Shown in pieces: positions 1 through 64,000 of a stretch of DNA of 64,000 nucleotides. Position 1 is the stretch's first letter. Every line of letters begins with the position of its first letter. The notes beneath the pieces were generated by a model. The model worked only from the letters and a program-made list of their open reading frames with translations. It made no database searches and was not told the origin of the DNA. Source of the stretch: Elusimicrobiota bacterium (GTDB lineage Bacteria; Elusimicrobiota; Elusimicrobia; F11); assembly GCA_044221725.1 (NCBI GenBank), contig JBGAON010000003.1:416001-480000 (forward strand), given 5' to 3'. Position numbers and translations under genes: made by a program.

Positions 1-186
1 GCCGAAGCATCGCATGTTCTTTTGGCGATGGGCCTGCCGCAACAAAAGGCGCACGCATCGCTGCGATTTTCTCTGGGACACTCGACCACCGAACCGGAGA
101 TTCGTTCGGCCGCAAAGATCATCGCTGAGACGGCGGCGCGAATCCGCGAAAAGAATCCGCTTTGGCAAGAGATAGGAAGAAAATAA
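1..186 (+). CDS. iscS: Cysteine desulfurase IscS/NifS, C-terminal fragment (runs off window)
   Basis: Frame 1 reads AEASHVLLAMGLPQQKAHASLRFSLGHSTTEPEI...NPLWQ, matching the SHVLxAMG..RFSLG C-terminus of IscS; directly upstream of iscU. Confidence 0.9.
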   Translation, partial: AEASHVLLAMGLPQQKAHASLRFSLGHSTTEPEIRSAAKIIAETAARIREKNPLWQEIGRK

Positions 187-188
187 GC

Positions 189-554
189 ATGTACAACCCG
201 GTTGTTCTCGATCACTTCCAGAATCCACGAAATTTGCATGAACTCAAAAGTCCGTCCGCGACCGGAATGGGAGCCAACCCCGTTTGTGGCGACGTAATGA
301 CCTTGTATTTGGAAACCAAAGACAAAAAGATTTCGGCGGCCACCTACAAAACAATGGGATGCGGTGCGGCGATTGCTTCGGGTTCGATTCTTACCGAAAT
401 GCTGAAAGGAAAAAATTTTGACGAAGCCAAGGCGATTACTCCGCAAATCTTGCTCGAGAAAATGGGCGGTCTGCCGAACATTAAGTTGCACTGTCCCGAG
501 CTTGCGATCGAAGCGTTGAAGTCGGCATTGAAAGATTGGGAACGCAAGCAATGA
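189..554 (+). CDS. iscU: Fe-S cluster scaffold IscU/NifU-N
   Basis: MYNPVVLDHFQNPRN, NPVCGDVM, GCGAAIAS, KLHC motifs; ATG at 189. Confidence 0.95.
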   Translation: MYNPVVLDHFQNPRNLHELKSPSATGMGANPVCGDVMTLYLETKDKKISAATYKTMGCGAAIASGSILTEMLKGKNFDEAKAITPQILLEKMGGLPNIKLHCPELAIEALKSALKDWERKQ

Positions 555-1666
555 CCGAAAAGAAAAAGATTATCGTCGCGATGTCGGGCGGCGTTGATTC
601 CTCCGTTGCCGCCGCTTTGCTCGCAAGAGAAGGTCACGAGGTCATTGGCGTTACGCTGCGTCTTTTGCCGAACGGCGGTGAAGGATTTGGCTGCTGCGGC
701 GCTCCGGACGATCTGTTGATCGCGAAGCGCAGTGCCGAGAAAGCCGGAATTCCACATTATATTCTCGACTATTCCCCCGAATTTCAGGAAAAGGTGGTCG
801 ATTATTTTGTGAATTCTTATGTGATCGGTGAAACGCCCAACCCATGCCTCGCGTGCAACCGCTACATCAAGTTCGATAAGTTGAAAAAGTTCGCCGATTC
901 GCTCGGCGCAAGTTTTCTCGCTACCGGTCATTATGCGCGCATTACGAAGGACGACGCTGGTTACCATTTGTTCGAATCCATGGATCCCAACAAAGATCAA
1001 TCGTACGTGCTTTACAATTTTAATCAGGCGGGCTTGGCGCAAACGCTTTTCCCGGTTGGCGAAAAACCCAAGCCCGAAATTCGCGCGATCGCGCGCGAGA
1101 TCGGTTTGCCAAACGCCGATAAAGAAGACAGCCAAGAAATTTGTTTTGTGCCGCGGAAAGACTATCGTGCGTTTATCGACAGCAAGTTTAAAAAAACACC
1201 GGAGCGAATTCCGATAACGCTTCAGCCGGGTCCCATTAGGAATCAACAGGGTGAGGTGGTTGGCGAACACAAGGGTGTTGCCTATTACACCGTTGGTCAA
1301 AAGAGCGGTCTTAACCTCAAAACAATTGATCGGACCTACGTTACGAATTTGAACGCAAGCACGAACACTGTTGTCGTCGGCAGCGACCGACAAAGTTTGT
1401 CGTCGGGTCTGTTGGCCAACGATATGAGTTGGATCCACGGCGCCACTCCGTCATCGCCATTCGACGCGCTGGTCAAGATTCGTTACAAGCACGAACCAGC
1501 GGCCGCTACCGTGTTCGTTGAAAATGGCGGCATCCGCGTTCGGTTCAATGAGCCGCAACGCGCCGTAAGTCCGGGCCAAGCCGCGGTCGTTTACCGCTGG
1601 GACCCTCGTCTCCATGCGCGCGAAGTATTGGGCGGCGGCAAAATCATCTCTGCGCTAACCGAATAA
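551..1666 (+). CDS. mnmA: tRNA 2-thiouridylase MnmA
   Basis: AMSGGVDSS, TPNPCLACNRYIKF, ATGHYA, KDQSY, DSQEICF, PGQAAV motifs. Confidence 0.97.
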   Translation: MTEKKKIIVAMSGGVDSSVAAALLAREGHEVIGVTLRLLPNGGEGFGCCGAPDDLLIAKRSAEKAGIPHYILDYSPEFQEKVVDYFVNSYVIGETPNPCLACNRYIKFDKLKKFADSLGASFLATGHYARITKDDAGYHLFESMDPNKDQSYVLYNFNQAGLAQTLFPVGEKPKPEIRAIAREIGLPNADKEDSQEICFVPRKDYRAFIDSKFKKTPERIPITLQPGPIRNQQGEVVGEHKGVAYYTVGQKSGLNLKTIDRTYVTNLNASTNTVVVGSDRQSLSSGLLANDMSWIHGATPSSPFDALVKIRYKHEPAAATVFVENGGIRVRFNEPQRAVSPGQAAVVYRWDPRLHAREVLGGGKIISALTE

Positions 1667-2754
1667 TGGTAAAGACACCCGACGTCGTCGTTCTGGGTGG
1701 TGGAATAATCGGTGCGCTTTCGGCCTACGAGCTCGCAAAAAGCGGCGCGCACGTGCTGTTGCACGAGAAATACAAATTCGGCGTCGGTGCCTCCGGCAAT
1801 TCGGCCGCCATGCTCGAGCTCCAGTTGGACGCGTACCGCGGTGCTCCGTTTGTTCCGCTGGCCCGCCGAAGTCATGAGCTGTTCCCCGACACCAGCAGCG
1901 AACTTCGCCGCCAGACCGGAATCGATATCCAGTTTCGCCGCTGTTCCATTTTGCAGTTGGCGTTGAATCAAGCCGAACAAGAATCGCTCACACGCGAATG
2001 CGAGCGGCAGCAAAGAGACGATTTAAATGCAAAGTGGCTTTCCTCCGCTGAAATAAAAAAACAGTTTCCTTCTCTGACCGAGCAGCAGTGCGGCGGCGCT
2101 CTTTACGTTGACGATGGAATGGTGAATGGCGGTCGATTCCTCGAAGCGGCAATCGCCGCTGCGAAAGGAGCGGGCGCGATTGTTAAGGAACAAGCCGGTG
2201 GTTTTTCGCTTCGTTCCGCGCTCGCTAAAGGAATTAAAGTGGTGGTGGCAGCCGGTGCATGGACCGATGACGTTCTTTCAGAAATCGATGTGAAACTCGG
2301 TGTTTCGCCGGTGCGCGGTCAACTCATTGTGTACGAGACCCCGCAACCCGTGCTCCCGTTTCCGGTGTACACAAAGACCGGCGGGTACATCACACCACGC
2401 GAAGATGGAACAACGCTTGCTGGTACAACGATTGAAAATGTCGGATTCGATTTGAACACAACGACCGCTGGTCGTACACATATTCAGGCGCTGATCAAAA
2501 CGTTGATGCCGTCTCTGCTCGAGAAACGAGAATTAAAAATGACGTCCGGATTGCGCCCGAAATCGCCGGATGATTTGCCTCTGATTGGTCCACTGCCGCA
2601 ACATCCCAACGTAATTGTGGCAACCGGACACTACCGAAATGGAATATTATTGGCTCCGATAACGTCAAAAATTGTTTCGGCCATGATTCAAAATAAACCC
2701 CTAACCATATCGGTGGATTCTTTTCTACCGACGCGTCTGTTGTCCCAGAGATGA
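1666..2754 (+). CDS. FAD-dependent oxidoreductase, glycine oxidase ThiO/DAO family
   Basis: GGGIIG Rossmann motif, ASGNSAAML, PVRGQ, GLRP, ATGHYRNGILLAP. Confidence 0.85.
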   Translation: MVKTPDVVVLGGGIIGALSAYELAKSGAHVLLHEKYKFGVGASGNSAAMLELQLDAYRGAPFVPLARRSHELFPDTSSELRRQTGIDIQFRRCSILQLALNQAEQESLTRECERQQRDDLNAKWLSSAEIKKQFPSLTEQQCGGALYVDDGMVNGGRFLEAAIAAAKGAGAIVKEQAGGFSLRSALAKGIKVVVAAGAWTDDVLSEIDVKLGVSPVRGQLIVYETPQPVLPFPVYTKTGGYITPREDGTTLAGTTIENVGFDLNTTTAGRTHIQALIKTLMPSLLEKRELKMTSGLRPKSPDDLPLIGPLPQHPNVIVATGHYRNGILLAPITSKIVSAMIQNKPLTISVDSFLPTRLLSQR

Positions 2755-3725
2755 ACTCTCCGTTTGGGTTGCTGGCGTTTTTGCATTGGAACCACGACTG
2801 GAATAACGCCCATTTCCCCGAGCCACTCGTTAAACAAGCCGCGAAACAGATAAAAGATCTTGGCGTCGACATGGTTCGTCTCGATGTCGTTTGGTCGGAC
2901 GTTCACACCGGTTTTCACAAATACGATTTTTCTCGATACGACCGCCTGATGAATTTGTTGGCGGAGCATGAGGTAAAGCCGCTCGTTCTGTTGCATTACA
3001 ACAAAGAACGGCTTGATGCGTCGGGCAAAGAAGTGTGGAGCGATCCGCCAGAATCATTCGATGAATACGCCGATTACGTGCATGCTACGGTGTCGCGTTA
3101 CAAAACCACGGTTCATCATTGGGAAATTTGGAACGAGCCCAATCATCCGGTTTATTGGTCAAAGCCAAAAGATCAACTAAAAACCTACGTCAACCTTTTG
3201 CGCAAAGCCTACAGGGCGGCAAAAAGCGCCGACCCGTCTTGCCTTGTGTTGAACGGTGGTATCACGGAGCCGGTTGTCGAAGATGTTGAAAATCTTTACA
3301 CGTCGGGCGGTGGTTTGTTCTTCGATATTCTTGCGATTCACACGTTCTTAAATCCCTGGGAAAATGATCATCAACAAAAATTTGAAGCGATCGTCGAAGG
3401 CGTGCGAAACGTGATGCTAAAACACGGCGATGAGCAAAAAAGAATTTGGATTACCGAGATGGGGTGCCCCGGTGTTCCGCAGCCAAAGCAAGTGAAAAAC
3501 TGGTGGGCGGGCGACAATCTTTCCGAGCAACAGCAGGCCGATTGGCTTGAAAAGCAATTTGAGATGATTAAAAAATATCCGTACGTGGAGAAATTGTTCT
3601 GGGCTTTTTACCGCGACACGAACGGATTTTTCAACGACGGTACCGACTACTTTGGCCTTGTTCGCTTCGATTTGTCTCCGAAACCGGCGTTTGAGCGGTA
3701 TCAAAAATTGATTCGCGCCCGATGA
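2751..3725 (+). CDS. Clan GH-A glycoside hydrolase (GH39/GH5-like), no signal peptide
   Basis: WEIWNEPN acid/base motif and IWITEMG nucleophile motif. Confidence 0.8.
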   Translation: MNSPFGLLAFLHWNHDWNNAHFPEPLVKQAAKQIKDLGVDMVRLDVVWSDVHTGFHKYDFSRYDRLMNLLAEHEVKPLVLLHYNKERLDASGKEVWSDPPESFDEYADYVHATVSRYKTTVHHWEIWNEPNHPVYWSKPKDQLKTYVNLLRKAYRAAKSADPSCLVLNGGITEPVVEDVENLYTSGGGLFFDILAIHTFLNPWENDHQQKFEAIVEGVRNVMLKHGDEQKRIWITEMGCPGVPQPKQVKNWWAGDNLSEQQQADWLEKQFEMIKKYPYVEKLFWAFYRDTNGFFNDGTDYFGLVRFDLSPKPAFERYQKLIRAR

Positions 3726-5770
3726 CCCGGAATCGGTGGATTCCGATTTATCTTGTGGTATTTGGCCTCTTGGCCGCGTCGCGATTTGTTTCGCTTTCCG
3801 AGCGGCCGCTGCACAACGATGAAGGCGTGAACGGGTTCTTCACATTAAATCTCGTTCGATCGAACACCTACCGCTACGATCCCACCAATTACCATGGTCC
3901 TTCGCTCTATTACGCGCAGCTCGTGACGTCGCGAATTTTTCAATTCATTGAAGATCCCCTCCATTTTCGGTGGAGCGATACGCGCGGCGTCACGGTTTTT
4001 TCGATGCGCTTCACAATCGCGGCGGTCAGTCTTCTTTTGTTTGTTGTCTTTCTTCTGAATCGCAATTTTCTGGGAGCCTGGGGCACGTTCGTCGCGGTGT
4101 TATTCCTCGGTGTCTCCCCCAACATCCTTTATTACTCGCGCTACTTTATTCACGAAATATTCGTTGTGTTGTTTTCGCTGGGTGTCGTGTTGTGGGGATG
4201 GCGTTTTGGGCTGGAGCGCCGCGCAAAAGATTTTTTTGTGTGCGGGCTTTGCGCGGTACTGCTTCTTTGCACAAAAGAGACCGGCGTCTTGCATTTGGTG
4301 GTCACGAGCGCCGCCTACGTGGGAGCGATCGCAATTTCCAATCGCCTGTCGGGTCGATCCCTCGCTGAAACGGGCCGCGCTCTTCGGGACGATGGCGCTA
4401 CGTATGTTGATTCTGTTCCCAAAGCTCTGCCGCTCATCGTTGTGGCGCTGGTCGCCGTGTGGTTTTTGCTTTTTTCCTCGTTTTTCACAAACTTCGCTGG
4501 CCTTAAAGATTTCTTTTTGGCGTACGCACCGTGGTTAAAACAGGGTCTCAAATCCGGTCATGAAAAGGTGTGGCATTACTTTTTCACAAAAATTCTCGGC
4601 CCGTACGAATATGGATTGCTGTTCGCCGCGCTCCTCAGCATCGTGCCGGTCATCGGTGAGAACAGCCCGAAAGGATGGTTTTTGTTGCTCTGGTCCTTCG
4701 GCACCTTCGCTCTTTATTCGGCTATTCCGTATAAAACACCCTGGTGTGTGGTGAATATTGTGATGCCGCTTGCGGTTTTTTCCGGCTACGGATTTCAGCA
4801 ATGGCTCGAATGGATGCATTCGCAACAACGCTACTCGGTTCGCAAGCGGTTTGGCGGAGCGGCACTGGCCGCTATGATGGTCGCGGTATTTTCTCAAGTC
4901 CCGCGCGCTTGGACACTCAATTTCATTGAGCCCGCAAACGCGCGGCATCCTCAAGTCTACGTTCACACGTCCCCGGACATTTTTAATCTCATCCGTCGAA
5001 TTGGAGTCATTGCCAACACCGCGAACGAGCCGAAAAAAATTCTTGTGAATGTGTTTGCCAAGGAATATTGGCCAATTCCGTTCTATCTCAAAGATTATTC
5101 GGAAGTAAAATTTTGGGGCCAACTCGCAAAAGTTTCGCCGATGGATGCACCACTGATCATCGCGAATCAGGATCAACATTCGCAGTTGCGCGCGCTGCTT
5201 CAGCAGACGTACACGATTGAAACCTACCGGCTGCGCGATGGTTATTCGTTGGATTTGTGGATAAACAACAAAAATCTCGAGCAACTTGATCCGGCGCAAG
5301 CGGTGCCGGATTTGTTGCGATCGTCTTTGAAAACAGCGCTCAAGCCGGGCGTAATTGAAACCGTATTTCCCCGTGCTTCGTGCAATGGTGGGCCGCTTTC
5401 ATCAAAGTCCGTAAGGCCCCAGTTCTCGTTTTTTTATAACGACAATTTGCGCAAGCCGTTTCCGTCGCCCGGTTGCGTGCAGTGGGACGGGTACGTGAAA
5501 ATACCGGAAACCGGGGTCACTCGGTTTATTTTGGAGTCGGATGACGGATCCAAATTATCAATTGACGGCGTGCTCGTCGTTGACAATTGGGGAAGCCATT
5601 CCAATCGTCGCGCTTCGCGCAACGTGAATATTTCGGCTGGCTACCACAAATTCGAGTTGCAGTACAATGATGTCGGCGGATTTGCCGAATTAAATTTGTT
5701 GTGGAGAGAACCGTCGGCTGCGGGGCTGAAACAAGAGCGGCCGATCCCCGAAACACTTTTTTCCCATTAG
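3722..5770 (+). CDS. GT-C fold membrane glycosyltransferase (TIGR03663/Agl23-like) fused to a C-terminal PA14 domain
   Basis: RPLHNDEGVN, YDPTNYHGP, YYSRYFIHE, YKTPW motifs; many TM helices; C-terminal WDGYVKIP..SDDGSKLSIDG PA14 signature. Confidence 0.8.
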   Translation: MTRNRWIPIYLVVFGLLAASRFVSLSERPLHNDEGVNGFFTLNLVRSNTYRYDPTNYHGPSLYYAQLVTSRIFQFIEDPLHFRWSDTRGVTVFSMRFTIAAVSLLLFVVFLLNRNFLGAWGTFVAVLFLGVSPNILYYSRYFIHEIFVVLFSLGVVLWGWRFGLERRAKDFFVCGLCAVLLLCTKETGVLHLVVTSAAYVGAIAISNRLSGRSLAETGRALRDDGATYVDSVPKALPLIVVALVAVWFLLFSSFFTNFAGLKDFFLAYAPWLKQGLKSGHEKVWHYFFTKILGPYEYGLLFAALLSIVPVIGENSPKGWFLLLWSFGTFALYSAIPYKTPWCVVNIVMPLAVFSGYGFQQWLEWMHSQQRYSVRKRFGGAALAAMMVAVFSQVPRAWTLNFIEPANARHPQVYVHTSPDIFNLIRRIGVIANTANEPKKILVNVFAKEYWPIPFYLKDYSEVKFWGQLAKVSPMDAPLIIANQDQHSQLRALLQQTYTIETYRLRDGYSLDLWINNKNLEQLDPAQAVPDLLRSSLKTALKPGVIETVFPRASCNGGPLSSKSVRPQFSFFYNDNLRKPFPSPGCVQWDGYVKIPETGVTRFILESDDGSKLSIDGVLVVDNWGSHSNRRASRNVNISAGYHKFELQYNDVGGFAELNLLWREPSAAGLKQERPIPETLFSH

Positions 5771-5839
5771 CGAAATCCTTCCTAACAATTTCCATCCGCT
5801 TTAAATAAAATTATTTAAATTTCCTTTTGGAGAGCACAT

Positions 5840-7849
5840 ATGCTGAAGCAAAGTTCGCCGATGTTGCGCTGGGCCATGGTATTTTCGTCCTGCCTGAACG
5901 TCGTTACATTAAAAGCCGCCGTATCATTATCTTCCAGTCCTGCGACCACATCGATCATTGGAATGGATTTCACGGACCTCGCGAAAATTCAAATTACATC
6001 GGTCGCTAAAAAAGAACAAGCTCTTATGCAGACCGCTGCGGACATTACGGTCTTAACCGGCGAAGAAATTCGGCGGTCCGGCGTGCGAAGTGTGCCGGAA
6101 GCGCTTCGCCTCGTTCCCGGACTTGAAGTAGCACGCACGGGCTCGGCCTCTTGGGCGATTTCCGCGCGCGGTTTCAATGGCGCGCTCGCGAACAAGTTGC
6201 TGGTGCTCATCGATGGGCGCTCTGTGTATACGCCGCTTTACGGCGGCGTTTTCTGGGACGTTCAAAATGTCCAGCTCGACAACATTGATCGCATCGAAGT
6301 GATTCGAGGGCCGGGCGCCGCCGTGTGGGGCGCAAACGCCGTGAATGGCGTGATCAACATTATTACCAAACACACGGCCGAGACGCAGGGTGGGCGCGTG
6401 AGCGGGGGCGGTGGCACCGAAGAGCGCGGTTTCGTGGACACCCGTTACGGCGGACATCTCGGCGAGACGGGGCAATACCGTGTGTACGGAAGTTACTTTG
6501 AACGCGATGGCATGAAGAGAGTGGGTGCTGGGGATGCGGGCGACGGTTCAAAAATGGGCTACGGCGGTTTTCGCGGTGATTGGTGTTATTCCGATCGTGA
6601 CTTGTTCACTCTTTCCACGGATATTTATTCGGGAACGGATACCTCGGACGAACCTTTCAACACGTTAACACCCCCATTTTCCACGGTGAAACCGACGGAC
6701 ACCGACTTGAACGGCGGAAACGTCAAAATGAATTGGGAGCGTAAGTTCTCCCCCCGATCGGGCCTCGAAATGCAAATGTATTACGACCGCACGCAACGAA
6801 AAATTCCGCTGCTTTTTTCCGAGCAAAGAAACACGTACGACATTGATGTTCGTCACCATTTTTCATTCCTGCAGCGGCAAAACATAATTTGGGGATTTGG
6901 GTATCGTGCGTCCCAAGATTCCGTTAGCAACGATACGTTTGGCCTCGACTTTCTCCCCGATGCGCACACGATGCAAAACGCGAATATTTTTTTCCAAGAC
7001 GAATTCCGGCCGTGGCGGCCACTGATTTTTACGATCGGATCGAAATTCGAATACAACGATTACTCCGGATTTGAATTTGAACCGAACGGTCGGGTTTCCT
7101 GGTTGATCAACAAACGCAACACGCTTTGGGGCTCTGTCTCTCGAGCCGTTCGAACGCCAACCCGATTTGATCGCGACGTTCGCGTATCGGCCGTTGTGAA
7201 TCCGACGCCGCTCACGGCGATTTCGTACCGCGGTGATCCATCGTTCGATTCCGAGGACTTGGTGGCCTACGAGATGGGATACCGCACGCAGCCAACGCGC
7301 CGTTTTTATTTGACGACCGCCGGCTTTTACAACGTGTACAACAATTTACAGAGCATTGAACCCGGTCCGATTTTTGTCGAAACCGATCCGATGCCAGCGC
7401 ACACCGTGGTTCCCGCGTATCTTCAAAATAAGTTGAACGGAGAGACCTATGGTTTTCAAATAAGTCCGGAACTGCAAGTTACGGATTGGTGCAAATTTCA
7501 AGCGGGGTATTCGTATTTTCATATGAAGCTTCACTTGGATAACGATAGTTTGGACACCGTTTCAATTGCTTCCGAACGAAACAATCCATCGAATCAATTT
7601 ATTTTTCGAGGCTCGTTTAATTTGCCCTACAAGTTTGAGTTTGATGGCACCTTTCGCTACGTCGATAATTTGCCAAACCTGGACATAGCGAGTTACGCCG
7701 TCGCCGACGCGCGGGTCGGTTGGCGTGGAATCCGTCACGTGAATCTTGAATTGATTGGGCAGAATCTATTTGAAACGCATCACGCGGAATTTCGCCCCGG
7801 AAACGAAGTCGAGCGCGGCGTGTATGGGCGGGCGACATGGGACTTTTAG
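5840..7849 (+). CDS. TonB-dependent receptor
   Basis: Plug motifs ALRLVPGL, ISARGF, LVLIDGR, IDRIEVIRGPGAAVWGANAVNGVINIITK; terminal WDF. Confidence 0.93.
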   Translation: MLKQSSPMLRWAMVFSSCLNVVTLKAAVSLSSSPATTSIIGMDFTDLAKIQITSVAKKEQALMQTAADITVLTGEEIRRSGVRSVPEALRLVPGLEVARTGSASWAISARGFNGALANKLLVLIDGRSVYTPLYGGVFWDVQNVQLDNIDRIEVIRGPGAAVWGANAVNGVINIITKHTAETQGGRVSGGGGTEERGFVDTRYGGHLGETGQYRVYGSYFERDGMKRVGAGDAGDGSKMGYGGFRGDWCYSDRDLFTLSTDIYSGTDTSDEPFNTLTPPFSTVKPTDTDLNGGNVKMNWERKFSPRSGLEMQMYYDRTQRKIPLLFSEQRNTYDIDVRHHFSFLQRQNIIWGFGYRASQDSVSNDTFGLDFLPDAHTMQNANIFFQDEFRPWRPLIFTIGSKFEYNDYSGFEFEPNGRVSWLINKRNTLWGSVSRAVRTPTRFDRDVRVSAVVNPTPLTAISYRGDPSFDSEDLVAYEMGYRTQPTRRFYLTTAGFYNVYNNLQSIEPGPIFVETDPMPAHTVVPAYLQNKLNGETYGFQISPELQVTDWCKFQAGYSYFHMKLHLDNDSLDTVSIASERNNPSNQFIFRGSFNLPYKFEFDGTFRYVDNLPNLDIASYAVADARVGWRGIRHVNLELIGQNLFETHHAEFRPGNEVERGVYGRATWDF

Positions 7850-7857
7850 GCTGACGC

Positions 7858-8457
7858 GTGAGATACCCTAACCAAAAAAAATATAGAGCTGTGGGTTTGG
7901 CTGTATTAACGCAGGTCCTGCTCGGGCCGGGCGCGCTTCGGATATTGAAAGCGGAGCCCTCGACCATGAACAGCGACCAGATTTTGCCGATGGAATTCCG
8001 CGTAAAAGCGGCTTACCTTTTTAACTTTGCGCGTTTCGTCGAATGGCCGTCCGCGGACATGGCGCCGGTGGCCACTGAGAACGTAAAGCCGCTTTTGATT
8101 GGGATTGTTGGGACGGATTTGTTTTCGTCGGTTCTCGGAAGCCTATTGGACGGCAAGGTCGTGTCGGGACGGACGATACAGGTTGTGTCGGTACGATCTC
8201 CGTCGCAGATTCATGCGCTCGATATCCTTTACTTCGCGCGGTCCGCAGAAGATGAGATGGCGGCGATTTTTGAAAATATTCGTGGGCGTCCCATATTGAC
8301 GGTCAGCGAAAATCGACGCTTCCTCGAAAAGGGAGGCATGGTAAAGCTCATTGTTGGCGACGATAATGTGCAGTTTGCGGTCAATCTCAAAACTGTTAAG
8401 GAAAGCAATTTGAAAATAAGCGCGCAGATGCTGCAATGCGCGAAGGAAATTGAATGA
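7858..8457 (+). CDS. YfiR/HmsC-family (DUF4154) periplasmic protein
   Basis: VKAAYLFNFARFVEWP and LKISAQML motifs. Confidence 0.88.
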   Translation: MRYPNQKKYRAVGLAVLTQVLLGPGALRILKAEPSTMNSDQILPMEFRVKAAYLFNFARFVEWPSADMAPVATENVKPLLIGIVGTDLFSSVLGSLLDGKVVSGRTIQVVSVRSPSQIHALDILYFARSAEDEMAAIFENIRGRPILTVSENRRFLEKGGMVKLIVGDDNVQFAVNLKTVKESNLKISAQMLQCAKEIE

Positions 8458-9959
8458 TTGGTCTTAAAAAATTTCGCGATTTAACGATTAATGAAAAAAT
8501 TGGTCGCGCTATTCTTTACACGAGTCTGTTGGCGCTGTTGATTTCATCGGGCAGTATCATTGTGTTTGAATATTTTGCGTTTCGTCGCGCGGCGCTCGAT
8601 AATCTTGTCTTCACCGGCGAAATCATTGGTAGCGGAATAACCGGGGCCGTTGCTTTTGGCGACGCCGCGGCGGCCGATCTCGTTCTTTCCCGCTTGAGCG
8701 ATCAACCATCGATCATCGCGGCGCAGGTGTACGACAATCAAGGCAAGCCGTTCGCGACGTACGTGCGATCGAACGACAATTTCGGTTTCCCCTCGGTTCC
8801 CTTTGGGGACAAAAAGTTCATCGCCGGCGGACATTTAAAATCGTTTCAGGGTATTTACTACCGAAAAGATCGGATTGGAACAATTTATTTGGAATCCGAT
8901 ATGCGGCGTGTTCACCGGCGGCTCACGCGCTACAGCGTGATTGTGTTAACCGTGCTTTTGCTTCTTTTGCCGTTCGTCTATCTTGTGTCGAAACTAATGG
9001 AGAAATTAATTTCCGATCCGTTGCGCGATTTGGCGGTCGTGGCCGAACAAATCGCAACGAAAAAGACGTACACGCTTCGGGCGACTTACAACGCGCGCGA
9101 TGACATTGGGCGATTGATCCAAGCATTTAATTACATGTTGGATTCCGTCGACACGCGCGACAAAAAACTTGTGCAACAAGCCGAGGAATTGTGGCGATCG
9201 AACAAGGAATTGGAGCAGTTCGCGTACATCAGTTCCCATGACTTGCAAGAACCTTTGCGAAAGATCACGACGTACTCCCAACTCTTGGAGATGGAATACA
9301 AAGACAAGATACAGGGTAACGGTCAGCGTTTCATTAACAATATTTGCACCTGTGTCGATCGCATGAGAAATCTTATCGATGATTTGTTGGCCTACTCGCG
9401 CGCAACCCGCGCGGAACAAAGAATTGAAAAGATTGATCTGCGCCAGGTTTTGGCCGAAATCATCAATGATTTGGAATTTTCAATTAAAGAAAACAACGCA
9501 CGCGTTGTTTTCGACACGTTGCCCATCGTTCAAGGCAATGTGTTTCAGATGAAGCAATTGTTTCAAAATCTCATTTCAAACGCGATTAAATTTCATGGCG
9601 CCGAACCACCGCTGGTTCGTGTGACAGGCCGGCAAGAAGACCACAAATGGGTGTTTGGCGTGCACGACAATGGGATCGGAATTGAGTCACGTTACTTCGA
9701 GCAGATTTTTAAAGTCTTCCAGCGGTTGCACCGACGCGAAATCTATCCGGGAACGGGCATCGGCCTCGCGATTTGCAAAAAAATCGTCGAGCAATACGGT
9801 GGAACGATTTGGATTGAATCAACCCCCGGAAAAGGGTCGACCTTTTACTTTACGTGGCCGCTCGAAGTGACTCCGTCTTTACTCGTTCCGAGCGCGACGG
9901 CACCAAAAGTGATCGATGGAAATGCATCCGGATCCGTGCACGATCAAGTACAAAAGTAG
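8454..9959 (+). CDS. Membrane sensor histidine kinase (periplasmic sensor, HAMP, HisKA, HATPase)
   Basis: Two TM segments, HAMP, FAYISSHDLQEPLR H-box, NLISNAIKF, DNGIG, GTGIGLAIC. Confidence 0.93.
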   Translation: MIGLKKFRDLTINEKIGRAILYTSLLALLISSGSIIVFEYFAFRRAALDNLVFTGEIIGSGITGAVAFGDAAAADLVLSRLSDQPSIIAAQVYDNQGKPFATYVRSNDNFGFPSVPFGDKKFIAGGHLKSFQGIYYRKDRIGTIYLESDMRRVHRRLTRYSVIVLTVLLLLLPFVYLVSKLMEKLISDPLRDLAVVAEQIATKKTYTLRATYNARDDIGRLIQAFNYMLDSVDTRDKKLVQQAEELWRSNKELEQFAYISSHDLQEPLRKITTYSQLLEMEYKDKIQGNGQRFINNICTCVDRMRNLIDDLLAYSRATRAEQRIEKIDLRQVLAEIINDLEFSIKENNARVVFDTLPIVQGNVFQMKQLFQNLISNAIKFHGAEPPLVRVTGRQEDHKWVFGVHDNGIGIESRYFEQIFKVFQRLHRREIYPGTGIGLAICKKIVEQYGGTIWIESTPGKGSTFYFTWPLEVTPSLLVPSATAPKVIDGNASGSVHDQVQK

Positions 9960-10325
9960 AACAATATAAAGGTACTCGGACATCGCAAAAAGGTCTCCGA
10001 GTTCACTGATGTCTTTCATTTTGGCCGTGAAGATCGCAACCACCATCGTTCCAATCAGCGGAATGGACGCGAAACGCGTGAAAAGTCCCAACAACACCAA
10101 CAATCCGCAACCAAATTCGACGCAGGCGACGAATGGAGCTTGAATGTTTGCCGCCGGAATGCCGAGCTCGGTAAAAAACTCGACGACTTTATCCAGGTGA
10201 TGAAGTTTTCCCCATCCCGACTGGATGAAAATGTAACCAATCGTTACACGGGCCAACACGGCCGGCAACCAACCTAATTTGCTGCAAATGTTTCGAAAAC
10301 GACTTGCGATGCCATTATTATCCAT
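9879..10325 (-). CDS. DoxX-family membrane protein
   Basis: ARVTIGYIFIQSGWGKL..VEFGCGLLVLLGLFTR..GSGCISID. Confidence 0.88.
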   Translation of the reverse strand: MDNNGIASRFRNICSKLGWLPAVLARVTIGYIFIQSGWGKLHHLDKVVEFFTELGIPAANIQAPFVACVEFGCGLLVLLGLFTRFASIPLIGTMVVAIFTAKMKDISELGDLFAMSEYLYIVLLLYLIVHGSGCISIDHFWCRRARNE

Positions 10326-10394
10326 TCCGATCCTCCTGCTTCAATCACACTGCGCTGTATGTTAGCGAGGCGGGCCCTTCTTATCAAATTAATT

Positions 10395-11681
10395 CTATTG
10401 CGAACGTTCGCGAGCGGCCAAATCCTTTAATGACATGCCTTCCTCATTTTGCCGCGAGCGGTGTTTGCTGCTACCAATTCTTTGCGAATGATAAATGCCG
10501 GCGTGCCCGGAAAACAAATAGGCTGATACGCAGGCGACCGCCATATAGATGGCGGATTCATGCCCGAAGAGTTCGATTCCCATGAGCGTGCAAGCGAGCG
10601 GTACGTTGGCGGCGCCCGCAAAAATTGCTGAAAAGCCCATGCCCGCCAAGAGTGGCATTGGTAGCGGAATTAATCGTGACAGCGCGTTTCCGAGCGTCGC
10701 ACCGATGAAAAATAGAGGCGTGACTTCCCCTCCCTTGAAACCGGATCCGAGCGTCAACACGGTCGTGAAAAATTTCCCCGCGAAATCCCAGGGCGGCAAG
10801 CGTTCGTCAAATGCACCGTGAATCACCGGAAGGCCAAGCCCAATGTAGCGTGTTGACTGCGTTAGAAAAACAAGAAGCGCCACAACGATTCCGCCAATGA
10901 ACGGCCGCAGCGGTGGGTAGCTCACATTTTTCTTGAAGGCCGCATCAACACCGTGCGCCGCTTTTGCAAAGAGCATTCCAACAATTCCAAACAGAATGCC
11001 AGCGACGACCGCCCAGCAAAGCCCGACCGGAGTCACGTTTGGACTTAACGGAATTTTGTACATGGTGTGCTGAACGCCGAGCAGTGCTGCGATCCAATGT
11101 CCGACGATGGAAGCGACCAAGCACGGAAACAATGCCTCGTACCGAAGCCGACCAATCGCAAGCACTTCAAGTCCAAAGACCGTCCCCGCCAAAGGGGTGC
11201 CAAACACGGAGGCAAATCCGCCGCTCAAACCGGCCATGAGAACAATTCGCCGATCTTCTTTTGATAATCCCAGCGGTCGACAAAGCTGATCGGCTAACGA
11301 ACCGCCCATTTGAACGGCTGTCCCTTCGCGGCCCGCCGATCCGCCGAACAAATGCGTAACAATGCTGCTGACGAGGATGAGCGGCGCCATGAGCAGTGGA
11401 ATTGTGTGCTGCGGATCGTGCACTTCGTCCAAAATGAGGTTGTTGCCGGCTTCGACGTCTTTGCCGATTTTGTGATACGTCCAGCCAACGACGAGTCCAG
11501 CGACGGGCAAACATGCGATGATCCAAACATGTTGCTCGCGCCAATGCGTGACCCGATCAAGTGATTTAAGAAACAGCGCGGAGGCGAGACCAGCAAAAAT
11601 ACCGATCACGGATGCGATCAGCAACCACTTAATCACATCGGGAAATACATCAAACTGTTCGTAGCGGTGAGGGATCTTCAT
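10395..11681 (-). CDS. CLC-family transporter, CLC-F (fluoride/H+ antiporter) clade
   Basis: Contains the three CLC-F signature motifs GNNLI, GREGT and GEVTP. Confidence 0.88.
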   Translation of the reverse strand: MKIPHRYEQFDVFPDVIKWLLIASVIGIFAGLASALFLKSLDRVTHWREQHVWIIACLPVAGLVVGWTYHKIGKDVEAGNNLILDEVHDPQHTIPLLMAPLILVSSIVTHLFGGSAGREGTAVQMGGSLADQLCRPLGLSKEDRRIVLMAGLSGGFASVFGTPLAGTVFGLEVLAIGRLRYEALFPCLVASIVGHWIAALLGVQHTMYKIPLSPNVTPVGLCWAVVAGILFGIVGMLFAKAAHGVDAAFKKNVSYPPLRPFIGGIVVALLVFLTQSTRYIGLGLPVIHGAFDERLPPWDFAGKFFTTVLTLGSGFKGGEVTPLFFIGATLGNALSRLIPLPMPLLAGMGFSAIFAGAANVPLACTLMGIELFGHESAIYMAVACVSAYLFSGHAGIYHSQRIGSSKHRSRQNEEGMSLKDLAARERSQ

Positions 11682-11714
11682 TCCGGACTTAAATAAGATA
11701 TTCGTCCGCTGATT

Positions 11715-13859
11715 TCAATTCGTCTTAGCTTCTTCGCGGATGGGAAGCGTGAAGTAAAATGTTGAACCTTTGCCGAGATAGGAATTAGCCCAAATTTTCC
11801 CACCCTCTTTTTCAATAATTTTTTTGCAAATAGCCAAGCCGATTCCGCTTCCCGGCTTACCGGCGGTGTGGTCTCTGTGGAAGATGTTGAAAATCTGTTT
11901 TGCCTGTTTTGGGTCAAAACCAATTCCATTGTCTTTAATTCGAAAAACCCAAAAGCCGCCGTCCCGTCTGGCGGAAATATTAATTGTTGCCTGTTCCTTC
12001 CAACAGTATTTTATGGCGTTCCCGATTAGATTCGTCATGAGTTGAATCATGTGAACTTTGCGGGCATTGATCGTTGGAAGCTCCGTCGTGCTGATGTTCA
12101 GGCGAACTCCCTGGCTTTGAACGCCAAGGTCCTCAAGAGTCTCGCGCACAACGTCGCGCATCTCAACCGGTCCGAATCCTTCCGAAGTTCGCGTGGCCTT
12201 CGAATATTCCAGTAGATCGGCAATGAGGCGACTCATTTTCAAAGCGGAATTTTGCATCCGACCTAGGTGTTCCAGCGCATTGGTGGCGTTTGATTGGAAA
12301 TTTGTCGCAACCAAATCGCCGAACGAGATAATCTTTCTCAACGGCGATTGCAGGTCATGAGAAACCATATGAGCGAAATCTTCGAGATCTTTATTTGATT
12401 TGGCCAGTGTGTCCGCGTGTGTCCTCAAAATTTCGTCCATGCGAAAACGTTCAATGAAATCGACCGCCTGCCGCACGTACAGGTTCAGTCGACGCAAATC
12501 CTGTTCGTTCGAGCGGTGCGGAGATCGCCAGTGCGTCGACAGAATTCCGATGAGTTTGCCATTTGATCCCACGAGCGGGGTCGATTGGACGCCACGGTAT
12601 CCGGCTGCCCGAGCAACTGACCGCAGCGGCTCGTACTCAGCATCCGTCTCCACATCCTCAATGACGACCCGTTGACCGCCACGCAATGCTCGTCCACAGG
12701 CCGATGTGTCCTCTGAGCTCACTTCCCTAAAAAAATCGAGAAAATCCTGCTTACTGTCTTGGTGCGACGCAATTCGAAGCACTCGACCGTCGGAATTAAG
12801 TAACTGAATGTTGCCCATGTCAGCCCCGAGTATTTCAATGCCCGCTGCGAGAATTTCATCGAGTCCCTTTTGGAAATCACGTATCTGCCACAATCGTGAT
12901 CCAAGCGTATTAAGCTTGGCGAGGGCTTCCGTTTCCATTTTCAAGTGATCCTCGCTCGCGAGAAGCGCCTGTTCGGCATTTTTGCGGCCAATTAAATTGG
13001 CCGTTTGGCGAACGAGCATATCCAGTAACCAAAGTTCGTGTTCGTCCGGAAAGTGAAGTTCTGTCCACTGGGTTGTGAGAACACCAAGAAGGGCGCCCGT
13101 GTGGCTAATCATCGGAGTCGACTGAATCGACCGTATCCCGGCTTTGCGCAAAATCTCGAGAGAACGCGTGCTGCGAAACATGTCGCTCTTTTCTATGTCG
13201 GCAATGACCACTCTTTGAGATTTCTTTAAAGCTTCTCCGCAGACAGACGCGACTTTTTCGGCTTCTGCGAAATACTCAAGAAAATATGGATCATGCGCAT
13301 GGTGAGCCACAATCCGCAGAGAATCCCCCTCCACTATCTGCAATGTGCCCTTGGGGGCTTTCATGAGCAAAACGGCGGTATCCATGACGTCCTGATACAT
13401 GGACTGCGATTCTTGGGCGTTCAGGAGTTTTTCGCTAAGAGTGTGTAGCTCAGTCAGAGCAGTTAAGTCCGCCGCTTTCCGATCTGCGGCCGCCTGCAAG
13501 CGTTGGTTGGACCGGCGGACCATCTCGCCCAGGCAGATAACAATGCCCGAGGAGATCACATAACCACTTAGCAGACGCCATAAGACCGGGAAGGGCACAT
13601 GGAAAGAATTTCTCGGGAAGATTAAAAAATAGTCCGCGACCAGGAATCCGATAATCGCTGCAAGAGTTGCGGGTTTCCAGCCGCCAATCAAGACAGACAA
13701 CCCCAGTCCACCAAAGAGAAAGACAAATACGAAATGCTCTTCCAGAAATGGATCGTTTAGCCACCGGAAGAGGAGCGCTAGTCCAACCATCGCGAGTGCA
13801 GCGCAATAACGCAAAATGGGATGCTTTTTCAGAACTTCGTTAGGGTTCGTTGTGGCCAC
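11715..13859 (-). CDS. Sensor histidine kinase with N-terminal DUF4118-like TM region and two GAF domains
   Basis: Two GAF repeats (QSTPMIS..LLGVLTT; QSTPLVG..LIGILST), SHDLQSPLR H-box, DNGIG, GSGIGLAIC. Confidence 0.9.
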   Translation of the reverse strand: MATTNPNEVLKKHPILRYCAALAMVGLALLFRWLNDPFLEEHFVFVFLFGGLGLSVLIGGWKPATLAAIIGFLVADYFLIFPRNSFHVPFPVLWRLLSGYVISSGIVICLGEMVRRSNQRLQAAADRKAADLTALTELHTLSEKLLNAQESQSMYQDVMDTAVLLMKAPKGTLQIVEGDSLRIVAHHAHDPYFLEYFAEAEKVASVCGEALKKSQRVVIADIEKSDMFRSTRSLEILRKAGIRSIQSTPMISHTGALLGVLTTQWTELHFPDEHELWLLDMLVRQTANLIGRKNAEQALLASEDHLKMETEALAKLNTLGSRLWQIRDFQKGLDEILAAGIEILGADMGNIQLLNSDGRVLRIASHQDSKQDFLDFFREVSSEDTSACGRALRGGQRVVIEDVETDAEYEPLRSVARAAGYRGVQSTPLVGSNGKLIGILSTHWRSPHRSNEQDLRRLNLYVRQAVDFIERFRMDEILRTHADTLAKSNKDLEDFAHMVSHDLQSPLRKIISFGDLVATNFQSNATNALEHLGRMQNSALKMSRLIADLLEYSKATRTSEGFGPVEMRDVVRETLEDLGVQSQGVRLNISTTELPTINARKVHMIQLMTNLIGNAIKYCWKEQATINISARRDGGFWVFRIKDNGIGFDPKQAKQIFNIFHRDHTAGKPGSGIGLAICKKIIEKEGGKIWANSYLGKGSTFYFTLPIREEAKTN

Positions 13860-13989
13860 CTCGCCGCCGCAAATTTACCTGCCCAGCGCGCAACGCATGA
13901 ATGCCAAGGCAGGACAGCTAAATTTTATCACACGCACAAGAGGCACAGACTTGGACTTGTCGGATTATTATTCCGATCGCACGGGTGCG

Positions 13990-14017
13990 AAGGGTAACTA
14001 TGTGCCAGGAATGATCA
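13990..14017 (+). mobile_element. Degenerate IS481-like end remnant
   Basis: AAGGGTAACTATGTGCCAGGAATGATCA resembles the repeat unit at 15487-15512, same orientation. Confidence 0.35.
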
Positions 14018-14144
14018 ATCCGTCCCCATTCGACGCTTATGTCGAGTTCGTCAAAGCGTTGTTTTATGCCTTCTACGTCAATTGTCTTCTAAATCTTCTA
14101 GCCCGAGAGCAATGGAGTCAACCGCGTTTTTTAACAGCTCATGG

Positions 14145-14786
14145 TCAACGCTCGCCATTGCCTTCCCGCTCATTGGAGCACTCTTTGATGAATTGAATTA
14201 GTTCACGATAATTTTCTTGATCCGCACTCTTCATCGACTTGATGTATCGCTTGCGGACGTCGTCCCCTCGTTCCATGCGTTGAATTTGTGGCCATTGTGG
14301 CAGAGGATTTTTTCTCGAACGGAAAAAGATATCGGTCATTAGTCTGGCATGACGGCCGTTCCCGTTCTTGAAAGGGTGAACCTTCGTCAGTCGATTTTGA
14401 AGACGCGCAGCGATTTCCAAAATCGGCATCGAAGCTTTCGGAGAATTCCAAAACACAAAGTCGCCGCAGAGCACCTTCACCTGTTCGGGCACTTTGTGCC
14501 AGTCGACGCCCATGTTCACGTTTCCCGTGCGATATTTGCCCGCCCAATCCCAAATCTCACCGAACATATCCAAGTGAACACGACGGATAAATTCTTCTGT
14601 AAGCCATGTGCCGTCGGCAGCTTTTCGTCGAGCGCGATGGACGTGCTTCTCATAGGCACGGTCAATTGCTTCTAACTCCGCAGCATCACGAGCGCGTTTA
14701 TCTGCGAGTTGTGGCTGAATAAGGCCGGATTCGTCGTCGCCGGCCGTTGCGCCAGCTGTCTTTGAATCGTCAGTCATTTTTGTCAC
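14145..14786 (-). CDS. Mobile mystery protein B (Fic domain)
   Basis: HPFKNGNGRHARL Fic motif; HLDMFGEIWDWAGKYR; paired with XRE partner. Confidence 0.88.
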   Translation of the reverse strand: MTKMTDDSKTAGATAGDDESGLIQPQLADKRARDAAELEAIDRAYEKHVHRARRKAADGTWLTEEFIRRVHLDMFGEIWDWAGKYRTGNVNMGVDWHKVPEQVKVLCGDFVFWNSPKASMPILEIAARLQNRLTKVHPFKNGNGRHARLMTDIFFRSRKNPLPQWPQIQRMERGDDVRKRYIKSMKSADQENYRELIQFIKECSNEREGNGER

Positions 14787-15237
14787 GCCACAAACGTTCG
14801 CGTTTGTCTTGGATTATCTCGTCCGTTCGTTTCTCTAGGAGACTCTTAAATATCTCGGAATCCGGCGCCTGCTCTTCAAGAGCCATTGTTCCCATGGACT
14901 GTTTGAGTCGTCGTAAGGCCACGGCACGCGCACGATCGCGCAACAAGTCTTCGAGCGGCTTGATTGGGCGTGGCTGTACAACGAGGTCAGACGATAGCGC
15001 CTTGAATACTTTTTTTAGGGTGCTGATTTGCGGATCGATCTTTCCGGCTTCGATACTTGCGATATGCGACTGTGGCATCTTCGCTCGTTTTGCGAGTTCG
15101 GCTTGAGTCATTCGAAGGGAGGTTCGAAGTATGCGAACCCAATCGGAAAAAGACGGGGCCCATGTCGGCTGCTCATTTTGAGTCGCCAAGTGGGAAAGAG
15201 AAAGGTCCTCCACGATGTTTAATTTTTTTCGTCTCAT
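14770..15237 (-). CDS. Mobile mystery protein A (XRE HTH)
   Basis: WVRILRTSLRMTQAELAKR..IEAG HTH; TMALEEQ and RLW C-terminal motifs. Confidence 0.85.
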   Translation of the reverse strand: MRRKKLNIVEDLSLSHLATQNEQPTWAPSFSDWVRILRTSLRMTQAELAKRAKMPQSHIASIEAGKIDPQISTLKKVFKALSSDLVVQPRPIKPLEDLLRDRARAVALRRLKQSMGTMALEEQAPDSEIFKSLLEKRTDEIIQDKRERLWRDKND

Positions 15238-15253
15238 AATACGAATTTATATG

Positions 15254-15330
15254 TTTAAATAGATTATATCAACACATAAAAATATATTTAAGTAGATAAA
15301 ATATAGCGTAAAAATAGCAGTTAAATAGAT
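15254..15330. promoter_or_regulatory. Three 11-bp direct repeats at a 33-bp period upstream of mobile mystery A (candidate operator)
   Basis: TTTAAATAGAT 15254, TTTAAGTAGAT 15287, GTTAAATAGAT 15320. Confidence 0.5.
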
Positions 15331-15484
15331 CATAAGCCGCGGAAATGCCTGAAAACCAATCGAAAATGTGGGTATGAGAGCACATGCGAGATTGTGAAGA
15401 GGTCGATTCCCTTCATAGTTGTTCCACTTCAAACGGCGTTTGATTGGGATGCTTGTGAGGGGCGCGGCGTAATCTGATATGCCA

Positions 15485-15540
15485 TGAAGTGTAAACTACG
15501 TGCCGGGTATGAAGTGTTACCCATGTCTTCGGTATTGACA
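15485..15540 (+). mobile_element. IS481-family-like terminal sequence without a transposase
   Basis: Two 25-bp units TGAAGTGTAAACTACGTGCCGGGTA / TGAAGTGTTACCCATGTCTTCGGTA ending in ..TTGACA; resembles IS481 ends (terminal TGT..ACA, internal TGTTACCCATGT repeats) as recalled. Confidence 0.55.
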
Positions 15541-15551
15541 AAGTACAAAGG

Positions 15552-15598
15552 TTTCGGAGCGGCGGGAATTGAACCCGCGACCTCACCCACCCCAAGGG
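15552..15598 (-). repeat. att site: displaced 3' part of tRNA-Pro(GGG)
   Basis: 47-bp direct repeat of 27354-27400 with 2 mismatches (15563/27365, 15577/27379). Confidence 0.95.
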
Positions 15599-15643
15599 CG
15601 ATAGAGGTGCTTCCGACGAGTTGTGATTCAAGCATTTTCATTC

Positions 15644-15665
15644 TACCGGTTCCATATTGGTTCCA
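15644..15665. repeat. Tandem 11-bp repeat pair, putative integrase arm-type sites
   Basis: TACCGGTTCCA TATTGGTTCCA then GT; 24/28 identical to 27239-27266. Confidence 0.7.
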
Positions 15666-15680
15666 GTAATGTTCAAAAAA

Positions 15681-17828
15681 TCAGTCTAAAAACGTCAGCT
15701 GTTTTGACGTGCTAATGACCTTTGGAAGTCTCCACCTTGAACACATTCGACATCCAGCCTTGGCCCTATTGAGTACGGTGGCTTCCCACTCATGTCCATT
15801 CTTACATTGCCACCAAACTTTATTACTGGAATATGGCTTTACATCCCCGGGTGTTAGTTTCCCATTCATTGTTGGATGCCACTCTTGGGCAAGATGTGGT
15901 TTCTTGGCGGCTAATGATGTCTCGCTGGTAGCACGTCGCCCTGAACAAAACGGGCAACCAGTACCGTTAAACCTATCAACAACCTTTGCGTTCCACTCAT
16001 GGCCCTTATTGCATTGCCACCAAACTCTTCTATGCGATCCGGCGAGTAAGTTTTCAGGAGTTAAGTCGCCATTTATCGTTAGATGCAACTCTTTTGCTAA
16101 TTTTGGATTCTTAATGGCCAAGCAATTATCCGCACAAACTTTCTTGTTACCGCAATACGGACATCCCCTCCCTGCTGATCTATTGCCTATTGATGAGACC
16201 CATTCATGGCCTTTTTGGCATTGCCACCAAACTTTTTTATTGGATCGGAACGTCACATCGCCAGAGGTTAGCGTACCGTTTTTAGATGGATGCCACTCTT
16301 GAGCTAACAGAGGTTTTTTAGTTGCAAGCGATGTCTCTTTTGTTGCTCTCAACCCCGAACAATATGGACAATTATGACCCGCTGACCTATTGTTGGATGC
16401 GGCTTCCCACTCATGTCCCTTCTCACACATCCACCAAACTTTTTTATTTGAAAAAGGTACGACGTCGTGGGCCGTCAGTACTCCATTCCTTGTTGGATGC
16501 CACTCGTTCGCTAATTTTGGATTGATTGCGGCTAAGCTGTTATCGCCGCAAACTTTCTTATTGCCACAATACGGACATTTCGTTTTACTCGCCGTCCTAT
16601 CACTGATTTTTGCTTCCCACTCATGTCCCTTTTGGCATTGCCACCATACCCGCGAATTTGACATTGGAGTTACGTCACTTGGTGTTAGCTTGCCGTTTTT
16701 GGACGAATGCCACTCTCGGGCGAGTTTGGTATTTAGATCGGCCACAGAAGTACCGGGGAAAGGCGAAGGAAGCATGTCTAACAAGTTTTTGAATGCTTCA
16801 TCATTCGCTAACCCAGATTTTTTCAAGTACGCATCTACTCTTAATTGATCGGGTTCGGAGAGAGTGCAAATCTCTTTAATGCCTTTAAGCAGAGAATCTA
16901 TCAACGGTTTTTCTTTCTTCTTTGTGAAATCGAAGGTAACATCATAGTTGGAGATTGTGTCTAATCCTTTTTCTCGCACTCGAATAAGTTTTACACCCTT
17001 TTTTTCAAGGAATAGATTTTTGGCGTGATCCTTCTTGTGCTTATCTTTATGCCAATACACCCCGTCATATTCCAATCCCACCATTAGCGAAGGTATGTAA
17101 ATATCACACTCAACTTTATTGATTTTTTCTCTATGTCTGGTGTCAGGAAAAATATGGCTAAGCTCCGTGTAAATTCTTAACTCCATTAGTGATGTCTTAT
17201 TGGTACAGAAGGAACAACCTGTTCCGCGTCCCGATCTGCTACATACACTTGCTATGTATTCGTGGCCTTTCTTGCATATCCACCATATTTTCCTACCAGA
17301 GGCCGATGTCGCATCATTAGGTGTCAAAATTCCGTTTTTGGATGGATGCCATTCCTTCGCTAATTTCGGGTGCTTATTGGCCAAGCAATTATCCACACAA
17401 ACTTTTTTACTGGCACAAAAGGGACAGCCAATTCCATTTGATCTACTTTTAACAATCGCTTCCCAAGCATGACCTTTATGACATAGCCACCAAATCATTT
17501 TCTTTGATCCAGTCGTTATATGGTCAGGCGTCAAGAATTCGTTCTTAGTGGGATGCCATTCTTTGGACAAGGTAGGATTGAGTGTGGCCAAAGAGTTACC
17601 TTCATACACTTTCTGATTTACACAATAGGGACAGCCCCGGCCATGCTGACTTCTATTGCTAATAATACTCTCCCACTCATGCCCTTTTTTGCAATGCCAC
17701 CAAACCCGTTTATGTGACATTGGGCCGACATCCGTAGGCGACAAGGTGCCATTTTTGGATGGATGCCATTCTTGGGATAGCAAGGGGTGAACTACGAATA
17801 AATTATGCTGACTCGTGACTTTGGACAT
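15681..17828 (-). CDS. Zinc-ribbon repeat protein (8 DUF4379-like repeats) with a central PD-(D/E)XK/Vsr-like endonuclease domain
   Basis: Eight EWHPxKN..WWxCxKGHEW..CPxC repeats (3+5) around TSLMELRIY..ECDIYIP..GLEYDGVYWH..LIRVRE. Confidence 0.85.
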   Translation of the reverse strand: MSKVTSQHNLFVVHPLLSQEWHPSKNGTLSPTDVGPMSHKRVWWHCKKGHEWESIISNRSQHGRGCPYCVNQKVYEGNSLATLNPTLSKEWHPTKNEFLTPDHITTGSKKMIWWLCHKGHAWEAIVKSRSNGIGCPFCASKKVCVDNCLANKHPKLAKEWHPSKNGILTPNDATSASGRKIWWICKKGHEYIASVCSRSGRGTGCSFCTNKTSLMELRIYTELSHIFPDTRHREKINKVECDIYIPSLMVGLEYDGVYWHKDKHKKDHAKNLFLEKKGVKLIRVREKGLDTISNYDVTFDFTKKKEKPLIDSLLKGIKEICTLSEPDQLRVDAYLKKSGLANDEAFKNLLDMLPSPFPGTSVADLNTKLAREWHSSKNGKLTPSDVTPMSNSRVWWQCQKGHEWEAKISDRTASKTKCPYCGNKKVCGDNSLAAINPKLANEWHPTRNGVLTAHDVVPFSNKKVWWMCEKGHEWEAASNNRSAGHNCPYCSGLRATKETSLATKKPLLAQEWHPSKNGTLTSGDVTFRSNKKVWWQCQKGHEWVSSIGNRSAGRGCPYCGNKKVCADNCLAIKNPKLAKELHLTINGDLTPENLLAGSHRRVWWQCNKGHEWNAKVVDRFNGTGCPFCSGRRATSETSLAAKKPHLAQEWHPTMNGKLTPGDVKPYSSNKVWWQCKNGHEWEATVLNRAKAGCRMCSRWRLPKVISTSKQLTFLD

Positions 17829-17839
17829 AAAAAATTTAC

Positions 17840-17861
17840 CACCGGTTCTATATCGGTATTA
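17840..17861. repeat. Internal degenerate copy of the 11-bp arm-type repeat pair
   Basis: CACCGGTTCTA TATCGGTATTA then GTGA, in the 44-bp gap between the two cargo genes. Confidence 0.6.
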
Positions 17862-17872
17862 GTGATTTGGGC

Positions 17873-18964
17873 TTATTTCCCTCTTTCGAGATCAATTTGG
17901 AACTGAATAGCTTCATCAATTCGGTTTTCAGCGTGGGAGGCTAAGATTTCAATTTCGATCAACTTTTTATCTATTTCTAAATACTGATTTATTGCGGAAT
18001 CCAGTGTTGTTGCTTTCTCAAGCAGCTGCATTTCGTTTTTGACTGACGAGAGCATCTCAGAATTATTTTTTGGTTTAAATGATTTATAGGCCTTTTCAAT
18101 CATATTTGTAACCCGTTGTTCAACAAGTCGATATTCTTCGCGCTCTGGTTTGATACCCTCAACTTGGCCGGTTATTCGATAGTTCATTTGTTTTAGATCA
18201 TTTGACAAATCATCTTCGATACCTTGAAGCTCAAAAGCGGCTTTTTTGAAAAGCTCGTCAAGTTCTTGTTCTGTTTTGCAGAAGAGCGAGTTCTCCTTCA
18301 TAAATTCAAATTTTGATATTCGATCCTTAATATCTGCTACAAAAGAGCGCCGCATTTTATCGGTGTCTGCTTCGATACATTTCTCAAAAAATTGGGCAGC
18401 TTCTCTTGCGGCCTTCCCATAATCAATAAAGTTATTTGTCTTAACGAATTTACTTATTGATTTTGATTGGTCTACTGAAATGCCCTCCATGCTGACTTTC
18501 ATTCCTGATCCGCCATTACCAGAAGTGTTTTCAAATAAACGAAGCGTCGAGAGGAAAGCAATACGTGCAATCGTCGAAATGACATTCTGGTTGTGAGTGT
18601 CTCGATGGTATGCTGCATTTCGATAGAAGTTTAAGACTTTAAAAATAATTGCATCTGATTGGGTAAGCAAGCCACTTTTGGACAAACAAAAATCGACTTT
18701 TTCATCAAAAAATCGAAAAACCTTTTGTCGATATTGAGATGAGTATTTTGGAACGGATACTCGTGAAAAATAAATATCTTGATCAAAACTTGAGATAGCT
18801 TCGATAAACATTAAGCCTTCAGCCAGGCTGTGGATCAAAATAATAGCCATGCGAGACTTTTCATGATCATCGGCTTGTATGAGATTACTTACAACATCAA
18901 AATGATCAAGCGATGCTTTGAATCGCTCGAACGTTGGCCTAAAGAGCAAAGCATGTCGTTTCAT
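17873..18964 (-). CDS. Hypothetical protein with a putative HEPN RNase domain
   Basis: RNAAYH (Rx4H, 18605-18622) preceded by helix RMAIILIHSLAE, typical of HEPN domains; helical C-terminus. Confidence 0.6.
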   Translation of the reverse strand: MKRHALLFRPTFERFKASLDHFDVVSNLIQADDHEKSRMAIILIHSLAEGLMFIEAISSFDQDIYFSRVSVPKYSSQYRQKVFRFFDEKVDFCLSKSGLLTQSDAIIFKVLNFYRNAAYHRDTHNQNVISTIARIAFLSTLRLFENTSGNGGSGMKVSMEGISVDQSKSISKFVKTNNFIDYGKAAREAAQFFEKCIEADTDKMRRSFVADIKDRISKFEFMKENSLFCKTEQELDELFKKAAFELQGIEDDLSNDLKQMNYRITGQVEGIKPEREEYRLVEQRVTNMIEKAYKSFKPKNNSEMLSSVKNEMQLLEKATTLDSAINQYLEIDKKLIEIEILASHAENRIDEAIQFQIDLERGK

Positions 18965-18967
18965 GTT

Positions 18968-20020
18968 TCAATTATTTGAAAAAACCAAATTTGTATCCGT
19001 GGCATTCTTAAGATTGAATTTTTCTTGGCTGTCAGAAAAATTGATCATATTTGCGGCTATTTTTTTGAAATTCGGTGCCAGGTGTGAATATCTTGCTGTC
19101 ATCTTTATATCCGAATGGCCCATGAGTTTCATCAACGTAAATTGATCGACGCCTTTCATAGTCATATGGCTGGCATAGGAATGACGGAGTGTGTGGATAT
19201 CTGCTTCATTGATTCCAGATTTTTGAATTGCCGATGACCATTCCCGTTTCAGGTTCGTGGTGTCCAGAACTCTTCCGGTTGTTCCTTTAACTGACAATCG
19301 TTGAAGTAGATTCAAAACGGATTCGTTCATCGGAACCTCATAGGATTTGCCTGATTTTGTTTTCAACACATGGATTACCCCAGCCTTCGTATCAATGTCA
19401 TCCCATTGAAGGCCGATGAGGTTGGCTTTCCTCATGCCGGTATTGACGGCCATTACAATGAAATCACGAAGTCGTGGGGTCGAACAATCCATCAATGCAT
19501 AAATTTCGCTTTCGGTGAGGTAGCGCGTTCGCTGATTATCTTCTCGGAGTTTTTTTATTCGGCTGGTAGGATTGTCACGAATTTTCCCATCTACAACCGC
19601 CTGATTAAAAATGCTTCGCAGGCACGTTAAGGCGCGGTTGATGGTAGATTTTTTCTTGCCCGCGTTGATCATTTCCGATTTCCACTCTTCGATGTCTCTT
19701 TGCTTGATATAGCAGAGCGGTTTTCCGGTGAAATAACGTTTGAAATCTTTGATTCGATAAAACTCGTTTAGCCTGGGGTTGACCATGTCAACCGACGCAT
19801 AAAGGCGGTAATACTCGTCAGCATAGGTATCGAAAGGGGTTCGGTCGTTTTTTTGAAGCGGCAGGAATCCACCACTATTAAATTTGGCTTTTTCTTGGAT
19901 TTCAAAATTCTCGGCTTCTGCGTACGTTATGAATTTTTTCTTTACGCGTCGGCTTCCTAAATAAAAGTTGGCTTCCCACCTCTCGGCTTTTCGTTCACCC
20001 CGTTTAATTTTTTTGATCAT
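18968..20020 (-). CDS. int: Tyrosine recombinase/integrase
   Basis: TGMR, KTKSG, HTLRH, MGHSD, RYSH: complete catalytic R-K-H-R-H-Y set. Confidence 0.96.
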   Translation of the reverse strand: MIKKIKRGERKAERWEANFYLGSRRVKKKFITYAEAENFEIQEKAKFNSGGFLPLQKNDRTPFDTYADEYYRLYASVDMVNPRLNEFYRIKDFKRYFTGKPLCYIKQRDIEEWKSEMINAGKKKSTINRALTCLRSIFNQAVVDGKIRDNPTSRIKKLREDNQRTRYLTESEIYALMDCSTPRLRDFIVMAVNTGMRKANLIGLQWDDIDTKAGVIHVLKTKSGKSYEVPMNESVLNLLQRLSVKGTTGRVLDTTNLKREWSSAIQKSGINEADIHTLRHSYASHMTMKGVDQFTLMKLMGHSDIKMTARYSHLAPNFKKIAANMINFSDSQEKFNLKNATDTNLVFSNN

Positions 20021-20026
20021 GCGGCA

Positions 20027-20263
20027 TCATCTCCATTCGTCTCCATTTCTATTTTGGTACGACCAAGGTGATTTTACGGCTTCATCAACCGATGCGGCAA
20101 TTTTTTTATCAACCCACTTGTCTAACTCGATGCGGTCAAAACGAACGGCCCTGCCGACTTTGACAGTTGGAATCGTTCCTCTTCTGGCCAATTCGTAAAT
20201 GGTTTCCTCATGTAAATTCAGGTATTTAGCCGCCTCCTCGGCTTTTAGTAAACGGGGTTCCAT
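20027..20263 (-). CDS. Excisionase-like HTH protein (HTH_17)
   Basis: LLKAEEAAKYLNLHEETIYELARRGTIPTVKVGRAVRF; ATG at 20263; adjacent to int. Confidence 0.88.
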   Translation of the reverse strand: MEPRLLKAEEAAKYLNLHEETIYELARRGTIPTVKVGRAVRFDRIELDKWVDKKIAASVDEAVKSPWSYQNRNGDEWR

Positions 20264-20306
20264 GTTTATTCTGGCCCTAACCAAATGTATGCCCATTTGG
20301 AGAAAC

Positions 20307-20960
20307 TCATCGGGCCAACCGCCGAACTGCTTCAATAAATCCCAACCCCTCGACATCTGACATCCAACGGATTGCATCGCAATGTGCGCCACAAGAAAAA
20401 CAAAATCCAAATCCGTTCTTGATCCACATCGAGGGGCGTTGGTCTGGATGAAACGGGCATACAATCCGGCCAGTCTTGTCTGGTTCAACCAAAGTAGCAA
20501 GGTCAACAGTGCGGGCACGTTCAATATCGCTGTCGTTGATTCGTCCTGTTGTTTCTGTTTTTGGAAAGGTGAGGAGAATATTGCCGCGATATTTTTTTCT
20601 CAATTTTTCCAACTGATCAACGTTGGAAAGAGTGAGAGATACGAACCTGTCCGCATACGGTTCATCTCTCTCATAGCTTTCGTTATAGGAGTTGTAGGCC
20701 TCGGCAATGCGCTTGGATAGGATAGAAACGCGCTCTTCGTCGCTATCGGCGAAAGCGATTTCGTGGCCGCCTTGAAGTTTAAGAGTGGCTTCCCATTTTT
20801 TGATTTCGGAGTCAGGGTCATAGTCCATAAGTTCGTTGTCGAGCTTTTCCAAGTATTCGACTTCGTCAGGAGCAAAACCGGCTTCTATTCAATCGCGGAG
20901 CCAGCCCGTTTTTTTGCGAATGAACATATAGAAGTCAAGGAAGGCCCGTTCGTCGATCAC
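20307..20960 (-). pseudogene. CHC2 zinc-finger (primase zinc-binding-like) protein with an in-frame TGA at 20889-20891
   Basis: GTG at 20960 overlaps the helicase stop; frame reads IDERAFLDFYMFIRKKTGWLRD*IEAGFAPDEVEYLEK..CPFHPDQRPS..FCFSC. Confidence 0.65.
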
Positions 20961-21850
20961 AAAAAAGCCTCTTCGAGCCAATGGCCTTGTTTTTGGTAGG
21001 CGATTTTCCTTCGGTAGACTCCGGAGCGTCTCGCCTTTTCGATTTTGACGAAAGCGCGACCTTCGGTGTAGGAACGTTCGTAGCCTTTGATGTCGGCGTT
21101 AGCTTTGAGGACAGAGGGTAACGGATCGGGTTCTCTGTAAACGACGAACACCATGTCGGCTTCTTGAGCGATGAAGGAGGAGTCGCGAATGTTTTCCAAG
21201 GAGGGCTCGCCTTCTTTTTTCTGGCCTTGGTGAGCGAGGATAAAGACCAAGAGGTTCATATCGACCGCGATTTCTCGTTTGAATTTGCGCATGACCGCGC
21301 CGATGTTTAAGGACATGTTATGCTGGGTCTGCATATCGACCAGGAAGTGAAGGTGGTCGACAATGACCGCCGAGATATTGTGCTTGAGCTTGGCTTCCAG
21401 GCAGCGGGCCTTGATCCACTCGAACTGCCCAGCGACAAGGATATAAGGCACAAAGAGGCCGAGCCGATCTTTGTCTTGGGCGGTGACATATTTGTCGATC
21501 ATTTTGAGCGTAGGGACTTCGTAAGAAAACCAGGCGATGGCTTGTTTCTGGTGGCGCATGAGGCGCATGCCGATGGTGTCTGCGCAAAGCGTCTTGCCGT
21601 TGCCGGTGGGGCCGGTGATGACGACCACCTCACCTGTTTGAAAGCCTTCTACCAGAGCGTCGAGTTGAGTGAGGCCGGTGTGGAAGGTTTTGATTTTTTC
21701 GTCTTGTTTGAAGTGGTCTTGGTGATAGTCCAAAAAGTGAACCATCCGGTCAGAGCCAGCGTAGTTAGTCGCTTTGGCCTCTTCTTCGGCTCGCCTCTTC
21801 CCGTTTAGTTCTTCTTGGATTTGTTCGCTTCCTGCGCCGTGCGTTTCCAT
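20957..21850 (-). CDS. DnaB-like (SF4) helicase, RecA-fold domain only
   Basis: TGLTQLD, GPTGNGKT Walker A, VIVDHLH Walker B, IRDSSFIAQEADMV, KARR. Confidence 0.9.
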   Translation of the reverse strand: METHGAGSEQIQEELNGKRRAEEEAKATNYAGSDRMVHFLDYHQDHFKQDEKIKTFHTGLTQLDALVEGFQTGEVVVITGPTGNGKTLCADTIGMRLMRHQKQAIAWFSYEVPTLKMIDKYVTAQDKDRLGLFVPYILVAGQFEWIKARCLEAKLKHNISAVIVDHLHFLVDMQTQHNMSLNIGAVMRKFKREIAVDMNLLVFILAHQGQKKEGEPSLENIRDSSFIAQEADMVFVVYREPDPLPSVLKANADIKGYERSYTEGRAFVKIEKARRSGVYRRKIAYQKQGHWLEEAFL

Positions 21851-22527
21851 GAATCCTCCTCCTGTTCCGTGGGTTGCTTTGACATCTCATCATTCCAGCG
21901 TTCCTGGTTGAGCCAAGTGGCAGGGTTGGGTATGAACTGACCATCATCTTTTTTCCATTGGATAGATTGGCTTTGGATGCGAATGGCTTCCAAGATGATT
22001 TGCAGGAGAGTTCCATCCGGCTTGAGCTTATCCCAGGATTTTTTTGCCAATTTCTTGCCAGATTTTTTTGGATAGGAGTTCCAAAATAACAAGAATTCTT
22101 TTTCTGCTTGGATGGGATCGGTTTTGATCGGTTTGGATGGGTTCGGTTTGGTTCCATCCGTTTTACATGTGTCTGACACTAAACTTTCATCTGTATTTTT
22201 TCGTTTCCTGTTTTTATTGTATTTGCGTTGGTAAATAAGATAGCTGGCGTATTCTTTCCAATCATGGACTATATACTCATCGAGCCATCCAGATTCTTGA
22301 AGAGCTTTAATCAACGCTTGGGGGGCACCAGCCCATTTGGCTCCCTTGGCGATTGCGGCGTCACCAAATTTTTTCAAATCCCCATCTTGCCAAGCGTATT
22401 TCAGGGTAAAGTGCCAAAGGCAATGGAGGTGCCCGACGGCCTCAATTTGGCTGATTCCCAAACTATCCATGAGCTTGAATAGCTTCGGGTGTTCTGACAT
22501 TTCGTCGTGTGATTCAATCCATGCCAT
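21805..22527 (-). CDS. Phage-type replication initiator protein
   Basis: N-terminal MAWIESH..HPK..AVGHLHCLW..IVHDWKEY, Pro/Lys-rich linker, C-terminal FLLFWNSYPKKSGKK..FIPNPATWLNQERW. Confidence 0.8.
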   Translation of the reverse strand: MAWIESHDEMSEHPKLFKLMDSLGISQIEAVGHLHCLWHFTLKYAWQDGDLKKFGDAAIAKGAKWAGAPQALIKALQESGWLDEYIVHDWKEYASYLIYQRKYNKNRKRKNTDESLVSDTCKTDGTKPNPSKPIKTDPIQAEKEFLLFWNSYPKKSGKKLAKKSWDKLKPDGTLLQIILEAIRIQSQSIQWKKDDGQFIPNPATWLNQERWNDEMSKQPTEQEEDSWKRTAQEANKSKKN

Positions 22528-22629
22528 TGGAGTGATCTCGATAGCTCTGCAGAATCTGGTATACGCGGGAGTTTGATGGTGGTGGAATGTGGCCATTTTC
22601 CCTTGTGGACGGTTTTATGGTGGCCGCAC

Positions 22630-22902
22630 TCATCGGACTTCCTCTGCGGAGTGTCTATGGCCGTTACGCTCCGCTTCAAAGAGGACATCTTTGGTATGCC
22701 GTAATGAATCCGCATACAGACGAGCATTGATTGTCACTCTGCCTGCGACAAAATCCATGGCCAATCGCTCTGCACGTTTCTGCGGTGTAAAAAGAAAATA
22801 AAGTGATCGAGGGTTTTCTCCGGAAAGTCCGTGAAATTGAATTTCTGGGCAGGTAAACAAAAGAGCGGCTGTGGGCAAATCTCTTGTCTGAAAATAACTC
22901 AT
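22630..22902 (-). CDS. DUF5659-like small protein
   Basis: FQTRDLPTAALL..LYFLF..F.AG...NAR.Y...LR..KD.LF pattern. Confidence 0.6.
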   Translation of the reverse strand: MSYFQTRDLPTAALLFTCPEIQFHGLSGENPRSLYFLFTPQKRAERLAMDFVAGRVTINARLYADSLRHTKDVLFEAERNGHRHSAEEVR

Positions 22903-23022
22903 ACTTCATCTCCTCATTGCATCCATTTTTAAAGTTAGGAGATGGTATCCAGGGTCAAAAGGCGTTCCTATCCCTGTGTCTTATTGACACTTAAGGCGAA
23001 GGGATGATTTTGGATGGATTTG

Positions 23023-23709
23023 CTATTCGAGAATAGGCTTCTGTATGGTCAGTAGAAAATAAGCAAAACTTAGACGAGCATTGATGTATTGCTCGAATAA
23101 ATTCTCTGGTGGAGTTTGGCCAAGCATCTTTCTATAAACCGACCTCGACATCTTATTCTTAGAAGGAATATATTCGTCTTGCATTGACGATTCAAAAGCT
23201 GTGACAAATCTTTTGGCTCTTTTCATCATGCTTGCATGAATTCTCTTCAAAACCTGATATTTGTCCCCGCCTTCCAGGCCACCATCTTTTGCTTTGTTTT
23301 TGGCAAGGCGATACAGCTCGTTCTCTGCCCAAGCAATAGAAAGCGCATAGTCCTCTTCGATAGTTTTAATGGACAAAGGTGTTGGTGGTTTTACTCTTTT
23401 TTTTCTGAGATTTTTTTGGGGTGAGGTCAATAGGGGTAAGGTTAGGGTTCCTCTTTTATTTAATCTATGAATTAGATCGCGGTGGAAAAATGCATCGCCT
23501 TTACCGTCAAATAAAATAAATTTATTTTGGTTTTTTACAACCAATGATTTGAAATCGTCACTTTTCAGATAATCATCCATGACAGGCATTCGGTGCCGAT
23601 ATTGAAAAACAATATCCCACAACAAAGATTTATAGGGATCATTGATGTTGTCTCGAAGTGGCTGCTTCGGTAATAATTTAAGAAGTATTTCTTCACTTTT
23701 TTTCTTCAT
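23023..23709 (-). CDS. Hypothetical protein
   Basis: 228-aa ORF with GGAG-type RBS, co-oriented with element genes. Confidence 0.65.
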   Translation of the reverse strand: MKKKSEEILLKLLPKQPLRDNINDPYKSLLWDIVFQYRHRMPVMDDYLKSDDFKSLVVKNQNKFILFDGKGDAFFHRDLIHRLNKRGTLTLPLLTSPQKNLRKKRVKPPTPLSIKTIEEDYALSIAWAENELYRLAKNKAKDGGLEGGDKYQVLKRIHASMMKRAKRFVTAFESSMQDEYIPSKNKMSRSVYRKMLGQTPPENLFEQYINARLSFAYFLLTIQKPILE

Positions 23710-23776
23710 CCCATCTCCATCTCAAAACAAAGGCTGCTACCCTTATGTCATTAAAAATTTCCAAACGAACCCAATT

Positions 23777-24445
23777 TTAAGGACTTGTCACCTGTTCGCT
23801 GGTGTGTAGCGCCAAGTCCATAACTACGGGTGCTGGTACTGCATCTCCTTTCCGCAACCGTTGTAATCGTTCCAGCTCGTGAATGGCACGAAAAAGTTGT
23901 CGTTCCACAGTGGTGGAATATCTGTTCAGGCGATCAATGGAGTCGCTCGATGCCAATGATGCCGCTGCTTCGATGATTTCTTGTTCTCGTCGTTCGATTG
24001 GCGCGAAATGTTTCTGAACTGTCCACCAATCTGCTTCCATGGGGGAGGTGTCGCGGTCTTTTTCATAACACTCGGCGCAAAGTGTTTCGGGCTCAAATTC
24101 CTTGCTGACCGATTTGTATCGTTTATTTTCTGCGTCGATTAGATGCATGAAACTTAAATTTTCAATGCGTTGAACCCTTTTTGACTTCCAATAGAGAATA
24201 GCGATTCGTTCCACAAGCATCTCTTCCAAAACCCCGACTGGTTTCAAATCCGTGTGGAGTTGAGACAACATAAAATCGAACTCGGCTTTGTTTTCTTTGC
24301 CAAGAGCGCCTTCAATAACAGCTTCCTTTGAAAGGAGTCCGTGCTGTATGGCGTTCCAACGTGATTTCGCCTTGCCATCTTGTGTGCGAACACCACCAAG
24401 TTGCCCATTCTGCCTGTTGGCTACGATTTGTCTTTGTGAAGCCAT
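23777..24445 (-). CDS. Conserved hypothetical protein (SxxQIxANRxN..NAxxHGL family)
   Basis: MASQRQIVANRQN..GKAKSRWNAIQHGLL..RLNRYSTTVERQLFRAIHELERLQ; AGGAGA RBS. Confidence 0.75.
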   Translation of the reverse strand: MASQRQIVANRQNGQLGGVRTQDGKAKSRWNAIQHGLLSKEAVIEGALGKENKAEFDFMLSQLHTDLKPVGVLEEMLVERIAILYWKSKRVQRIENLSFMHLIDAENKRYKSVSKEFEPETLCAECYEKDRDTSPMEADWWTVQKHFAPIERREQEIIEAAASLASSDSIDRLNRYSTTVERQLFRAIHELERLQRLRKGDAVPAPVVMDLALHTSEQVTSP

Positions 24446-24475
24446 GTTTCTCCTTGCCTGGCTAAAAAAGGGATG

Positions 24476-25138
24476 TTAAATCGCCACCTTGTTACGCATT
24501 GTGTTCTCCAATGAAATTCTTGTCGCTTTTGGCTGGGGATTTTTCGCCACCCCCAGAAGATTTCTTACGGTGTCCTTTGAAATACCCAGCATTCGGCCAA
24601 TAGCGCGGTGGCTTTGCCCGTCAGAAATCAATTTTACGATCTTTTCTCGATCCACGGGCAGTTTGGGGCGACCAAGCACTTTTCCGGCCTTCCTGGCCTT
24701 GTTTAAGCCCAATAGAACCCGTTCTCGTATCAACTCACGTTCAAATTCAGCAAGCGACGCAAAAATTCCAAACATGAGCCGGCCGTTTGCGGTGGTTGTA
24801 TCCACGCCCTCTCGCAACGAGATGAATGCCACATTCCAAGTGTGAAATTTGTCCAGTGCCTCCACCAGTTGGCGCATAGAACGGGCGAACCGTGAAAAAT
24901 CCCAAACCAATACGCCATCAATTTTTCTTTTGCGGGCGGCATCCAGCAAAGCATTTAGTGCTGGACGCTTGTTCTCATCCAACGATCCGCTCAATCCTTT
25001 ATCCACAAATTCTATTGCCTGCCACGCCCGTGCCTCACTGAAACGCCGTAATTCAATCAACTGGTTTTCACAATCTTGTTGATTGGTACTGACGCGTGCG
25101 TAAATACCAACTTTCCTCATCTCCATTTTAATTTCCAT
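24476..25138 (-). CDS. Serine recombinase (resolvase/invertase)
   Basis: IYARVST catalytic Ser, RPALNALL, SRFARS, AEFERELIRER, C-terminal HTH. Confidence 0.93.
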   Translation of the reverse strand: MEIKMEMRKVGIYARVSTNQQDCENQLIELRRFSEARAWQAIEFVDKGLSGSLDENKRPALNALLDAARKRKIDGVLVWDFSRFARSMRQLVEALDKFHTWNVAFISLREGVDTTTANGRLMFGIFASLAEFERELIRERVLLGLNKARKAGKVLGRPKLPVDREKIVKLISDGQSHRAIGRMLGISKDTVRNLLGVAKNPQPKATRISLENTMRNKVAI

Positions 25139-25144
25139 CCTTTC

Positions 25145-25165
25145 TGCATATCGGTCAGATATGCA
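25145..25165. promoter_or_regulatory. Perfect 8-bp inverted repeat upstream of the resolvase (res subsite or operator)
   Basis: TGCATATC-ggtca-GATATGCA. Confidence 0.45.
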
Positions 25166-25185
25166 AATTAAGCCAAAAAAAGGGG

Positions 25186-25353
25186 TTACTTCTTTTCGTC
25201 ATCTACAAAGTAGCGAGCTAACAAATATCGAAAAAGCTCGGCCTTATCCATGTGTCGTTTGCGCGCTTCTTCTGAAAATTCATCATACTCTGATTCAGAA
25301 ACTCGGAATATGAGAGTTTTACTTCGGGATTCTTTTTTGGTTTTAGTGGGCAT
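25186..25353 (-). CDS. Ribbon-helix-helix (CopG/MobC-like) protein, 55 aa, absent from the ORF track
   Basis: MPTKTKKESRSKTLIFRVSESEYDEFSEEARKRHMDKAELFRYLLARYFVDDEKK*. Confidence 0.75.
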   Translation of the reverse strand: MPTKTKKESRSKTLIFRVSESEYDEFSEEARKRHMDKAELFRYLLARYFVDDEKK

Positions 25354-25410
25354 GTGATAAGTATATCACTTAGATATACATTCAATGGTGGGCTCTATCT
25401 TAGATGCGGT

Positions 25411-25794
25411 CTATTTACAGATTGTTTCCAGGTTGATGTAGGCTGATTTATGACGAAAGGTTAAAGTGTTTTCTCCATTGTCCATTTTAATGCCGGTTCT
25501 ATCAGACTGAAAAAAGGTTTGTTCCATGTCGGGTTTATAAGCACATGAAATCATGGTGCCAATTTTTTTATCAAAAAACGCCAAAGTGCAGCTGTAATCT
25601 TGCCCAGGCAAATCAAAATGCTTCCTTTGACCCGCGCCGCCCTCCTTAAAAGTGAATTTCTCATTCAAGGTGTATACAGTACCTTTGTTGATGTCATTGA
25701 TTCTTATTTCACAACTTGCAGTTTCAGCCCAACTAGCGCCTGAATAGATAGCGGGTATTCCTACCAATAAAGATAAAGCCATAAATTTTTTCAT
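25411..25794 (-). CDS. Secreted hypothetical protein
   Basis: AGGAGG RBS, MKKFMALSLLVGIPAIYSGASWA signal peptide, 4 Cys. Confidence 0.7.
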   Translation of the reverse strand: MKKFMALSLLVGIPAIYSGASWAETASCEIRINDINKGTVYTLNEKFTFKEGGAGQRKHFDLPGQDYSCTLAFFDKKIGTMISCAYKPDMEQTFFQSDRTGIKMDNGENTLTFRHKSAYINLETICK

Positions 25795-25869
25795 GAGGCC
25801 TCCTTGAACGTGATTTTGAGGGCAATTAGCGTTCATGTACCAGGTTATCCCAAAAGCCCTCATTTTCAA

Positions 25870-25901
25870 TATCCCATTTTGGGATATCCCAAAGTCGGAT
25901 A
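25870..25901. promoter_or_regulatory. Two overlapping palindromic operators at a 15-bp period upstream of the XRE gene
   Basis: TATCCCA-ttt-TGGGATA (25870-25886), TATCCCA-aag-TCGGATA (25885-25901); extra half-site at 25846. Confidence 0.65.
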
Positions 25902-25920
25902 GTAGCCTGCCTTTTAGGTT

Positions 25921-26142
25921 ATGGCTAAATCGGTATTTACAAAAGACTACGGGGTGTTTCTTGAGCGGCTTCGGAAGGCACGAATTGACGCTGGTTTAAC
26001 GCAGGTTGACGTGGCAAAGAGGCTCAAAAAGCCTCAATCCTTCGTGAGCAAAGCTGAATCGGGTGAGCGTCGAATTGACGTGGTGGAATTAAAAATTTTC
26101 GCAAAACTGTATAGGCGGACAGTGCCCTACTTCGTAGATTAA
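25921..26142 (+). CDS. XRE-family HTH regulator
   Basis: RLRKARIDAGLTQVDVAKRLKKPQSFVSKAESGERRIDVVEL. Confidence 0.9.
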   Translation: MAKSVFTKDYGVFLERLRKARIDAGLTQVDVAKRLKKPQSFVSKAESGERRIDVVELKIFAKLYRRTVPYFVD

Positions 26143-26216
26143 AGTATAAAAATCCTTTTACACTGGATTTTCACCGACTAACCTGCATAATTACCTTATC
26201 CGATAAAAGGATAATT

Positions 26217-26777
26217 ATGGGAACCCTTTGCAAATCTCTTTCTTGTGTTCTCGGTCTATTGTTAAGCGGCTGTGCACCGTTGTGGCAGTATTCCTGGAAT
26301 ACACCTAAATCCCCCATCAATACAGCGCTTGTTCAACTGCTCGAATCAACAGATAAACAAATCACTGTGGCCCCAATCGTCACATCGGTTGAAACCACGT
26401 TTTCGGCCTATACTTTCGCACAGCAAGGAGTGGACCAGCAACAATGGAAGTCAGCTATAAGAAGTGAACTTCTGACAATGGCCGAATCAGAACTTTTCCG
26501 AACAGTGGGGCAGTACAAGAATTTTAAGGTTGTGGACAGAACAACAATCGACAGGGTCATGGCTGACCTCAAACTTTCTATGGCAGTGTCCAATGACGAA
26601 AGGCTTAATGTCGGAAAAACTTTGGGGGCTACCCATCTTGTTTTTTGCGAATTGATGCGTACTCCAAATCCCAATCCGTGGAACGGTCGAAAAATTGTTG
26701 ACACGATTACCGCCCGCTTAATTGATGTTCCTACCGGCACTGTCCTCGCCTCACAAATCATGACGAAATACCAATGA
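26217..26777 (+). CDS. Lipoprotein, CsgG/LpoB-like fold
   Basis: Lipobox LLLSGC; FKVVDRTTIDRVMADL..VGKTLGATHL..ARLIDVPTGTVLAS. Confidence 0.7.
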   Translation: MGTLCKSLSCVLGLLLSGCAPLWQYSWNTPKSPINTALVQLLESTDKQITVAPIVTSVETTFSAYTFAQQGVDQQQWKSAIRSELLTMAESELFRTVGQYKNFKVVDRTTIDRVMADLKLSMAVSNDERLNVGKTLGATHLVFCELMRTPNPNPWNGRKIVDTITARLIDVPTGTVLASQIMTKYQ

Positions 26778-27235
26778 AGATATCCATAGACCCATTGGTC
26801 GGGATTGGGACTTTGTTGATTGGTATTAGTAGTTGCATCGCCGTCAAGGATGGGAAGGAATTGATACGGGAGATTTTGGAAATCAAGGGAATGGCAACAG
26901 ATATAAATCGAGGCGTAAAGAAAATAGATGAAGCGGTAATGCTCATGCAGAGCCAGATAAAAACTGTTCAGCTTGCTTTGGTTGCCGATTCCAAAGCACT
27001 CAAAGATGAAAAAATTACGAAGAAAGATGTGCAGGATGTGTTAAGTTTTTTCCCGACCAACGTTTCAGGGGACGTTCACTATCCGGTTTACATTCCTCCC
27101 AAAGATCGTGAAAAAATTGCGGATGCCCTCTTCAAGGCAGACGATCCTCAAACAAGGAAAGCAATTCTTTACAACGCCATCCAAGTAAGCCCCATTGATT
27201 GGCAGTATCCAGCGCAACCGCATAAACAACCTTGA
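26774..27235 (+). CDS. Hypothetical protein with an N-terminal membrane anchor
   Basis: ATGA overlap with the upstream gene; hydrophobic N-terminus. Confidence 0.6.
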   Translation: MKISIDPLVGIGTLLIGISSCIAVKDGKELIREILEIKGMATDINRGVKKIDEAVMLMQSQIKTVQLALVADSKALKDEKITKKDVQDVLSFFPTNVSGDVHYPVYIPPKDREKIADALFKADDPQTRKAILYNAIQVSPIDWQYPAQPHKQP

Positions 27236-27242
27236 AGGATTC

Positions 27243-27264
27243 TATCGGTACCATATCGGTACCA
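27243..27264. repeat. Perfect tandem 11-bp repeat pair, putative integrase arm-type sites
   Basis: TATCGGTACCA x2 then GTGA, about 90 bp inside the tRNA-side att. Confidence 0.72.
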
Positions 27265-27355
27265 GTGACCGGCTGGAAGTGACTGTCAGGGACTGTCTCG
27301 AAACGGCCTTTTTCTTGAAATTCCTACTTAAAACGAATCTATTGCTTAAAAAATT

Positions 27356-27427
27356 TCGGAGCGGTGGGAATTGAACCCACGACCTCACCCACCCCAAGGG
27401 TGCGCGCTACCACTACGCTACGCTCCG
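27356..27427 (-). tRNA. tRNA-Pro(GGG), CCA not encoded
   Basis: CGGAGCG acceptor stem, anticodon arm CACCC-TTGGGGT-GGGTG, T arm GTGGG-TTCAATT-CCCAC. Confidence 0.96.
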
Positions 27428-27568
27428 ATCTTCGCTCCTCGCATGAGACAGACGCGAACGGAGCTACGAACGTGCAGGATTGTACGATTCTCCTGAGCAT
27501 CATTCCAGTTTCAAAAGAACCTCCGCAACGCGTTCGTGGAAGAAACAGAGGCGAAACTGACAACAAAT

Positions 27569-27775
27569 TTAATTTAACGGAGAAACTGGCCCCGCGCAGC
27601 ATGCTTTGATCAAAATCTTCTCCATCAAGCACCATTTTGTGAACGCGGATTGAACCAAGTTTGCGCCCACGAAAGCGGTAAACCAATACCAGTTGGGGCT
27701 AAACCAATGGCCAAGTGCGAGACTCAGCAAAACGAAGCTTCCGGCGATGAGGCGTATGCGATGTTCGAGAATCAT
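27569..27775 (-). CDS. DUF2892 (YgaP-like) membrane protein
   Basis: IRLIAGSFVL..FVGANLVQSAFTKWCLME; ATG overlaps the RND stop. Confidence 0.85.
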   Translation of the reverse strand: MILEHRIRLIAGSFVLLSLALGHWFSPNWYWFTAFVGANLVQSAFTKWCLMEKILIKACCAGPVSPLN

Positions 27776-30700
27776 AATCCCTCCCCCTGCGATGGCGTTT
27801 TGAATCGGCGAGCGAGCATATAGTAAAGAATCGGAACCGCAACGCGCGATAAAAATGTGGAGGCCACCTCGCCGGCCATCAAAGCCACAGCGAGTCCTTG
27901 AAAAATAGGGTCGAACAAAATTACACCGGCCCCCACAACGACCGCCGCGGCTGTGAGAAGCATCGGACGAAAACGAATGGCCCCGGCGTCGATTACCGCG
28001 TCTTTCAGTGGCATTCCCTCGCGCATCCGAAGGTGAATGAAATCCACCAAAATAATCGAATTGCGGACGACGATGCCGGCGCCAGCGATAAATCCAATCA
28101 TCGACGTTGCCGTGAAGTATGCGTGAAAAAGCCAATGGCCCGGCAGAATGCCCACAAGCGTGAGTGGAATCGGCACCATGATCACGAGCGGAATCAAGAA
28201 CGACTCAAACCACGCGACCACCAAAATGTAAATAAGAATCAGCACCAAGCCAAAAGCAATTCCCAAATCACGGAACACTTCGACAGTGATATGCCACTCT
28301 CCGTCCCATTTGAGTGCCGTTTCTTCGGAGCTCCGCGGTTGTTGCGCGTAATATTGTTTGAGGTCGACGCCGTGGTCGCGTGCAAGTTGCTTAATTTTTG
28401 GGCCGAGATCGAGTACCGCGTACACCGGACTTTCTTGATGTCCGGCCACGTCGGCGATCACGTAGGTGACCGGCAAAAGATTCTTGTGATAAATCGGTTG
28501 GTCTTGAACGACGCGCTGTTCGCTCGTTAACGCACGAAGTGGAATCGGCGTTCCGTTTCGTGAAAGAAGAGTAATCGACTGGGCCGCGGAAAGATTGTGC
28601 CGCGCACTCGCCGGCAATCTCACCCGGATTTCAACGGGTTCAATATCGTTGCCGGTGTGTGCGAGGTCGATCGTCTGGCCGTCCAACGCCAGATTCAATG
28701 TCTGTGCCACAAGAACCGATGGCACACCGTTTAGTGTTGCTTTTTCTTTGTCGACAACCAGCCGGTTGAGCGGTTGTTGGTCGGGCACGTAAGTGTCCAC
28801 ATCCACGATGCCGTCGGTTTTCTCAAGCAACGAACGTAGATTCTTCGATAACGCGAGTTGCTGGGCCGCATCGGGTCCATAGAGTTCAAATACGAGCGTT
28901 GATAGAACCGGTGGACCCGGAGGCACTTCCGCTACTTGAACGCGCGCGTGGTACCGTTGTGCAATTGTGCGAATGTTTTCACGCGCGTCCTTGGCGATCG
29001 CGTGACTCGACCGTTCGCGTTCGTGACGACCGGTGAGGTTCACGATGATGTCCGCTTGGCTTGGTTGTTCGCGAAAGAAATAGTGCCGCACGAGACCGTT
29101 AAAATTGTATGGCGCCGCGATTCCCACATAGCTTGTCACTTGTCGCACCTCGGGCAGTTTTCGAAGCGCTTGCGCGATTTCGAGCGTGGCCTGCCGCGTG
29201 AAATCCAGTGAAGACGACTCGGGCATGTTGAGGATCACTTCAAACTCGTCTTTGTTATCGAACGGCAACATTTTAACGGTAACCGCTTTAAAATACAGCA
29301 GCGAAACAGCGATGAGAAACAACGCGAACATGAACCCCAAGTAAGTCCAACGTGCCACGGAATTCTCCAACAGAAAACGCATGGCGTGCCGATACATCTT
29401 ATCCAATCGGCCTTCCTGCGCGTGGTTGCTTGACGTTGGTTTCCACCATTCAAGGACGTGCGCAAACGCCCACGGTGAAATTGCAAAGGCAATGAACAGC
29501 GAAAATATCATCGCGAACGATGCGCCGACCGGAATCGGCCGCATGTAGGGACCCATCAATCCGCCAACGAACGCCATCGGAAGAATCGCCGCGATGACGG
29601 TCCATGTTGCAAGGATTGTTGGATTCCCGACTTCAGCAACCGCATCAACGGAAAGCGTCCAGAGCGATCGCCCATCTTTCATCATGAAATGCCGATGAAT
29701 GTTTTCTACGACCACAATTGCATCGTCCACCAAAATACCGATGGAAAAAATAAGTGCAAAGAGCGTAATGCGGTTTAGCGTGTAACCGAGCAGGAAGTAA
29801 ATCACGAGCGTGAGTGCCAGTGTCACCGGAATCGCAATTAGAACCACCAGTGCCTCGCGTATGCCGAGCGCAAGCGCGATCAAGAGGGTGACGGAAAGTG
29901 TTGCTAATAGCACATGAAACAAAAGTTCGTCTGATTTTTGCTTCGCGGTTTCGCCGTAATTGCGTGTAAGGGAAATCTGGAGATTTGCCGGCAACAGCGT
30001 TGGCCGAACTCTTTCTATGCGGGTCAGCACGTCGTTCACCAACGCGGTGGCGTTGGCGCCGCGCCGCTTCGAAACGGAAATCGTCACGGCTGGCACGGCC
30101 GCCTTTGCCGTGGCGTCGCTTGCGGCGCCGTTCTGAGTCCATACCTCCCGTTCGTCTTCATCGGGTCCGTCGGTCACGGTCGCGATATCTTTTACTTGTA
30201 TCGGATGACCCGCCGAGACGCCGACGATGACCCCCTCCAATTCTTTCGATGTGCGGATCAGCGCATCGGTTTCCACAAGCACGTTGTTGTTGTCCGACAT
30301 TGTCCGACCGCTTGGTAAGCGTTTGTTGGATGTTTGTAATATGCCGACGATTTCCATCGGCGTGATTCGGTAGCGATTCAGTTTCTCAGGAATAATATGA
30401 ATGAGGAATTGGCGCCGACGTCCTCCAATAATGTCGGTTTCCGAAACGTTGTTGACGGCACTGATCTCCTGTCGAAGATTGGCCGCTGCTTTTCGCAGCG
30501 CGAAGCCATCCAGTCCAGGGCCCGCCAGCGTGAGCGCGAGAACGGGCACATCATCAATTGAACGTGGCTTGATGAGCGGCTGGCCGCTACCCATCGCGAG
30601 CGAGTCGAGATGCGCAGCCGTTTTCGTATAAATTCGCGTCATCGCGTCTTCGGGGTTCGTGCCCACTTTGAAGCGCACAATGAACAACGCAAAATTTGGT

Positions 30701-30990
30701 TGCGACGTTGAATAAATATATTCGACGCCTGGAATTTCCCATAGCCGGCGTTCGCCCACGTTAATAATTCGCTGTTCAACTTCTTTTGCGCTTGCACCCG
30801 GAAAAGGAACCATGACGTCGAACATCGGCACATTGATCTGAGGCTCTTCTTCGCGCGGAAGTTTGAGGATCGCAAAAACGCCGGCCAAAAGAGCCGCGAA
30901 CGCGAGAAGCAAGGTAAGCTTCGAACGAATAAACGTGCGCGCCAAATAACCAGCAACGCCAAGCGAGTGTGGTGATGTCGCGGATTTCAA
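27772..30990 (-). CDS. RND efflux permease (AcrB/CzcA family)
   Basis: PREEEPQI, IGILVDDAIVVVENI, GIVVRNSIILVD, RFRPMLLT. Confidence 0.95.
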   Translation of the reverse strand: MKSATSPHSLGVAGYLARTFIRSKLTLLLAFAALLAGVFAILKLPREEEPQINVPMFDVMVPFPGASAKEVEQRIINVGERRLWEIPGVEYIYSTSQPNFALFIVRFKVGTNPEDAMTRIYTKTAAHLDSLAMGSGQPLIKPRSIDDVPVLALTLAGPGLDGFALRKAAANLRQEISAVNNVSETDIIGGRRRQFLIHIIPEKLNRYRITPMEIVGILQTSNKRLPSGRTMSDNNNVLVETDALIRTSKELEGVIVGVSAGHPIQVKDIATVTDGPDEDEREVWTQNGAASDATAKAAVPAVTISVSKRRGANATALVNDVLTRIERVRPTLLPANLQISLTRNYGETAKQKSDELLFHVLLATLSVTLLIALALGIREALVVLIAIPVTLALTLVIYFLLGYTLNRITLFALIFSIGILVDDAIVVVENIHRHFMMKDGRSLWTLSVDAVAEVGNPTILATWTVIAAILPMAFVGGLMGPYMRPIPVGASFAMIFSLFIAFAISPWAFAHVLEWWKPTSSNHAQEGRLDKMYRHAMRFLLENSVARWTYLGFMFALFLIAVSLLYFKAVTVKMLPFDNKDEFEVILNMPESSSLDFTRQATLEIAQALRKLPEVRQVTSYVGIAAPYNFNGLVRHYFFREQPSQADIIVNLTGRHERERSSHAIAKDARENIRTIAQRYHARVQVAEVPPGPPVLSTLVFELYGPDAAQQLALSKNLRSLLEKTDGIVDVDTYVPDQQPLNRLVVDKEKATLNGVPSVLVAQTLNLALDGQTIDLAHTGNDIEPVEIRVRLPASARHNLSAAQSITLLSRNGTPIPLRALTSEQRVVQDQPIYHKNLLPVTYVIADVAGHQESPVYAVLDLGPKIKQLARDHGVDLKQYYAQQPRSSEETALKWDGEWHITVEVFRDLGIAFGLVLILIYILVVAWFESFLIPLVIMVPIPLTLVGILPGHWLFHAYFTATSMIGFIAGAGIVVRNSIILVDFIHLRMREGMPLKDAVIDAGAIRFRPMLLTAAAVVVGAGVILFDPIFQGLAVALMAGEVASTFLSRVAVPILYYMLARRFKTPSQGEGL

Positions 30991-32366
30991 GGAACCCTCG
31001 CGACTGTGTCCGAGATTTGTTGAATGGACTTTGCATCGAGACGGCCTGCTCCGGCCATCAGCCGCAGATAACCAACATGAAGATCGAATAGCGTTTCTTC
31101 GCGAGCCGCTTTCGCGTGCGCCGTGGCTTCCTCGGCTCGCAGCACATCCAAAATGCTTTGCCGACCCGAACGGTAAAGAGGCCGAAACAATTCCAGCGAT
31201 CTCTCGGCTTGCGCGACGTTTTCCTCTATCTGAGAAAGCTTTTGCAGAAGGCCTTGGTACGCATAAAAATCCGCGGTTAGTTCCGATCGTATTTGGTCTT
31301 CAAGGGCCGTCCGCGAAAAACGTGCGGCGTCCAGGCCGGCGGCCGCGCGCTTCTTTCGCTGCGAATACGTAAGGTCTCCGAACGGAACGTGCGCCGAAAC
31401 GCCGTACAGTTGGTTGGTGGGATTTGAATGAAAATCTTCGGTATTTGATTCGATTGCCGCAAACGCCTGAACTTTCGGCAACCATGTTTGTCCTTCTCGG
31501 TCGCGCGCAACTTCCGCCATTGTTATTTGGGTTTGAGACCTTCGAATGGCGGGGCGCGATTCTATTGCAGAAGAGATCAAATCCTCCAGCGGTGGGACGC
31601 TGTACAGGGGGGCCGATAATTTCCCTGTCACGTTCGGGCTGATGTCGCCCGTAAGAATTGATAGATGTTTCAGCACCGTTTTTCGGTCGCTTTCGAGTTG
31701 AATCCGCCAGCTTTTCAAATTTCCACCGATGGCTTGTGCCGCAAAAAAATCGGAACCCAGAATGACGCCGCGATCCTTCAACCGAGAGGCCTCTTTTAAC
31801 TCTTGGTCCGCCAATTTTAAGTGCGCATCGAGCACCGCCAACACCGCATCATCGTACAACGCCTGAAGATAAACGCGTGCCGTTTCAAAACGAATTTGTT
31901 GAAGGGTTCCTTCGTGTTCGGTGAGCGCCGCTTCCTTTGTTAAACCGTTTAATCGAACTTCGTTACGAATTTCAAATCCAGTGAATAACGGAACGCCCAA
32001 TAACAACGCGCTTTTTATGTTCGTGAGAGGGGTTGGGCTGTTCAGCGAATCGATTGCGAAATTTGCCGGGCCGAACTTCTGTTGATTTAACAACGATCCG
32101 AAAACATAGACCGGCCCGTCGCCGCGTGTCGCCGCAATGTCCGCCGACAATTGCGGAAGGCGCATCGCTTCCGCCTGTTTCACTCCGGCATCGGCTTCAC
32201 GAATTTGCGCGGATGAGGCCTGCAGGCCCGCGCTGCGGGTAACCGCTTGCTCGACTCTGGTGAGCAAATTTTGTTGTGGCGCGGACGTCACCAAAGATGT
32301 TCCTATCGTAACGATCGTGACACTGGTGACGAATCCATGAAGCCGAACCTTCCATTTTGTTTCCAT
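30987..32366 (-). CDS. TolC-family outer membrane protein
   Basis: Two OEP repeats (RLPQLS..PLFTG; WLPKV..YRSGRQSILDVLRAE). Confidence 0.88.
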   Translation of the reverse strand: METKWKVRLHGFVTSVTIVTIGTSLVTSAPQQNLLTRVEQAVTRSAGLQASSAQIREADAGVKQAEAMRLPQLSADIAATRGDGPVYVFGSLLNQQKFGPANFAIDSLNSPTPLTNIKSALLLGVPLFTGFEIRNEVRLNGLTKEAALTEHEGTLQQIRFETARVYLQALYDDAVLAVLDAHLKLADQELKEASRLKDRGVILGSDFFAAQAIGGNLKSWRIQLESDRKTVLKHLSILTGDISPNVTGKLSAPLYSVPPLEDLISSAIESRPAIRRSQTQITMAEVARDREGQTWLPKVQAFAAIESNTEDFHSNPTNQLYGVSAHVPFGDLTYSQRKKRAAAGLDAARFSRTALEDQIRSELTADFYAYQGLLQKLSQIEENVAQAERSLELFRPLYRSGRQSILDVLRAEEATAHAKAAREETLFDLHVGYLRLMAGAGRLDAKSIQQISDTVARVP

Positions 32367-32377
32367 ATCCTTTGCTT

Positions 32378-33136
32378 TTACCTCGCCACCCAACCTCCGT
32401 CAACGACCAGCGGGTGTCCCGTCACAAACGACGCGCCTTTCGAACAGAGCCAAACAACCGCGTCGGCAATCTCTTCGGGTTTTCCCATTCGCCCCACCGG
32501 TTCTTGGGCGGCCATATCAGCGGCGATTTTTTTATCCCCTTTCGTGAAGCGGTCCACCATCGGCGTCCAGATCACGCCGGGACAGACGGCGTTGATTCGA
32601 ATTCCGGTTTTCGCATATTCCATGGCGGCGGTGCGCGTGAGTTGATTGACGCCTCCTTTCGATGCACAATAGGCAGGAATTCCTTCGAACGCTACCTGGC
32701 CGGCGATCGATGACGTGTTAACAATCGATCCGGATTTTTGTTTGAGCATTACCGGAATTTCGTATTTCATACACAGCCAGACGCCGCGCAGATTAATGTT
32801 AATGACGCGTTCCCAATTCTCTTCGCTGCATTCGGCGGTGGGCGCTGTTTCCCCTTCGATTCCGGCGTTGTTGAACGCGGCGTCCAGCCGGTGAAATGCT
32901 TGAAGGGTTTTGTCGATGAGCGTCTGAACATCGGAACTTTTCGACACGTCGGTACGCACAAAGATCGCGTGACCGCCGGCGCGTGTTACGAGATCAACGG
33001 TTTCTTCCCCTTTCTCGACGAGCATATCCGCAACCACCACCTTCGCGCCTTCGCGCGCAAACGCCAGCGCTGTTGCGCGCCCGATGCCGGAACTTGCCCC
33101 CGTTACCAGGCCTACTTGTCCTTCCATCGATTTCAT
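32378..33136 (-). CDS. SDR-family oxidoreductase
   Basis: TGASSGIG, NNAG, YCASK, VVDGG. Confidence 0.95.
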   Translation of the reverse strand: MKSMEGQVGLVTGASSGIGRATALAFAREGAKVVVADMLVEKGEETVDLVTRAGGHAIFVRTDVSKSSDVQTLIDKTLQAFHRLDAAFNNAGIEGETAPTAECSEENWERVININLRGVWLCMKYEIPVMLKQKSGSIVNTSSIAGQVAFEGIPAYCASKGGVNQLTRTAAMEYAKTGIRINAVCPGVIWTPMVDRFTKGDKKIAADMAAQEPVGRMGKPEEIADAVVWLCSKGASFVTGHPLVVDGGWVAR

Positions 33137-35535
33137 AAAGGCACCTCCTGTTGAGCGTTGTTCGTTGACGCGTGCCGCGCCAATCGCTGGATGACCGAAA
33201 CCACGCTGTCCGGATTCAGTGAAATAGAGTCGATTCCACTGCGAACAAGAAACTCGGCGAATTCTGGATGATCGCTCGGCGCCTGACCGCAAATGCCAAC
33301 CTCGCAACGCTTGCGATGGGCTGTTTCGATCACGTTTCGAATCATAATCTTGACCGCTTCGTTGCGCTCGTCGAAGATCTCAGCCAAGTCCTCAGAATCG
33401 CGGTCCACGCCGAGAACAAGTTGCGTAAGATCATTGGATCCAATCGAAAAGCCATCGAACCGATCGGCAAATTGATCGGCCAGAATCACGTTGGATGGAA
33501 TTTCGCACATCACGTACACCTGCAACCCGTTCCGACCGCGGCGCAGACCATGCGTCGACATTTCACTGAGCACCTTGTCAGCTTCCGTGAGCGTGCGGCA
33601 AAACGGAATCATCACGATAATGTTCGAAAAACCCATCTGCTCACGCGCGCGCAAAATCGCTTCGCATTCGAGCGCAAAACCCTCTCGATATTTTTCGTTG
33701 TAATAACGTGACGCTCCACGAAAACCGATCATCGGGTTTGCTTCGATCGGCTCGAACGAGCGTCCACCCAGCAAGTTTGCGTATTCGTTCGTTTTGAAAT
33801 CGCTCATTCGCACAATCACCGGATGCGGGTATTGCGATGCGGCAATTTTTGCGATGCCGCGCGCAAGCACGTCCACGAAATATTCCTTCTTGGGTTTGTA
33901 TCCGTGCGTGAGATCCTCAATTTGTTTGCGTTCCGCACGATCGCGTACCCGATCAAAATGCAGCGTGGCCATTGGATGAATTTTTATCACGTCGCTGATG
34001 ATAAATTCCATGCGCGCGAGACCGATGCCGCTCGTGGGCAGGCGCCACCACCGAAGTGCAGCCTCTGGACTTGCGATGTTCATCATGATTGGAATCGACG
34101 GTTTCCCCAATGTTTCGAGATCGACTTCGTTCTGTCGAAACGCCAACCTGCCATCGTAAACGAAACCGGTTTCGCCTTCGGCACAGCTGAGCGTTATTGC
34201 GGTATTGTCGCGAAGAAGCTCGGTTGCTCGCCCGGTGCCGACAATCGCCGGTATTCCCAATTCGCGGCTTACGATGGCCGCGTGCGACGTTCGTCCGCCG
34301 TGGTCCGTAACGATGCCGGCCGCTTTTTTCATTACCGGAACCCAATCGGGGTCTGTGGTGGTGGTGACGAGAATGGAGCCGCTTCGGAATTTCGTTAAGT
34401 CCGAGGCATGTCGAATAATTTGAACCGGTCCGATGGCGATGGCATCTCCGATCGCAAGTCCTTCGATAATCTTACGTCCTTTCTCGACGAGTTCATACGA
34501 TGTGAATGTCTTCCTTTGACGTTGTGATTGAACCGTTTCGGGACGAGCTTGAACAATGAAAAGTCGTCGCGACTCCCCATCCTTTGCCCACTCAATGTCC
34601 ATGGGGCGGCCATAATGACTTTCGATGAGCACAGCCCACCGCGCGAGCGTAAGCGTTTCCGCGTCGGTTAACACAAAGCTGGACCGCTCGACGGCGGACG
34701 TGCGAACTGTTTTCGTTGGTTGGTTTACGTTGGCCGTGATAATCATTTTTTGTTCTTTTCGTCCGCGCTTTTTTTCGACGATCGGCGTCGTTTGCCGGGC
34801 GGCCAACAGCGGTTTGAAAATCATGATTTCGTCGGGATCGACGGTTCCTTGCACGACCGTTTCGCCGAGTCCCCACGCCGCGTTGATAACCACGGCGTTC
34901 GGAAATCCCGATTCGGTATCAATCGAAAACATGACGCCCGATCCGGCGCGATCCGACCGGACCATTTTCTGAATCCCGATGGACAACGCGACTTTCATGT
35001 GGTCGAATTTTTTTTCGCGGCGATAGGCAATCGCACGGTCCGTAAACAGCGACGCGAAGCATCTTTGGCAAGCGGCGAGCACGGCGCTTTCTCCGCGCAC
35101 GTTGAGAAAGGTTTCCTGTTGACCCGCGAAACTCGCATCGGGAAGGTCTTCCGCGGTGGCACTGCTTCGCACCGCAACATCGACGTCTTTCATGTGGTAG
35201 CGCTGCCCCAATTCGCGATAGGCCTGCTGTATTTGACCGATCATTTCGTCGGAAAAAGTGGACCCGAGAATGATCTCGCGAACGGCTTGCCCCATTTTTC
35301 TTAGGGATTTATTCTCGTTTTTTATTTTTCCGAGCAACGAACGGATCTCATCTTTTGCGCGGTTCTCTCTCAGGAAATCCCAGTACGCTTCCGCGGTCGT
35401 TGCAAAACCGTCGGGAACATCAATTCCTTTCGGTTTCAATGTTTGAACCATTTCTCCGAGCGATGCATTTTTCCCGCCGACGATAGCGATATTCTGAATT
35501 CCGATATTTTCAAACCAGCGGATATACGTTTTCAT
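33133..35535 (-). CDS. ppsA: Phosphoenolpyruvate synthase
   Basis: VGGKNASLGEM, AVRSSATAED, GGRTSHAAIVSRE, DFKTNEYA, SIGSNDLTQL. Confidence 0.96.
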   Translation of the reverse strand: MKTYIRWFENIGIQNIAIVGGKNASLGEMVQTLKPKGIDVPDGFATTAEAYWDFLRENRAKDEIRSLLGKIKNENKSLRKMGQAVREIILGSTFSDEMIGQIQQAYRELGQRYHMKDVDVAVRSSATAEDLPDASFAGQQETFLNVRGESAVLAACQRCFASLFTDRAIAYRREKKFDHMKVALSIGIQKMVRSDRAGSGVMFSIDTESGFPNAVVINAAWGLGETVVQGTVDPDEIMIFKPLLAARQTTPIVEKKRGRKEQKMIITANVNQPTKTVRTSAVERSSFVLTDAETLTLARWAVLIESHYGRPMDIEWAKDGESRRLFIVQARPETVQSQRQRKTFTSYELVEKGRKIIEGLAIGDAIAIGPVQIIRHASDLTKFRSGSILVTTTTDPDWVPVMKKAAGIVTDHGGRTSHAAIVSRELGIPAIVGTGRATELLRDNTAITLSCAEGETGFVYDGRLAFRQNEVDLETLGKPSIPIMMNIASPEAALRWWRLPTSGIGLARMEFIISDVIKIHPMATLHFDRVRDRAERKQIEDLTHGYKPKKEYFVDVLARGIAKIAASQYPHPVIVRMSDFKTNEYANLLGGRSFEPIEANPMIGFRGASRYYNEKYREGFALECEAILRAREQMGFSNIIVMIPFCRTLTEADKVLSEMSTHGLRRGRNGLQVYVMCEIPSNVILADQFADRFDGFSIGSNDLTQLVLGVDRDSEDLAEIFDERNEAVKIMIRNVIETAHRKRCEVGICGQAPSDHPEFAEFLVRSGIDSISLNPDSVVSVIQRLARHASTNNAQQEVPL

Positions 35536-35673
35536 GATGACTTCACCACCCAAACGATGCAATACGTTACGAGAAAAGTTTACGTTTCCAATAAAGATTG
35601 AAATATGACGACGCTCATAATGTGCCGGAAACCGAAATGAGAAAATTATCACGAGGAAGCGAAGGGGGTCGTT

Positions 35674-36468
35674 ATGAAACGCGACAGGCGTCTATTCGCG
35701 CTGGTGGGTTCTTTGTTGGGGCTTGGGGCGCCGCTGGGTTGGCTATTTTGGCGAGCGTTGCTCGATCAGCCGATGTGGTTGAGAAATGAATTTCAGCAAT
35801 TTGGCGCTTTTTACGTTTATCTTGCGCTTGCAACCGTCACTGTGTTTACACTTTTCGGATATTTTCTCGGACGGCACAGCGACGTGGTTGGTGACCAATC
35901 GGCGTCGGTTAAAGAAACGCTGCGCAAAGTAAATTTGCTCGCAATCACCGATGCGTTAACGAATATTTATAACGCACGCTATCTTCATGAACAACTTTCG
36001 ATTGAGACGGAAGCCGCAAAACGCTACCACACGCCGTTGACGTGCCTCATGATGGATATCGACAATTTTAAGTCGATTAACGACCGATTTGGTCACCCGG
36101 CTGGGGACGTCGTTCTTGCAACGTTGGCAAAGATTGTTCAGCAGTCCGTGCGTCGGGTGGATATTGTCGGACGCCTTGGCGGTGAAGAATTTCTCGTAAT
36201 CATGCCTCACACCGCTCAGGGCACCGCCTTCCGCGTCGCTGAACGAATTCGCCAGGCGGTTCAACGATGGCCGTTTAAATTGGAGGGCGTGGCGATTCCG
36301 GTGACGGTCAGTATCGGAGTCGCGTGTTTGCCAACGGCGGGCATCGCGAACAAGAGCACGCTGATGAAAGCCGCCGATAACGCGTTGTACGAAGCGAAAA
36401 AATCCGGAAAGAACCGCAGCGTTGTTTCGCAATTTGTGGTTTCCCCTCCCGTCGGTTCTGTAAAATAA
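35674..36468 (+). CDS. Membrane diguanylate cyclase (GGDEF)
   Basis: Two TM segments, DIDNFKSIND, RxxD I-site, GGEEF. Confidence 0.93.
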   Translation: MKRDRRLFALVGSLLGLGAPLGWLFWRALLDQPMWLRNEFQQFGAFYVYLALATVTVFTLFGYFLGRHSDVVGDQSASVKETLRKVNLLAITDALTNIYNARYLHEQLSIETEAAKRYHTPLTCLMMDIDNFKSINDRFGHPAGDVVLATLAKIVQQSVRRVDIVGRLGGEEFLVIMPHTAQGTAFRVAERIRQAVQRWPFKLEGVAIPVTVSIGVACLPTAGIANKSTLMKAADNALYEAKKSGKNRSVVSQFVVSPPVGSVK

Positions 36469-36496
36469 AGATTCTAAAAATAAAAAGGAGCCGAAA

Positions 36497-37582
36497 ATGC
36501 CAGCCATATATTTTTTTGAAGTAACCCCAAGCGAGCGGTCGCATCTAAGAAATTATCGTCCGAACGGTTGTTCCGTGCGATTGTTTGCGGAACGTGTTGA
36601 CGAGGTCGATGCGACGACGCTTCGGGGGGCCGATGTCATATCGGTTTTTATTTATTCTCGCGTTACGGCTGAAATTCTTAAAAAGGTTCCGCGACTGAAA
36701 CTCGTGGCGACGCGTTCAACCGGCTTTGACCATATCGATGTCGACGCCTGCACGAAGCGCGGAATTGCGGTGGCGAATGTTCCGTTCTACGGAGAAAACA
36801 CCGTTGCTGAGCACACGTTTGCATTGATTCTCGCTTTGTCACGCAAAGTGCATCAAGCGTATTTCCGAACCATTCGCGGCGACTTTTCATTCGATGGTCT
36901 CGAAGGGTTTGATCTGAAGGACAAAACGTTGGGAATCGTCGGTACCGGCCACATTGGAATCCACGCGATTCGAATTGCAAAAGGATTTGGCATGAACGTT
37001 ATCGCCTACGATGTGATCAAAAATAATTTTATGGCCGAGACGCTTGGTTTTAAATACGTTTCGTTTGATGAGCTGCTCGGCGCATCGGACATTATTAGTC
37101 TTCATGCGCCGTACCGAAAAGAAACCCATCATTTAATCAACCGAGAAAACATTAAAAAGATTAAGAAAGGAGCTCTTCTCATTAATACGGCTCGGGGAGC
37201 TTTGGTGGAAACGGAGGCGCTTACGCTGGCGCTGGATCAGAAAATTTTGGCCGGAGCAGGATTGGATGTCCTCGAAGGCGAAGAACTCATAAAGGAAGAA
37301 CGGCAAATCTTGTCGAAAGAGTATTCCATTGAGCGTCTAAAGACATTGCTTCAAAATCACATCCTTCTTAATCGTGAAAATGTCGTGATCACGCCCCACA
37401 TTGCGTTTAATTCGAAAGAAGCGTTTCTTCGAATTTTGAACACAACGCTCAGCAACATTCGGGCTTTTTCATCAGGAAAACCCGAGAACGTTGTCGGCGC
37501 TAAACTTGTCGGATCACCTCAACGGAGCAATGCGCGCGGGCCGCAACCGCGGTCGAAACGCCGCCCATCAAAAGCCGTTTGA
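36497..37582 (+). CDS. D-isomer 2-hydroxyacid (D-lactate) dehydrogenase
   Basis: RSTGFDHID, GTGHIG, INTARG, TPHIAF. Confidence 0.9.
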   Translation: MPAIYFFEVTPSERSHLRNYRPNGCSVRLFAERVDEVDATTLRGADVISVFIYSRVTAEILKKVPRLKLVATRSTGFDHIDVDACTKRGIAVANVPFYGENTVAEHTFALILALSRKVHQAYFRTIRGDFSFDGLEGFDLKDKTLGIVGTGHIGIHAIRIAKGFGMNVIAYDVIKNNFMAETLGFKYVSFDELLGASDIISLHAPYRKETHHLINRENIKKIKKGALLINTARGALVETEALTLALDQKILAGAGLDVLEGEELIKEERQILSKEYSIERLKTLLQNHILLNRENVVITPHIAFNSKEAFLRILNTTLSNIRAFSSGKPENVVGAKLVGSPQRSNARGPQPRSKRRPSKAV

Positions 37583-38363
37583 CACGCGTGAGCCCGCGAG
37601 CGCCGACGAAAATACAATTGGCTTTCCACAATTTTGCTTCTCTGAGAAGCACGTGCTTTGGATTTCCTTTTTCAACCTTGCAGCAAACGCGCATTCCTTT
37701 CTCGCGTAAGCTTTCTGAGTACGATTCGAGCATGGCGAGTTGGTCGATAAACGTTGGTTTTGCGGAATCCATTACGGACAACAGCAGAATTTCTGTTCCG
37801 ATAGGCCACGACCGGCGCGCTACCGCTTGTACCGCGGCAGCCGAGTTTGTGGAGCCGTCGATTCCGATTAGCAAGCGTGGAAATTTTCGCTTTGTTTGAG
37901 TGCCGTGGCGACCAATTCGAACCGAGCATTTCGCTTGCAGGAGTATCATTTGGGACACGCTCCCGAGAAATCGACCCAGGCCGGAGTGTCCGTGGGCGCC
38001 CACCACTATAAAGTCCGGCTTCCAAGATTCTGATTTCTTGATAATTCCCCACGCGGCCGAGTCTTCGCACGATGAATTTTGAACGGTCCATTCAGGAAAC
38101 ATTGACTGAATTTTTTTTCGCGCCTGGGCCGACAGCTGGGTTGCTTCCTGCATCTTTCTTTTCACGGCTTCCCGGGAGCGCAGAATGCTCGCTCGGATCG
38201 GTTTCGGGATTTTTATCTCTGGTCCCTTCGGCAACAAAACCTCCGCCGCCGAGAGAACATGAATATTTGTTTTTCGCGGTAGTCCCGCCCGTTTGAGGTC
38301 TGCGATAGCAACATCCGCGTAGTTCGAACCGTCATAACCCACAAGCAGTTTCATTCTTTTCAT
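37500..38363 (-). CDS. Tandem universal stress protein
   Basis: Two USP domains (VGYDGS..VVGAHG..LGSVS; IGIDGS..VGARG..MGGVS). Confidence 0.9.
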   Translation of the reverse strand: MKRMKLLVGYDGSNYADVAIADLKRAGLPRKTNIHVLSAAEVLLPKGPEIKIPKPIRASILRSREAVKRKMQEATQLSAQARKKIQSMFPEWTVQNSSCEDSAAWGIIKKSESWKPDFIVVGAHGHSGLGRFLGSVSQMILLQAKCSVRIGRHGTQTKRKFPRLLIGIDGSTNSAAAVQAVARRSWPIGTEILLLSVMDSAKPTFIDQLAMLESYSESLREKGMRVCCKVEKGNPKHVLLREAKLWKANCIFVGARGLTRVKRLLMGGVSTAVAARAHCSVEVIRQV

Positions 38364-41116
38364 GGCGTTCTCCCTTTCTGTTGTTGCGTTCTCCTTCGAA
38401 TCCATTTGTCAAGTTCTGCGATCCAAAACACCGATGTGCCAAGGACCAGACATATTGTCAATTCTTTTGGTGGCAATGAAACGGTGTTAAAGAAGGATTG
38501 AAAGAATGGCGTATAGATAACAAAAAGTTGCAAGACTATCGACAATAGCACCGCGCCCAAAAGGGGCGTGTTTGAAAACGGAGGCATTCGAAAAAACGTT
38601 TCTCGCTGCGATCGAAAAGCCAGCGCCATCACAACGTGCAGCACGATGAGGGTTGTGAAAATCATTGTCTGCCAAAGCGGACTTCGGTGGTGCCAATACC
38701 AAGCTCCGATCCCAAGAGGAACCAATCCCACGAGGAAACCAAGCCAAAGTATCTGTACGCCCATTCCGCGCGCAAAAATATTTTCATTCGGAGCGATCGG
38801 AGCACTTTTCATTACGTTTTTCCCGGCGGGCTCGACTCCCAGCGCTAACGCCGGAATTCCGTCCGTGATCAAATTTATCCACAGAATCTGAACGGGCAAA
38901 AGGGGCATCGGCATCCCGATGAAAGGCGCCGCCAACATCAACCAAATTTCTCCGACGTTGCCCGTCAACAAATATCGCAAGGACTTGCGAATATTTTCAT
39001 AAATTACGCGTCCTTCCTTTATTGCAGCGATAATCGTCGCAAAATTATCATCAAGCAACACCATGTCGGAAGCCTCTTTTGCAACATCGGTTCCGGATAT
39101 TCCCATGGCGACTCCGATGTCCGCCTTCTTCAGTGCGGGCGCATCGTTGATTCCATCGCCGGTCATTGCCACAATATGTCCCCGCTTTTGCAACGCTTGA
39201 ACGATGGTCAATTTGTGTTCGGGACAGACACGAGCATAAACGGAAATTTCCTCCGCTATTGATTCGAGCTTGGCCGGCGACATTTGATCCAATTCCGCTC
39301 CGGTTAGAACCGTTCCCACTGAAAATCCCAATTCTCGCGCAATAGCATTGGCTGTTAACGGATGGTCACCGGTAATCATCACGGGTTTAATTCCAGCCGC
39401 CAAACACGTGTGGACGGCGTCTTTCACTTCCGTTCGCAACGGATCCATCAACGCGACAAGACCAATAAAAGTGAGGCGCTGTTCAATGGAAGATTGATCC
39501 GTCTGTGACAAAGTGGTGCCTTCCTCTATTTTGCGGTAGGCAATTCCTATGACACGCATTCCTTGCTCGGCGAACGCGCTCTGCGCGGTTTGGATTCGCT
39601 CCGACCAATGCGTATCCAACGTCTGGATTTTCCGATCGATGAAGACATGCGTCGAAATCGAGAGCAACGAATCAACCGACCCCTTCGAAAACACCGCATA
39701 AGAAGAACCGGTTTGCGAGTGTTGACGGGTTGTTTCAAAAGCTCCCCAATGTTCGGTAGCGTCAACAATCTTATGGACCGTGGTCATTCGCTTTCGATTG
39801 GAATCAAATGAAAACTCGCGCACGCGTGGAAATTCTTGTTCAAGCCGCGTTTTATGCAAACCGAAACGGGCCGCGGCCACCGCCAGCGCCGTTTCCGTTG
39901 GATCTCCGATTGCATCAGCGTTGGACGTGCCTTTGGTGTCCTCTTGAAGAATCGCATCGTTGCAAAGAGCGCCTGCGATTAACACAGGATCGATGACGCC
40001 GAGTCGTTCTGTTTCCGGCACGTTGTTTCTTAAATCGATTTTACGGTCGAGCCGATCAATGAGCGAGACCGTCATTTTGTTTTGTGTCAACGTTCCGGTT
40101 TTGTCCGTGCAAATAACGGACACCGAACCCAATGTTTCAACGGCGGGAAGACTTCGAATAAGTGCGTTGCGTCTCAACATGCGCCGGGCCCCAAAGGCCA
40201 GGTTGATGGTAACGATGGCGGGAAGACCTTCGGGAACCGCTGCAACGGCGATGCTCATGGCTGTCAGGAACATCAGTTTCAAATTCTCGCCGCGCAACAT
40301 TCCCAGCGCAAATATGACGCCGACAATAACAAGCGCCGCAAACGCTAAGCGATTTCCGACATGATTCAACCGTCGTTGAAGCGGTGTTGAATCTTCCTGA
40401 ACGGACTGAATCATGCTCGCAATTCGCCCCAATTCCGTTGTCATGCCGGTTTCGGTAATGACCATGAGACCCCGACCGAACGTGATAAAGGTGCCGGCGT
40501 AGGCCATGTTGAACCGCTCGGCGAGAGGCGCGTTCGCGTCTGCAACAACGCCCGCTTGTTTTCTCACCGAATCCGATTCCCCCGTGAGCGCGGATTCTTT
40601 TATCTGGAGATTGATGCTCTCAACGATTCGGCCGTCGGCGGGCACAACATTGCCTGCTTCAAGCACAACCACGTCTCCGGGCACAATCTCGGACGCGGAA
40701 ATCTGTTGAACGCGCTCATCCCGTTTGACTTTCACGGTGGGTACCGTGAGATTCCGTAACGCCGCCAGTGCCCTTTCGGCGCGCCGTTCTTGAATAAAAC
40801 CGAGCAAAGCGTTCAGAACCAAAATGGCGCCAATCGAGATAACGTTTTTGGTATCGCCCAGCGCCGCCGAAATAACGGTGGATGCCACGAGAACGAGGAC
40901 AACCGTCGACGAAAATTGCGAAATCAAAACCCGCCACGCGCTGCGGGCTTTTACTTCCACCAATTCGTTGGGCCCGTACTGAGCGAAGCGATTCTTCGCA
41001 TCCCGCTCGCTGAGCCCAACCGAACTGTTGGATCCCAGTTGCTGCAGCACTTCGTTGACGGTTTTCGTGTGCCAGCGGTCGGTTCGAACGGATGCTCTTT
41101 GTGCTCTTGCTCCCAC
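38360..41116 (-). CDS. Cation-transporting P-type ATPase (Ca2+-type)
   Basis: TGES, PEGL, DKTGT, TGDGINDAPAL. Confidence 0.95.
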   Translation of the reverse strand: MGARAQRASVRTDRWHTKTVNEVLQQLGSNSSVGLSERDAKNRFAQYGPNELVEVKARSAWRVLISQFSSTVVLVLVASTVISAALGDTKNVISIGAILVLNALLGFIQERRAERALAALRNLTVPTVKVKRDERVQQISASEIVPGDVVVLEAGNVVPADGRIVESINLQIKESALTGESDSVRKQAGVVADANAPLAERFNMAYAGTFITFGRGLMVITETGMTTELGRIASMIQSVQEDSTPLQRRLNHVGNRLAFAALVIVGVIFALGMLRGENLKLMFLTAMSIAVAAVPEGLPAIVTINLAFGARRMLRRNALIRSLPAVETLGSVSVICTDKTGTLTQNKMTVSLIDRLDRKIDLRNNVPETERLGVIDPVLIAGALCNDAILQEDTKGTSNADAIGDPTETALAVAAARFGLHKTRLEQEFPRVREFSFDSNRKRMTTVHKIVDATEHWGAFETTRQHSQTGSSYAVFSKGSVDSLLSISTHVFIDRKIQTLDTHWSERIQTAQSAFAEQGMRVIGIAYRKIEEGTTLSQTDQSSIEQRLTFIGLVALMDPLRTEVKDAVHTCLAAGIKPVMITGDHPLTANAIARELGFSVGTVLTGAELDQMSPAKLESIAEEISVYARVCPEHKLTIVQALQKRGHIVAMTGDGINDAPALKKADIGVAMGISGTDVAKEASDMVLLDDNFATIIAAIKEGRVIYENIRKSLRYLLTGNVGEIWLMLAAPFIGMPMPLLPVQILWINLITDGIPALALGVEPAGKNVMKSAPIAPNENIFARGMGVQILWLGFLVGLVPLGIGAWYWHHRSPLWQTMIFTTLIVLHVVMALAFRSQRETFFRMPPFSNTPLLGAVLLSIVLQLFVIYTPFFQSFFNTVSLPPKELTICLVLGTSVFWIAELDKWIRRRTQQQKGRTP

Positions 41117-41144
41117 GATGGCGCACCTCCAATGGGGCTTAGGT

Positions 41145-41528
41145 TTACTTTAGGTCGAGCAGTTCTTGTTTGGAATCGGTTCCAAGGATGGCGAGGCAGG
41201 CTTCGATATCGTTTTTTATTTCTTGAAGCGCGGGAACAGTGGAAATTTGTTTGTCGGTGCTGGTCGCAAGCGGGCGGTTGGAATAAATTCGACCGAGTTC
41301 GCGGCGCGCGCCGGCGAGGGTAAATCGCTTTTCTACGACCAAATGTTTTACACGGCCAATCATGTCGATTTCCGATTTCGTGTATTTGCGGTGACCCGAA
41401 TATCGGCGAGCGGGCCTTAAAAATTTAAATTGCGACTCCCAATACCGAAGCACGTGTGGCTTGATGCCGGTAATTTTCGCGACGTCGCCAATCGTGTAGT
41501 AATGTTTTTCGGGCAGCGTCCAATTCAC
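41145..41528 (-). CDS. MerR-family regulator (IHF-linked type)
   Basis: YYTIGDVA..PHVLRYWE..GHRKY. Confidence 0.9.
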   Translation of the reverse strand: MNWTLPEKHYYTIGDVAKITGIKPHVLRYWESQFKFLRPARRYSGHRKYTKSEIDMIGRVKHLVVEKRFTLAGARRELGRIYSNRPLATSTDKQISTVPALQEIKNDIEACLAILGTDSKQELLDLK

Positions 41529-41782
41529 ATGAAATCCTTGGCTTTTCGGAATTTAACGGCGGGACGTTCGGGAATTAAAACTTCCTGTCCTGTTTTTATA
41601 TTCCGTCCTTTCTTTGGTTTGCGCATCACAATGTGAAAACTGCCAAACCCTTGCACGACCACTTTCTCGTGTTTGCGAAGCGCGTCTCGCATTGCGTTAA
41701 ACAAAAAGTCGACGATGCGTTGAGCCTCCACCCGTGATCCTGTTAATTTTGAAACGCCCTCCACCATGTGCGCTTTGTTCAT
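41525..41782 (-). CDS. HU/IHF DNA-binding protein
   Basis: MNKA..GFGSF..GRNIKTG..VKFR. Confidence 0.92.
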   Translation of the reverse strand: MNKAHMVEGVSKLTGSRVEAQRIVDFLFNAMRDALRKHEKVVVQGFGSFHIVMRKPKKGRNIKTGQEVLIPERPAVKFRKAKDFM

Positions 41783-42798
41783 ACGGCGATTCCCTCCATC
41801 TCTGCTCCCACTTGCCGTGCCATGAGGTCACGAATCGAGTCCTGTGGAGGCTTGTTTTCAAAAAGAATTTTATAAATCTCGTTAACAATCGGCATTTCAA
41901 CTTTTTTCGCGCGCGACAAATGGTACGCAGATTCCGTTGTGTTGACGCCTTCGGCCACCATCGTCATTTCGCTGAGCGCCTGTTTCAGATTTTTTCCTTT
42001 GCCAATTTTTTCGCCGAGCATTCGATTGCGTGAATGTTTTGACCCGCAGGTGACGATCAAGTCTCCTAAGCCAGATAAGCCAAAAAATGTCACCGGTTGC
42101 GCTCCCATCACTTTGCCGAGCCGCGCCATTTCCGCCAATCCGCGCGTCATGAGGGCCGCTTTTGTGTTGTCGCCCAGATCGAGTCCATCCACAATGCCAC
42201 TGGCCACCGCATATACATTCTTAATTGAGCCACCGAGTTCGACGCCCAAGGGGTCGCTGCTTGTGTACACGCGAAAGCGTTCCTGTGAAAACATCTCTTT
42301 CACGCGATCCGCGGCGGACCTTGATTTGGAGGCCGACACCAGCGCGACCGGTCGACCCAGCGCCACCTCTTCGGCGTGGCTGGGCCCGCTGAGAATAACA
42401 AGTTCGCTTGCCGCTGGGAATATTTCAGAAATTATCTGGCTCATTGTGCAAAATGTTCGATTTTCAATTCCTTTGGTCGCGCTTATAACGAGCGCTGTGT
42501 TCGCCAACGCACCGCTCGATTGGGCGGCCGCGAACGTTGAGCGGACGCCATGAGAAGGCGTAACTGACAACACCACAGGCCGGTCGCGCAATGTTTCACC
42601 AATGTCGTTTGATACTTGAACGGAAGCAGGAATTTGCAACTCCGGTAACGTTTTCAGCGTGCGCTGCTTCCTTAAGAAGTCCGCTACATCTTTAGCGTAT
42701 TCCCAAATCATCACATCGTGGCCGAGTTTTGCGAGGTGAACGGCCAACGTTGCGCCCCAGGTTCCTCCTCCCAATACGGCCACCCGCTCTTTTTTCAT
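41779..42798 (-). CDS. gpsA: NAD(P)H-dependent glycerol-3-phosphate dehydrogenase
   Basis: GGGTWG, ATKGIE, SGPSHAEEV, GLGDLIVTC, SRNR. Confidence 0.96.
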   Translation of the reverse strand: MKKERVAVLGGGTWGATLAVHLAKLGHDVMIWEYAKDVADFLRKQRTLKTLPELQIPASVQVSNDIGETLRDRPVVLSVTPSHGVRSTFAAAQSSGALANTALVISATKGIENRTFCTMSQIISEIFPAASELVILSGPSHAEEVALGRPVALVSASKSRSAADRVKEMFSQERFRVYTSSDPLGVELGGSIKNVYAVASGIVDGLDLGDNTKAALMTRGLAEMARLGKVMGAQPVTFFGLSGLGDLIVTCGSKHSRNRMLGEKIGKGKNLKQALSEMTMVAEGVNTTESAYHLSRAKKVEMPIVNEIYKILFENKPPQDSIRDLMARQVGAEMEGIAV

Positions 42799-43391
42799 GA
42801 GAATTTCGCCTTTGGCTCCTCGCCTTTTGCGAGCCGTTTCATGTTGGGAATGTGTTTAACAAGAATCATGAGCGCGGCCACAATACCAAGAATTCTTAAA
42901 GTGGGTGGTGTGTTGGTCAAAAACATACTTACCAATAGTACGAGCGCACCGGCCATGGATCCCACCGAAACGTGTCGCGTGGACAGAAAAAAAATCAGAA
43001 ACGTCACCACAGCCAAGGTGGCCTGCAGCGGAACGAGAGCGAGAAACACGCCGGCCGAGGTCGCAACGCCCTTTCCTCCCGATCCCATCAGAAAAATGCT
43101 CCAGTTGTGTCCGACAATCGCCGCGAGCCCGCACGCGACCGCAAATCCGACGTGGTTCGGAAAAAAATGTCGCACGAGAACGACGGGCAAAACACCTTTC
43201 AACGCGTCGAGCGTCAACGTCGCGATTCCGGGCTTCTTCCCGAGAACACGCCACACGTTTGTTGCACCGGTGTTTTTCGAACCGTGTTCCCGTATGTTGA
43301 CGTGATAGAAAACACGCGCAATGATCACGCCGAACGGAATGGCCCCGATCAAATAGGAAATTGCCACGACCAAGTTTATTGACGGTGCCAT
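42795..43391 (-). CDS. plsY: Glycerol-3-phosphate acyltransferase
   Basis: YLIGAIPFG, GSKNTGATN, DALKG, GGKGVAT, KHIPNMKRL. Confidence 0.95.
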   Translation of the reverse strand: MAPSINLVVAISYLIGAIPFGVIIARVFYHVNIREHGSKNTGATNVWRVLGKKPGIATLTLDALKGVLPVVLVRHFFPNHVGFAVACGLAAIVGHNWSIFLMGSGGKGVATSAGVFLALVPLQATLAVVTFLIFFLSTRHVSVGSMAGALVLLVSMFLTNTPPTLRILGIVAALMILVKHIPNMKRLAKGEEPKAKFS

Positions 43392-43912
43392 TATGTCCAA
43401 GCTCCCAATTTTTTTTCTCCTACGATGACATAGTCGACCGATGACGCGATCGTAAAGAGCAACATAAGCCACAACGAAAGTCTCACGATATCGGGCGACG
43501 CGGGAATCAAGCACACGAGCGCGGTGGCCATCTGCACGGCGGTTGTAATTTTTCCAAGAATGCGCGGTTCGATTGCTGAAGAGCCCGTCAGGATATGAAT
43601 CACAGCCCAACCGAGCACAATGAGCAGATCGCGCGAGAAGACGACGACGAACGTCCACATCGGTACTTGATGCAGATACGTGAGCGTCATAAAAATTGAT
43701 GTCAGCAGCAATTTGTCGGCCATCGGATCGAGAAATGCGCCGAGTTTTGTTCCCTGCTTAAAATGGCGCGCGACAAGCCCGTCGAGAAAGTCGGTGGCCA
43801 TGCACACGAGCAGCAGCGAGTAAACAGTCTTAATGTGGTTCTCAAGCAGCGCGATGACAATGATCGGCACCATGAGAATACGCCCGGTGGTTATTTTGTT
43901 GGCAAGTGTCAT
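43391..43912 (-). CDS. pgsA: CDP-alcohol phosphatidyltransferase (PgsA-like)
   Basis: TDFLDGLVAR..GAFLDPMADK motif. Confidence 0.85.
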   Translation of the reverse strand: MTLANKITTGRILMVPIIVIALLENHIKTVYSLLLVCMATDFLDGLVARHFKQGTKLGAFLDPMADKLLLTSIFMTLTYLHQVPMWTFVVVFSRDLLIVLGWAVIHILTGSSAIEPRILGKITTAVQMATALVCLIPASPDIVRLSLWLMLLFTIASSVDYVIVGEKKLGAWT

Positions 43913-45165
43913 GGCGTTGTGAGCTCGTGTGAAATTTTTTCCCAGTTTGCGGGATCGATGCGCAAGCGCAGATTTGTTCCGGTGGCCGTGGCGTTCTGTT
44001 CGAGAATGTGAGCGGTCCGATAGATGTCTGACATTAGTCGTTGTTTGGTGTGCGGAAGATCAAAGTTGACTTCGATGAGATTTTCATCCAGCTTTTGTTC
44101 GATGGCGGAAAGCAACTCGTTTAATCCCAATCCTGTTTTCCCTGAGATATGGAAGCCGTCGTTCCCGCGCAGGCGAGAACCCAGACGCTGAAAATTTTTG
44201 GGAGCGACGTCCGCCTTGTTGAATACGGTGATCATCGGAATTTTGTCGGCGCCTAGGTTTTTGATGACGTCGAGCACCGTGCGTTGTTGTTCTTTCCAAT
44301 CGGGTATGGATGCGTCAATCACGTGCACGAGAAGCGACGCTTCCGACACTTCTTCGAGCGTCGCACGGAACGCGGCCACAAGTTCGGTGGGCAATTTTTG
44401 AATAAAACCCACGGTGTCGGTGAACAGCACGGCCCGACCCGCTGGCAGTTTCACGCGGCGCGTGGTCGGGTCAAGCGTCGCAAACAGTTTGTCGTCGGCG
44501 TACACTTCGTTCGCCTTCCCTATTAATGAGTTCAGCAACGTTGATTTTCCGACGTTTGTGTAACCGACCAGCGCAATCTGCGGTAGCGGTACGCTTTGAC
44601 GGTTTACGCGCGCGCGGTCGCGATGCTCACGCACGTCTTCAATCTCTTTTTTAAGGCGTTTAATGCGCTCGCGCACGTAACGGCGCTCCACTTCAATTTT
44701 TCGTTCACCGGGACCACGCGTTCCGATGCCACCCATTTGTTGCGAAAATCCGCGCCATGAACCGGTGAGCCGCGGCACCAAATAATTTAGCTGTGCCAAT
44801 TCGATCTGAAGTTGTCCTTCGCGGGTACGCGCGCGCTGGGCGAAGATGTCGAGAATGAGCCGTGTTCGGTCCACGATCTTCGCGTGCAAAATCTTCTCAA
44901 TATTCTTCTGTTGGGCGGCCGTAAGGTCGTCGTCAAACACCACGGTTTTGATTCCGGTGCCTTGAATGCTTTGTTCGACCTCGGCAATCTTCCCTTTCCC
45001 AATGAGCGTCGCAGGATCTTTTCGCGCCCGCTCCTGCGAGAACTCTTTCACAACCGTTCCGCCCGCCGTTTCTACAAGACGACGAAGCTCTTCCATGAGA
45101 CTTGAGAATTGGGTTTCGGGTTGGCGAGGTTGTCGGATTCCGACGGTGGCAACTTGTTCCATCAT
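43909..45165 (-). CDS. hflX: GTPase HflX
   Basis: IGKGK, ILDIFAQRA, GYTNVGKS, LFATLD, DTVGF, NKAD. Confidence 0.96.
   Translation of the reverse strand: MMEQVATVGIRQPRQPETQFSSLMEELRRLVETAGGTVVKEFSQERARKDPATLIGKGKIAEVEQSIQGTGIKTVVFDDDLTAAQQKNIEKILHAKIVDRTRLILDIFAQRARTREGQLQIELAQLNYLVPRLTGSWRGFSQQMGGIGTRGPGERKIEVERRYVRERIKRLKKEIEDVREHRDRARVNRQSVPLPQIALVGYTNVGKSTLLNSLIGKANEVYADDKLFATLDPTTRRVKLPAGRAVLFTDTVGFIQKLPTELVAAFRATLEEVSEASLLVHVIDASIPDWKEQQRTVLDVIKNLGADKIPMITVFNKADVAPKNFQRLGSRLRGNDGFHISGKTGLGLNELLSAIEQKLDENLIEVNFDLPHTKQRLMSDIYRTAHILEQNATATGTNLRLRIDPANWEKISHELTTP
44157..44184 (+). repeat. CGTC-type REP palindrome inside the hflX coding sequence
   Basis: CGTC-GTTCCCGC-gcag-GCGAGAAC-CCAG; read on the minus strand as LGSRLRGND. 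Confidence 0.7.
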
Positions 45166-46133
45166 GCGGAGGCAGTATAACAAAAAGCCTTCATTCTCAT
45201 GGCCAATTCCTGCTTTGTTAAGACTTTTCCGCCCTCTTCGCACGCAAACCATGCGGGTTTGATCTGCGTACGAAACCACGTGCGTTGGCGTTTTGCGTAG
45301 GCCAGCGTTCCCTTGATGAGTGCCGTGAGGAACTGATCGCGATTGAGTGTTCCTTGTACCACCTGAACCGCTTCGCGGTAACCAAAACTTTCGAGTGCGG
45401 GGCAGTGCGGCGAGAATCCTTGGCGGAGCACCTCAGCGGTTTCTTCAATCATTCCGTCTTTCAACATTCCGGCCGATCGTTCGCGAATCCGCATTTCCAA
45501 TCGTTCTTTGTTCCAATCGAGACCCATAACAACAAACGAGTGCCGCGGTTTTTCGCGCGAAACGTTTTTCCAATCCGAAAAACGTCGGCCCGTAAGTTCC
45601 AATACTTCGAGTGCGCGAATGATTTTGTGTTGATCGTGCGAGGTAATGGCGGCCGCGGCGGTGGGATCGATTTGAACCAATTTTGCGTACAGTGCGTGCA
45701 CGCCGTTCGCGGTGATTTCGTTTTCAAATTTTTTTCGAATGGCGGCGTCGGCTTTCGGTAACGGTGGCAGTCCTTGCTGCAGCGCTTTGAAATAAAATCC
45801 CGTGCCGCCAACGAGGATGGGTGTTTTTCCCCGCTCCAAGATTTCATCGATTAAGCGGTTGGCGTCGGCTGCGAAGTCTCCGGCGTTGTACGGCTGGTCG
45901 GGTTTTAGAAATGCCATCAAGTGATGCGCGACGCCTTCGACAACAAACTGATCGCCGCTGCGAACGCCAGCCGGCGTTGCCGTTCCGACCGGCAACCCCT
46001 CATAAACCTTTCGCGAATCAACCGAGATTATCTCTCCATCGAGCAACCGCGCGAGCTCGATGCCGATCGATGTTTTCCCGGACGCCGTTTGCCCAAAAAG
46101 TACCGGAATATTTTTCTTCAGAGGAACTGCCAT
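45162..46133 (-). CDS. miaA: tRNA dimethylallyltransferase
   Basis: GQTASGKT, ISVDSRKVY, VGGTGFY, IIRALEV, YAKRQRTWFR. Confidence 0.96.
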   Translation of the reverse strand: MAVPLKKNIPVLFGQTASGKTSIGIELARLLDGEIISVDSRKVYEGLPVGTATPAGVRSGDQFVVEGVAHHLMAFLKPDQPYNAGDFAADANRLIDEILERGKTPILVGGTGFYFKALQQGLPPLPKADAAIRKKFENEITANGVHALYAKLVQIDPTAAAAITSHDQHKIIRALEVLELTGRRFSDWKNVSREKPRHSFVVMGLDWNKERLEMRIRERSAGMLKDGMIEETAEVLRQGFSPHCPALESFGYREAVQVVQGTLNRDQFLTALIKGTLAYAKRQRTWFRTQIKPAWFACEEGGKVLTKQELAMRMKAFCYTASA

Positions 46134-46150
46134 AGCGGCGGAATCGTATC

Positions 46151-46207
46151 AAATGGAAATGGGGCTGCAGGTTCCTGCGACGCAGGTCCTACAGCCCCAT
46201 TCTATTT
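46151..46207 (-). terminator. Long hairpin, probable intrinsic terminator
   Basis: AAATGGGGCTGCAGG..CCTACAGCCCCATTT inverted repeat just after the stop at 46206. Confidence 0.55.
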
Positions 46208-46550
46208 ATTGCTGCGATTTCTTTTTGAACGGATGCGTTACGGTAATGCGCTGCGCTTTGTTGATGTCGTTTTCGGTCACGTACGACACAATGAGAGATT
46301 GGCCGATCTTTAGTTCGGTCGGCTTCACCTCTTTGCTGTCCGACAGAACGGTTGTTTGGTCGTTCCATTGGAAATGAGCGTCCAGCTGTTGCTTTTTGTT
46401 ACGAACGGTCAGGTTTTTCTTCGCGACATCGATCGCCGCAATTTTTCCGTAAAACCGTTCGCCCGGCATGGACGAGATGGGTTCGGCAGCTTTCAGCGAT
46501 GCAACGACGAGGCAGGTGAGGCCGGCAATGGCCAATGCAACTTTCTTCAT
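46206..46550 (-). CDS. Secreted small beta-rich protein (OB-fold-like)
   Basis: Signal peptide MKKVALAIAG..LKA; GKIAAID..LKIGQSLIVSY. Confidence 0.7.
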   Translation of the reverse strand: MKKVALAIAGLTCLVVASLKAAEPISSMPGERFYGKIAAIDVAKKNLTVRNKKQQLDAHFQWNDQTTVLSDSKEVKPTELKIGQSLIVSYVTENDINKAQRITVTHPFKKKSQQ

Positions 46551-46656
46551 GATGAAACTCCTAGTTAGGAAGGAGGGCTCCAATTATTTGGAGAGGTGGC
46601 TCATTCTACGACGGAGAACGCGGATGAATGTAAGCGGAGTGTAAACTTTGTGTAAG

Positions 46657-47022
46657 TTAGCGTGCGGTGCGCCGACGATCTTTCTTGAGCTTTGTGTTCG
46701 GTAAAGACTCATCGGATGTGGGAGTGGGAACATCGCCTCCCCAACGCTGAATGTCGATACCGCTCTCAAATTTTGATTCATCTTTGGAGCGCTGCGTCCA
46801 AACGACCCGGCCTTCGCAATACGTGTGGTTGGATGCGTCGGCAAATGAAATGTGAAGGTACGACGCTTCGACGAGCGGGATCGATGTGATGAGCCGCATT
46901 CCGTTCGGCCCAATTTCCACGCCAGCACCAAGGATTGGCGTTCCGTCAGGTAGAAACCGGATTTTCACTTCAAGGGCGGTGTCGTAGCGGAGAGCCTTTC
47001 GGCGATCGTTCGTGGCGCTCAT
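46657..47022 (-). CDS. PilZ-domain protein
   Basis: RRKALR (RxxxR), variant EIGPNGM, GRVVW. Confidence 0.75.
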   Translation of the reverse strand: MSATNDRRKALRYDTALEVKIRFLPDGTPILGAGVEIGPNGMRLITSIPLVEASYLHISFADASNHTYCEGRVVWTQRSKDESKFESGIDIQRWGGDVPTPTSDESLPNTKLKKDRRRTAR

Positions 47023-47345
47023 GCGGATTTTCGAAAAATCTCAAAAATGCTTTTTTTTGGTGGAGCCAGCCGTTGCAATTCGCGGATCAAATCTTCCCGC
47101 GCTTTATCGAATTGGACAGCGAGCGGACGAAGAGACTGCAGATCGGCGAGAAATTGGTGCGAGGCGTCATCTTTCAGGAAATCAAATGTGGGCGATTCTT
47201 TTGCCGCGGGTTCAGGTTTGGGCGGGAGGATTTTTTCAATCTCGTGCTGAGTCGGCACATCGATAGAAACGGATTGAATTGGCAATTTGTTTTTGTGTTC
47301 GTTCCCCTGGAAAAACCAATGCCACAAGTCGATCAAAAATTGCAT
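47019..47345 (-). CDS. Hypothetical protein
   Basis: ORF coupled by ATGA overlap to the PilZ gene. Confidence 0.55.
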   Translation of the reverse strand: MQFLIDLWHWFFQGNEHKNKLPIQSVSIDVPTQHEIEKILPPKPEPAAKESPTFDFLKDDASHQFLADLQSLRPLAVQFDKAREDLIRELQRLAPPKKSIFEIFRKSA

Positions 47346-47406
47346 ACGCCAAGGTTAGCTGAGATTCATCCAAATGCAATGGGGATAAACGATTTTTCCG
47401 AAAGAA

Positions 47407-47449
47407 CTGGGGGCTCATCTACATCCCCTCCGACATAGAGAGCCCCCAG
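47407..47449 (-). terminator. Probable intrinsic terminator
   Basis: CTGGGGGCTC..GAGCCCCCAG stem, followed by TTCTTT on the minus strand. Confidence 0.5.
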
Positions 47450-47538
47450 AAAGGCGAGCGCAATATTAATGGAGAGGCGTTCCACTCAACGTAAAGTGTA
47501 TGTAAGTTAATTGTAAGAAGTTGGCTTATGAAAAGGGT

Positions 47539-47970
47539 TTAAGCGGCTGAGGCGGTGAGGATGGGACCGGCGGACACCAATAATTTCCGCCGCGGATCGA
47601 CACGAAGATTCATGCCTTCCATCGTGTGCGCGCCGAAGATCTGCAGATCCCCCTTTTGGGCAAACACCACTTCTTCTATGGTCTCAATATCGCCCAAATG
47701 CAAGACCACATAGCCAACGTAACGCTTTAAGATGCTTCCATTGGCCATAACAAATGAGAGAGGTTTCTCTTTCCTCACGGCGCCAATACTTTCGAGAATT
47801 TCTTCTGAGATCCAAGTTGATTCGGCGCCGGTGTCGACCAGCATATTTTCGACGAGCGCCTTTCTTTCGGAGTGTCTGTAATTTTCAACGATGCAACTTG
47901 TGTAGAACGTACCCACTGTGTTTCCTTCCTTTAGTCGGAGAGGTTGACTTTTTTCCATGGGAGAGGTCAT
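47539..47970 (-). CDS. Clan AA (retropepsin-like) aspartic protease
   Basis: LVDTGA motif; C-terminal IFGAHTMEGMNLRVDP. Confidence 0.8.
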   Translation of the reverse strand: MTSPMEKSQPLRLKEGNTVGTFYTSCIVENYRHSERKALVENMLVDTGAESTWISEEILESIGAVRKEKPLSFVMANGSILKRYVGYVVLHLGDIETIEEVVFAQKGDLQIFGAHTMEGMNLRVDPRRKLLVSAGPILTASAA

Positions 47971-48011
47971 AACGCGCGAAATATTACCACAGCGGTCAAC
48001 AGCACCATGAT

Positions 48012-49310
48012 TTATTCACCGGCGATGGTGAGATTCGCGAAAAGGATTCCTTGAGGAACGAGCGCACGTTCGCGTTGGGTGCGTTCTTTGGATAGCGTGC
48101 ATTCCAAAAGATTTCTTTGCAAAACGCCGGACACCGAACCGCCTTTAATGGGACGCACACCTTTGTTCGAAATTTCGTAACCGGCGCGAATTTCGGCGCT
48201 AAACGCACCGGTAATCGCGTTCGGTTCGAACGCAGAGAACGCTTGCAGATGATAAATCGGCTTTCCTTCTCCGATCTCGGGGTCGAGCAACGTTTGAAAC
48301 GGTGTACTCCCGCTTTCCACTTCGGTGTTCCCCAACTCTCCGGTGACCGGCACTTTCAAATAATCGGAGTAGCGTTGATCGGACAAGTAAGCTTCGAGTT
48401 TGTTCCTATTTATTAGGCGCACGCGGTTCGTCGGTGTGCCGTAGGAATCGAACGCGCTCGAACCGACGGCGCGGTCAATCACACCGTTGGACCACAGCGT
48501 GATGGAATCTCCTTTGATGGGTCCGTCTTCGACAACGCTTTGCCCGAGGTCGCTTTGCATCATCTTGTTGTATTTGAGTCTCGCGCTCGCACGCGCGATG
48601 AGCGGATTAAAAAGTCCATCGAGTGGTTCGTCGGATAGAACAACAGGAAACGTTCCGGTCTTGGGAAGCGCGGCGGCTGTCGCGTCGCGCGCGAACCGCG
48701 CACTTTGAGTAACTTCTCGCTCCAAATCAAAATCCTCGAGGAAGCGGCGCTTGTAACGGTTGATGTATTCGTTTTCTTTTGTGCCCGTGCGCGCGAGCAA
48801 AATAAATTCGGTTTCGAGCAGTGTTTCGTTTTGCGAAACGTCGAGCCCTTTGTGATTTACGAGGCGTGTTTCGATTTGATCAATAAAAAACTCTGCGGAT
48901 GAAAGCCGAATGCCTTTTTCTTTTGCGATGGCCGCAAGCAATTTTTCTTCGCACTGTTTTGGGGTCGCCGCGTCGATGTTTTCATCGCGCAACAAAACGT
49001 TGGGCAATTGTTTTGGACTTTCTGGAAGCTCAAACGGCTCGTTGTTCACGAGTTCGGCTGCGAAAACCGCTTGCTCAAATTCTTTATCGAAGTTTGCGAG
49101 ATTGGCGGGTGTGATTTTGAACGAGGACATGCCAAGCTTGCCCACGGCGTTCTTCTTGTAGATTGAAATCAAGCAGGCTTCCGTTTCCACGAGCCGCCGA
49201 CATTCCGTTGTGCCTTTAGCAAGAAACGATTGATGAGACTGCTTACGCGCCCACCGAATCTGCCAGCTCAAGTTCGAATTTTTAAATTTGTCCGCGATTT
49301 TTTGAATCAT
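48012..49310 (-). CDS. TldE/PmbA-family protein
   Basis: FDSYGTP, NAITGAFS, PIKGGSVSG; lacks HExxH; coupled to tldD. Confidence 0.85.
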   Translation of the reverse strand: MIQKIADKFKNSNLSWQIRWARKQSHQSFLAKGTTECRRLVETEACLISIYKKNAVGKLGMSSFKITPANLANFDKEFEQAVFAAELVNNEPFELPESPKQLPNVLLRDENIDAATPKQCEEKLLAAIAKEKGIRLSSAEFFIDQIETRLVNHKGLDVSQNETLLETEFILLARTGTKENEYINRYKRRFLEDFDLEREVTQSARFARDATAAALPKTGTFPVVLSDEPLDGLFNPLIARASARLKYNKMMQSDLGQSVVEDGPIKGDSITLWSNGVIDRAVGSSAFDSYGTPTNRVRLINRNKLEAYLSDQRYSDYLKVPVTGELGNTEVESGSTPFQTLLDPEIGEGKPIYHLQAFSAFEPNAITGAFSAEIRAGYEISNKGVRPIKGGSVSGVLQRNLLECTLSKERTQRERALVPQGILFANLTIAGE

Positions 49311-50683
49311 GCCAAGCGCGCTTTCATTCTGAGGTGCGGTCCACCTGTCGTGTTCTTTACCCACTCTTTGTGGCCTTTGCCGCACATGCCAAGCCCTGAA
49401 ATCCAGCGGTCATTTCCCACCATCGAAATGGATTTCAAAAGATCCGGCACGAAACCCGTCATAATGACCGGCGAATAAACTTTTCCGGTGAGTTTTCCTT
49501 TTTTAATTTCTTCGGCCCACAAGCCTTCCACTTGAATTCCCCACGCTTGTGGATCTTCCATTCCGTTCGTCGCGTGCCGCAAATAAAGTCCATTCTCGAT
49601 CGAGGCGATCATTTCTTGGGGTGAATTTTTCCCGTTGTCGAAAAAAGTGTTCGTCATGCGCGCGTACGCCTTGCGCGCAAAGCTTTCGCGGCGGCCGTTG
49701 GCGGAACGAACAAGCCTAAGTGCTCGCGCGGAGGCAAGATCGGTGAGTCCGCGTTGAAGAATGCCATTCTTAATAATGTGCGTGCGCGTGCTCGGTTGAC
49801 CCTCGTCGTCGAAATAAAATCCACCGGCTTCTTCAATAAGCGACGGGTCATCAAACATGTTCACGATCGGCGACGCGACTTGCTTGCCGATGTAATGCTG
49901 ACTCAGCGCGCGCTCGCGCACATAAAGGTCCGTTTCCATTCCGTGTCCGAAGCATTCGTGCGCGATGATTCCCGACCAATCGGGATCGGTGACCGTGTCG
50001 TAAAGTCCGGGCGTGAGGCGCTCCGCTTTTGCGAGAACGGCCGCGTCCGCGACCATGCGTTTAATCTCTTCATCGGTGATGACCGCTTTCTCGAGGCCGC
50101 CATTTTTCGAAACGCCGCCGTGCACATCGGCCATTTTTCCGTCGACAGCCACAAACGTTACAAGAATCGCGTCGACGCGCGTGATGTGTTGCGACATGCG
50201 CTTCGCGCGGTTCACAAAAATATCTTCACTGGTCGTGTCGCCGAGAATCGACACGGCGTTTGCCACGCGCGGGTCAACGCCCAGCGCTTTGTTCATTCGG
50301 TCGCGCGCCAGTTCGAGTTTTTCTTTGGCAGAAACCGTGGTTGGATCTTTCTCGACCGGTGAACGAAAATCTTTATCGATCGATGCGCCAGCGTCGACAT
50401 CGGAGACGGGCACCTTTTTGTCCAATTCTTTAACGCAGGATTTTGCGAGATCGGTCAGCGTGGATTTGAGCGTGGACCATTCCCATTTGTTTGTCGCGTA
50501 CTCAAAAAAGTTCTGACCGTTCCAAAGCGTGACGGTCAAGCCTTCGGCGGGATCTTCGGGCTCCACGTTCTCCTGAACACGATTCACATTTACGCGCAAC
50601 CCCGATTTCTTCTTGTACAGCGCCGCCGCGTAAGGAACCGTTTTCTCAAGATGGGCAACGAGATCAGAAAGTTCGTCTTTCAC
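49307..50683 (-). CDS. tldD: TldD metalloprotease
   Basis: HECFGHGME, FDDEG, RMTNT, CGKG. Confidence 0.92.
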   Translation of the reverse strand: MKDELSDLVAHLEKTVPYAAALYKKKSGLRVNVNRVQENVEPEDPAEGLTVTLWNGQNFFEYATNKWEWSTLKSTLTDLAKSCVKELDKKVPVSDVDAGASIDKDFRSPVEKDPTTVSAKEKLELARDRMNKALGVDPRVANAVSILGDTTSEDIFVNRAKRMSQHITRVDAILVTFVAVDGKMADVHGGVSKNGGLEKAVITDEEIKRMVADAAVLAKAERLTPGLYDTVTDPDWSGIIAHECFGHGMETDLYVRERALSQHYIGKQVASPIVNMFDDPSLIEEAGGFYFDDEGQPSTRTHIIKNGILQRGLTDLASARALRLVRSANGRRESFARKAYARMTNTFFDNGKNSPQEMIASIENGLYLRHATNGMEDPQAWGIQVEGLWAEEIKKGKLTGKVYSPVIMTGFVPDLLKSISMVGNDRWISGLGMCGKGHKEWVKNTTGGPHLRMKARLA

Positions 50684-50700
50684 AATGCCGTCATCCCTTC

Positions 50701-50758
50701 TGGGCCCCGGCTTATGCTGTTTCGGGTCAATTGCACCATTCGACGGACCGGGGCGACG
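50701..50758 (-). repeat. CGTC-type REP-like palindrome with a long loop
   Basis: TGG-GCCCCGG..CCGGGGC-GACG. Confidence 0.5.
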
Positions 50759-50765
50759 AAGTTTT

Positions 50766-51755
50766 TCATCGTCCTAATCCCATTAGCTTTTTGAGTTCTG
50801 CCATCCTCGGCCGAGCAATCGCGCTGGCTTTCTCCGCGCCTTCCGTGAGAATCCGCTGAAGCTGCGCTGGGTCCGACGTAAATTCCTGAATTCGCTTTTG
50901 CATCGGCGCCAAGCCCTCAACCACCACTTCGGCCAAATCTTTTTTGAAATCGCCGTAGCCTTTGCCGGCGTATTTGCTGACCACGTCTTCAACCGGAATG
51001 TTCGCGAGTGATGCGTAAATCGTCACGAGATTGGACACCGCCGGCCGTTTCTGTTCATCGAATTCAATCGTCGTTCCCGAATCTGTTACGGCCTTTTTGA
51101 TTTTTTTACGAATCGTGTCCGCTGAATCCGCCAGTGAAATGTAATTGTATTCGCTCGATGCGGACTTGCTCATCTTTGCGTTCGGATCATCCAATCCCAT
51201 CACGCGCGCGCCTTTTTTGCCAATGAACGCGTTTGGCACGACGACCCAGTTGGCCACATCTTTTTCGAGGCGTCGTGCAATGAGTCTCGCCAATTCCAAA
51301 TGTTGCCGTTGATCGTCGCCGACCGGCACCGAATGCGTGCCGTACAGCAAAATGTCGGCCGCCATGAGCACCGGATACGTGAAAAGTCCGGCCGATGTTC
51401 CTTCCCCGCGCACCGTGGACTTGTCTTTGAACTGCGTCATGCGCGTCAGTTCCCCATAGTACACAACGCAATTCAGCAGCCAGGCCAGTTCCGCGTGTTC
51501 GGGAACGTCCGATTGCACAAACAAAATTGATTTTTTCGGGTCCACTCCGGCGGCGAGCGTGGTGGCGGTGGTGAACAGGATGCGGTCGCGCAAATCCTTT
51601 GGATCTTGAGGGACCGTGATCGCGTGCAAATCGACGATGCAGTAAATGCATTCGTATTGATCTTGCATGAGGGCCCAATTTTGCAGCGCACCAATATAGT
51701 TTCCGATGTGCACGATGCCCGAAGGTTGAATGCCGGAGAAAACGCGTTTTTTCAT
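50766..51755 (-). CDS. trpS: Tryptophan-tRNA ligase
   Basis: SGIQPSG, HIGN, YPVLMAADIL, VPVGDDQ, KMSKS. Confidence 0.97.
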   Translation of the reverse strand: MKKRVFSGIQPSGIVHIGNYIGALQNWALMQDQYECIYCIVDLHAITVPQDPKDLRDRILFTTATTLAAGVDPKKSILFVQSDVPEHAELAWLLNCVVYYGELTRMTQFKDKSTVRGEGTSAGLFTYPVLMAADILLYGTHSVPVGDDQRQHLELARLIARRLEKDVANWVVVPNAFIGKKGARVMGLDDPNAKMSKSASSEYNYISLADSADTIRKKIKKAVTDSGTTIEFDEQKRPAVSNLVTIYASLANIPVEDVVSKYAGKGYGDFKKDLAEVVVEGLAPMQKRIQEFTSDPAQLQRILTEGAEKASAIARPRMAELKKLMGLGR

Positions 51756-51799
51756 GATAGGGAGAGCAACTTAAGAAATTTGTATAAATTACGCCAACG

Positions 51800-51830
51800 T
51801 GGCCCCGGCAAGCTTCTGGCCGGGATGACG
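51800..51830 (-). repeat. CGTC-type REP
   Basis: TGGCCCCGGC-aagcttctg-GCCGGGAT-GACG. Confidence 0.6.
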
Positions 51831-51844
51831 TATCGGAGGTCAAA

Positions 51845-52207
51845 ATGCAAGTTTTCATTCGGGGACATGAGACAACAGTACTCGCTCGTTGGCGCGATCA
51901 TATTTATGATCGCCTCGCGAAACTTGATTCGTTTGAAGACCGAATCATTCGACTGGAATATTTTTTAACAACAAGCCATCACCACAACAAGGGTGCGGAA
52001 ATGTGCCACATCATTGCAAAAGTTCCGCGCAAGACGATTGACGTTAAAAAAACCGCGGAAACGATGATGGAGGCAATTGATGCGGCCTCCAAGGTGCTCG
52101 AAGAACAAATTCGCAAGCTCTACAAAGACATTCGGGATCGCCACCGCCGCACCCGCGAACGCCGCCAAGTGATGGCCGGGATTGAAACCTTCGCTACCGG
52201 CCGCTAG
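51845..52207 (+). CDS. HPF/RaiA-family ribosome-associated protein
   Basis: MQVFIRGH..MMEAIDAASKVLEEQIRK; GGAGG RBS. Confidence 0.8.
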   Translation: MQVFIRGHETTVLARWRDHIYDRLAKLDSFEDRIIRLEYFLTTSHHHNKGAEMCHIIAKVPRKTIDVKKTAETMMEAIDAASKVLEEQIRKLYKDIRDRHRRTRERRQVMAGIETFATGR

Positions 52208-52853
52208 CGAATCGTAAAAATTCGCTTCGGAAGAATTTGTTTTTGAACAAGCCGCCCGTCAGATGAAGCGGTGTCATCGGCGCGAGCTTGAGTCGCATCC
52301 GCACATCTTTCATTAGGTAGTTTAAGTGAAGGAACGCTTCTTGCACGATGCGGCGCTCAAACGATTTTGGTTTCCGCTCAGCGATTCGCAGCACTTTTTT
52401 CGCTAATCCCGCAATCTTCGCCACCGCATCCGGCCCAGTGACGTAAGCACGAATTTCTTTCAGATCGGCGCCCATTTCGTTGCGCATGCGAAGGTATTCG
52501 CGGCCGATCCAAAACGCGGAGCCGTCGTCTCCCACCAAAGGCCCCAAGCCTCCCGAGCGCGCCGATTGTCCTTTGTTGTTTCGGCCAAACGCAATTGAGC
52601 CCGTGCCCGCATTCAACACAATTCCCATACCCGTTCCGAACGATAGGTGGTGGGCAAGCTCGATATCCGATAAAACGACGACGCGCGGTGCAATCCCGCT
52701 CAGTTTTTTCTTCCATTTCGCTTTTTCGGCCGACGTCCACACGCCGCGCATTCCAACCACAAGCTCCGATACCTTTCCGCGGCCTTTCGACCAAATCCGG
52801 GTGTTGGTGCCACCGACGTCGGCATAAATAGTTGCTTTATGTTTACTCTCCAT
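52194..52853 (-). CDS. BadF/BadG/BcrA/BcrD-family sugar (GlcNAc/MurNAc) kinase, unusually short
   Basis: DVGGTNT, LSD, AGTGS, GGLGPLVGDDGSAFWIG, LTGG. Confidence 0.75.
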   Translation of the reverse strand: MESKHKATIYADVGGTNTRIWSKGRGKVSELVVGMRGVWTSAEKAKWKKKLSGIAPRVVVLSDIELAHHLSFGTGMGIVLNAGTGSIAFGRNNKGQSARSGGLGPLVGDDGSAFWIGREYLRMRNEMGADLKEIRAYVTGPDAVAKIAGLAKKVLRIAERKPKSFERRIVQEAFLHLNYLMKDVRMRLKLAPMTPLHLTGGLFKNKFFRSEFLRFASGR

Positions 52854-54369
52854 AGATTTTATTGACCAAGGCTTCGATCTGGCACTTCCGCCAGCCGAAT
52901 GCGGTTAGGCCGACGTCTTTCGGTCGCAAGAATGTTCGGTCGTATGGGTCGCGAAGCAACGCAACCACGAGTTTCCGGGCCGTGCGTTGCAGCATCGCGA
53001 AGAGTTGCTGTTGGCGGGGGTGCAGATGGGCGTCGTAACAGAAGAACAACGTGACGGTCGATTTTCGGGCCAAGTTGGCGCAGTTCTCGATATCTTCGTC
53101 GGTTGGGTCGATCCCGTACACTTCGGTCACGTGTTTCTCGGGAAGGTGCCCCAAAATGCTATGAAAAAAACCAATTTCATCTTCAAATTCTTTCTCAATC
53201 ATTATTTTTTGCGAAAAGCTCGAGAGTTGCGGAAAAACAATTCCGACGTCTTCGCGCAGCGCGTCGGACAGCGGGAGCACGTGTTCTTTGTCTTGAATGA
53301 CCTCAACGGCCTCGGTCGCGACTTTCAGTGCGAGCGGCGCACCAACAGCAGTGGGCGCCGGTGTCCCCTCGAATCGCTGCGCGTGCTTGGCCTTTAGTTT
53401 GTTGATGCGGTCCACGCTTTCTTCCAGCTCATTAATAGGAAGGAGCTTTCCTTTGTAGGCCTCCAGAAGCCCCCGGAAAACCCGGGTTTGGCTGTCCAAA
53501 TCATGGCACGCGAGCACCAAATCGTGGCCGGCGGCAACCGTTTTGACGGCCGCGACATCGATTCCGATGGTTTCCTTGATCGCCCCCATCTCCAAGTCAT
53601 CGCTGGCGATTACGCCTTTAAACCCCAGTTCGTCGCGCAAACAGTCGGTCATGATCCGGCGAGAAAATGTTGCAAGGTTCGCTGGGTTCGGATCGAGCCG
53701 CGGATATTTCGGGTGAGACGACATAATCACCTCAACGCCCACCTCAATCGCTTTGATGAACGGTTGGAGATGCACTTGCTTCATTTCTTCCCACGTTGAA
53801 TTCAGTGTGGGAAGCTTTAAGTGCGCATCGATGCCCGCTTGTCCGCAGCCCGGGAAATGTTTTGCGGTGGCCGCCACGCCCCCCGCCTGCAGGGCTTTGA
53901 TATACGCCGCGCCCATCTCCGACACCAATTTCCAATCTTCGCCATACGAACGAATACCAATGTTTGGCGAATATTGGCCGCCCAACACATCGAGCACCGG
54001 CGCAAAGTTGATATCGGTACCGAGCGCGCGCAGTTCTTTGGCCGTTATCTTGGCGGCCTCGGTTACGTATTCAATTTTTCCAGCGCGACCGAACGCAAGA
54101 TTATCCGGAAAAATGCTGACGCCATCGCGGTACATGACGACACGGCCGCCTTCGTGGTCAACGCAAACCAGCAACTTTCGGCCAAGAGCGTTCTCTAAAT
54201 CGGAAATGAATTTGCGGATTTGGGTGGGCGATTCAAAATTGATGCGGTAAAAAATAATGCCACCGGCGTGCGTGGCTTTGAAATGTTGAACAATCTCCGG
54301 CGTTACTTTTGTGCCAGGAACACCGATGACCAGTTTCGAGCCAATAAGATTTTCTAACTGCTGTGGCAT
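52843..54369 (-). CDS. nagZ: GH3 beta-N-acetylhexosaminidase
   Basis: DHEGGRV, FAPVLD, KHFPGCG..DAH, SDDLEM. Confidence 0.92.
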   Translation of the reverse strand: MPQQLENLIGSKLVIGVPGTKVTPEIVQHFKATHAGGIIFYRINFESPTQIRKFISDLENALGRKLLVCVDHEGGRVVMYRDGVSIFPDNLAFGRAGKIEYVTEAAKITAKELRALGTDINFAPVLDVLGGQYSPNIGIRSYGEDWKLVSEMGAAYIKALQAGGVAATAKHFPGCGQAGIDAHLKLPTLNSTWEEMKQVHLQPFIKAIEVGVEVIMSSHPKYPRLDPNPANLATFSRRIMTDCLRDELGFKGVIASDDLEMGAIKETIGIDVAAVKTVAAGHDLVLACHDLDSQTRVFRGLLEAYKGKLLPINELEESVDRINKLKAKHAQRFEGTPAPTAVGAPLALKVATEAVEVIQDKEHVLPLSDALREDVGIVFPQLSSFSQKIMIEKEFEDEIGFFHSILGHLPEKHVTEVYGIDPTDEDIENCANLARKSTVTLFFCYDAHLHPRQQQLFAMLQRTARKLVVALLRDPYDRTFLRPKDVGLTAFGWRKCQIEALVNKIYGE

Positions 54370-54499
54370 GGCGCCAAATTTATCAAATCATGCTCGCGCT
54401 GGCGCGGCGAGCGCGGCGCGAACGGCGAACCTGGGATTCGCTTTGTTGGGTGGACTTAAGCCGTTGCAAATCAGTTGTAAACATGGTTATCTTTCCGCC

Positions 54500-55396
54500 G
54501 TGACAGCGCGCACCAATTTCGCTCAATTACCGACCGAAGCCAACAACGCTCGTTCCCGCCATATTGATCGCGTCTCCATTCAGAAAGCGCTGCGGCTCAT
54601 CAACCAAGAAGACGCGTCGGTCGCTGGTGCCGTTCGCGAACAGATCCCCAACATTTCGAAAGCCGTGGTTGCGATTGTGTTTGCGCTTAAAGGAAAAGGT
54701 CGCGTTTATTTCGTCGGAGCAGGAACAAGCGGTCGCTTGGGTGTTCTGGAAGCCGCCGAATGTCCCCCCACTTTCAACACGACGCCATCGATGATTCAGG
54801 CCTTTATGGCCGGCGGAAAATCGTCGGTGTTCCGGTCGAAAGAAGGCGCCGAGGATCGCGGCGCCGACGGCGCGCGCATCGTGAAGTCGCGTGTGCGCGA
54901 GCACGATGTTGTGATTGGAGTGGCCGCGAGCGGTGTAACGCCGTTCGTTCGCGAAGCGCTCGTGGCCGCAAAGAAAAGGGGCGCGGTCACGGTGCTCGTC
55001 ACGTGCCATTCCGGAAAATTGGATTCACCGGCGCAGCACACGATTGCGGTCAAAACAGGTCCGGAAGTGATTGCCGGTTCGACGCGGCTCAAAGCGGGCA
55101 CGGCCACCAAAATGGTTTTGAACATGATGACGGTGGCGGCCATGGTTCAACTTGGAAAAGTTTTCGGAAATCGCATGGTGGATCTGCAACCGCGCTCGGC
55201 CAAACTCCGCGCGCGCGCGATTCGGCTCATCAAGGAACTCGCGGGCGTCTCCCCCGCGCGCGCGGCGCAATTGCTTAAACTTTCCGGTGGAAACGCTAAG
55301 ACGGCCATCGTGATGGCCAGAAAAAAAGTATCGAGAAAAGAAGCAATCGAAGTCCTCGAAAACAACGGCGGCCAACTGCATGCGGCATTGGAATAG
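54500..55396 (+). CDS. murQ: N-acetylmuramic acid 6-phosphate etherase
   Basis: GAGTSGRLG..ECPPTF, EGAED, GPEVIAGSTRLKAGTATK. Confidence 0.96.
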   Translation: MTARTNFAQLPTEANNARSRHIDRVSIQKALRLINQEDASVAGAVREQIPNISKAVVAIVFALKGKGRVYFVGAGTSGRLGVLEAAECPPTFNTTPSMIQAFMAGGKSSVFRSKEGAEDRGADGARIVKSRVREHDVVIGVAASGVTPFVREALVAAKKRGAVTVLVTCHSGKLDSPAQHTIAVKTGPEVIAGSTRLKAGTATKMVLNMMTVAAMVQLGKVFGNRMVDLQPRSAKLRARAIRLIKELAGVSPARAAQLLKLSGGNAKTAIVMARKKVSRKEAIEVLENNGGQLHAALE

Positions 55397-55408
55397 CCGT
55401 GGCGAGAA

Positions 55409-55440
55409 TGGACCCTGGATAAAAGCATTCCAGGGTGACG
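55409..55440 (-). repeat. CGTC-type REP
   Basis: TGG-ACCCTGGA-taaaagcat-TCCAGGGT-GACG. Confidence 0.65.
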
Positions 55441-55441
55441 A

Positions 55442-56554
55442 ATGACGGGCCAATTAGCGCTTGGTTTGATGTCCGGCACGTCCGCCGACGGAGTTTCCGC
55501 GGCGCTCGGTCGGTTTCACGGGCATTCGTTCGAATACATTGACGATCTCACCGTTGATTACTCCCTCGAAGTTTTAAAAAAGATTCGCCAGCGTGGAGCG
55601 TTGTCCGTCGCCGACGCGTCGTTGTTGAACCGCGAATTGGGCGAAGTTTTTGCGCATGCCGCATTAAAGCTTCTCAAAAAAAATCAGATCAAGCCGGCGA
55701 ACGTCGCGTGCATCGGTTCGCACGGTCAAACCATTTATCACGGGCCGAACGATGCACTGAAGAACACGCTGCAATTGGCAGATCCGGCGGTGATCGCCGA
55801 GCGCACTGGCATTCCCGTGGTTTCAAATTTCCGCCAGCGCGATGTTGCGGTGGGCGGCGAAGGCGCTCCGCTCATTCCGTTCTTCGACAATTTCTTCTAT
55901 GGATCCGGCCCCGTGCGCGCGTTGCTCAATATTGGAGGCATCGCGAACGTCACCGTTGTTGGTCGCGGTGTCGATGCGCCGATCGCGTTTGATACCGGGC
56001 CCGGCAACTGTTTGATGGACATGGCCGTGCAGCACATCACGGACGGAAAAGATCATTTTGATCATCACGGCCAACGGGCCAAACACGGAACGATTGATAT
56101 GGCGGCCGTGAGCAAGATGATTGAGCATCCGTATTTTAAAAAGTCACCTCCGAAGTCCACCGGTCCGGAAATATTCGACAACGAATTTCTGAAAAAACAT
56201 TTTGGCGAAAAAATGAGAACGGCGCCGAACGATGTGCTCGCGACGTTGAACTATTTCACCTGCCTCACAATTCAAGAAAGTTTTCGCAATCATATTTTCG
56301 GTAGGTTTTCCGTGAACGATATTGTTGTTTCGGGTGGCGGCGTTCACAACAAGACGCTGATGAAAAAACTTGAATGCTTGTTTGCCCCGATTCCAGTGGT
56401 TTCAATCGAATCAGTGGGCCTTCCCGCGCAAGCAAAAGAACCGCTCGCGTTCGCGTTCTTTGGGCTGCGTTGCCTGCATCATCAAATCAATCATTTCCCG
56501 TCGGCGACGGGCGCAAAGGAGGCGCGGGTTCTTGGCTCTCTCACAAGACCGTAG
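55442..56554 (+). CDS. anmK: Anhydro-N-acetylmuramic acid kinase
   Basis: GLMSGTSADG, GSHGQT, GGEGAPL, NIGGIAN, FDTGPGN, PPKSTGPE. Confidence 0.96.
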   Translation: MTGQLALGLMSGTSADGVSAALGRFHGHSFEYIDDLTVDYSLEVLKKIRQRGALSVADASLLNRELGEVFAHAALKLLKKNQIKPANVACIGSHGQTIYHGPNDALKNTLQLADPAVIAERTGIPVVSNFRQRDVAVGGEGAPLIPFFDNFFYGSGPVRALLNIGGIANVTVVGRGVDAPIAFDTGPGNCLMDMAVQHITDGKDHFDHHGQRAKHGTIDMAAVSKMIEHPYFKKSPPKSTGPEIFDNEFLKKHFGEKMRTAPNDVLATLNYFTCLTIQESFRNHIFGRFSVNDIVVSGGGVHNKTLMKKLECLFAPIPVVSIESVGLPAQAKEPLAFAFFGLRCLHHQINHFPSATGAKEARVLGSLTRP

Positions 56555-56572
56555 ATCCGTCGGACGAATCTG

Positions 56573-58069
56573 ATGAACTGGTTCAGCGGTCCATCGAATC
56601 TCACGGCTCTCGACTACGGAGTTGTCTCGATTTCAATCGCCGTGTTGTTCGCAATCGGCTTTTGGGTCGGGCGCGAAGAGAATTCCACTCAGTCGTTTTT
56701 TCTCGGTAACCGAAAAATTCCGATGTGGGCAGCGTGTTTGTCGTTCGTCGCTACAGAGGTCAGCGCGGTCACCATCATTTCGGTTCCCGCCACCGCGTAC
56801 AAGGAAAATTGGCAGTACCTTCAGTTTTTTATCGGTTCGTTCGGCGCGCGTGTCATGCTGGCATTCTTTTTCATCCCGGCGTTTTACCGGTTTAACTGCA
56901 CAACCATTTATGAATTCCTGAAGCATCGCTTCGGTCCCGAGTCGCAGTACGCGGGCACCGTTTTCTTTTTTGTGACACGATTGTTCGGATCCGGTGTGCG
57001 ATTGACTGTGGCCGCGAAAGCGGTCTCAGTTCTTGTCGGATGGAATTTAATTCCGACGCTCATATTGTTTTCGATAATCTCAATGCTCTACATCAGTTGG
57101 GGCGGCATCAAGGCGGTCATTTGGACCGGCGTTTGGCAGGCGATTTCGTTTTTGCTGGGCGGTCTTGCGACCATTTGGTTCTTGTCGACGGTCATCGACG
57201 GCGGATTCTTCGGCATATTTCACGCGGCGAACGCCGCCGGCAAACTCGACATCATGAATTGGGGACCGAAAATATCGGATCCAAATTTTTTCAAAACAAT
57301 TTTTGGGGATCCCAATATTTGGTGGCTGGCCACCTTGAACGGTTTTTTTGGATCCATGGCCGCGTACGGAACCGATCACGAACTTATGCAGCGCTTGCTG
57401 ACCCTTGAAACGCGCGAGCAAAGTCAGAAGACCACGCTGTTCACGCCGCTCGCCGGACTTCTCGTGTTGCTGGTTCATTTGATTATTGGTGCGGGCTTGT
57501 TCGTTTTTTATCAGCAGCACGCGCAGGCGCCGCTGCCGGCGAAGCCCGACGACATTTTTCCCCACTTCGCGAATTTCGAGATGCCGAGTTTTTTGCGCGG
57601 GCTCGTGCTCGGCTCGGTGGTCATGGCGAGCATCGATTCGCCGCTCGGCTCGCTAACGGCATCGTTTGTGACGGACATCTACAAGCCGCTCGTGCGCAAA
57701 GACGCGAGCGATCAGCACTATCTGTGGGTGGCGCGCGTGATGGTTCTCGTTTTTGGAGTGGCGCTCGGGCTTCTCGCGTATTCGTTTAGTTTCTTGCACG
57801 GGTTTCTGTGGTGGGCGTTTAAAATTGGCGGTATCACGTTTGGATCGTTGCTCGGCGTGTTTTTGCTCGGCCTTTTCACAAAGGTGGCGAGCAATCGCGC
57901 GAATATTGTGGCGATGGTGACAATGGCAATCGTAAACGCGACGCTGCTTGTGCTCACCGAAAAAGGTGTGGTCACGGTTGGATGGACATGGCTCGTGATC
58001 CTCGGCACGTTTGGAACGATGGGAATTGCGGCGCTGCTCGCACCAGTGATGGATAGATCCGGTGAATAA
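56573..58069 (+). CDS. Sodium:solute symporter family protein
   Basis: FFLGNRKIPMW..SFVATE, GGIKAVIWT, DHELMQR; multiple TM helices. Confidence 0.9.
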   Translation: MNWFSGPSNLTALDYGVVSISIAVLFAIGFWVGREENSTQSFFLGNRKIPMWAACLSFVATEVSAVTIISVPATAYKENWQYLQFFIGSFGARVMLAFFFIPAFYRFNCTTIYEFLKHRFGPESQYAGTVFFFVTRLFGSGVRLTVAAKAVSVLVGWNLIPTLILFSIISMLYISWGGIKAVIWTGVWQAISFLLGGLATIWFLSTVIDGGFFGIFHAANAAGKLDIMNWGPKISDPNFFKTIFGDPNIWWLATLNGFFGSMAAYGTDHELMQRLLTLETREQSQKTTLFTPLAGLLVLLVHLIIGAGLFVFYQQHAQAPLPAKPDDIFPHFANFEMPSFLRGLVLGSVVMASIDSPLGSLTASFVTDIYKPLVRKDASDQHYLWVARVMVLVFGVALGLLAYSFSFLHGFLWWAFKIGGITFGSLLGVFLLGLFTKVASNRANIVAMVTMAIVNATLLVLTEKGVVTVGWTWLVILGTFGTMGIAALLAPVMDRSGE

Positions 58070-58076
58070 TCCACGC

Positions 58077-58205
58077 CGTCGCCCCGGCAATTTTTTGGCC
58101 GTCCCGTTCCACAATGATAGGGGTGTCGGTACGCACCTTTGGTACGGGGCGCAGGTGTTATTGGAGAGAACCTGGATCCCGGCCAAACGACTTGCCGGGA
58201 TGACG
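58077..58205. repeat. Inverted pair of CGTC-type REPs
   Basis: Degenerate CGTC-GCCCCGGC..GCCG at 58077; TGG-ATCCCGGC-n10-GCCGGGAT-GACG at 58173-58205. Confidence 0.6.
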
Positions 58206-59378
58206 ATATTTATTCTTTTGATGTGTCGCACCGGTTTTTCGCAAGTTAGCTTGGGTATCGACGAGTTGGAGAAAAGCAATTTCAAAGAGCTCCAGGGCCG
58301 GCGTGTTGCGCTGATCACAAATCAGACGGGCATCGACCGGGATGGTGATTCCACTGTTGATCTGTTGTTGCACGCTCCGAAAGTCACACTCGTTTGCATT
58401 CTTACTCCGGAGCACGGATTTCGCGGTGTTGATGAACACGGCAAAGCCATTTCTGATTCGATAGACCCGGTTACGCATCTGCCGGTTTACAGTTTGTACG
58501 GCGATACGACACGGCCCACAGAGAAGATGCTGAAAGGAGTCAACACGGTCGTGTTTGATATCCAAGATGTCGGTACGCGGTTTTATACGTACGTCACCAC
58601 CATGGCCATGGCGATGGAAGAAGCCGCCAAACGAAAGTTGCGATTTGTTGTGTTGGATCGACCGAATCCTGTCCGCGGCGATATTGTCGACGGAGATATT
58701 TTGGACCGCGACATTAAGCGTATGACCGGTTACTATCCAATTCCGGTCCGCCATGGCTTAACGATTGGCGAGCTCGCAAAGTGGTTCAACGAAACGGAGA
58801 AGATCAAATCCGATCTCGTGGTGATTCCAATGAAGCAATGGCCGCGCGATCAATGGTTTGATCAAACGGGTCTGTTGTTTGTTAATCCCTCTCCCAACAT
58901 TCGTTCGACCACCGAAGCGGTTCTCTACTCCGGTATAGGATGTTTTGAGGCGAGCAACATCGCCGTTGGACGCGGCACGGACACGCCGTTCGAAATTTTT
59001 GGAGCACCGTGGATCAAAGGGAAAGCGCTGACGACAATGCTGCGTGAAAAGAATTTCCCTGGCGCGCTGTTTGAACCGGTCACCTTCACACCAGAAAAAG
59101 ATATTTACGCCGGCGAAAAATGCGAAGGGACGCGTATCATTGTAACGGATCGCGAACGGATTCGGCCGTACCGCATTTTTGTGGCCGCGTTTCTGTATCT
59201 GCATGAGATGTTCCCGAAAGATTTTAAACCGGACTGGGAGGAGGTACGCGTCGTCACGGGTTCGAACAAATTAAAAGACGTGGCCGAGAATCGATTGTCC
59301 GTGGACGAATATTTCCGTTCGATCGACGATGCGATACGATTGTTTCGCGAACAAATTTCTGCTTTTTATCTTTACTAA
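58200..59378 (+). CDS. namZ: Exo-beta-N-acetylmuramidase NamZ (DUF1343)
   Basis: LITNQTG, PEHGFRG, SLYG, FDIQDVGTRFYTY, LDRPNP, RHGLTIGELA, PSPN, GRGT. Confidence 0.9.
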   Translation: MTIFILLMCRTGFSQVSLGIDELEKSNFKELQGRRVALITNQTGIDRDGDSTVDLLLHAPKVTLVCILTPEHGFRGVDEHGKAISDSIDPVTHLPVYSLYGDTTRPTEKMLKGVNTVVFDIQDVGTRFYTYVTTMAMAMEEAAKRKLRFVVLDRPNPVRGDIVDGDILDRDIKRMTGYYPIPVRHGLTIGELAKWFNETEKIKSDLVVIPMKQWPRDQWFDQTGLLFVNPSPNIRSTTEAVLYSGIGCFEASNIAVGRGTDTPFEIFGAPWIKGKALTTMLREKNFPGALFEPVTFTPEKDIYAGEKCEGTRIIVTDRERIRPYRIFVAAFLYLHEMFPKDFKPDWEEVRVVTGSNKLKDVAENRLSVDEYFRSIDDAIRLFREQISAFYLY

Positions 59379-59435
59379 TATCAACGCTGCGCCGACGATC
59401 AGAATCACAATCGGCGAAACCCAAGGAGGATTGTA

Positions 59436-60203
59436 ATGTTTCATTCACGTCGCAGAGCCGTTTCGTTTGCAGCCGCCATCGTTCTCACTTTTTCGTTGGC
59501 ACCAAACGCCGCTGAAACGCTCGTTATTTCCCCCACCACTTTCGATTTCGGCTGGAGCCCCGATAACGCAAAAATAAGTGCCGAATTCACAATTAAGAAC
59601 ACCGGCGTGGCGGCCATTCCCATCAATTCTGTTCAACCAACCTGTGGTTGCACGGTCCCCCAATTTACGCCGGGCACATTGGCCACAAACGAGGAAACGA
59701 AAGCGACATTAACGTTCAACACGCGCGGTTACGCTGGTTCCTCATTCCACAAAAGCGCGAAAGTGAAAACCGATTCTGAAAATTCCGAATACAGCGTGCT
59801 CATGACCGGTTATGTTCTTGATCCGAACGCGAAAGTTGTTCCCGATCAGAATGGCACCGCCGGTTTTGAGCCCGGTTCAAAAGAAAAAAAGAAGACGATC
59901 AAAATCCAAAACAAAAGCGATAAAGACGTTACTCTTTCAGTGGTCCAATCCCCAGCGTCGTGGGCGACCGCCAAATTGCAGGCGGCGAGTGTGAAAGCCG
60001 GAGCGTCTATCAATCTCGAGATTTCCGCCGAAGGTCCGTACGATCAAACAAAAGAAACGTCCGTCACTTATGAAGTCGCGGGCTTGGATCAACCGGCGCG
60101 TTTCACCGTGGCGATTCGAACCGGTACGCCGCCCACACCGGTTCGGGCGGTGGTGCCACCAGCGCCCGCCGCTTCTCCGAAAGCCTCTCCCGTCAAGAAA
60201 TAA
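59436..60203 (+). CDS. DUF1573-domain secreted protein
   Basis: Signal peptide; FDFG..FTIKNTG..PTCGCT. Confidence 0.85.
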   Translation: MFHSRRRAVSFAAAIVLTFSLAPNAAETLVISPTTFDFGWSPDNAKISAEFTIKNTGVAAIPINSVQPTCGCTVPQFTPGTLATNEETKATLTFNTRGYAGSSFHKSAKVKTDSENSEYSVLMTGYVLDPNAKVVPDQNGTAGFEPGSKEKKKTIKIQNKSDKDVTLSVVQSPASWATAKLQAASVKAGASINLEISAEGPYDQTKETSVTYEVAGLDQPARFTVAIRTGTPPTPVRAVVPPAPAASPKASPVKK

Positions 60204-60226
60204 AGGCGGCGCCCGGCCGATCGAGT

Positions 60227-60706
60227 ATGTTCAAGCAAGCGATACTTATTGTTGGATTTGCTTTGCCCCTGGCTACTGTGCGGCAATTTTTTCCGCATGG
60301 TATCGCATGGAATGGTCGTTGGCCGACGTCGTCCACCTCGGCTGAAGAGGCGTATCAAATGATGGCCCGCCCAACCGATCCGGCGTTTGTGTCGCTTGCG
60401 GAGGCCATCGAGATTCAAGAATCAAAAAAGGCCACGCTCATTGATGCGCGCTCGGCCGAGGAATACAAGGCAGGGCGCATTCCGAACAGCCGCAGCCTTC
60501 CTTATTACGAGATGGATGCGAAACAAGCGGAGGCGCTGAAAGATCTCGAAAAAAATTCTCCGCTGGTCATTTACTGCGAAGGAGTTGGTTGCGAGTTAAG
60601 CTTTTTTTTGGGACGCGAATTGCAAGCGCAGGGATATTCAAATATCCGCATTTTCTACGGTGGTTATCCAGAGTGGCAGCAAGCGGGACTCCCCATTGAA
60701 AAATAA
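60227..60706 (+). CDS. Rhodanese-like protein
   Basis: IDARSAEEY..GRIP, VIYC, FYGGYPEW. Confidence 0.88.
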   Translation: MFKQAILIVGFALPLATVRQFFPHGIAWNGRWPTSSTSAEEAYQMMARPTDPAFVSLAEAIEIQESKKATLIDARSAEEYKAGRIPNSRSLPYYEMDAKQAEALKDLEKNSPLVIYCEGVGCELSFFLGRELQAQGYSNIRIFYGGYPEWQQAGLPIEK

Positions 60707-61118
60707 ACTTCAATTAATTTTCAGGATTGGCCTCGGAATTTTGTTCATCGCGGCCAGCTATTACAAAATCGTTTCCCCGGGCGCGTTCGCGCATCAAATC
60801 TACAACTACAAGATTCTCCCTCCGTGGACGATCAACCCGTTGGCGATTCTTTTGCCGTGGGTGCAACTGCTGTGCGGCGTGGCGCTCCTGACAAACACGT
60901 TCACAAAGGGAGCGAGCGTATTAATTGTGATGATGCTTGCTGTGTTTCAAATTGCGCTCGCCTCGGCGCTGCTGCGAGGTTTAAACATTTCCTGTGGTTG
61001 TTTCAAAAGCGGCGGAAGCGCCGCGACATGGTGGACGTTTGCGCGGGACACAGGACTGTTGGCTTTGGCTATTTTAAATTTGGGAATTCAAAAACGTGGA
61101 ATTAAACGACTGTCCTAA
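60696..61118 (+). CDS. MauE/DoxX-family membrane protein
   Basis: RIGLGILFIAASYYKI, LPWVQL, RGLNISCGCF. Confidence 0.85.
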   Translation: MKNKLQLIFRIGLGILFIAASYYKIVSPGAFAHQIYNYKILPPWTINPLAILLPWVQLLCGVALLTNTFTKGASVLIVMMLAVFQIALASALLRGLNISCGCFKSGGSAATWWTFARDTGLLALAILNLGIQKRGIKRLS

Positions 61119-61308
61119 AAACGTGCGCCGGTTTTTGCTCGAACACTGGACCAAGAACGAATTGGATGATCAAATGCGCGATCCCGAATATTTTATCGAT
61201 CAGGTTGTGATTCCGCGGTTGGATTACTTGCGGCGCCAAGGAGAAGATGTGCCGCGTGTCCGGCTTAAGCGATCGCCAACCGGCGAGTTTTCGCTGCTGC
61301 TGACCTAA
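61096..61308 (+). CDS. Small hypothetical protein
   Basis: 70-aa ORF filling the gap to the convergent aminotransferase. Confidence 0.45.
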   Translation: MELNDCPKNVRRFLLEHWTKNELDDQMRDPEYFIDQVVIPRLDYLRRQGEDVPRVRLKRSPTGEFSLLLT

Positions 61309-62489
61309 AGAAACTTCCGAATAACGTTGCCGAGTTTTTTGATGCCGGTGTTGATCGCCTCGTCCGTCGAATTCGTGAAATTCAGCCGCATGGTGTTCTC
61401 TCCGCCGCCGTTCGCGTAAAAAACGCTTCCATCCACAAACGCCACGCCGTCGGCAATTGCTTTCTTAAACACATCCTTGGCCTTGATTCCTTTTGGCAAG
61501 GTGCACCAAAAAAACATTCCGCCTTCCGGCTCAACGTATTCCACTTCGGGTGGAAAGTGCGTCTCGATCGCTTTCGCCATCACTTGCGCGCGGCGCGCGT
61601 AGTCTTTGATGATCAACGGTAAATGTTTTTCGAGAAAACCGTGTTTGCAGTAGTGGTACACCGCGTATTGAATTAGCGTGTTGGTCTGCAAATCCGTTGG
61701 TTGTTTGGCGAGCACCAACTGATCGATAAGCTTTTTTTCTGCGAGCACGTAACCCAAACGGATTCCAGGCGACAACAATTTTGAAAACGTGGACATGTAC
61801 ACCACGCCCTTGCCTTTCGCAAGCGCGTACAGCGAGGGCACGACGTCGCCTTTGAAACGTAGAAGGCCGTACGGGTCATCTTCGATAATTGGCACGCCGA
61901 ATTTATCCGCGAGTTTTAACAGCGCATGTCGCCGATGCAGCGTCATTGTGATTCCCGCCGGGTTTTGAAACGTCGGCACCACATAGATAAATCGAACGTT
62001 CGGATTCTTCTTAAGCGCCGCTTCGAGCGCTTCGGGTTTCATTCCGTGGTCGTCGATCGGCACCGTGACGTATTTGCACTCGAACGTGTTGAACGATTGA
62101 ATCGCGCCGAGATAGGTTGGGTCTTCGACGAGCACCGCGTCGCCGCTATTGATGAAAATTTTTCCGAGCAATTCGAGCGCTTGCTGCGAGCCGTGTGTGA
62201 GCAACATTTGTTCGGGCGTCCCTTTGATTCCCTGCTTGCTTAGCCAATCGCACAGATACTGTTTGAGCGGACGCAGTCCCTCGGTTACCGTGTATTGCAG
62301 CGCTTTGGTGCCATCCTGACGCAGCGTCTCTCGTAGCGCAAGTTCAAATTTCTTTAATGGAAATGTTTCGGGTGCCGGAAGTCCGCCCGCGAACGAAATA
62401 ATTCCTGGTTTCGAGGAAACCTTGAGAATTTCGCGGATGATGGACGCGCGCATGCGCTTCGTTCGACGAGCAAAGGAATAGTGAACCAT
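61305..62489 (-). CDS. PLP-dependent aminotransferase, class I (LysN/ARO8-like)
   Basis: ISFAGGLP, GSQQAL, PTFQNPAG, IIEDDPY, TFSKLLSPGIRLG, PEGGMF. Confidence 0.93.
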   Translation of the reverse strand: MVHYSFARRTKRMRASIIREILKVSSKPGIISFAGGLPAPETFPLKKFELALRETLRQDGTKALQYTVTEGLRPLKQYLCDWLSKQGIKGTPEQMLLTHGSQQALELLGKIFINSGDAVLVEDPTYLGAIQSFNTFECKYVTVPIDDHGMKPEALEAALKKNPNVRFIYVVPTFQNPAGITMTLHRRHALLKLADKFGVPIIEDDPYGLLRFKGDVVPSLYALAKGKGVVYMSTFSKLLSPGIRLGYVLAEKKLIDQLVLAKQPTDLQTNTLIQYAVYHYCKHGFLEKHLPLIIKDYARRAQVMAKAIETHFPPEVEYVEPEGGMFFWCTLPKGIKAKDVFKKAIADGVAFVDGSVFYANGGGENTMRLNFTNSTDEAINTGIKKLGNVIRKFL

Positions 62490-62511
62490 AGGGGCGGGAT
62501 GATACGAAATC

Positions 62512-62594
62512 CGTCACCCTGGAATGTCTCTATCCAAGGGTCCATTTTACCGATGGTTTCATTGGATCCTGGCTAACGACATGCCAGGACGACG
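62512..62594. repeat. Inverted pair of CGTC-type REPs
   Basis: CGTC-ACCCTGGA..TCCAAGGGT-CCA (62512-62544) and TGG-ATCCTGGC..GCCAGGAC-GACG (62563-62594). Confidence 0.65.
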
Positions 62595-62612
62595 ACAGTA
62601 AGGGCGACGGTA

Positions 62613-63557
62613 CTATTTTGAATTCATTACGAGCCGCAGCACTTCACCGCGGTCGGTCGCTTTGTCCAGCTTGTGGCGAATGTCCACGGCCGGCATGTTC
62701 GTCGCGTCAGAAATCGAATTCACGGCCGCTTGACGACGATCTTCGGCGAGCGTTGAATTCGGGCTGTTCGCGTAAACTTCCACGGTGAGCGGCTTGTTGG
62801 AATTTTCACGAATCACATCGATGGCGCGTGCCCAAAGGCCGTCCATGACCGGACGAAATGTGGCGTTGTCGTCTTGAAACAATCGCTTCGCGGCAAATTC
62901 AACCACGAGTTTTCCTTTCTGGTTGTACATGAGAGCGTCCAATTGGAAAGGTTCGCCCGGGAACGTGTTGGCATTCTCGTGTTCATCGTAGGTTACAAAC
63001 TGGTACGAGTAGAGCGTACCGACCGTTATGTACTGGCCGCGTTCATTAAGCCCGTTCCAATCAATTTGGCGCGGCGGAACGCCTTTGCCTTGAATGAGCT
63101 TTACCACCTCGCCATTTTGATCGGAGACGCGGAATTCCCAGCGTTTCGAAGCTACTTTCGAAAGCCCCGGATAAAACGTGACAAGTGGTGGTTCCGGAAT
63201 GAGCGGCAACGACGGCCGCAACACTTGATTCGAATTCAGCACACCGTAATTTTCAAAGTCTTCTTTGCTTGGGATTGGTTTTGCTTCTTGCAAAACTTTG
63301 TCCGTTTGCGCGGTGCCGCTTTCGATGATGTCTTTGACGTCCAATTCAATCGTCGGCGGTGGTTTCTGAATATCCAGCTGTTCTTTCACTTGCCCTTTCA
63401 CTGTTTCTGAGAGCGGCTCGGATCCCATCGTTTCTTTTTGTCCGCCACCCCCACTGTTCGTGGCCGCGGTGGCCTGAGTCTCTTCTTCGGCGTACGAGGG
63501 CTGAATCACGACAGCCGCGACAAACAGAAAATTCAAAAGAGAATATAAACGTTTCAT
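62613..63557 (-). CDS. Secreted protein with an FlgD-Ig-like domain and a possible degenerate OmpA-like C-terminus
   Basis: Signal peptide; WEFRVSDQNGEVVK..IDWNGLNERG..YSYQF. Confidence 0.6.
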   Translation of the reverse strand: MKRLYSLLNFLFVAAVVIQPSYAEEETQATAATNSGGGGQKETMGSEPLSETVKGQVKEQLDIQKPPPTIELDVKDIIESGTAQTDKVLQEAKPIPSKEDFENYGVLNSNQVLRPSLPLIPEPPLVTFYPGLSKVASKRWEFRVSDQNGEVVKLIQGKGVPPRQIDWNGLNERGQYITVGTLYSYQFVTYDEHENANTFPGEPFQLDALMYNQKGKLVVEFAAKRLFQDDNATFRPVMDGLWARAIDVIRENSNKPLTVEVYANSPNSTLAEDRRQAAVNSISDATNMPAVDIRHKLDKATDRGEVLRLVMNSK

Positions 63558-63560
63558 AAA

Positions 63561-64000
63561 TTAAACTCCTCTAAACACAAACGTGACCACACCTTCTTGA
63601 ATTTCGTTCGAGCGGCCCGCCGGTAGTCGACTGAAAATCCATTGTTGCAGAGAGCTGATCACCTTTTGATCGAACGTCGGACTTCCCGACGACACTTCGA
63701 CAATGATGCCATCCAAAACATTTCCGTTGGCGTTCACGCGAAAACGCAACGCGACACGGCAATCGATTTCGTAACGTGCAAAAGATTTTTGGACAATCGG
63801 TCGATTCGCAAGAGCACCGGTGATATTGAATCGCCCATCGCTGACCGACTTCATTCCCGCGGGTTGGGACTCACTAACCGTGTTGCGCGGCAGCGTTGAC
63901 ATTTGGGTGCCGGTCCCGCCGAAACCGGAACCGCCGCCGTAACTCCTGCCTCCTCCGCCACTTCCAAATCCGCTTCCGCTCGAATGACCGGAGCCCGTTC
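63561..64000 (-). CDS. TonB-family protein C-terminus with Gly-rich linker (runs off window)
   Basis: Frame is open to the window edge (TGSGHSSGSGFG..); LRFRVNANGNV..VSSGSPTFDQ..QWIF..GVVTFVF. Confidence 0.8.
   Translation of the reverse strand, partial: TGSGHSSGSGFGSGGGGRSYGGGSGFGGTGTQMSTLPRNTVSESQPAGMKSVSDGRFNITGALANRPIVQKSFARYEIDCRVALRFRVNANGNVLDGIIVEVSSGSPTFDQKVISSLQQWIFSRLPAGRSNEIQEGVVTFVFRGV

Follow-up and report, generated by a model that had tools for sequence, protein, structure and literature searches.

Do the arm-type repeats in the right end of an integrated element of an Elusimicrobiota bacterium record the stepwise, integron-like capture of single genes, or are they traces of a known process? 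The element lies in a 64,000-nucleotide stretch of contig JBGAON010000003.1 that was analysed as a whole (the window), is 11.8 kb long and satellite-like, has tRNA-Pro(GGG) as its target, and carries genes for a tyrosine integrase, an excisionase-like and a primase-like protein, DnaB and a resolvase (Table 1). It is bounded by the intact tRNA gene at one end and at the other by a duplicate of the tRNA 3' part (95.7% identity over 47 nt), which was also recovered as a repeat, and direct arm pairs lie inside both ends. The integrase matches PF00589 (E 1e-31), the residues R-H-R-H-Y are present in the alignment of its homologues, its nearest named relatives are from Elusimicrobiota, and its stop codon lies 3 nt ahead of cargo 1. 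Several ORFs between 22630 and 25869 were without a Pfam match. The original prediction described four copies of a repeat, two of them internal and each ahead of a cargo gene, with decay increasing away from att, and explained them by the insertion of cargo genes one at a time.

Table 1. Features of the element in window coordinates, from the target tRNA gene to the distal att site.
Feature	Positions	Strand	Basis or remark
Intact tRNA-Pro(GGG), integration target	27355..27428	-	ARAGORN
Terminal arm-type pair, tRNA side (attL), perfect 11-mer tandem	27243..27264	-	
Serine resolvase	24476..25138	-	PF00239
Replication module	20307..22596	-	CHC2 zinc-finger primase-like (PF01807), DnaB-like helicase (PF03796), 263-aa ORF (possible initiator)
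Excisionase/AlpA-like HTH_17 gene	20027..20263	-	PF12728; start taken from sequence
Tyrosine integrase, 350 aa	18968..20020	-	PF00589 and homologues
Proposed fourth arm copy, rejected	18977..18998	-	Within the C-terminal codons of the integrase, overlapping in part with the conserved F/Y-S-x-N end
Cargo 1, 363 aa	17873..18964	-	
Decayed, stranded arm pair lacking both spacer and core	17840..17865	-	23.3 bits
Cargo 2, 715 aa	15681..17828	-	PF14311
Terminal arm-type pair at attR, two 11-mers	15644..15665	-	2/22 differences from the L070 pair
Spacer between arm pair and core	15599..15643	-	IHF-like site near 15626-15638
Distal att (attR), duplicate of the tRNA-Pro(GGG) 3' part from the anticodon loop on	15552..15598	-	

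All four repeat strings were located, at 27243, 15644, 17840 and 18977. The perfect 11-mer pair at 27243 lies 90 nt from the 3' end of tRNA-Pro, while the pair at 15644, with 4 differences from it in 22 nt, lies 45 nt from the att duplicate. These two pairs are the terminal arm-type repeats of the element, as had been proposed, being located inside both ends and conserved in a relative (L070), whose attR block is 85% identical to that of the element over 122 nt; they are likely to be binding sites of the integrase. The IHF-like site in the spacer is a putative one; the pattern, with 2 mismatches allowed, matches both att ends but is not discriminating, as it also occurs near 17840 and 18977. 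By eye, the spacers of two further relatives (L164 and L328) resemble the attR spacer of the element.

The two internal copies proved to be of very different quality. When a position weight matrix (PWM) built from the two terminal pairs and a 4-nt tail was scored over 5,647,716 genome positions, the copy at 17840 reached 23.3 bits, a significant score attained by three positions including itself; the only sites that outscore it are the two training sites, and it is thus the best non-training site. Scored by the pair alone, six genome positions are as high, and by mismatch the copy ranks third among about 128,000 window positions. It departs from a degenerate arm consensus at 4 of 22 positions, a level reached by 1 of 11,508 element positions; all four departures are transitions, and three of them replace G residues that are invariant in six terminal monomers. 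The copy shares its strand with the two terminal pairs and takes up most of the 44 nt that separate the two unrelated cargo genes, 11 nt after the stop codon of cargo 1 and 11 nt ahead of the ATG of cargo 2. Its likeness to attR ends after 26 nt, and neither a tRNA remnant nor a core was found near it. The idea of a stranded old arm is therefore borne out for this pair, which stands alone without spacer or tRNA core, at the boundary across which the att-proximal gene most likely joined the element.

In contrast, the copy at 18977 scored -3.6 bits, as good as 15,911 genome positions (57,199 for the pair alone), and took PWM rank 90 of 23,452 within the element. Its 10 mismatches to the 22-nt consensus are equalled or bettered at 320 of 11,508 element positions, and among the window ORFs of at least 150 aa, the two cargo genes included, 10 of 64 reach its level 10-13 nt ahead of the first Met. 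In the same register the tails of five homologous integrases, including that of L070 with its near-identical arms, scored between -20 and -47. Given the negative log-odds, the background-level mismatch count and the lack of a counterpart in all five tails, we rejected this string as an arm relic; it is a chance likeness in the integrase tail. Although the spacing of the two internal strings to the cargo ATGs had been described correctly (gaps of 11 and 12 nt), a decay gradient cannot be drawn from just one real internal copy, and since no significant arm precedes cargo 1, the supposed ladder has a single rung.

These results make it highly improbable that there is an integron-like slot flanked by the core and the right arm, into which the integrase inserts single genes, with a new arm copy arising at each event and 17840 and 18977 left as rungs. 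Such a slot would fit the genuine internal arm found at one gene boundary, as well as the varying cargo behind close integrase homologues, where the distance from the integrase stop to an unrelated next gene is 2 nt in L070, 3 nt in the studied element and 8 nt in L165. An arm relic in the integrase tail is even plausible in principle, because the right arm begins inside the integrase ORF in 32 of 36 distant relatives, and for one fixed position the nominal p value of 18977 is about 0.003-0.03. However, apart from the negative score of that string, the arm pair of L164 lies after the homologous F-S-x-N stop and not before it. L070, which combines a 74-76% identical integrase and a near-identical attR with one unrelated cargo gene, has no internal arm, and none was found in the six complete relatives with cargo behind the integrase, defined by at least 300 nt between int and core (best matches 3.9-10.4 bits, none at 14 bits). 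Lambda-type integrases are not known to use an arm pair without a core for strand exchange, and the core-less scar at 17840 is thus not expected to serve as a recombination site.

Of 146 unique integrase loci of at least 6 kb, 48 had att near the integrase stop and 36 of these a clear arm pair; the extra same-strand arm copies scoring at least 14 bits were five left arms behind a tRNA and two further, unexplained single matches (L093, 14.5 bits; L384, 18.9 bits). The degenerate arm pattern had no match in viral contigs, in which the integrase search returned distant matches only. Contigs from 4 of 14 read runs, three of them non-source runs that cover the element in short pieces, held no attP/attB joint and no joint for excision, for circles or for the skipping or loss of a cargo gene, a weak test of the predicted single-gene circles as assembled contigs drop rare forms.

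The reading that we favour, and consider reasonably probable, is that 17840 is a worn terminal-type arm pair left by the absorption of a neighbouring integrase-less DUF4379 islet, through tandem integration at tRNA-Pro and a subsequent, inferred deletion of the internal core. It is based on att-flanked DUF4379 islets in relatives and on a whole decayed internal att in a second element. In addition, at three positions where 17840 differs from 15644 (15653, 15658 and 15668), the bases of 17840 recur as variants in related attR contigs of run X5. Of 17 loci with DUF4379 homologues in the phylum, 12 adjoin a tRNA gene or a piece of one; against this, none of 12 viral DUF4379 loci is near a tRNA. 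Behind tRNA-Met the homologues form att-flanked single-gene islets in the order tRNA, arm, gene, arm, core; a core duplicate directly follows the gene in L338, L339, L354 and L347 and is degenerate in L340, and no tyrosine integrase was detected in any of these loci. The islets, whose proteins are about 40% identical and whose arms are of other types, all come from a single other family and a single tRNA-Met hotspot and thus amount to about one independent case. At tRNA-Pro no close homologue was detected. In the tRNA-Met element of the same genome, a DUF4379 gene immediately follows the left arm, and a whole decayed internal att (arm, spacer and tRNA copy, about 120 nt alignable) brackets the last module. 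Moreover, stacked modules occur at tRNA-Pro(GGG) in the host family: in G004 a module of 11.9 kb in which no tyrosine integrase was detected, and in G003 and G009 att copies that have a different type of arm.

According to this proposal, the resident islet at tRNA-Pro would have been a single DUF4379 nuclease gene in the arrangement shown in relatives. An incoming element ending in the integrase gene, cargo 1 and the right arm would have entered at the tRNA and displaced the islet away from it, so that right arm, spacer, core, spacer and left arm followed one another at the internal junction. A deletion between the direct arm repeats would then have left one arm pair between the stop codon of cargo 1 and the start of cargo 2 and fused the two units, whereupon the right arm of the islet would have become the working attR while the stranded pair decayed. 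The distal unit (15681-17828) indeed contains the DUF4379 gene only and no integrase, and cargo 2 is likely the captured islet. The deletion is deduced from one case, and the relatives included none in which this cargo 1 runs straight into a core and none that retains the junction undeleted. A simple hybrid of right and left arm is expected to have a right-like first and a left-like second repeat; the few diagnostic bases of 17840 are mixed, the first repeat being more like the left arm of the element itself and the second more like the right arm.

The right-arm-like second repeat (CCGGT, as in the element's own attR and that of L070) would also suit an illegitimate extension of the end without any resident islet, in which DNA with cargo 2 and the right end of another element (arm, spacer, core) replaced the core just behind the old right arm. 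One contig of run X5, in which a related attR runs into DUF4379-like sequence (joint 15705 to 15993, with a 30-nt side), weakly points the same way. We nevertheless regard this possibility as rather unlikely, as it needs a breakpoint that by chance fell no more than about 11 nt from the arm, whereas direct repeats around an internal junction yield that position without extra assumptions, and the C4 element shows tandem accretion at work in this genome. Very doubtful is a maintained integrase-binding site at 17840, an operator or roadblock through which the integrase level would govern how strongly the predicted nuclease of cargo 2 is expressed. Its distance to the ATG and its last bases, a GGTGG string resembling a Shine-Dalgarno sequence, would agree with such a role, and the intergenic gap is too small for a separate promoter; none was called there, promoter and terminator scans being at shuffle level. 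However, 17840 has lost the three invariant G residues, whereas the terminal pairs of the element and L070 differ at only 2 of 22 positions, and L070 lacks the site altogether.

Our literature search found no description of DUF4379 islets or of core-less arm scars; subscription papers outside the search (Pavlovic 2004, Bellanger 2011 and a 2014 review) may describe truncated internal att sites. The process most likely resembles the known tandem accretion of elements with cis-mobilisable ones rather than an integron. Two accounts of streptococcal ICE/IME/CIME tandems describe accretion with decayed units farthest from the target gene (PMC5704250; PMC7563491). Here, too, the integrase-bearing element lies nearest the tRNA and the integrase-less unit farther out, both belonging to one composite with att sites at its outer ends and a relic where the units meet. 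Unlike in those tandems, the relic is without core and spacer, so that a permanent fusion of both units is predicted, and the carrier is satellite-like, without detected conjugation genes, and found in Elusimicrobiota. Because the internal site is arm-only and the distal unit is not flanked by two complete att sites, the latter is classed as a fused derivative rather than an intact CIME. Tandem accretion with gene capture is reportedly also known for elements of the ICESt1/ICESt3 type.

Integron cassette arrays are built from IntI, attI and attC. The element shares with them apparently promoterless genes on one strand in a row beside a tyrosine recombinase gene, but it has neither a site repeated for each gene nor an internal site with a core, its integrase is of the phage type with terminal att sites in a tRNA, and a direct repeat occupies its 44-nt gap. 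The att sites of lambda-type heterobivalent tyrosine integrases combine arm-type and core-type sites, and the element appears similar in its direct 11-mer pairs flanking a tRNA anticodon-loop core, its IHF-like spacer and its excisionase-like gene upstream of int; in contrast to that type, its integrase had no match to an N-terminal arm-binding Pfam domain such as PF14659. By eye, the integrase N-terminus resembles arm-binding domains. With PICI-type phage satellites the element has in common its size of about 12 kb, the core of int, alpA/xis and primase/replication genes together with a helicase gene, and accessory genes at the att end, but no capsid-redirection or terminase gene was identified in it.

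An integron-like mechanism would have meant a new gene-capture machine, whereas the evidence leaves a single scar from a process already known. Nonetheless, arm pairs without a core can indicate where an element once ended, which allows the order in which satellite cargo was assembled to be read where tRNA fragments are gone. In Elusimicrobiota, DUF4379 zinc-finger nuclease genes are often located behind a tRNA gene, in one family in the form of att-flanked islets of a single gene, and this makes them candidates for defence or selfish-nuclease roles. It is conceivable, though unlikely, that satellites of this integrase clade run a capture ratchet, docking by one-gene nuclease islets at tRNAs, deleting the internal att and locking promoterless nuclease genes into the integrase operon one by one, fed by a pool of integrase-less att-flanked DUF4379 cassettes; arm-only scars would then date the captures.

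The cargo had originally been called a defence array, a label founded on motifs only. Cargo 2 has eight DUF4379 treble-clef zinc-finger repeats (PF14311, 8 stretches), which are predicted to surround a DUF559/PD-(D/E)xK-like nuclease domain; Atlas clusters for residues 205-365 are annotated as DUF4379, with DUF559 on 13-22% of members where shown (a lead only). Among the known defence profiles of PADLOC it matched one at just E 0.014 over 56 aa. Cargo 1 matched no Pfam, NCBIfam or PADLOC family and no solved structure, and relatives were found neither in viral contigs and plasmids nor in 300 other genomes of the phylum. Its invariant R-N-x-A-Y-H motif may point to a HEPN-type RNase, and an Atlas match to DUF3644 at 0.85 provides a lead only. 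No scar accounts for its arrival directly behind the integrase stop. Palindromes around the toxin-antitoxin cargo of two relatives (L163 and L166) were considered as arms and are read instead as probable operators.

The locus is most likely explained by a single putative integrase-binding arm stranded in the course of a known accretion process, with no ladder of such arms. The four strings named in the original prediction, which saw in them an integron-like ladder, are all present in the window, and the region that they mark is the right end of an 11.8-kb element of lower GC content. This element encodes a tyrosine integrase, an HTH_17/AlpA excisionase-like protein, a CHC2 zinc-finger protein, a DnaB-like helicase and a resolvase, a layout that we take to be satellite-like, and the named relatives nearest to the integrase by sequence are from Elusimicrobiota. 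The integrase is oriented toward the distal att site, with cargo 1 and cargo 2 lying in between. Since the 15644 and 27243 pairs of tandem 11-mers form direct repeats inside both element ends, and since the block at the distal end (attR) shares 85% identity over 122 nt with its counterpart in L070, a related locus whose integrase is 74-76% identical and targets the same tRNA, we regard these pairs as the terminal arm-type repeats of the element.

Boundaries and cargo genes of the element (window coordinates)
Feature	Coordinates	Length	Identity	Role
Intact tRNA-Pro(GGG)	27355-27428			One element boundary
Copy of tRNA 3' part	15552-15598	47 nt	96%	Other element boundary
Cargo 1	17873-18964			
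Cargo 2	15681-17828			

The copy at 17840, described as a degenerate arm, proved exceptional genome-wide: with a position weight matrix built from the two terminal pairs it scored 23.3 bits, a value found at 3 of 5,647,716 genome positions, two of them the training sites (6 positions when scored with the pair alone), and under a Markov null at most 0.02 sites of this score are expected per element. Relative to the consensus of the six terminal monomers it carries four mismatches, all of them transitions and three at invariant G residues, and three of its differences from 15644 recur in related attR contigs from sequencing run X5. Its resemblance to attR ends after 26 nt, the attR spacer is absent, and no tRNA remnant was found near it; no core match in the whole element exceeds 10 nt, the 10-nt one lying far off. 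With 11 nt separating it from the cargo 1 stop on one side and from the cargo 2 start on the other, this copy is, judged from its sequence, a relic of the arm alone at the seam between two unrelated genes.

The string at 18977, proposed as a very weak further rung, lies in the last integrase codons, and the idea was reasonable because 32 of the 36 relatives that are more distant have arms beginning within the integrase ORF. We nevertheless reject it as an arm relic, given its background-level score, the homologous integrase tails, in which it is unmatched, and the arm position in L164. It scored -3.6 bits (15,911 genome positions are as good) and agrees with the degenerate consensus in 12 of 22 bases, a level that 320 of 11,508 element positions attain, as do 10 of 64 window ORFs at 10-13 nt before the first Met; the nominal p of ~0.003-0.03 for one fixed position leaves the relic reading a slight chance, but this position was picked after the fact. 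The F/Y-S-x-N C-terminus (window 18968-18982) is common to 14 of 23 homologues in integrase alignment A1, and in five homologous tails the corresponding register scored -20 to -47, compared to -6.5 in this element, with top scores anywhere in those tails of -5.6 to -11.5. L164 (54% identity) has an arm pair directly behind the homologous stop codon, followed by the same kind of spacer, which puts the predicted ancestral arm position of this integrase clade behind the stop.

Likewise, the claim of one arm per cargo gene was not borne out, as only one real stranded arm was found. L070 has no internal arm and a single unrelated cargo gene; such genes begin 2, 3 and 8 nt after the F/Y-S-x-N stop in L070, this element and L165, respectively. 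Six complete relatives with 1.3-11 kb between integrase and core contain no internal copy above 10.4 bits, and among 36 loci with the integrase abutting att the extra same-strand copies comprised five left arms and two unexplained single matches. No excision or cargo-skipping joint occurred in contigs from 4 of 14 runs, and contigs drop rare forms. Antitoxin/RES-like gene pairs were seen behind close integrase homologues (L163:3172-3333 and L166:10722-11955), with operator-like rather than arm-like palindromes upstream and, in L166, also downstream. In L255 (2822-3043), between a full integrase and tRNA-Thr, lies an arm pair overlapped by a short ORF that resembles an integrase C-terminus and is possibly a tandem-integration remnant.

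Both cargo genes may encode defence nucleases. The 20 homologues of cargo 1 (47-58% identity) share an invariant R-x4-H motif, a hint of a HEPN RNase, and cargo 1 had no match among the family profiles and solved structures searched. Cargo 2 consists of eight DUF4379 zinc-finger repeats surrounding a predicted nuclease domain, with homologues in 17 of 400 other genomes of the phylum. Of the 17 Elusimicrobiota loci, 12 have a tRNA gene or fragment next to the DUF4379 gene within a cut-off of 900 nt, full tRNAs lying 175-485 nt away, compared to 0 of 12 viral DUF4379 loci in the same test (3 weak viral matches of 15 left out), and one of the 17 yielded a tyrosine integrase. In L338 (L338:9110-11080), L339, L354 and L347 the DUF4379 gene is the sole gene between tRNA-Met and a copy of the tRNA 3' end, with arm repeats on both sides in L338 and L339, and L340 has the same arrangement in degenerate form; these islets, in which no tyrosine integrase was detected, stem from one family and one hotspot and count as about one independent case. 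A second left-arm block follows a spacer module in L338 and recurs in L340 and L354.

Two full tRNA-Met copies enclose a second element of the source genome (G000:C4:26881-44831), which has a 12-mer arm pair at either end and, just behind the left arm, a 1029-aa DUF4379 gene. The internal site of this element at 43113 (19.1 bits; six genome positions as good), the one other clear internal site found, is a whole decayed att of arm, spacer and tRNA copy, alignable over ~120 nt, which sets apart a last module of predicted arsenic-resistance-like genes (read by eye) and is the kind of scar that tandem accretion classically leaves. A third element (G000:C3:719817-728811) at tRNA-Thr(CGT) carries, besides a 3' duplicate near an integrase, a 5' duplicate that lies separately, upstream of the tRNA.

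In earlier reports, an incoming element accretes onto a cis-mobilisable element (CIME) and the composite is excised via the outer att sites (PMC5704250), decay is strongest in the units remotest from the target gene (PMC7563491), and tandem arrays are unstable and yield deletions and hybrids (PMC5812530); our locus appears to work like those composites. An intact CIME, however, has two complete att sites, which this locus does not, suggesting that it is a fused derivative. No description of core-less arm scars was found in the literature searched, a search outside which the primary accretion papers lay.

We consider it fairly probable that an integrase-bearing element inserted at the tRNA, ahead of a DUF4379 islet already resident there, and that the internal core was then deleted between arms. 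The islet would have arrived before the element, whose entry would create an internal junction of two direct arm pairs ~190 nt apart with the core between them; a deletion between these pairs would leave a single arm pair closely flanked by genes, fuse the two units, let the islet's right arm take over as attR and deprive the relic of its function. This capture builds on the observed boundaries, arm identity and core-less relic, on islets of this kind in relatives and on accretion in the source genome. However, the diagnostic bases of 17840 form no clean right/left hybrid, which counts against capture, and no intermediate was found. An illegitimate replacement of the element's end is an unlikely origin of the relic, and its retention as a maintained integrase operator is improbable. 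An integron-like slot is very improbable, as an integron has one site per gene and this locus does not.

At tRNA-Pro(GGG), related genomes hold different modules: an 11.9-kb block with predicted lipid-modification genes and no detected integrase lies between the tRNA and an att site in G004 (L322, G004:C40), and the att copies in G003 and G009 have a different arm type. An HTH and Fic pair (mobile mystery proteins A and B; window 14145-15237) just outside attR is likely an older resident module; since a homologous pair with similar upstream DNA also lies behind a tRNA-Pro att in G005 (L326), the site appears to be stacked deeper still. In L330 (G006:C49), two head-to-head tRNA-Pro copies are flanked on either side by ~7.5 kb that mirror each other, which probably reflects an artefact of assembly. 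The tRNA-Pro(GGG) gene is also targeted by a second element class (L322, L333, L334, L332), in which the tRNA 5' half is duplicated and the integrase ends at the tRNA 5' end.
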